A stretch of 32,000 nt of DNA from an archaeon (GTDB lineage Archaea > Asgardarchaeota > Thorarchaeia > Thorarchaeales > Thorarchaeaceae), in contig JAJRZD010000105.1 in the NCBI GenBank assembly GCA_024275415.1, positions 22,685 to 54,684 of the forward strand, given 5' to 3'. The position numbers and the translations under genes were made by a program. The stretch's first letter is position 1. Every line of letters starts with the position of its first letter. This document shows, in pieces, positions 1 to 32,000 of this stretch. The notes under the pieces were generated by a model. It was given only the letters and a program-made list of their open reading frames with translations. It was not told the DNA's origin and did no database searches.

Positions 1-1065
1 TATGCATCCCACATTGTTATCTTTGCCATAATGATAGGCCTTGGTGAAGTCGTTCAGGCATATCTCTTCACCACAAATCCTACTGTATTCGATGGCACTT
101 TCGGGACAGCACTCATGTTGGGGTTGAGCTATATCTCATTGTTCCTTCTCCTTGACTTTTTCTTACTTCTTGCAAGTATGCTAGGAGGCAAGACCGATAT
201 GGAAACCCTTGCATGTGGTTCATTGACAATCTGGTTGGTCATCATCATCATGAAAGCAAACTTTGGAGTCTGGACGGTAGGGTACTGGGTGGCTGAGGGA
301 GTTCTTGCAGCTTCAGTTGCAGTCTTTCCAATCATCCTACTCTTTTACTATATCTCTGAGAACGAGCGCGCAACACTCATGGAATCTAACATGGCAATTT
401 ACTCACGATTTGTGACTGAACAGATACGATCACACCATCATGAGGCGATCAATAGTCTTGAAACGATGGTTCAAGAATCCGGTTTTGACGATAAACGACT
501 TGACTCTATCTCCAAGACACTACAAGAGGTTTCACTTGCCGAAGAGCTCACACGGAATATGTGTAGCGTATTGGAGAATGGCAGATTCGCAGAGGAGGCA
601 TTGGAACCACTAGATCTAGTAGATGCTATCATCATCGCAATGGAGCGATTGATACAGGATAAAGAATCACTGCCTCAAATAAAGATCAATCGTGAGAGAG
701 GGGCTTGCTACGTCATTGCGAATTCTCTTCTTATTGACACATTTGAGAAACTGCTTGAAGGAGTCAGTAGACATATTGGAATCATCAGGACGCTGGACAT
801 CTCCATCTCACAGGAAGCCTCCGATGTCCAACCATCTTGGCATACCACATTCACCATCGAGGCTGTCACACAGGACGTAAGGAAATCTGAGTTCCTGTTT
901 GAGAAATACACGCTGGGTGCCTGGGAAACAATACCCAGCTTTGCATTTACATATCGTCTTGTCAAGCTGTTCAATGGAAAAATATCAATCAGGAGCATCG
1001 TTGGTGCGTCCACCCAGCTATGGTTGGAGATAAAGGTACGCCTACCTTCAACCCCCTCTATCTGA
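1..1065 (+). CDS. Multi-pass membrane protein with degenerate histidine-kinase-like (HisKA/HATPase-like) C-terminus; 5'-truncated by window edge
   Basis: Frame is open from position 1 (YASHIVIFAIM...). Several hydrophobic helices are followed by a soluble region with HK-like spacing (FVTEQIRS; VIANSLLIDTFEKLL; YRLVKLFNGKISIRS...IKVRLP), but H, N and G box residues are not conserved. Confidence 0.6.
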   Translation, partial: YASHIVIFAIMIGLGEVVQAYLFTTNPTVFDGTFGTALMLGLSYISLFLLLDFFLLLASMLGGKTDMETLACGSLTIWLVIIIMKANFGVWTVGYWVAEGVLAASVAVFPIILLFYYISENERATLMESNMAIYSRFVTEQIRSHHHEAINSLETMVQESGFDDKRLDSISKTLQEVSLAEELTRNMCSVLENGRFAEEALEPLDLVDAIIIAMERLIQDKESLPQIKINRERGACYVIANSLLIDTFEKLLEGVSRHIGIIRTLDISISQEASDVQPSWHTTFTIEAVTQDVRKSEFLFEKYTLGAWETIPSFAFTYRLVKLFNGKISIRSIVGASTQLWLEIKVRLPSTPSI

Positions 1066-1110
1066 ATGACCTATTGGCAATACGGGTTGTGCGACAAGAA
1101 CGTATGACTT

Positions 1111-1863
1111 CTATGCCTTAGCTACAGCAATGGCCCTAAAGGTGGTGTCGCTCACAGGGTTGAATGTGAGGTTCTCGAAAGTACCCATGACCTCAAAGCT
1201 ACAGCGTTCAAGGATTGATGATATCTCTCGTGGAGTGAACGTGCGAAGTCGGTGTTCTTCCACAAACTCATCAACCAGTTCCTTACCTGAAATCACATAG
1301 CCGTGAAAGGTCAATGCAAGGACGTTGGTATCTGTTTCGAACTTGCCCTCGTCCAGCCGGATAACAGTGATGCCGTCTTTCTCGGCCTTGTGCCAAGAGC
1401 TTTTCCTACCTGTGACTCCCCTGGTGTTCCAGAATTCGAAGATGAACAAACCGCCGGACACGAGATGTTTCTTGATTCGCCCAAGGCTATTCTCTATGTC
1501 CCTGTCAGACTCGTTGTACCCGATCGAGCCAAAGAAACTGACAGCGGCATCGAAGGTTTCACCCATATCAAAGTCCCTCATGTCCGCAACGTAAAATGAT
1601 GGCACCCCCTGCACTCCTGATGACACTTTTGTCCGGGCCAGTCTGACCTGCTCCTCAGAGATATCGATTCCTACAACGTCATAGCCTTGGGCATGAAACT
1701 CAATCGCATGGCTTCCCGTTCCACATCCAATATCAAGGATCCGTCTAGGTTGGGTTTTGGAAAACCGTTCAAATATGCTCTTGACATACTCGCAATCGCT
1801 TTTGTGGTCATAGAACGAGTACATCACATCATACCATTTTGCCATCTTGTTGTAAATCGACAT
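1111..1863 (-). CDS. Class I SAM-dependent methyltransferase
   Basis: Motif I ILDIGCGTG, VVGIDIS, ADMRDF, GGLFIF. ATG at 1863 (MSIYNKMAKWYD) is preferred over the GTG at 1929; an AT-rich ATAAAA lies ~25-30 nt upstream. Confidence 0.9.
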   Translation of the reverse strand: MSIYNKMAKWYDVMYSFYDHKSDCEYVKSIFERFSKTQPRRILDIGCGTGSHAIEFHAQGYDVVGIDISEEQVRLARTKVSSGVQGVPSFYVADMRDFDMGETFDAAVSFFGSIGYNESDRDIENSLGRIKKHLVSGGLFIFEFWNTRGVTGRKSSWHKAEKDGITVIRLDEGKFETDTNVLALTFHGYVISGKELVDEFVEEHRLRTFTPREISSILERCSFEVMGTFENLTFNPVSDTTFRAIAVAKA

Positions 1864-1985
1864 GGCACATGGTTCTAGCAAGAGGCTTTTATCCTTTCCA
1901 TTGTTTTCTCCAGATGATTTATCAGTCACTAGTCTTTTCGTGGATGCAGCCGCGCTTGTGAAGAGAAACTCGAGGACCGACGTAG

Positions 1986-2543
1986 ATGTCTAACACAGTC
2001 AAGGCTTGGCAATTCAAAATAGTTCTAATTGGTGATACTGGAGTCGGAAAGACCTCTATTCACCGTCAGTACATGGGCAAGAAATTCAGGTCTGCTCATA
2101 TAGCGACAATCGGGGTCGATTTCTCAAAGTGCGTCCTCACCATGGAGGCTGGGAAGGTTTCACTTATGATCTGGGATCTCGCAGGAGAATACAGCTATGA
2201 AACCGTCCGGAGGCATTATTACTCTGGCTGCCATTCGATCATCCTAGTATATTCTGTAGTGGATCGTGCGTCCTTCGACAACACCTCGAAGTGGCTCATC
2301 GAGACCCTCAAGTACATGGACAAGCTCCCCCCCGTGCTGGTTCTAGCAAACAAGATTGACATTAGACCAGATCACAGCCCTTCAGATACCGTGTTACAAG
2401 AAGAAGGTGAGCGGTTTGCCAGAGTGCTAGCAAAGCGCCTTGATGTCCCTACGCTCTTCAAAGAAACCTCTGCACTTACCGGGGAGAATGTCGATGATGC
2501 ATTCAGGGAGCTAGCTGAGCTGATGATAGAATATCACACTTGA
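1986..2543 (+). CDS. Ras-superfamily small GTPase, Rab-like
   Basis: G1 GDTGVGKT, G2 TIGVDF, G3 WDLAG, G4 NKID, G5 ETSAL; no C-terminal prenylation cysteines. Confidence 0.93.
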   Translation: MSNTVKAWQFKIVLIGDTGVGKTSIHRQYMGKKFRSAHIATIGVDFSKCVLTMEAGKVSLMIWDLAGEYSYETVRRHYYSGCHSIILVYSVVDRASFDNTSKWLIETLKYMDKLPPVLVLANKIDIRPDHSPSDTVLQEEGERFARVLAKRLDVPTLFKETSALTGENVDDAFRELAELMIEYHT

Positions 2544-2556
2544 CCTGTAGGGCGGG

Positions 2557-3351
2557 CTAGTCCTCTCCCATCATTGGCAAAGAGAACCTCGAACTGAAGA
2601 TACCATTCTCCCGACATGCCTTGATGCACTTGCCACAGACATCCTTCACAAGCCCTTTCGATTTTAAGAATAGGATATAGCGCCTGCAATTCTCCCTGTA
2701 GTCAGTGAGTTTCTCTCGGTTTTTGATGAATGTACATGCGTCCTCGCACGCGGTACAAGAACCGCACCTTGATCCGACAGGTGTCCCATATTCAAGAGAG
2801 ACTGGAATAATGACGGACGCGAATCGCACGGCACAGCTGAACTTCTCGTGGATGATTAACTGGTTCTTTCCTCTCCATCCTAGCCCCGCCTGCTCCGCAA
2901 TTGCCCGATGTGATACTACCATGCCGAAGTAGTCTGACACATGACTCACCTCACCGATAATCCCCCCGATGGTCGCTGTCAGGGCAATCCCGTTGAAATG
3001 GTCTGCGATGGTACGGGACATCTAATTCAGTACTTGGTTTATCCTGTGGTACTCCAACGCGTATTCATTCCACACAACATAGTCCGGCATGCCGTCCTCT
3101 CTCTTGTCAATGACGGACGTAATAGGGTCTCTGTATGAAACCGCTATGCTCACTAGCGATCCCCTTGTCATGAACTCGTCAAAGCGTTTTCCTGATATTG
3201 TCTGCAACTTTTCCTTTTGGATAGGCATCAATGAATGAAACACATCGCGAAATCGAGAGGCCCCAATATCTCCTTCTTCATTGTATTCCTGTTTTAATTC
3301 GTCAAAGAGAGCAGCGAGTTCCCGCATATGGCGCTCTGTAGAGTCTTGCAT
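2557..3351 (-). pseudogene. Epoxyqueuosine reductase (QueG)/reductive dehalogenase-like 4Fe-4S protein interrupted by one in-frame TAG (3022..3024)
   Basis: ORFs 3022..3351 and 2557..3021 are in the same frame (…QVLN-TAG-MSRTIAD…). Motifs AEQAGLGWRGKNQL, CGSCTACEDAC, C...VCGKCIKAC. Confidence 0.75.
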
Positions 3352-3511
3352 TCCAGTGAACCATCCGCCAAATAGAATGTAATCTTGTCCGATAAAAGGA
3401 TGGAGGTCAGTAGTTGTTCCATGAAACTGGCAGGACTACAATTATCCTTTGAAAAACATATTCTGGATAATTCGACTTTGCCGTAACTATGTTTCAAGTC
3501 CCTGTGTATCG

Positions 3512-3540
3512 AAAATGGAAAAGAGGGGCATTGAGCCCCT
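3512..3540 (-). terminator. Intrinsic terminator-like hairpin downstream of pepF
   Basis: Minus strand AGGGGC-TCAAT-GCCCCT followed by CTTTTCCATTTT, 7 nt after the pepF stop. Confidence 0.6.
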
Positions 3541-3547
3541 GTTTGTT

Positions 3548-5329
3548 CTAGAGTGTATCTTTGAACATATCGACGAATTCTGAGAACTGATCGATGCCCT
3601 TCTGCCAGAAGTCTTCTTTGGTGATGTCAAACCCAATCTCAGCAGCTAACTGACGTGGACTTTTGCTTGAGCCAGCGGCAAGCAAATTCTTCAGTTTCGG
3701 CACGAAATCCTTCCCCTGTTCTTTGTAGAGCTTATACATTGCGAAAACGAACAGCTGGGCGTACACGTAAGGATAGTTATAGAAACGATAGTTGGGGATG
3801 TAGAAGTGAAGCTTCATGGTCCACCACCACTTGTCCTCGGGAATCCATTCCACAGCATCACCGAAGATACGATCCCGAGCCTCGACCCAGAGTTTGGAGA
3901 TGGCTTCCCCGTCAAGAAGCTTGTTCTTCTCAATTGCATCGTAGATTGATTGCTCGAAGAACACTCTCGCAGAAACCTGATATGCGGCGGCAACAAACTC
4001 ATCGAGCACGATTGCAAGGATCTCCTGTTTTCCCTCTTTGGACTCGACCTTCGAGAGCAATTTCTCAGTGAGCAGGAGCTCTCCGAAAATGGAGCCGGTT
4101 TCTGCCACGCAGCTTCCAATCTCATAATTCGATGGCTTTTGTGCTCTCGTGCCCAGATATGCATGCATAGCATGGCCAAGTTCATGTGCAGAGGTATAGA
4201 TGTCCCCAATTCGCTCATTGTAGCTTTGAAGGATGTATGCACTCTTCCCATTGAACCATGTAGAGCAGAATGCACCCGATCGCTTTCCCGAACGCACTTC
4301 AGCATCCAAATGCCGTTTATCGTACATCTCCTTTATCCAAGTGCCTACCTCGTAATCGAAGTCTGTGTACGCATTAACCACAAGTTCCTTTGCTTCATTC
4401 CAGTTCCATTTCTTATCTGGAACGTTAGGGAGCGGGGCGGATAGATCCCAGTTCCCAAGGATGTCCAGACCCATGACCTTTGCCTTGAGCTTCAGATAGT
4501 CGCGCACCATACCCACGTTCTTCTCAATCGTGTTCATGAGTGCCTGTATCGTTTCCTCATCTACATCATTGTCGATGAGGCTTTGTGTCATGGGACTATC
4601 CCACTTTCGCAGCTTGGTCATCTGGACATGGTCGGCATTGATGGCTTTGAGTGCGGATGACCACAAGAGATGATCCTTCCCCAATGTGCCAAAGACGACT
4701 TCCATCGCTCGTTTTCGGAGGTCTCTATTGGGGCTTTGATACAATCCCGTGATTTCACCATAGGACATTTCCTTCATCTCACCATCGACCTCTATCTTGA
4801 AGGTGCGTGTTGAAAGCCAATCATTGAACAGGTTCCACAATGCTTGGATCCCGTTGCGGTCTTTGATGATGATGATCTGTTCTTCCTCTTCACTCAGGAA
4901 ATGAGGGGATTTCCTCTGGATTCTCTCTAGATAATGCTTGTATTCAGCAACAGCACTGTCGTTTATGATATCGGGATTTTTCGTGAGGAGTTTGCCAAGC
5001 TCGATGTCAATGAAAGCTAGGTTCTGCCCCATCATCATGTATGATGTCTGGGAACGATCATATAGTTTCTTGTTGACATCAGTAGTATTGTCAGCCGAGT
5101 AGGACAGCGAAGCGTATTTGAAGGGGCCTTCGTACCTCAGTCTGAACTCGTCAATTGATTCCAAAAGATCCTTGATCTGTTGTGCATTGAATGACTCGAT
5201 CTTGCCCCGATACTTGTCCCGAAAACTCTCTGATTCTTTCACAGCGGCAGACATACGTTCTTCGATCCATGCAGGGTCGTCAAACTCCACTAGATGTGTT
5301 AAATCCCATCTCATTTCTTCAGTAGTCAT
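3548..5329 (-). CDS. pepF: Oligoendopeptidase F (M3B metallopeptidase)
   Basis: HExxH motif AHELGHAMH, GKRSGAFC, VAETGSIFGE, FYNYPYVYAQL; N-terminal RWDLTHL; 593 aa. Confidence 0.92.
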   Translation of the reverse strand: MTTEEMRWDLTHLVEFDDPAWIEERMSAAVKESESFRDKYRGKIESFNAQQIKDLLESIDEFRLRYEGPFKYASLSYSADNTTDVNKKLYDRSQTSYMMMGQNLAFIDIELGKLLTKNPDIINDSAVAEYKHYLERIQRKSPHFLSEEEEQIIIIKDRNGIQALWNLFNDWLSTRTFKIEVDGEMKEMSYGEITGLYQSPNRDLRKRAMEVVFGTLGKDHLLWSSALKAINADHVQMTKLRKWDSPMTQSLIDNDVDEETIQALMNTIEKNVGMVRDYLKLKAKVMGLDILGNWDLSAPLPNVPDKKWNWNEAKELVVNAYTDFDYEVGTWIKEMYDKRHLDAEVRSGKRSGAFCSTWFNGKSAYILQSYNERIGDIYTSAHELGHAMHAYLGTRAQKPSNYEIGSCVAETGSIFGELLLTEKLLSKVESKEGKQEILAIVLDEFVAAAYQVSARVFFEQSIYDAIEKNKLLDGEAISKLWVEARDRIFGDAVEWIPEDKWWWTMKLHFYIPNYRFYNYPYVYAQLFVFAMYKLYKEQGKDFVPKLKNLLAAGSSKSPRQLAAEIGFDITKEDFWQKGIDQFSEFVDMFKDTL

Positions 5330-5409
5330 CGTGAATCAACAATTGTGAACCTGATACTCTCCTTTATGAGTCCAACGGAATATGCCACGCTCACAAAGGC
5401 GGTCTAGTA

Positions 5410-6018
5410 TCAATCCGACAGACGCTTACGGGTGCTACGCTTCCGGCTCTTCTTGACTCCATATATACCAGCAGCGAAAATGACTCCAGCAATCGCCATC
5501 ACAATCAGACCTACCCATACGATGGGTGACTCAATGCTTGGTGTCACCACGAACGGTCCGACTAAATTCTCTGGAGACAGGGCTTGGAAGAATGCTATGT
5601 GTGTGGCATTCCTGTACGCACCAGACACCATGACAGCAAAGTAACATTCGGTTCCGCTGTCAGTGCTGGCGAAATTAAATTCGGAAGTGAAGTTGGCAAA
5701 GGTCACACCTGTTGTAATGGGTGTTCCAGACACCTCGTCAGCTGCCATCAAAATATAGTCTGACTGATCGGCTTCCACCTTGTTCAATATCACATCTATC
5801 CTCGTGATATTGACCTGTGTCATCTGGTCTATGAGTGGCTCAACGCTGATAGTGACGTTGACCTTCTCGTTAAATGGGGCTGTCCAAGGTGTATTAGCTT
5901 CAACTGTCACAAACACCCGGACACCGTCATCGCTGTAGGACACTGGTTCATACCGTATCGAAGACATCGGCACAGGCATGACCAACAGGATGAGGAAAAC
6001 CACCGATACCCGCTTCAT
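5410..6018 (-). CDS. Hypothetical secreted protein with C-terminal membrane anchor
   Basis: Likely start MKRVSVVFLILLVMPVP (signal peptide) at 6018. Beta-rich body with NVT/NIT/NFT/NAT sequons, C-terminal TM helix and basic tail (KKSRKRSTRKR). Confidence 0.75.
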   Translation of the reverse strand: MKRVSVVFLILLVMPVPMSSIRYEPVSYSDDGVRVFVTVEANTPWTAPFNEKVNVTISVEPLIDQMTQVNITRIDVILNKVEADQSDYILMAADEVSGTPITTGVTFANFTSEFNFASTDSGTECYFAVMVSGAYRNATHIAFFQALSPENLVGPFVVTPSIESPIVWVGLIVMAIAGVIFAAGIYGVKKSRKRSTRKRLSD

Positions 6019-6079
6019 ATGATTCACTCCGCACCTTCTCTCCCTATCATGCCTCTTAACTTTGTCTAATAAAGAAGAT

Positions 6080-7933
6080 CTACACGATTTCATTGAGCCA
6101 CGCAAGTACTCTTGTATATGCCCTGATCTTGTTCGACAGCCTCGAAAGCCCATGTCCCTCGTCTGAGAACCGCATCAATTCCACAGGGATGCCCTTCTTC
6201 TTCAGTGCTTCATAGATCTGGATAGACTCGGACAGGGGAACTCGCTCATCGTTATCGCCCTGGATGATGAAAAGGGGGCAGGTGATACGGTCAACTTTGT
6301 GAATCGGGCTGATGCGCTCCAGAGTCTCAATGTCTTGTTCCAAGCTCCCATACTCGTATTCTCGGTTGGATCGTCGCCATGCAGCCGTATTCTTCAGGAA
6401 CGTGACGAAGTTCGATATCCCGACGATATCAACTGCCGCTTTCCATAGTGTCGGGTACTCCGTGATGGCAGACAACACAGCAAACCCACCATAACTACCT
6501 CCATAGACCACGACCCGAGAGGAGTCGATGGCGTCATCACTAATCCGGATATGCTGATACAGCTGCTCTATGTCTCTTATGGCATCAAGCCTCTTCTCGA
6601 CGTTGTCCATGTCAAGATACGTCTTGCCGTACCCGGTACTGCCTCGGATATTTGGTGTTATCACCGCATAACCGGCATTGATGTAAAATTGGATGACTGG
6701 ATTAAATCCCGGACGTATCTGAGCCTCGGGCCCTCCATGGATCATAAAGACTGTAGGCCATCCCTTCTCAGGCATCTTGCCCTTTGGACAGTACTTGAAG
6801 TAGGGTACGCTTAGCCCATCGAAGCTACTGAACCGGCTTAGTGATGCCTTTGCAAACATACTCGTGTTCAGACTAGCCATCTGTACGTTGGTCGCTTTCC
6901 ATGTGTTCATGGTCTGAGTATTGATAATCCAGATGTTCGCAGGCTCAACCGAGGAGCTGAGCGATATCGCCAGCTTTTTTCCGTCAGGCGAGAGAGCCAT
7001 CCCCCTCGTATAGGTACGATGATCACCGGAACCAATCACACCTTCCATGGGCAACCGGATTTCCTCGACATCCTTCATGGAGTCCTGAGTGAAACGAGCA
7101 CGGTAGACACGGTTATAGCCTTCTTCGTTCACCGAATAATAGACATATTGAGTACCTTTTGAAGTAGCTGTGTGTTCATACGGATATCTGGTAGTTCTCT
7201 CGATTTCCTCAAATGTGCCGAACTCGCCTTTCAGTGATAATGAGGTAAGCCTCATATAGTCAGAACGATGATCTGTTCTCACTAAGATGTGGTCATCATC
7301 GATGAACCCTACGGGTAGCCAACGAGAATCACGTTCGTTGAGGGACTCCGTGATTGGAGTTGTCGTGCCATCATTGAGATCGAACAGGAGCAGATTGTGT
7401 CTGGCATTCCCTTGCATATGGTGGATTATGGCGACCGACTTGTCCTTCGATACCTCAAGGATTGCCATACGCCCCTTTGTGGTCTTCAAGATGAGCTCGG
7501 GATCATTGTTCAGGATAGGTAATTTATGTCGATATATGTCCAGCCTTGACTTGTCTTCAATATTAGCGTTGTAATAGACTGCGTCATCATCGATAAACGT
7601 CGGGATATGCTTGGCTTTCTCGTCATCTGTTATCCAAGAAAGGTGTCCCTTAGTGTCGATGTGTCCTATCTGAAAGTTCTCATTGCCCTCGAAATCTCTG
7701 GTAAAGATAATGCTACCATCTGAAAGGTATCTTGGGTTAGTGCAACGATCCCGTTCATATGTCAATCTGTCTGGCCAGATAGACCTTCCTTCGTCCACGT
7801 ATGAATGATAGACCTGAAAATTCCCGGGCGCATCATATACGAACACAAACTCAGAGCTGTTGGGATGCCATGATGCCCCTCCTGCAGATTCAACAGCAAG
7901 GAAGCGTTCAGGTCCTATTTCGGTGCCGGACAT
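6080..7933 (-). CDS. S9 family serine peptidase (acylaminoacyl/dipeptidyl peptidase-like)
   Basis: Nucleophile GGSYGG, HGGPE, acid QGDNDERV, His DEGHG; N-terminal beta-propeller-like region (ALSPDGKKLA). Confidence 0.92.
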   Translation of the reverse strand: MSGTEIGPERFLAVESAGGASWHPNSSEFVFVYDAPGNFQVYHSYVDEGRSIWPDRLTYERDRCTNPRYLSDGSIIFTRDFEGNENFQIGHIDTKGHLSWITDDEKAKHIPTFIDDDAVYYNANIEDKSRLDIYRHKLPILNNDPELILKTTKGRMAILEVSKDKSVAIIHHMQGNARHNLLLFDLNDGTTTPITESLNERDSRWLPVGFIDDDHILVRTDHRSDYMRLTSLSLKGEFGTFEEIERTTRYPYEHTATSKGTQYVYYSVNEEGYNRVYRARFTQDSMKDVEEIRLPMEGVIGSGDHRTYTRGMALSPDGKKLAISLSSSVEPANIWIINTQTMNTWKATNVQMASLNTSMFAKASLSRFSSFDGLSVPYFKYCPKGKMPEKGWPTVFMIHGGPEAQIRPGFNPVIQFYINAGYAVITPNIRGSTGYGKTYLDMDNVEKRLDAIRDIEQLYQHIRISDDAIDSSRVVVYGGSYGGFAVLSAITEYPTLWKAAVDIVGISNFVTFLKNTAAWRRSNREYEYGSLEQDIETLERISPIHKVDRITCPLFIIQGDNDERVPLSESIQIYEALKKKGIPVELMRFSDEGHGLSRLSNKIRAYTRVLAWLNEIV

Positions 7934-8033
7934 AACATTTCAAGACAATTAGTAGGGTATATCACTTTGTCCATCTAGGCGATGTGTCATTTATGCTGGT
8001 GGTGTGTGACTGAAATAGGGGGTTGAGCAGTTG

Positions 8034-10433
8034 TTATTCCTCAACAATTTTGCGCTGCTTCTGAAGAATCAGCCAGACAAGACCCACTGCCATGAAGGTC
8101 TCGACACCAAGAATGCCGATGAATGCCGTTTCTGCAACGGACAGAGGCATACCCAAGACCGACTGGTTTCTTTCTCCGATTGTGACCCTGACAGTGTCAG
8201 ATATTCGGTTATCACGTTCATCAACTAACCACAGAGTCACCGTATGGGCTCCAGCATCCAAGTATGACAAGTCTATAGCGATGTTATCTCCATCCCATGT
8301 GCTGTTCACTGCTATCTGACCATCGACAAGGACAGTGTAGAATACCGGGTCTGAATCCCAAGCGTACCATTCAATCACCACTTCAGTGTCATTAGTGTTA
8401 TCATACGTAACGTCATCCAAGGGAATGAGAAATGGAATTCTATCTTGATATTCGTTGATGAACATCGGATAATTGTCTACACTATTGGCATCTCCAAGTA
8501 TCTCATACTTTCCAGATGCGTTGTAGTCACTCCAATAGTTACCAAACCCTTCGCTATCGTCCCAGATGTTGTCGATGCCGTCGTCATAAGCATTCCCCAT
8601 GTAATTCTTGCCTATCTCGTTGTGATATACCATGCAGTTGTCTGAATCCGACTCGAATTTGATCCCGTAACCTGCATTGTCCCAAATCACGTTCCTCGTG
8701 AAGTTAACACGATAACTCCAATATACTGCAATGCCATTCCCTGCACAGGATACTATCTCGTTCCGTGTGACAACAGATCTCTTGACATTACTAAGAAATA
8801 GCCCCTCCATAGACTGTGTGATTGAGTTGTTTTCCACCAAAATTTCACCAGACGAGTAGACATTAATGCCGACGGTTCCTCTCTTGATAGAATTTCCCTT
8901 AATAATGGAATGAAACGTAGATGTGATTCCGATGCCCACTCCATACTCGGTAGTGAATGTGATGACATTATCAGATATCGTGGTATAATATCCATCATAA
9001 ATTATTATGTCCCCGTCTTTAATGAGGTTACCTGTAATCGCCGAGTCATCTATCTGATAGAGGTTGATAGCATGTCTATTCTGCCATGGCTCACCACCTT
9101 CCATATAGAATGTATTCTGTTCGATGACCAATTTTCTAGTATTCTCTCCACTGATACCATACCCCCCGAAGAGTTTGCAATTCGATATCTCAATATTTGA
9201 CGATCTACGAATCTTAACACTCTCGAATGACGTTTCAATGCTACACTCTTGGATGGATACATCCTTGGATCTCAAGACTGCAATTCCAACTCCACTTCCC
9301 GTCAGAGTGATATTTCGCATCGTGATATCGGTTGAGAGTATGACCGATATGGGCGAATACACATCTGGCATTGAGATTTCATTAATCACAACGCGCGATG
9401 AGAAAATCATGATTATCTGTCCATAAATGTCGTCTGAGATAGTGATGTCACTCTCATTCACAAAATAACCAAGCATCTTGCCTCGGATACTGTTATTCAC
9501 GAAAGAGTGTACCCACTCTTCTTTAACAGTCCCATAAATGTAAATCCCTCTATCAAGAAAATTGTCAACAACCATGAGGTTTGATGAGCTGTCGATAGAC
9601 AGGGAAGCCCGATTACCATCACGGACAATATTCCTTTGAACTACTCCCCAGGCACAGGCGAATGACCTGATTCCATTCGCTCCACCCACTATTAAGTTGT
9701 CTGCGATTGTGAAGCCATTGCTGTAGTATATTTGAATACCATCATTGTACCAATAATTCGAAGACAATGTAATTACATTTCTTGTTATTATAGCGTTGTC
9801 AACAGTCCATATCCGGACTGCATCTCCAGTCATATTATTCATTGTATTGTCCTGAAGGTTCAAGACCGAGTAATCGTCTATCTGGATCCCAGTGTATCCC
9901 TTCTCAAAAGTACAATTCGAAATCTGAGCGATTCCACCGCTCCAAAAGACTATCCCTGATGAAGTATCGACAAAGCTGCAATTGGTGATCTCAATCTTGT
10001 TGGCTATCTGCTCTGAACGGATTCCCACGGGAATACCATCAAATGTGTTGTTCTCAATGAGTGCATATTGTGTAGATGATATCCAAATGGCTGGATAGTA
10101 TCGATAGTCGCTTCCTGTGTATGTAAAGTAACAATTCCTAATAACAAAATGCACAGTGACATCTTGAATGAATATACTGGTATTCAGAAGGTCGAATGAC
10201 AAGCCTTCAATTACATAAGGGTCATTTTCTGTACCCGAACCTGGCCATACTGCAAAGTCGTCATCTGATGTGATCACAATCTGGTCGTGAGGTGTGTATG
10301 ATAGAAGGCGAGTTTGTAGTGGGATATCCCTCTTCATTTCAACAGACCCTGCTGAATTGCTCAGCTTGGGAACTGGGGCTGGCACTATTGTGATTATTAG
10401 AACAAGGATAATCGCACAGATAGCAACTCTCAA
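8034..10433 (-). CDS. Cell-surface right-handed parallel beta-helix (NosD/pectin-lyase-like) repeat protein with C-terminal TM anchor
   Basis: Signal peptide, GSGTENDPYVIE motif, many I.N..I / GI.L repeats, GNYWSDY motif, Ig-like domain, C-terminal hydrophobic helix plus KQRK. Confidence 0.85.
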   Translation of the reverse strand: MRVAICAIILVLIITIVPAPVPKLSNSAGSVEMKRDIPLQTRLLSYTPHDQIVITSDDDFAVWPGSGTENDPYVIEGLSFDLLNTSIFIQDVTVHFVIRNCYFTYTGSDYRYYPAIWISSTQYALIENNTFDGIPVGIRSEQIANKIEITNCSFVDTSSGIVFWSGGIAQISNCTFEKGYTGIQIDDYSVLNLQDNTMNNMTGDAVRIWTVDNAIITRNVITLSSNYWYNDGIQIYYSNGFTIADNLIVGGANGIRSFACAWGVVQRNIVRDGNRASLSIDSSSNLMVVDNFLDRGIYIYGTVKEEWVHSFVNNSIRGKMLGYFVNESDITISDDIYGQIIMIFSSRVVINEISMPDVYSPISVILSTDITMRNITLTGSGVGIAVLRSKDVSIQECSIETSFESVKIRRSSNIEISNCKLFGGYGISGENTRKLVIEQNTFYMEGGEPWQNRHAINLYQIDDSAITGNLIKDGDIIIYDGYYTTISDNVITFTTEYGVGIGITSTFHSIIKGNSIKRGTVGINVYSSGEILVENNSITQSMEGLFLSNVKRSVVTRNEIVSCAGNGIAVYWSYRVNFTRNVIWDNAGYGIKFESDSDNCMVYHNEIGKNYMGNAYDDGIDNIWDDSEGFGNYWSDYNASGKYEILGDANSVDNYPMFINEYQDRIPFLIPLDDVTYDNTNDTEVVIEWYAWDSDPVFYTVLVDGQIAVNSTWDGDNIAIDLSYLDAGAHTVTLWLVDERDNRISDTVRVTIGERNQSVLGMPLSVAETAFIGILGVETFMAVGLVWLILQKQRKIVEE

Positions 10434-10562
10434 TCAATCTCCTCCGTGTCCAACTATATACCAAATTCCAGATATGAAGGATATTCTGTATCCAGTCACA
10501 CAATGAAATTAGTGATTATAAATAATCGTTCAAGTCTGCGTACTGTCGTTTGTGACATGGCT

Positions 10563-12653
<2,091 letters not shown>

Positions 12654-13273
12654 TTACACAGTATTGTCACAACTTTATTAACCCCTATCATTCGAAGGAG
12701 AAAACTCGTCAGTAGAACTTGGACAATTCCAAATGCTATCACATTTATTTCGAAACAAGTGGGAGTCAAGGAACCCATCACATGAAGACGTGATTAGAAT
12801 GGTGAATTCTCTAACTTATCGAGGATGGCTTGTTAAGTATCCCCTTAAGGAATCTGTGATTGATGCCTTCACGGCATTCAGTGTTTCGAGAGATTCCGTC
12901 TATAGTTAGTGAAATCTACTCTCAATGGGGTTGCTAACAGGTACACACAATCTAGATGGTCTTGGACATCTCGTTGTGGGTGTTCATATAGGCTCGACAA
13001 GACATACTCAGTGGGTCTTCCATGACATACGTAGGATCTCACAGAGCTCACCCAGTGTTGCATCCTGAGAGTACAATGCTACGGGATCCAATTTTGTACG
13101 ACCTACAATGAATGGTTCCTAAGAAAAATTGGTTTATTGGTTAGAACAGGTTCTGTGGAAAAAGTTCACCAGTCCACAATTGTTTGATGAAAATGGATCG
13201 CCGTTCTCATTTTGGCTGTCTGAAACGTGACAGAACAAGTTCGAATCCTGCAAGTGCTTTCATGTCATTCGGA

Positions 13274-15013
13274 TTATTCCACAGAACCGTTAGAGAGAAA
13301 CTCTTCTAATTTGGTAGACTCGTATTTCTTATCTATCTTCTTTGATATTCGTCCAGAAATTCTTTTCAATACTGTGTCCATTTGTTCGTTTATCTCCTTC
13401 AAATGGGTTATGCCCTCGATATAATTTTGGAAAAGGCTCTCTAGTAGTTCTAACTCTGCTTGGGTTAGAAGGGTGAAATCTGGAATCATCATGCTTTCTA
13501 CATCTCTCGGTTCTAACTTCTTCAATCCTCCGCCATAATGTCTTATTTGGGATGCCATGATTTTCTCTCCGATCTCAGATAGTGAATAGAGAATTAGTGG
13601 AACCAAGAATGCTTCGCTTCCCTTTTTAGGGTATATTCCATGGAATGATGTCAAGTTCCTACAGTCTGTTTGATTTAATATTAACCGAATTCTATCTCTG
13701 AAAAAAACTTTTATCCATATTGGAGCTACATCACGTTGCTCAACAAAGAACCATCTTTTTCGCTTTCTTGTAAGATACCTCTTGTGTATTTCTTGTTTCT
13801 CGCCAAATTTGAGATAGTTTGTTATTTTTTGATTGGGACTCTCATCTCTAACATTGAGAAGGTACACCTTTTTCCCTTGAGTTTTTAGTTCTTCGTAGTG
13901 GTCTTGTGAAAATATACGATCCGTGGCATATGCTGCTTTTGTTATTATTGGTTGGAGGTACTTGGAATCTATTCTCCACTCGTTGACTTCTTCATCGCTC
14001 AACGTAAAGAACGAGTTTGCACCTGTTGCTATGCCTCGTCGTACAAAGAAAAGCTGATTAAGGGGAATAGTGCCCTCATATACATCGGATTCATATCCGT
14101 TTATATAAACGCTCCATTTATCTTTAGGATTCAAGTCGGATTGCTTCATCACAGCAATTGTATTTGGTTTATCGATTTCACATGTCTGCAATGCGTTATT
14201 CAGATAACTTATCCCATACCATTTTGTTAGTCCGATGAATTTTACCTTATTTTTCTTGTCGAGAGGTTTCTTGCCCAAAATAATGACTGCAGAAGACATT
14301 CCATCTTCAAAAATAAAATCATCACCCTCAAAGATAACCAAGGCTTCAATAGATAAAGTATCCAGTAGTTTTTCTTTCAGTTTCTCACCATAGCCTGCAT
14401 TTAGCCATTCGACAGGCACTATAAATGCCAAGCGTCCATCCTCAGATAGCATTTCGATGCTCTTGATTATAAAGTAGGCATAAAGGCTAGCAGTTGCTTC
14501 AAGAGTGATATTATATCTGGATCTCAATTCTCGTCTATACTCGTTTCTATTCCTGATTTTGTTGTTTTTTACATAGGGAGGATTGGCGATGATGATATCA
14601 TACTTGTTCGCATTACTATCTAATAGGAAGTCAGTATGGATTAGATTGATGTGTTCCATGTAATCGTTGAGGGTATTCTTGGCACATTCGATCATCACCA
14701 TATCGATATCGTATCCATCGAGTTTGAATTCAATCGTATCATCAATTGATTGAATCGTATCTAAACAATATCTGGCAAGTATCCCACATCCGATAGAGGG
14801 GTCTAGAATTCTTATTGTTGCCGATGGCTTGCAAACCCATTGTGCCATAAACTTGGCTACCTCTTCGGGTGTGAAATACTGTCCTATCTCCTTCCGTCTA
14901 TTTGGATTTAGAATATGTGTGATATCACTATGTAAAGATTTGAATGAGAATGCTTTGTCAGTTATGTCATATCTCCCAAGTACCTCGCGTATGCTGTCCT
15001 TTTCTTCATTCAT
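13274..15013 (-). CDS. N6-adenine DNA methyltransferase (Eco57I/TaqI-like, type II RM-type) with C-terminal target-recognition region
   Basis: GQYFTP, motif I LDPSIGCG, motif IV IIANPPY, RLAFIVP, RRGIATGANSFF, YGGGLKKLEP. Confidence 0.92.
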   Translation of the reverse strand: MNEEKDSIREVLGRYDITDKAFSFKSLHSDITHILNPNRRKEIGQYFTPEEVAKFMAQWVCKPSATIRILDPSIGCGILARYCLDTIQSIDDTIEFKLDGYDIDMVMIECAKNTLNDYMEHINLIHTDFLLDSNANKYDIIIANPPYVKNNKIRNRNEYRRELRSRYNITLEATASLYAYFIIKSIEMLSEDGRLAFIVPVEWLNAGYGEKLKEKLLDTLSIEALVIFEGDDFIFEDGMSSAVIILGKKPLDKKNKVKFIGLTKWYGISYLNNALQTCEIDKPNTIAVMKQSDLNPKDKWSVYINGYESDVYEGTIPLNQLFFVRRGIATGANSFFTLSDEEVNEWRIDSKYLQPIITKAAYATDRIFSQDHYEELKTQGKKVYLLNVRDESPNQKITNYLKFGEKQEIHKRYLTRKRKRWFFVEQRDVAPIWIKVFFRDRIRLILNQTDCRNLTSFHGIYPKKGSEAFLVPLILYSLSEIGEKIMASQIRHYGGGLKKLEPRDVESMMIPDFTLLTQAELELLESLFQNYIEGITHLKEINEQMDTVLKRISGRISKKIDKKYESTKLEEFLSNGSVE

Positions 15014-15125
15014 CTCATGGTATTGCTCCTGTTTTTACCTCAAGTTCTATTCTCATAATAAATGTGAACTAAGTGTTATTTATCCATGAGAAAGATTTCT
15101 ATTAACTATGATACAGACAAGTATT

Positions 15126-15411
15126 ATGGTACAAAAAGATGATAATGAAATACTATCCTCCATGGGGTTCATTTTATCAAATATACAAAGAAGAGTCGTT
15201 TTGGAAGAGCTAGGAAGGGGTTCTACAATACTAAACTTCTAGGCGAAACGACACAACTTTCTCCATCACATAGCAGCAGCACATTATCAGAACTACAGCA
15301 CCAAGATATTGTTGAGTGTATAAATCCACATGTAAGAAAAGGGAAAGTGTACAAATGACAAGACTTGGTTTAGAAGTTCTAAAATTGATTCAAACCCGTA
15401 CGAGCACTTGA
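15126..15411 (+). pseudogene. Winged-helix transcriptional regulator broken by two single-base frameshifts
   Basis: Adding one G at the G-run 15217-15220 and one A at the A-run 15353-15355 gives a 95-aa protein: MVQKDDNEILSSMGFILSNIQRRVVLEELGRGFYNTKLLGETTQLSPSHSSSTLSELQHQDIVECINPHVRKGKVYKMTRLGLEVLKLIQTRTST. The ECINP..RKG..Y..T..G wing is typical of archaeal ArsR/MarR-like wHTH proteins. Confidence 0.8.
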
Positions 15412-15786
15412 CAGAAATAACTGGGTGATAGATGGTAAACATCAATAAATAACTCCAAGGTTGGCTGCAATCGGGCGTTTCATTTGAGCAAATACATTGA
15501 CACAAGTGGAAGCCACAGGAGAGCATCATATGTATTAGCGATTAAGATGATGAGGTCTGTGCTTTCTTTTGTGATATTCAATATTTAGAGATCATAGGAA
15601 ACGACTGAATCAATAATGGATAATGAGGAATGTTGCACGAGCCAAAACAAACCTTGGTGACCCTTTAGAAACTGCTCGAATCTGGCTATCTGTATGCGGA
15701 ATTCCGGGATGCACTTTTTGTTAATGTCCTCTGATGGTTCTAACAACGTGAGATGCTTGTCTATCTGCTGAGGTCTTCCAAAGGTT

Positions 15787-16977
15787 TCAATATCCAAACG
15801 ATTTCTCGAGTGCCTGTTTAACATCGAAGAGCAAGTCTTCTGGATCCTCGATACCCACAGACATCCTGACCGTTGACTCGCAGATGCCTGTACTCTCAAG
15901 TTCCCCCTTTGAGAAACCATAATGCGTCGTGAGAACTGGGATACTCGCAAGGCTCTCGACACCACCCAAAGACACTGCATTCAAGAAAATCTCCAGTGAA
16001 TCAACGAACTCCTTGGTGGTTTCAAGATTCGCAGCAAGGTCAATCGCTAGCATCCCTCCATAGCCTGTCATCTGTCTGCGAGCGATGGAGTGACCCGGAT
16101 GTGAAGGAAGTCCAGGGTAGTGTACGCGGGAAATCCTTGAATCGGATGACAGTTTATCTGCTAGGAACAGGGCATTGAAGTTGTGCCACACCATGCGTGC
16201 TGCAAGCGTCTTTATTCCACGTTCCAGTAGGAATGATGCAAAGGGGTCAACAGTCCCACCAAGAAGCTTGGCTGTATTTCTCACTTTTCCAATCTGCTCA
16301 GAATTTCCTGACACAGTACCTGCGATTATATCACTGTGCCCTCCTAGGTATTTCGTTGCGCTGTGAATTATAATATCGATGCCCATCTCGTACGGACGCT
16401 GATTGATGGGGCTTGCGAATGTATTATCAACTACAGAGATCATTGAACCAGTTCTAGCAGCATCAGCAACTCGTCTTATGTCGATAATTCCAAGGACTGG
16501 ATTAGTTGGAGTTTCGAAGAAGCACATATCATATGATCCATAAGAATCCTCAACAGCATCTGCAAAGCCATCTAATGGATGGTAAGTAACTTCGATGCCA
16601 TGACGAGGAAGAATGTCTTGGAAGAGATGGAGTGTGCCTCCATAAATAGAGTCACATGCTAGAATTCTGCTACCGTTCTTCAATAACCCATAGATAGTCG
16701 ACGATATAGCTGCCATCCCTGATGACAAGACCACCGTGTCTTCCGTGTTCTCAAGGGCGCTGATCTTCTTCTCTGCATTCGTTGTGGTCGGGTTACTCCA
16801 CCTTGTGTACACATCCTTGTCTGATTTTCCTTGAACCGCATCAAGCATCTCCTGCTGGTCTTTGAAAACAAAGGTCGAGGTCTGATATATTGGCTCTACA
16901 GCAGGACCTGACTCGGCTCGTTTCATCCCTTGTACACTTCTTGTAGAAAGCCCGCGCTTTCGGTCGTTTGTTGTCAT
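15787..16977 (-). CDS. PLP-dependent trans-sulfuration enzyme (cystathionine gamma-synthase/lyase or methionine gamma-lyase family)
   Basis: PIYQTSTF, YTRWSNPT, SSGMAAI, FETPTNP, VVDNTFASP, PLP lysine SATKYLGGHSD, SLGGVES, RMSVGIED. Confidence 0.93.
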   Translation of the reverse strand: MTTNDRKRGLSTRSVQGMKRAESGPAVEPIYQTSTFVFKDQQEMLDAVQGKSDKDVYTRWSNPTTTNAEKKISALENTEDTVVLSSGMAAISSTIYGLLKNGSRILACDSIYGGTLHLFQDILPRHGIEVTYHPLDGFADAVEDSYGSYDMCFFETPTNPVLGIIDIRRVADAARTGSMISVVDNTFASPINQRPYEMGIDIIIHSATKYLGGHSDIIAGTVSGNSEQIGKVRNTAKLLGGTVDPFASFLLERGIKTLAARMVWHNFNALFLADKLSSDSRISRVHYPGLPSHPGHSIARRQMTGYGGMLAIDLAANLETTKEFVDSLEIFLNAVSLGGVESLASIPVLTTHYGFSKGELESTGICESTVRMSVGIEDPEDLLFDVKQALEKSFGY

Positions 16978-17010
16978 TTCGGGTCGCCGAGGAAACCTTT
17001 CGGTTGTCTA

Positions 17011-17018
17011 TTATAATA
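17011..17018 (-). promoter_or_regulatory. Candidate TATA box for the trans-sulfuration gene
   Basis: TATTATAA on the minus strand ~35 nt upstream of ATG 16977. Confidence 0.35.
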
Positions 17019-17088
17019 CATCTAGCTTAAAGGCAAAACGTCCAGAGTAGCATTGTTTGACGTTTCGAAGGTATATCCATCATTTCTC

Positions 17089-17580
17089 TCACGGTATCTC
17101 CCTGAGCATGATGATTGCTGGTGTCGAATCGTAGTAGTAGAGGGATATCCTTCCCCCAGTCCTGAAACCAAGCTTCGTGTAGAATTGATAGCCTTCCACA
17201 TTGTCATGATCAACATCCACGAAAAGTGCCCTTTTGTCGTGGTCAATCCCGTATTGAATCATCGCCTCGCAAAGTGCCGATGCTATCCCTTGCCGTCGGG
17301 CGTTCGTGTCAACGACCAGCATTTCAATCCACAGCCTGCCTTCTTCCTCGACGCCCATTACTGCTAACCCAAGGGTATGTTCAGGTTGATCAGGTACCAC
17401 TGCAAGATAGGCTATCCATGCATCAAGGTCAAGGAAGCTCTGGAGCCATTCTTGAGTGACCCATTCCCTGATATCATGGAGACCTAGGGCTTCGGCGGAC
17501 TTGAGGATGTGCTGTGCGTCTTGGGATTGCACTATCTGGACATCCCGTGTGAAACCACTCCTCGCGCTCTCACCGGACAC
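17089..17580 (-). CDS. GNAT family N-acetyltransferase
   Basis: Motif A LVVDTNARRQGIASAL and motif B N..GYQFYTKLGF. Confidence 0.9.
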   Translation of the reverse strand: MSGESARSGFTRDVQIVQSQDAQHILKSAEALGLHDIREWVTQEWLQSFLDLDAWIAYLAVVPDQPEHTLGLAVMGVEEEGRLWIEMLVVDTNARRQGIASALCEAMIQYGIDHDKRALFVDVDHDNVEGYQFYTKLGFRTGGRISLYYYDSTPAIIMLREIP

Positions 17581-17599
17581 CCTTGGTCACCACCAATCT

Positions 17600-19696
17600 C
17601 TAGAAGTCGTAAATCACGCTCTCCACACCCTTCAAGGATTCATTGGACTCGAGGATGACTCGTGTCATCTCAGTCTTTCGTACTGTGAACATGACTGATG
17701 AGTAGGGTGCCTTGTTCAGTTGGACATGCGTCGTATAGGTCACTGGAGAATATTTGCCATGATAGTTCGAAGTAGTCTTGTTCAATATCACTGCGTAATG
17801 CCATTTCTCAGTCGACCTCTCTAGAATCTCCACATCAAGCATTTCTAGCAGGTAATTCGCCTTGAGCTTTTGCATTCCGGACGACTCAAAATTAATCAGT
17901 CCAATCCCACCAATCCTAAGCATCGAGAGACCTCTCGATAGGAACAAAGCAAATGCTTCAATGGTAAAGTCGGGATCAGCCACAAAGAGGTCAAACTGTT
18001 CCTGGTCGAGCGGCAGTGCTGAACGCAAGTCTACCTGTTGAATTCTGATGTTGAGGTTCTCTTCCTGTGCTATGAGTGCTATCAATGCACAAGTGTACGG
18101 GTCGACCTCAAGTAGGGTGACCTCGATACCTCGCCTTGCTAATGAAACAGAGATGAGGTCGTCATCGCCCACCATCAAGACTCTCTGTGGCTCAAATCGC
18201 AGGATATGGCGAAGCTTTTTGAGATGCGCGCTGGGCATGAGCGGGGCCTGCCCAAGTGTGTAGTCCAACACTTTTCGCCGAGCAAGGAGCGCTACTGTTT
18301 CGTTGAACCAAGGATCATCGGACTTGTCGATTCTCAGGAACATGGACTCGCTGTGCGAGTCAGGTTCAGCTACCATTACTGATGGTTCAAGATACCGACT
18401 TGTGGCCGGGCTTGTTATCTGAGGCTGGGGGCCATCCGAAACCATGCCATCATCACGATTCGTGGTAAACGCATCAAGGACATTAATTAGCTGTGAATCT
18501 AGCATTTTTTGGGTGTTGGTGAGGATATTGACGAGCTCGTGGAACTCCACAGCATTGGTGTCGATGATTCCTAATGCTAGCCTGTAGAGCAGCTCCATGC
18601 TTCTCTCGCTGAAGGCAAATAACAGGTTCTTGTACTTCTGCGTTCCTATCGTCTGGGCTATTGCGATTGTGTCGTCCGGGTTCACTACGACATATATACC
18701 ATCACGCAGTTTGGCAGGTCTTGCTTCTGCATCCATCTGTAACAGGCTCTGATAGTCTATGTGCAATGGATTCCAGAGCGACGGTGCCACTTTTTTCTTT
18801 CTCTTTCTAGGTGGTTTCAGCTCTCCTGCCATTATCCGTACGGCTTTTACAACAGATGCCTTTACTCTCCTTTTGCGTATGAACCTGGCAGCAGCTGCCA
18901 GTCCAAGTAGTACAACGAGGGCCACAACAAGGTTAATGAGCAATGTCTGGATCCGAGCTTGTGTTGCAGCTTCATCGATATCGATAGGATAGCTTGACTC
19001 AAGAAGCACTCCTCGCTCTTCCCAGTCAAAATTACCTACAGATGTTAAAGCACGAGCAGTCCATAATTCAGCAACGAAATATCCCGTTTCTGGGTCGTAG
19101 TAATAGGAATCATCAAAAGTGATGGTGAACGAGCCGTCAGGATCGTATTCCGAATCATTGATGGTCTGCTGGACTCCCTCGGCCCGAACTTCGATGACCT
19201 CGATGATATTGATGAAGTCCTTCTGAAAGTGCGTCAGACCTTTTACCTCGTATTCGTTCCCAAGAATACTAATCTTGGTGCCTACGGGTGTATCAGGGTC
19301 AATCCTAAACCATGTGTAGTCGAACTTGTAATATGTTTTGTAATTCGTGGGTGCATCTATCGTGTTGTTGATGTATTCGCGAGTCTGTCCGTTGATGGTG
19401 AATTGGTGAGATGTTTCCTCATAGAGAGAGTTGTCCTCATTATCAGAATAGGAGTAGTTACGTTCCATGTTCCATGTGATCAAGTCGCCAGAGATACTAT
19501 CAACGGTATAGGTCCTCGTTTCGATCTCTGTTTCGGTATAGTCCTCGTAATCCCTTGAAGAACCTTGGAGATACGTTGTGAACTCGACTTTGAAGTAGTC
19601 GTCGAGCGAGTATTGCATCTCTGCTGAAACCTTCACAGGTGATAGTGTAAGCATCCCAATTACAATCAGTACCACGAACCACTTCTTGCGTACCAT
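17600..19696 (-). CDS. bpsA: Single-pass membrane protein: signal peptide + ectodomain + TM + C-terminal branched-chain polyamine synthase (BpsA/DUF43)-like aminopropyltransferase domain
   Basis: C-terminal ~230 aa has LGQA, VLMVGDDDLISVSL (GDDD at 18158..18169), LLEVD, VDLRSALP, FDLFVADP, LFLSRGLSML, matching BpsA motifs in order as I recall them. The symbol applies to this domain only. Confidence 0.8.
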   Translation of the reverse strand: MVRKKWFVVLIVIGMLTLSPVKVSAEMQYSLDDYFKVEFTTYLQGSSRDYEDYTETEIETRTYTVDSISGDLITWNMERNYSYSDNEDNSLYEETSHQFTINGQTREYINNTIDAPTNYKTYYKFDYTWFRIDPDTPVGTKISILGNEYEVKGLTHFQKDFINIIEVIEVRAEGVQQTINDSEYDPDGSFTITFDDSYYYDPETGYFVAELWTARALTSVGNFDWEERGVLLESSYPIDIDEAATQARIQTLLINLVVALVVLLGLAAAARFIRKRRVKASVVKAVRIMAGELKPPRKRKKKVAPSLWNPLHIDYQSLLQMDAEARPAKLRDGIYVVVNPDDTIAIAQTIGTQKYKNLLFAFSERSMELLYRLALGIIDTNAVEFHELVNILTNTQKMLDSQLINVLDAFTTNRDDGMVSDGPQPQITSPATSRYLEPSVMVAEPDSHSESMFLRIDKSDDPWFNETVALLARRKVLDYTLGQAPLMPSAHLKKLRHILRFEPQRVLMVGDDDLISVSLARRGIEVTLLEVDPYTCALIALIAQEENLNIRIQQVDLRSALPLDQEQFDLFVADPDFTIEAFALFLSRGLSMLRIGGIGLINFESSGMQKLKANYLLEMLDVEILERSTEKWHYAVILNKTTSNYHGKYSPVTYTTHVQLNKAPYSSVMFTVRKTEMTRVILESNESLKGVESVIYDF

Positions 19697-29067: not shown

Positions 29068-30032
29068 TGCAGGTCGATGTGACTGTCTTACTCGCCAGTT
29101 GGCTGATAGCAGCTACGTTACAGATGTCAACACCATTGATCCTTGCAGCACTAGGTGGAATGTTCTCAGAGCGTTCTGGAGTGGTGAATATCGGGCTCGA
29201 GGGCATGATGCTGATCGGTGCCTTCAGTGCAGTGGCTGCAACGTACTTCACCGGCAACCCTTGGATGGGTGTCTTAGCATCTGTGGCAGCTGGGGGACTG
29301 CTGGCACTGGCCCATGGTATAATCTGCGTCAAGTTCAAGGGAAATCATATCGTGAGTGGCACTGGAGTGATACTCTTCGCCGCAGGGTTCACTACCTTGA
29401 TGCTTGAGGTAGTATGGGGACGCAAGGGATACTCAGAACAAGTCACCCGACTCCCCGATATCTCATTTGACACTGGGAATCAATTCTTGAACGCTGCCTT
29501 TGGACAGCACTCTCCGATTACCTATATTGCATTCATAATGGTCATCATAAGCTGGTACGTCCTCTATAGGACTCCCTTTGGCTTGCGGGTGCGTGCTGCT
29601 GGTGAGGATCCGAGCACCCTCGACGCATCAGGCGCAAGTGTAGAATGGACGCGGACAATTGCAGTCGTCATTAGTGGAATGCTTGCAGGTCTGGGCGGTG
29701 CATATCTTTCGATAGGTTTTGGCTCAGCATTCGGGAAAGGAATGACAAACGGAAGAGGGTTCATCGCTCTGGCAGCATTGATCTTTGGGAATTGGACTCC
29801 ACTTGGTGTACTGCTAGCAGGGTTGTTTTTTGGATTCCTGAATGGGCTTCAGTTCGCAATTCAACTTGTGCCGGGACTCGAATGGCTTCAGAACTTCACC
29901 AACTTTGTCCAGATGGTTCCATATCTTTTGGTAATTGTCGCATTGGCTGGGATTCGGAAATCTGTTCCGCCCAAGGGGATTGCGATACCCTACGTCAAGG
30001 AGGAAAAGGTTAGATGCCCTACTATCGAATAA
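29064..30032 (+). CDS. ABC transporter permease (nucleoside type)
   Basis: SERSGVVNIGLEG, TPFGLRVRA.GE, GRGFIALAALIFGNW, PYLLVI, IPY. ATGA overlap, preceded by SD-like GGAGAGGTGA. Confidence 0.93.
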   Translation: MMQVDVTVLLASWLIAATLQMSTPLILAALGGMFSERSGVVNIGLEGMMLIGAFSAVAATYFTGNPWMGVLASVAAGGLLALAHGIICVKFKGNHIVSGTGVILFAAGFTTLMLEVVWGRKGYSEQVTRLPDISFDTGNQFLNAAFGQHSPITYIAFIMVIISWYVLYRTPFGLRVRAAGEDPSTLDASGASVEWTRTIAVVISGMLAGLGGAYLSIGFGSAFGKGMTNGRGFIALAALIFGNWTPLGVLLAGLFFGFLNGLQFAIQLVPGLEWLQNFTNFVQMVPYLLVIVALAGIRKSVPPKGIAIPYVKEEKVRCPTIE

Positions 30033-30084
30033 TATCTTGTGCACATTATGCTTAAAAGGCAGTCATGGCGGTGAATAGAACACA

Positions 30085-30531
30085 TTGCTATCATCTCATA
30101 ATAGAACATCATTATTGCTATGCATAATTGGTGGTGCCTTGATGGTGCTATCAGGAGTGAGCGGGACACTTGGCTACCTTCCTGCTCTGGCCGAAGGACT
30201 GGACTCACTCATGGGTGAATCGTTCTCATTCACGCTGGAGCTAATATTGGGTATCTTGGCGGAACTGACAGCAATAGGCGGCATTGGTGTCATATTCGGA
30301 GGCATCTTGATGACCACCCGTCATGTTGAGTCAGGGAGAATCATTGTCATGGTTTCGATGGGCATGGGTGCCATAAGTCTAGTCATGAGCTTGGTCCAAC
30401 TGGCGTGGGCCGGAGTGCTGGTAATGCCTCTCATTGTTCAACTTAGCCAATCCCTGGGCTGGGTTGGTGCAATGATGGCAATAATTGCACGAGCAATCTC
30501 CGAGCAGAAACCACTTCTCGAAAAGAAATGA
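30085..30531 (+). CDS. Hypothetical small membrane protein (~4 TM)
   Basis: 148 aa, Gly-rich hydrophobic helices; TTG start. Confidence 0.65.
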   Translation: MLSSHNRTSLLLCIIGGALMVLSGVSGTLGYLPALAEGLDSLMGESFSFTLELILGILAELTAIGGIGVIFGGILMTTRHVESGRIIVMVSMGMGAISLVMSLVQLAWAGVLVMPLIVQLSQSLGWVGAMMAIIARAISEQKPLLEKK

Positions 30532-30536
30532 ACAGC

Positions 30537-30932
30537 CTAGATGTCGAATACGGATACTGAGGTCTCAAGGTTCTTTGCAGCCTGAACACACTCGTTCATG
30601 ATCCCAAACTTGTCTTGATCCATAGGAGCGAAGGCACAAACAAACCACACTCCCTTGCCAGTACCTGCGATCAAACTCGTACTCCCATCAGGATTGATAG
30701 CAACGATGCCATGCTTGTCATGTAATGCGACCAGAAAAGGAATGTGTTTTACCATCAGGGAACTGACCTGTACATCCCATGCTCTGATTATCTGGTCGAT
30801 TTCTTCGTGGGTCAAACGCATGTTATCAGTGGCATAACCAATCTTACGCTCGTACGTGATGGCGCAGGCCCCAGTTATACAGTCATAGTTAGACATTGCA
30901 ATCTCGACAGTCCGTTTTACCCTTACTGACAT
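30537..30932 (-). CDS. Profilin-like protein (Asgard type)
   Basis: ITGACAITYERKIGYATDNMRL..EE.....AW.....SLMVKHIPFLV....HGIVAINPDG..SLIA..G.GVWFVCAF.P follows the profilin secondary-structure pattern; 131 aa. Confidence 0.7.
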   Translation of the reverse strand: MSVRVKRTVEIAMSNYDCITGACAITYERKIGYATDNMRLTHEEIDQIIRAWDVQVSSLMVKHIPFLVALHDKHGIVAINPDGSTSLIAGTGKGVWFVCAFAPMDQDKFGIMNECVQAAKNLETSVSVFDI

Positions 30933-30996
30933 CGTAATCCATGGTTATTTCTGATTCATCCATTGAAATAGCTTCGGTGTATCGTTTCAACGGACA

Positions 30997-31596
30997 CTAG
31001 CTTGAAGCGATTCTAATAGCCTTTAGAAGAAGTAGAGAACGGCTATGAAGTTCATTATGAGATACCCATGAAACGAGTTTTCTGTCCTTCGTCGAGAATC
31101 CATGCCTCAATGCGATTTGCTCAAGCTCTGGCGAGTCGATTGGCATTGACTCCAATCGGTAGACAAACCAATCATCAGTACCATATTGCTTTATACTACA
31201 CTTCAAATCAATCTCGATCCCGTCATGCGACACTACATGAAAAGCCCGACCAATTGACCGCTTTACTTTTGAGTGTGTGCCAAAAATCCCATTGATCACT
31301 CCAAGTGTATACGTTATTGCTGGTGCAGGAAGGTACGCCCATGACCAGAATGCATAGGCAAAGGCTATCATGGCAAAAGCAAGAAAGAACCCGACAGTGT
31401 TGAATGAATATACTAGGTCAAATCCCTGAGCCCAACCACCAGGTATCCAACGGGGCGTCACATCAGAGATGTTAGCGATACCTGTTGGCACATAGAAAAC
31501 ATAGAATGTGATTGAGAATACGATCATAAGCGTTGCTAATGCTATTCTTTTCCTGTCTTTATACAGGGCCTTTGCGCGCAACAGCATTGCATCCAA
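30997..31596 (-). CDS. Hypothetical membrane protein (2 TM plus soluble C-terminal domain)
   Basis: Two hydrophobic helices flank a short loop; starts 3 nt after the upstream wHTH stop. Confidence 0.7.
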   Translation of the reverse strand: MDAMLLRAKALYKDRKRIALATLMIVFSITFYVFYVPTGIANISDVTPRWIPGGWAQGFDLVYSFNTVGFFLAFAMIAFAYAFWSWAYLPAPAITYTLGVINGIFGTHSKVKRSIGRAFHVVSHDGIEIDLKCSIKQYGTDDWFVYRLESMPIDSPELEQIALRHGFSTKDRKLVSWVSHNELHSRSLLLLKAIRIASS

Positions 31597-31599
31597 AGC

Positions 31600-31953
31600 T
31601 CATGTTCCCTCCAATGCTTCTTCGTAGATTCGCTTGGTTTCGTCCCCGTACTTCTTGCACATATCGACCAGCAACGATAACAAAGGATGTTCATTGTTGA
31701 TCCGGATGGCATAGAGTTTGGGAGTCAACTGGTCAAGGAGTATCAGCCTATTCTCCTGCAAGTGTGACAGAACGCCCCTGTATAGGCTCCGTGACTTACC
31801 ACTATAGCCTATGAGCCGGCTAAGCTGCACACCTGATACACTCCGCGGATAGATGTGAGCTAATGCAATCAGGATTGACCGCCTCGTATCGTTGAGAGCA
31901 GACATCATCTGCACTAGGTCATATACATCCTGCAGTATATCTTTGTCATTCAT
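31600..31953 (-). CDS. Winged helix-turn-helix protein (putative transcriptional regulator)
   Basis: LNDTRRSILIAL…SVSGVQLSRLIGYS…LYRGVLSHLQENRLI…KLYAIRIN pattern. Start chosen at MNDKDIL (31953); 31962 is also possible. Confidence 0.7.
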   Translation of the reverse strand: MNDKDILQDVYDLVQMMSALNDTRRSILIALAHIYPRSVSGVQLSRLIGYSGKSRSLYRGVLSHLQENRLILLDQLTPKLYAIRINNEHPLLSLLVDMCKKYGDETKRIYEEALEGT

Positions 31954-32000
31954 ACCTCTCATCCATTCTTCAACATTTATGTGCAGATGAATACACATTC

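What the first reader, a model, noticed from the sequence alone, without database searches (positions are those of the whole stretch)
17600..19696. Receptor-like, membrane-anchored branched-chain polyamine synthase (BpsA) fusion
Seen in sequence: a signal peptide (MVRKKWFVVLIVIGMLTLSPVKVSA, aa 1-25), an acidic Tyr/Thr-rich beta ectodomain (aa ~26-250, nt ~18947-19621), one TM helix (aa ~252-270, nt ~18887-18943) and a strongly basic stop-transfer stretch (RKRRVK…RKRKKK). A ~160-aa unassigned region follows, then a domain with GDDD, EVD, DLR..LP and FD.F..DP motifs. Established: BpsA (N4-bis(aminopropyl)spermidine synthase, e.g. Thermococcus kodakarensis) is a soluble class-I-MTase-fold enzyme with a GDDD motif that uses dcSAM. 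Inference: the positive-inside rule places the BpsA domain in the cytoplasm and the ectodomain outside, the layout of a type I single-pass receptor-enzyme. An aminopropyltransferase gated by an external ligand, or localised to aminopropylate a membrane or envelope substrate, is not something I know to have been described.
Basis: partly seen in the sequence, partly recalled or inferred. Interest (0 to 1): 0.92.

Follow-up and report, generated by a model that had tools for sequence, protein, structure and literature searches.

The report
Membrane-anchored BpsA-like aminopropyltransferase cassette
A real, conserved gene encodes a polyamine-building (BpsA-family) enzyme tethered inside the cell membrane below an external beta-barrel domain. 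It always travels with its own acetyltransferase and, in Asgard archaea, its own SAM decarboxylase; I found no paper describing this arrangement, and its product is unknown.

Summary
ORF 17600-19696(-) encodes 698 aa: a signal-peptide-like N-terminus, an acidic all-beta ectodomain, one TM helix, a strongly basic inside flank and a cytoplasmic BpsA-family domain.

The "unassigned" region is the equivalent of the BpsA N-domain. Residues 352-698 align colinearly with canonical BpsA (hhalign 99.7%). GDDD, the D225, E259 and Y316 equivalents and a C-terminal YD tail are kept; Y290 is not. The Pfam score is low (67 bits against about 340 for canonical Asgard BpsA), so it is a divergent family member. 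Calling it an N4-bis(aminopropyl)spermidine synthase is not justified.

The ectodomain folds confidently (pLDDT 96.5) into an LmcA/DUF3068-like barrel. More distant relatives of the same ectodomain are fused to GNAT domains.

The gene sits in a conserved cassette. A dedicated GNAT lies downstream in 11/11 loci (Thorarchaeota, other archaeal MAGs and Leptolyngbya/Nodosilinea cyanobacteria). An AdoMetDC lies upstream in 5/5 archaeal loci with enough upstream DNA; it overlaps the ORF's start by one base in this window and is tightly spaced in the others. In this genome it is the only AdoMetDC, no SpeE was found, and the cassette is rare (10/400 Asgard genomes).

Most likely it is a self-contained dcSAM -> aminopropyl transfer -> N-acetylation module at the membrane. 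The acceptor, the product and the ectodomain's ligand are unknown, and receptor-type gating is unproven. Other first-reader notes of this scan cover the same operon on this same stretch; I found no paper describing it.

The parts
17600..19696 (-). Whole ORF, 698 aa (P0001): membrane-anchored BpsA-family protein
19622..19696 (-). aa 1-25: signal-peptide-like N-terminus (basic n-region RKK, hydrophobic core, VSA before E26). Cleavage not tested
   Evidence: hydrophobic peak conserved in all 9 homologues
18947..19621 (-). aa 26-250: acidic, aromatic-rich beta-barrel-like ectodomain with an LmcA/DUF3068-like fold
   Evidence: AF2 pLDDT 96.5; Foldseek LmcA E 1e-6, TM 0.5; VIA Z 12.4; atlas; net charge negative in 36/36 relatives
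18887..18943 (-). aa 252-270: single transmembrane helix LLINLVVALVVLLGLAAAA
18782..18880 (-). aa 273-305: basic stop-transfer / juxtamembrane stretch (14 K/R in 33 aa)
17603..18643 (-). aa 352-698: complete BpsA-like enzyme (N-domain equivalent plus Rossmann domain plus C-terminal IYDF tail), cytoplasmic
   Evidence: hhalign 99.7%, 313 columns against canonical BpsA; Pfam; PDB
18158..18169 (-). GDDD motif (aa 510-513), the dcSAM aminopropyl-binding motif of BpsA
   Evidence: PMC12979288
19696..20121 (-). Class 1b AdoMetDC (SpeD) homologue. Its stop overlaps the fusion's ATG by one base (TAATG). It is the only AdoMet_dc hit in the genome
17089..17580 (-). Dedicated GNAT acetyltransferase, 19 nt downstream; co-conserved in 11/11 loci
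20118..20534 (-). Hemerythrin overlapping the AdoMetDC start. A lineage-specific addition, seen only in this window and the same-genus locus L005

Best explanation
The gene is the core of a small, mobile accessory cassette: speD - ecto/TM-BpsA-like - GNAT in archaea, and the last two genes in cyanobacteria.

**Shown**
- The protein is a single-pass type-I membrane protein.
- Its cytoplasmic part is a complete but divergent BpsA-family enzyme with the active-site residues intact.
- Its external part is an LmcA/DUF3068-like beta-barrel.

**Inferred mechanism**
1. The co-transcribed AdoMetDC makes decarboxylated SAM.
2. The tethered enzyme transfers the aminopropyl group onto an amine acceptor at the inner face of the membrane. 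The acceptor is most likely a di- or polyamine such as spermidine, made by a dcSAM-independent route.
3. The dedicated GNAT N-acetylates the substrate or the product.
4. The external barrel binds a ligand (hydrophobic or polycationic). This localises the pathway at the envelope or couples it to an envelope cue.

The exact acceptor, the product and the ectodomain's ligand are unknown.
For: **Architecture and topology:**

**Enzyme family**
- Pfam BpsA_C at 67 bits, above the cut-off of 27.
- Best PDB sequence hits are Tk-, Pf- and Tth-BpsA.
- The top eight Foldseek hits are BpsA structures.
- hhalign against canonical Asgard BpsA gives 99.7% probability, E 5e-26, 313 columns, colinear from the N-domain to the C-terminus.
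- GDDD, D574 (=D225), E604 (=E259), Y/F665 (=Y316) and the C-terminal IYD tail are invariant or nearly so in 18 members (residue roles from PMC12979288).

**dcSAM supply**
- The adjacent gene passes the TIGR03330 AdoMetDC equivalog cut-off.
- It keeps the ESHIS.HTWPE...TC processing and catalytic residues, including the Pro, in all 6 cassettes. PMC10407285 reports a Pro that is conserved in all bona fide AdoMetDCs.
- It overlaps the fusion's start by one base.
- It is the only AdoMet_dc hit in this genome and in two other cassette-bearing genomes.
- In the window's taxonomic family, all 7 genomes with the fusion have it adjacent, while 75 of 86 genomes have none.

**GNAT link**
- The GNAT lies directly downstream in 11/11 loci across two domains of life.
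- It forms a closed clade of about 20 clusters among 5.8 billion proteins.
- Distant relatives of the ectodomain are fused to GNAT domains.

**Accessory, not housekeeping:** found in 10/400 genomes of the phylum.

**Possible acceptor source:** CASDH-like and decarboxylase genes are present in the genome.
Against: - No biochemical data exist for any member of this family.
- The Pfam match covers only model positions 45-155 and scores a fifth of what canonical BpsA scores.
- The Y290 equivalent is missing, so acceptor specificity probably differs from BpsA.
- The window's protein has only one acidic residue in the final YD tail, where Tk-BpsA has a cluster of aminopropyl carriers.
- SpeD homologues in genomes without SpeE have repeatedly turned out to be arginine or ornithine decarboxylases (PMC10407285). 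The Pro criterion was read from text, not from the paper's figure.
- The cyanobacterial loci lack an adjacent AdoMetDC.
- The GNAT's substrate is unknown. Its best PDB match is a protein N-alpha-acetyltransferase, with spermidine acetyltransferases scoring lower.
- Nothing tested here shows what the ectodomain binds.
Confidence: 0.5

Rival explanations
1. Receptor-enzyme. The external barrel is a sensor, and ligand binding or oligomerisation is transmitted through the single helix to switch the cytoplasmic aminopropyltransferase on or off. An outside cue would thus be converted into a polyamine signal.
For: - The type-I layout, with a long continuous helix (aa 242-289) running from the membrane into the cytoplasm in the AF2 model.
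- The atlas search finds barrels of this shape (PorA/PF11271 class, TM 0.62) as N-terminal domains of archaeal histidine kinases.
- The same ectodomain is combined with two different cytoplasmic enzymes, BpsA-like and GNAT, as sensor modules usually are.
Against: - No signalling or linker domain (HAMP, PAS and the like) was found between the helix and the enzyme.
- The segment after the helix is predicted disordered (pLDDT <50 at aa 302-306), which is a poor transmitter.
- Oligomerisation was not tested.
- The closest solved fold, LmcA, and its neighbours are lipid carriers, not sensors.
Confidence: 0.2
2. Envelope- or lipid-modifying enzyme. The acceptor is a membrane-embedded amine, such as an amino-lipid head group or a lipid-linked envelope precursor. 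It is aminopropylated and acetylated on the inner face, and the LmcA-like barrel handles the flipped product outside.
For: - The best structural matches of the ectodomain are lipid-binding barrels: LmcA (Z 12.4, 194 residues aligned), CD36/LIMP-2, ApoB/vitellogenin and LolA.
- LmcA is described as a putative lipoglycan-biosynthesis protein with two cavities (PMC8972800, abstract).
- Membrane tethering of an otherwise soluble enzyme family needs a reason.
Against: - The fold match is only topological (TM about 0.5, 11% identity), and 12-stranded barrels of any function score nearly as high.
- No flippase, transporter or lipid gene is conserved next to the cassette.
- BpsA-family enzymes are known only with soluble polyamines (PMC12979288).
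- The ectodomain is strongly acidic, which suits cations at least as well as lipids.
Confidence: 0.15
3. Not an aminopropyl pathway. The SpeD homologue is a neofunctionalised arginine or ornithine decarboxylase, and the BpsA-like domain is a methyltransferase, another transferase or a pseudoenzyme.
For: - The genome has a SpeD homologue but no SpeE hit. That is the pattern which flagged neofunctionalised SpeDA/SpeDC in PMC10407285.
- Generic SAM methyltransferases follow closely behind BpsA in Foldseek (E 3e-8 against 1e-9).
- The Pfam match is partial.
Against: - GDDD and the other BpsA-specific residues are invariant, whereas a methyltransferase would keep a carboxylate-tolerant glycine-rich motif I.
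- The SpeD homologue passes the AdoMetDC equivalog threshold, with no other NCBIfam hit.
- It keeps the HTWPE proline in all cassettes.
- A separate Orn_Arg_deC_N hit in a 619-aa open frame exists in the genome and may already supply a decarboxylase; its type was not determined.
- A related Thorarchaeal genome has BpsA_C and AdoMet_dc hits in one open frame.
Confidence: 0.08
4. Housekeeping spermidine synthase surrogate. In a lineage without SpeE, this enzyme makes the spermidine needed for deoxyhypusine modification of aIF5A.
For: It is the only candidate aminopropyltransferase and sits beside the only AdoMetDC in a 92.9% complete genome that encodes deoxyhypusine synthase.
Against: - The cassette is absent from most close relatives, including genomes more than 90% complete in the same genus (2 of the 6 other genomes of the genus, 6/85 in the family).
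- Leptolyngbya sp. PCC 6406 carries the pair in addition to a normal AdoMetDC-SpeE gene.
- A housekeeping role explains neither the ectodomain nor the dedicated GNAT.
Confidence: 0.05

Closest known systems
BpsA, N4-bis(aminopropyl)spermidine synthase (Thermococcus kodakarensis TK1691, PDB 5XNC; Thermus thermophilus, PDB 6J27; Pfam PF01861/DUF43)
   Same: - Colinear over the whole enzyme (hhalign 99.7%).
- Rossmann core with GDDD.
- Equivalents of D225, E259 and Y316.
- The DLR..LP and FD.F..DP motifs.
- A C-terminal [IL]YD acidic tail.
- A neighbouring AdoMetDC, implying dcSAM use.
   Different: - Preceded by a signal peptide, a 225-aa external barrel and a TM helix, whereas BpsA is soluble.
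- Pfam score is a fifth of canonical.
- No Y290 equivalent.
- The FDQ motif is replaced by LGQ.
- No CxxC in the N-domain.
- The acidic tail is reduced to one Asp in this protein.
- Found in mesophilic sediment or mat archaea and cyanobacteria, not thermophiles.
- Always paired with a GNAT.
- Product unknown.
LmcA / PgfA (MSMEG_0317, DUF3068; PDB 7N3V) of Mycobacterium smegmatis
   Same: - An elongated beta-barrel held on the outer face of the cytoplasmic membrane.
- The best solved structural match of the ectodomain (VIA Z 12.4, rmsd 4.5 A over 194 residues; Foldseek E 1e-6).
   Different: - About 11% identity.
- No Pfam PF11271 hit.
- LmcA has no cytoplasmic enzyme domain.
- LmcA's function (lipoglycan or mycolate trafficking) has no counterpart in archaea or cyanobacteria.
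speD-speE operons and AdoMetDC-aminopropyltransferase gene fusions (for example the 440-aa AdoMetDC-SpeE open frame in Leptolyngbya sp. PCC 6406 found here)
   Same: An AdoMetDC gene is coupled directly to its dcSAM-consuming aminopropyltransferase as one functional unit.
   Different: - Here the transferase belongs to the BpsA family, not the SpeE (PF01564) family.
- It is membrane-anchored with an ectodomain.
- A GNAT is the third obligatory member.
Ectodomain-TM-GNAT proteins (about 530-590 aa, uncharacterised; P0021, P0031 and others)
   Same: Homologous signal peptide, barrel ectodomain and TM helix (phmmer E 1e-13 to 1e-4), with a cytoplasmic small-molecule transferase below.
   Different: - The cytoplasmic enzyme is a GNAT instead of a BpsA-like domain.
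- Their operon partners are different: two unknown genes of about 390 and about 510-550 aa.
- They appear to be bacterial, with no AdoMetDC nearby.

Membership tests
BpsA / PF01861 (BpsA_C, DUF43) family | Significant match to the family profile, above the curated cut-off | tested here: met
   67.4 bits against a cut-off of 27, but only model positions 45-155 of 243. In the whole-genome scan, 69 bits.
BpsA / PF01861 (BpsA_C, DUF43) family | Colinear homology to the whole enzyme (N-terminal domain plus Rossmann domain plus C-terminal tail) | tested here: met
   hhalign of 18 fusion cytoplasmic domains against 12 canonical Asgard BpsA: 99.7%, E 5.4e-26, 313 columns, aa 352-698 aligned to positions 1-359. 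The alignment is weak in the N-domain.
BpsA / PF01861 (BpsA_C, DUF43) family | GDDD motif (Tk G157-D160) that positions the aminopropyl group of dcSAM | tested here: met
   GDDD 510-513, invariant in 18/18 (role from PMC12979288).
BpsA (EC 2.5.1.128) as an enzyme | Acceptor-site residues D225, E259, Y290 and Y316 of Tk-BpsA | tested here: inconclusive
   D574 (18/18), E604 (16/18) and Y/F665 (18/18) align with D225, E259 and Y316. Y290 falls in a gap with no aromatic equivalent; W632 and Y634 align with Tk W293 and Y295 instead.
BpsA (EC 2.5.1.128) as an enzyme | Flexible C-terminal acidic cluster that carries the aminopropyl group (ping-pong mechanism) | tested here: inconclusive
   The family ends in an invariant [IF]YD[FYI]. 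This protein ends in IYDF, so only D697 is acidic in that motif (E691 lies 6 residues upstream). Cyanobacterial members end in IYDYDDD. Tk-BpsA has ELYDDEE.
BpsA (EC 2.5.1.128) as an enzyme | Converts spermidine to N4-aminopropylspermidine and N4-bis(aminopropyl)spermidine using dcSAM | not testable with these tools
   Needs an enzyme assay and LC-MS.
Type-I single-pass membrane protein | One internal TM helix with positive-inside charge bias, and an N-terminal export signal | tested here: met
   Kyte-Doolittle peaks at aa 7-25 and 252-270 only. K/R is 1 in the 16 residues before the helix and 14 in the 33 after it. The pattern is conserved in homologues. Signal-peptide cleavage itself was not tested (no SignalP or DeepTMHMM here).
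LmcA / DUF3068 (PF11271 PorA) barrel family | Sequence-profile membership | tested here: inconclusive
   No Pfam hit for the ectodomain at E <= 0.01. There is fold similarity only: Foldseek E 1e-6 with TM 0.5, VIA Z 12.4, atlas TM 0.62-0.64 to PorA-domain proteins.
Class 1b AdoMetDC (SpeD), for the upstream neighbour | Equivalog-level profile match, the pyruvoyl-forming Ser, catalytic His and Cys, and the Pro reported as conserved in bona fide AdoMetDCs | tested here: met
   TIGR03330 at 84 bits against a cut-off of 75.65. ESHISVHTWPE...FTC is present in all 6 cassettes. The Pro criterion comes from PMC10407285; that it is the HTWPE proline is my inference.

The most novel reading that the evidence does not exclude
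A transmembrane metabolic receptor. Binding of an external ligand (for example a polycation or an envelope lipid) to the acidic, aromatic-rich LmcA-like barrel switches a cytoplasmic dcSAM-dependent aminopropyltransferase. That enzyme, with its private AdoMetDC and GNAT, then makes a dedicated acetylated or branched polyamine as the intracellular response. This would be a signalling logic not known for polyamine enzymes. It would be shared by Asgard archaea and cyanobacteria through inter-domain transfer, and would rest on an ectodomain that also drives GNAT enzymes.
Probability: 0.2. Interest if true: 0.85.

Novelty: new variant of a known kind. Interest (0 to 1): 0.66.

Why it matters
BpsA-family enzymes are known as soluble makers of branched polyamines in thermophiles. 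Here a complete but divergent BpsA-like enzyme is tethered to the membrane under an external barrel domain, in sediment and mat organisms not known to be thermophiles.

- **A pathway that can be tested directly.** The enzyme is locked into a three-gene unit with its own dcSAM supply and its own acetyltransferase. That points to an unknown polyamine-derived product, or to a new way of placing or controlling polyamine synthesis at the cell envelope.
- **A possible reason for dcSAM in Thorarchaeota.** In the window's own family, 8 of the 11 AdoMetDC hits lie in genomes that also carry this BpsA-like gene (7 adjacent on the same contig), while 75 of 86 genomes have no AdoMetDC at all. The cassette may therefore be the main reason these archaea make dcSAM.
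- **An experimental route.** The gene pair also occurs in Leptolyngbya strains from the PCC culture collection (PCC 6406, PCC 7376). This opens experiments that are impossible in the uncultured Asgard hosts.
- **A reusable outside module.** The same ectodomain is also fused to GNAT enzymes, which suggests a wider and unrecognised class of 'barrel-TM-transferase' proteins.

Tried and rejected
- **BpsA-GNAT binding.** Complex prediction of the BpsA-like cytoplasmic domain (A5) with the neighbouring GNAT (A4) returned no verdict (score 0.10, mark 0.32). This is not evidence either way.
- **Sequencing runs.** The look-up of sequencing runs for 17000-20600 listed none, and no RNA holder was listed. 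Read mapping and expression could therefore not be checked.
- **Assembly chimera.** Rejected, because the architecture is conserved in more than 20 independent assemblies.
- **Literature.** Searches for DUF43/PF01861, BpsA with cyanobacteria, and membrane aminopropyltransferase fusions found no paper on this architecture. The library is limited to open-access papers and bioRxiv.
- **Short relatives of the enzyme.** A word-indexed search for short relatives of aa 440-698 returned only fragments of the same family, with no canonical BpsA. Canonical sequences were taken from Asgard genomes instead.
- **Standalone versus fused GNAT.** The standalone GNAT is not specifically related to the GNAT domains of the ectodomain-GNAT paralogues; the similarity is only generic (best E 0.002 in a tiny database). 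A simple fission history is therefore not supported.
- **Extra conserved neighbours.** None were found beyond SpeD, the fusion and the GNAT. Hemerythrin and pirin are conserved only in the same-genus locus L005.
- **Protein-atlas feature search of the ectodomain.** Scores were <= 0.82 (DUF3108-like), which are leads only.
- **Linker and operon partners.** Pfam on the juxtamembrane region (aa 290-470) and on the two partner genes of the GNAT-fused paralogues found nothing significant.
- **Pirin recoding.** Conserved stop-codon recoding was considered and rejected, because the orthologue has Gly at that position.
Full report
**1. The observation**

The ORF at 17600-19696 on the minus strand is real and encodes 698 aa.
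- The N-terminus, MVRKKWFVVLIVIGMLTLSPVKVSA, has the shape of a Sec signal peptide.
- A Kyte-Doolittle scan finds only two hydrophobic peaks, aa 7-25 and aa 252-270. Both recur at the same places in the homologues.
- Residues 26-250 carry 45 D/E against 15 K/R, 21 Tyr, 25 Thr and no Cys.
- The 33 residues after the helix hold 14 K/R, against 1 in the 16 residues before it. The positive-inside rule therefore places the C-terminal part in the cytoplasm.
- Signal-peptide cleavage could not be tested because no predictor was available.

**2. The cytoplasmic part**

Sequence and structure searches agree on BpsA.
- Pfam gives BpsA_C (PF01861) at 67.4 bits against a cut-off of 27, but only over model positions 45-155.
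- The best PDB sequence hits are BpsA of T. kodakarensis, its P. furiosus homologue (deposited as a predicted methyltransferase) and BpsA of T. thermophilus.
- A full-length AlphaFold2 model (pLDDT 81) has BpsA structures as its top eight Foldseek hits. Generic methyltransferases follow closely behind.

I took 12 canonical, roughly 360-aa BpsA genes from Asgard genomes. One of them matches Tk-BpsA at 391 bits over its full length. I aligned their profile to a profile of 18 fusion-family cytoplasmic domains. The result was 99.7% probability, E 5e-26 and 313 aligned columns, with aa 352-698 colinear with canonical positions 1-359. A whole BpsA-like enzyme hangs below the membrane.

I used the residue roles summarised in PMC12979288 and the printed Tk alignment.
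- Conserved: GDDD; D574 (=D225); E604 (=E259, 16/18); Y/F665 (=Y316); and a terminal [IF]YD motif matching Tk ...LYDDEE.
- Not conserved: Y290 has no counterpart, and the acidic tail is short in this protein.
- Canonical Asgard BpsA scores 320-346 bits on the same Pfam model.

This is a divergent family member with an apparently intact dcSAM site. Its acceptor specificity may well differ from BpsA, so it should not be named an N4-bis(aminopropyl)spermidine synthase.

**3. The ectodomain**

I built an alignment of 36 relatives from an exhaustive HMMER search. With it, AlphaFold2 gives a very confident model: pLDDT 96.5, pTM 0.91, about 11 long antiparallel strands.
- The best solved match is M. 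smegmatis LmcA: Foldseek E 1e-6 with TM 0.5, and VIA Z 12.4 over 194 residues.
- Next come 12-stranded barrels, CD36/LIMP-2, ApoB/vitellogenin and LolA-type lipid carriers.
- The ESM-atlas search finds the same shape in archaeal hypothetical proteins (TM 0.8-0.88). More distantly, it finds it in PorA/DUF3068-domain proteins, including archaeal histidine kinases (TM 0.62).

These are fold resemblances, not family membership. All 36 ectodomains are net acidic (-4 to -36) and 12-20% aromatic, and the conserved positions are mostly Tyr, Trp, Phe, Asp and Glu. That composition would suit a cationic ligand as well as a lipid. This last point is inference only.

**4. Relatives and context**

Full-length homologues (35-54% identity) occur in Thorarchaeota and other archaeal MAGs, and in Leptolyngbya/Nodosilinea cyanobacteria, including large scaffolds of strains from the PCC culture collection. 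That rules out an assembly chimera.
- **GNAT.** tblastn and ORF clustering show a GNAT directly downstream in 11/11 loci. It belongs to a closed clade of about 20 clusters among 5.8 billion proteins, after which scores drop from 141 to 45 bits.
- **AdoMetDC.** An AdoMetDC homologue lies directly upstream in all 5 archaeal loci with enough upstream DNA. It is absent from the cyanobacterial loci.
- **Other neighbours.** No other neighbour is conserved. Hemerythrin and pirin accompany the cassette only in this window and in L005, a locus from the same genus.
- **Spacing in this window.** The AdoMetDC stop and the fusion's start overlap (TAATG), and the GNAT follows after 19 nt.

**5. The AdoMetDC**

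It passes the TIGR03330 equivalog cut-off. It also keeps ESHIS.HTWPE...TC in all six cassettes.

PMC10407285 warns that SpeD homologues in genomes without SpeE are often arginine or ornithine decarboxylases. The same paper states that one Pro is fully conserved in bona fide AdoMetDCs but not in the arginine-decarboxylase forms. The HTWPE proline is present here, but identifying it as that diagnostic Pro is my own inference.

In this genome (92.9% complete):
- it is the only AdoMet_dc hit;
- the fusion is the only BpsA_C hit;
- no SpeE-type hit was found.

Within the window's taxonomic family, all 7 genomes carrying the fusion have AdoMetDC adjacent, while 75 of 86 genomes have none. One related genome has BpsA_C and AdoMet_dc hits in a single 507-aa open frame.

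Leptolyngbya sp. PCC 6406 has an AdoMetDC-SpeE open frame elsewhere in its genome, so dcSAM is available there.

The window's genome also encodes deoxyhypusine synthase, an arginase-family protein, two saccharopine-dehydrogenase-like proteins and a PLP decarboxylase. Spermidine made by the dcSAM-independent carboxyspermidine route is therefore a plausible acceptor, but this is unproven.

**6. The wider ectodomain family**

About 20 more distant relatives of the ectodomain (530-590 aa) share the signal peptide, barrel and TM helix but end in a GNAT domain. They lie upstream of two conserved genes of unknown function.

A tree of the ectodomains shows three things.
- It separates a GNAT-fused clade from a BpsA-fused clade (support 100/99).
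- One BpsA fusion, P0024, sits at the base of the GNAT clade.
- The cyanobacterial sequences form one clade (100/100) within the BpsA-fused group. This fits a single inter-domain transfer. The direction is not established, because many rows have no taxon label and the root is assumed.

The barrel-TM module is thus linked to GNAT chemistry twice, once in cis and once as a fixed neighbour.

**7. Distribution**

The ectodomain-plus-TM part was found in 10 of 400 genomes of the phylum. It is missing from several genomes more than 90% complete in the same genus and family. The cassette is therefore accessory, not housekeeping.

**8. Interpretation**

The best-supported reading is a self-contained module. 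AdoMetDC makes dcSAM. The membrane-tethered BpsA-like enzyme transfers the aminopropyl group to an amine acceptor at the inner face of the membrane. The dedicated GNAT acetylates the substrate or the product.
- **Shown:** the architecture, the family relationship, conservation of the active-site residues, and the gene linkage.
- **Inferred:** the donor (from the neighbour and from GDDD), the class of acceptor, the order of the steps, and the role of the ectodomain.

Rival readings, set out in the Rival explanations section, are:
- a lipid or envelope acceptor with the barrel acting as carrier;
- a non-aminopropyl function;
- a housekeeping spermidine synthase.

**9. Novelty**

NCBI and UniProt label the cyanobacterial homologues 'bis-aminopropyl spermidine synthase family protein' or DUF43, so the family assignment is not new. 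I found no paper describing the following:
- the membrane-anchored architecture;
- the LmcA-like ectodomain;
- the SpeD-fusion-GNAT cassette;
- the GNAT-fused paralogues;
- the distribution across archaea and cyanobacteria.

Other first-reader notes of this scan had already flagged the operon and the BpsA-type domain on this same stretch. I class it as a new variant of a known kind, of fairly high interest.

Noticed in passing
window 20596-21453 (-), stop at 21103-21105: The pirin gene is one reading frame broken by an in-frame TGA. The orthologue in the same-genus locus L005 (3513-4361) is intact, with Gly at that position. A nonsense mutation or sequencing error is more likely than recoding.
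   Followed up: yes
G323:C1:2691646-2692692 (-), a related Thorarchaeal genome: The BpsA_C (160 bits) and AdoMet_dc (100 bits) Pfam hits lie in a single 507-aa open frame. This looks like a BpsA-AdoMetDC fusion without the ectodomain, and is an independent link between the two activities.
   Followed up: no
L014 6001-10378; L015 2286-6663; L016 6001-10524: Ectodomain-TM-GNAT paralogues (about 550 aa) are followed by two conserved, tightly spaced (overlapping or a few nt apart) genes of about 390-400 and about 510-550 aa with no Pfam family. This is an uncharacterised three-gene operon built on the same outside module.
   Followed up: partly
P0024 (685 aa, metagenomic): This is a BpsA-fused protein whose ectodomain groups with the GNAT-fused clade (support 100/99). 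It suggests the cytoplasmic enzyme was exchanged on the same barrel-TM chassis at least once.
   Followed up: partly
G000:C43:18624-19541, C38:34749-35489, C54:845-1624, C19:1293-2144: The window's genome has two saccharopine-dehydrogenase-like genes, one Orn/Arg/DAP-decarboxylase-like gene (619-aa open frame) and a deoxyhypusine synthase, but no SpeE hit. It may make spermidine by the carboxyspermidine route.
   Followed up: partly
G001 (Leptolyngbya sp. PCC 6406) C1:1782056-1783180 (-): AdoMet_dc and Spermine_synth hits share one 440-aa open frame, giving an AdoMetDC-SpeE fusion gene in the cyanobacterium that also carries the BpsA-like/GNAT pair.
   Followed up: no
window 20118-20534 (-) and L005 5056-5469: A bacteriohemerythrin gene overlaps the start of the AdoMetDC gene by 4 nt. 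It is conserved only in the same-genus locus and absent from the other cassettes, so it is a lineage-specific addition and possibly an O2/redox link.
   Followed up: partly
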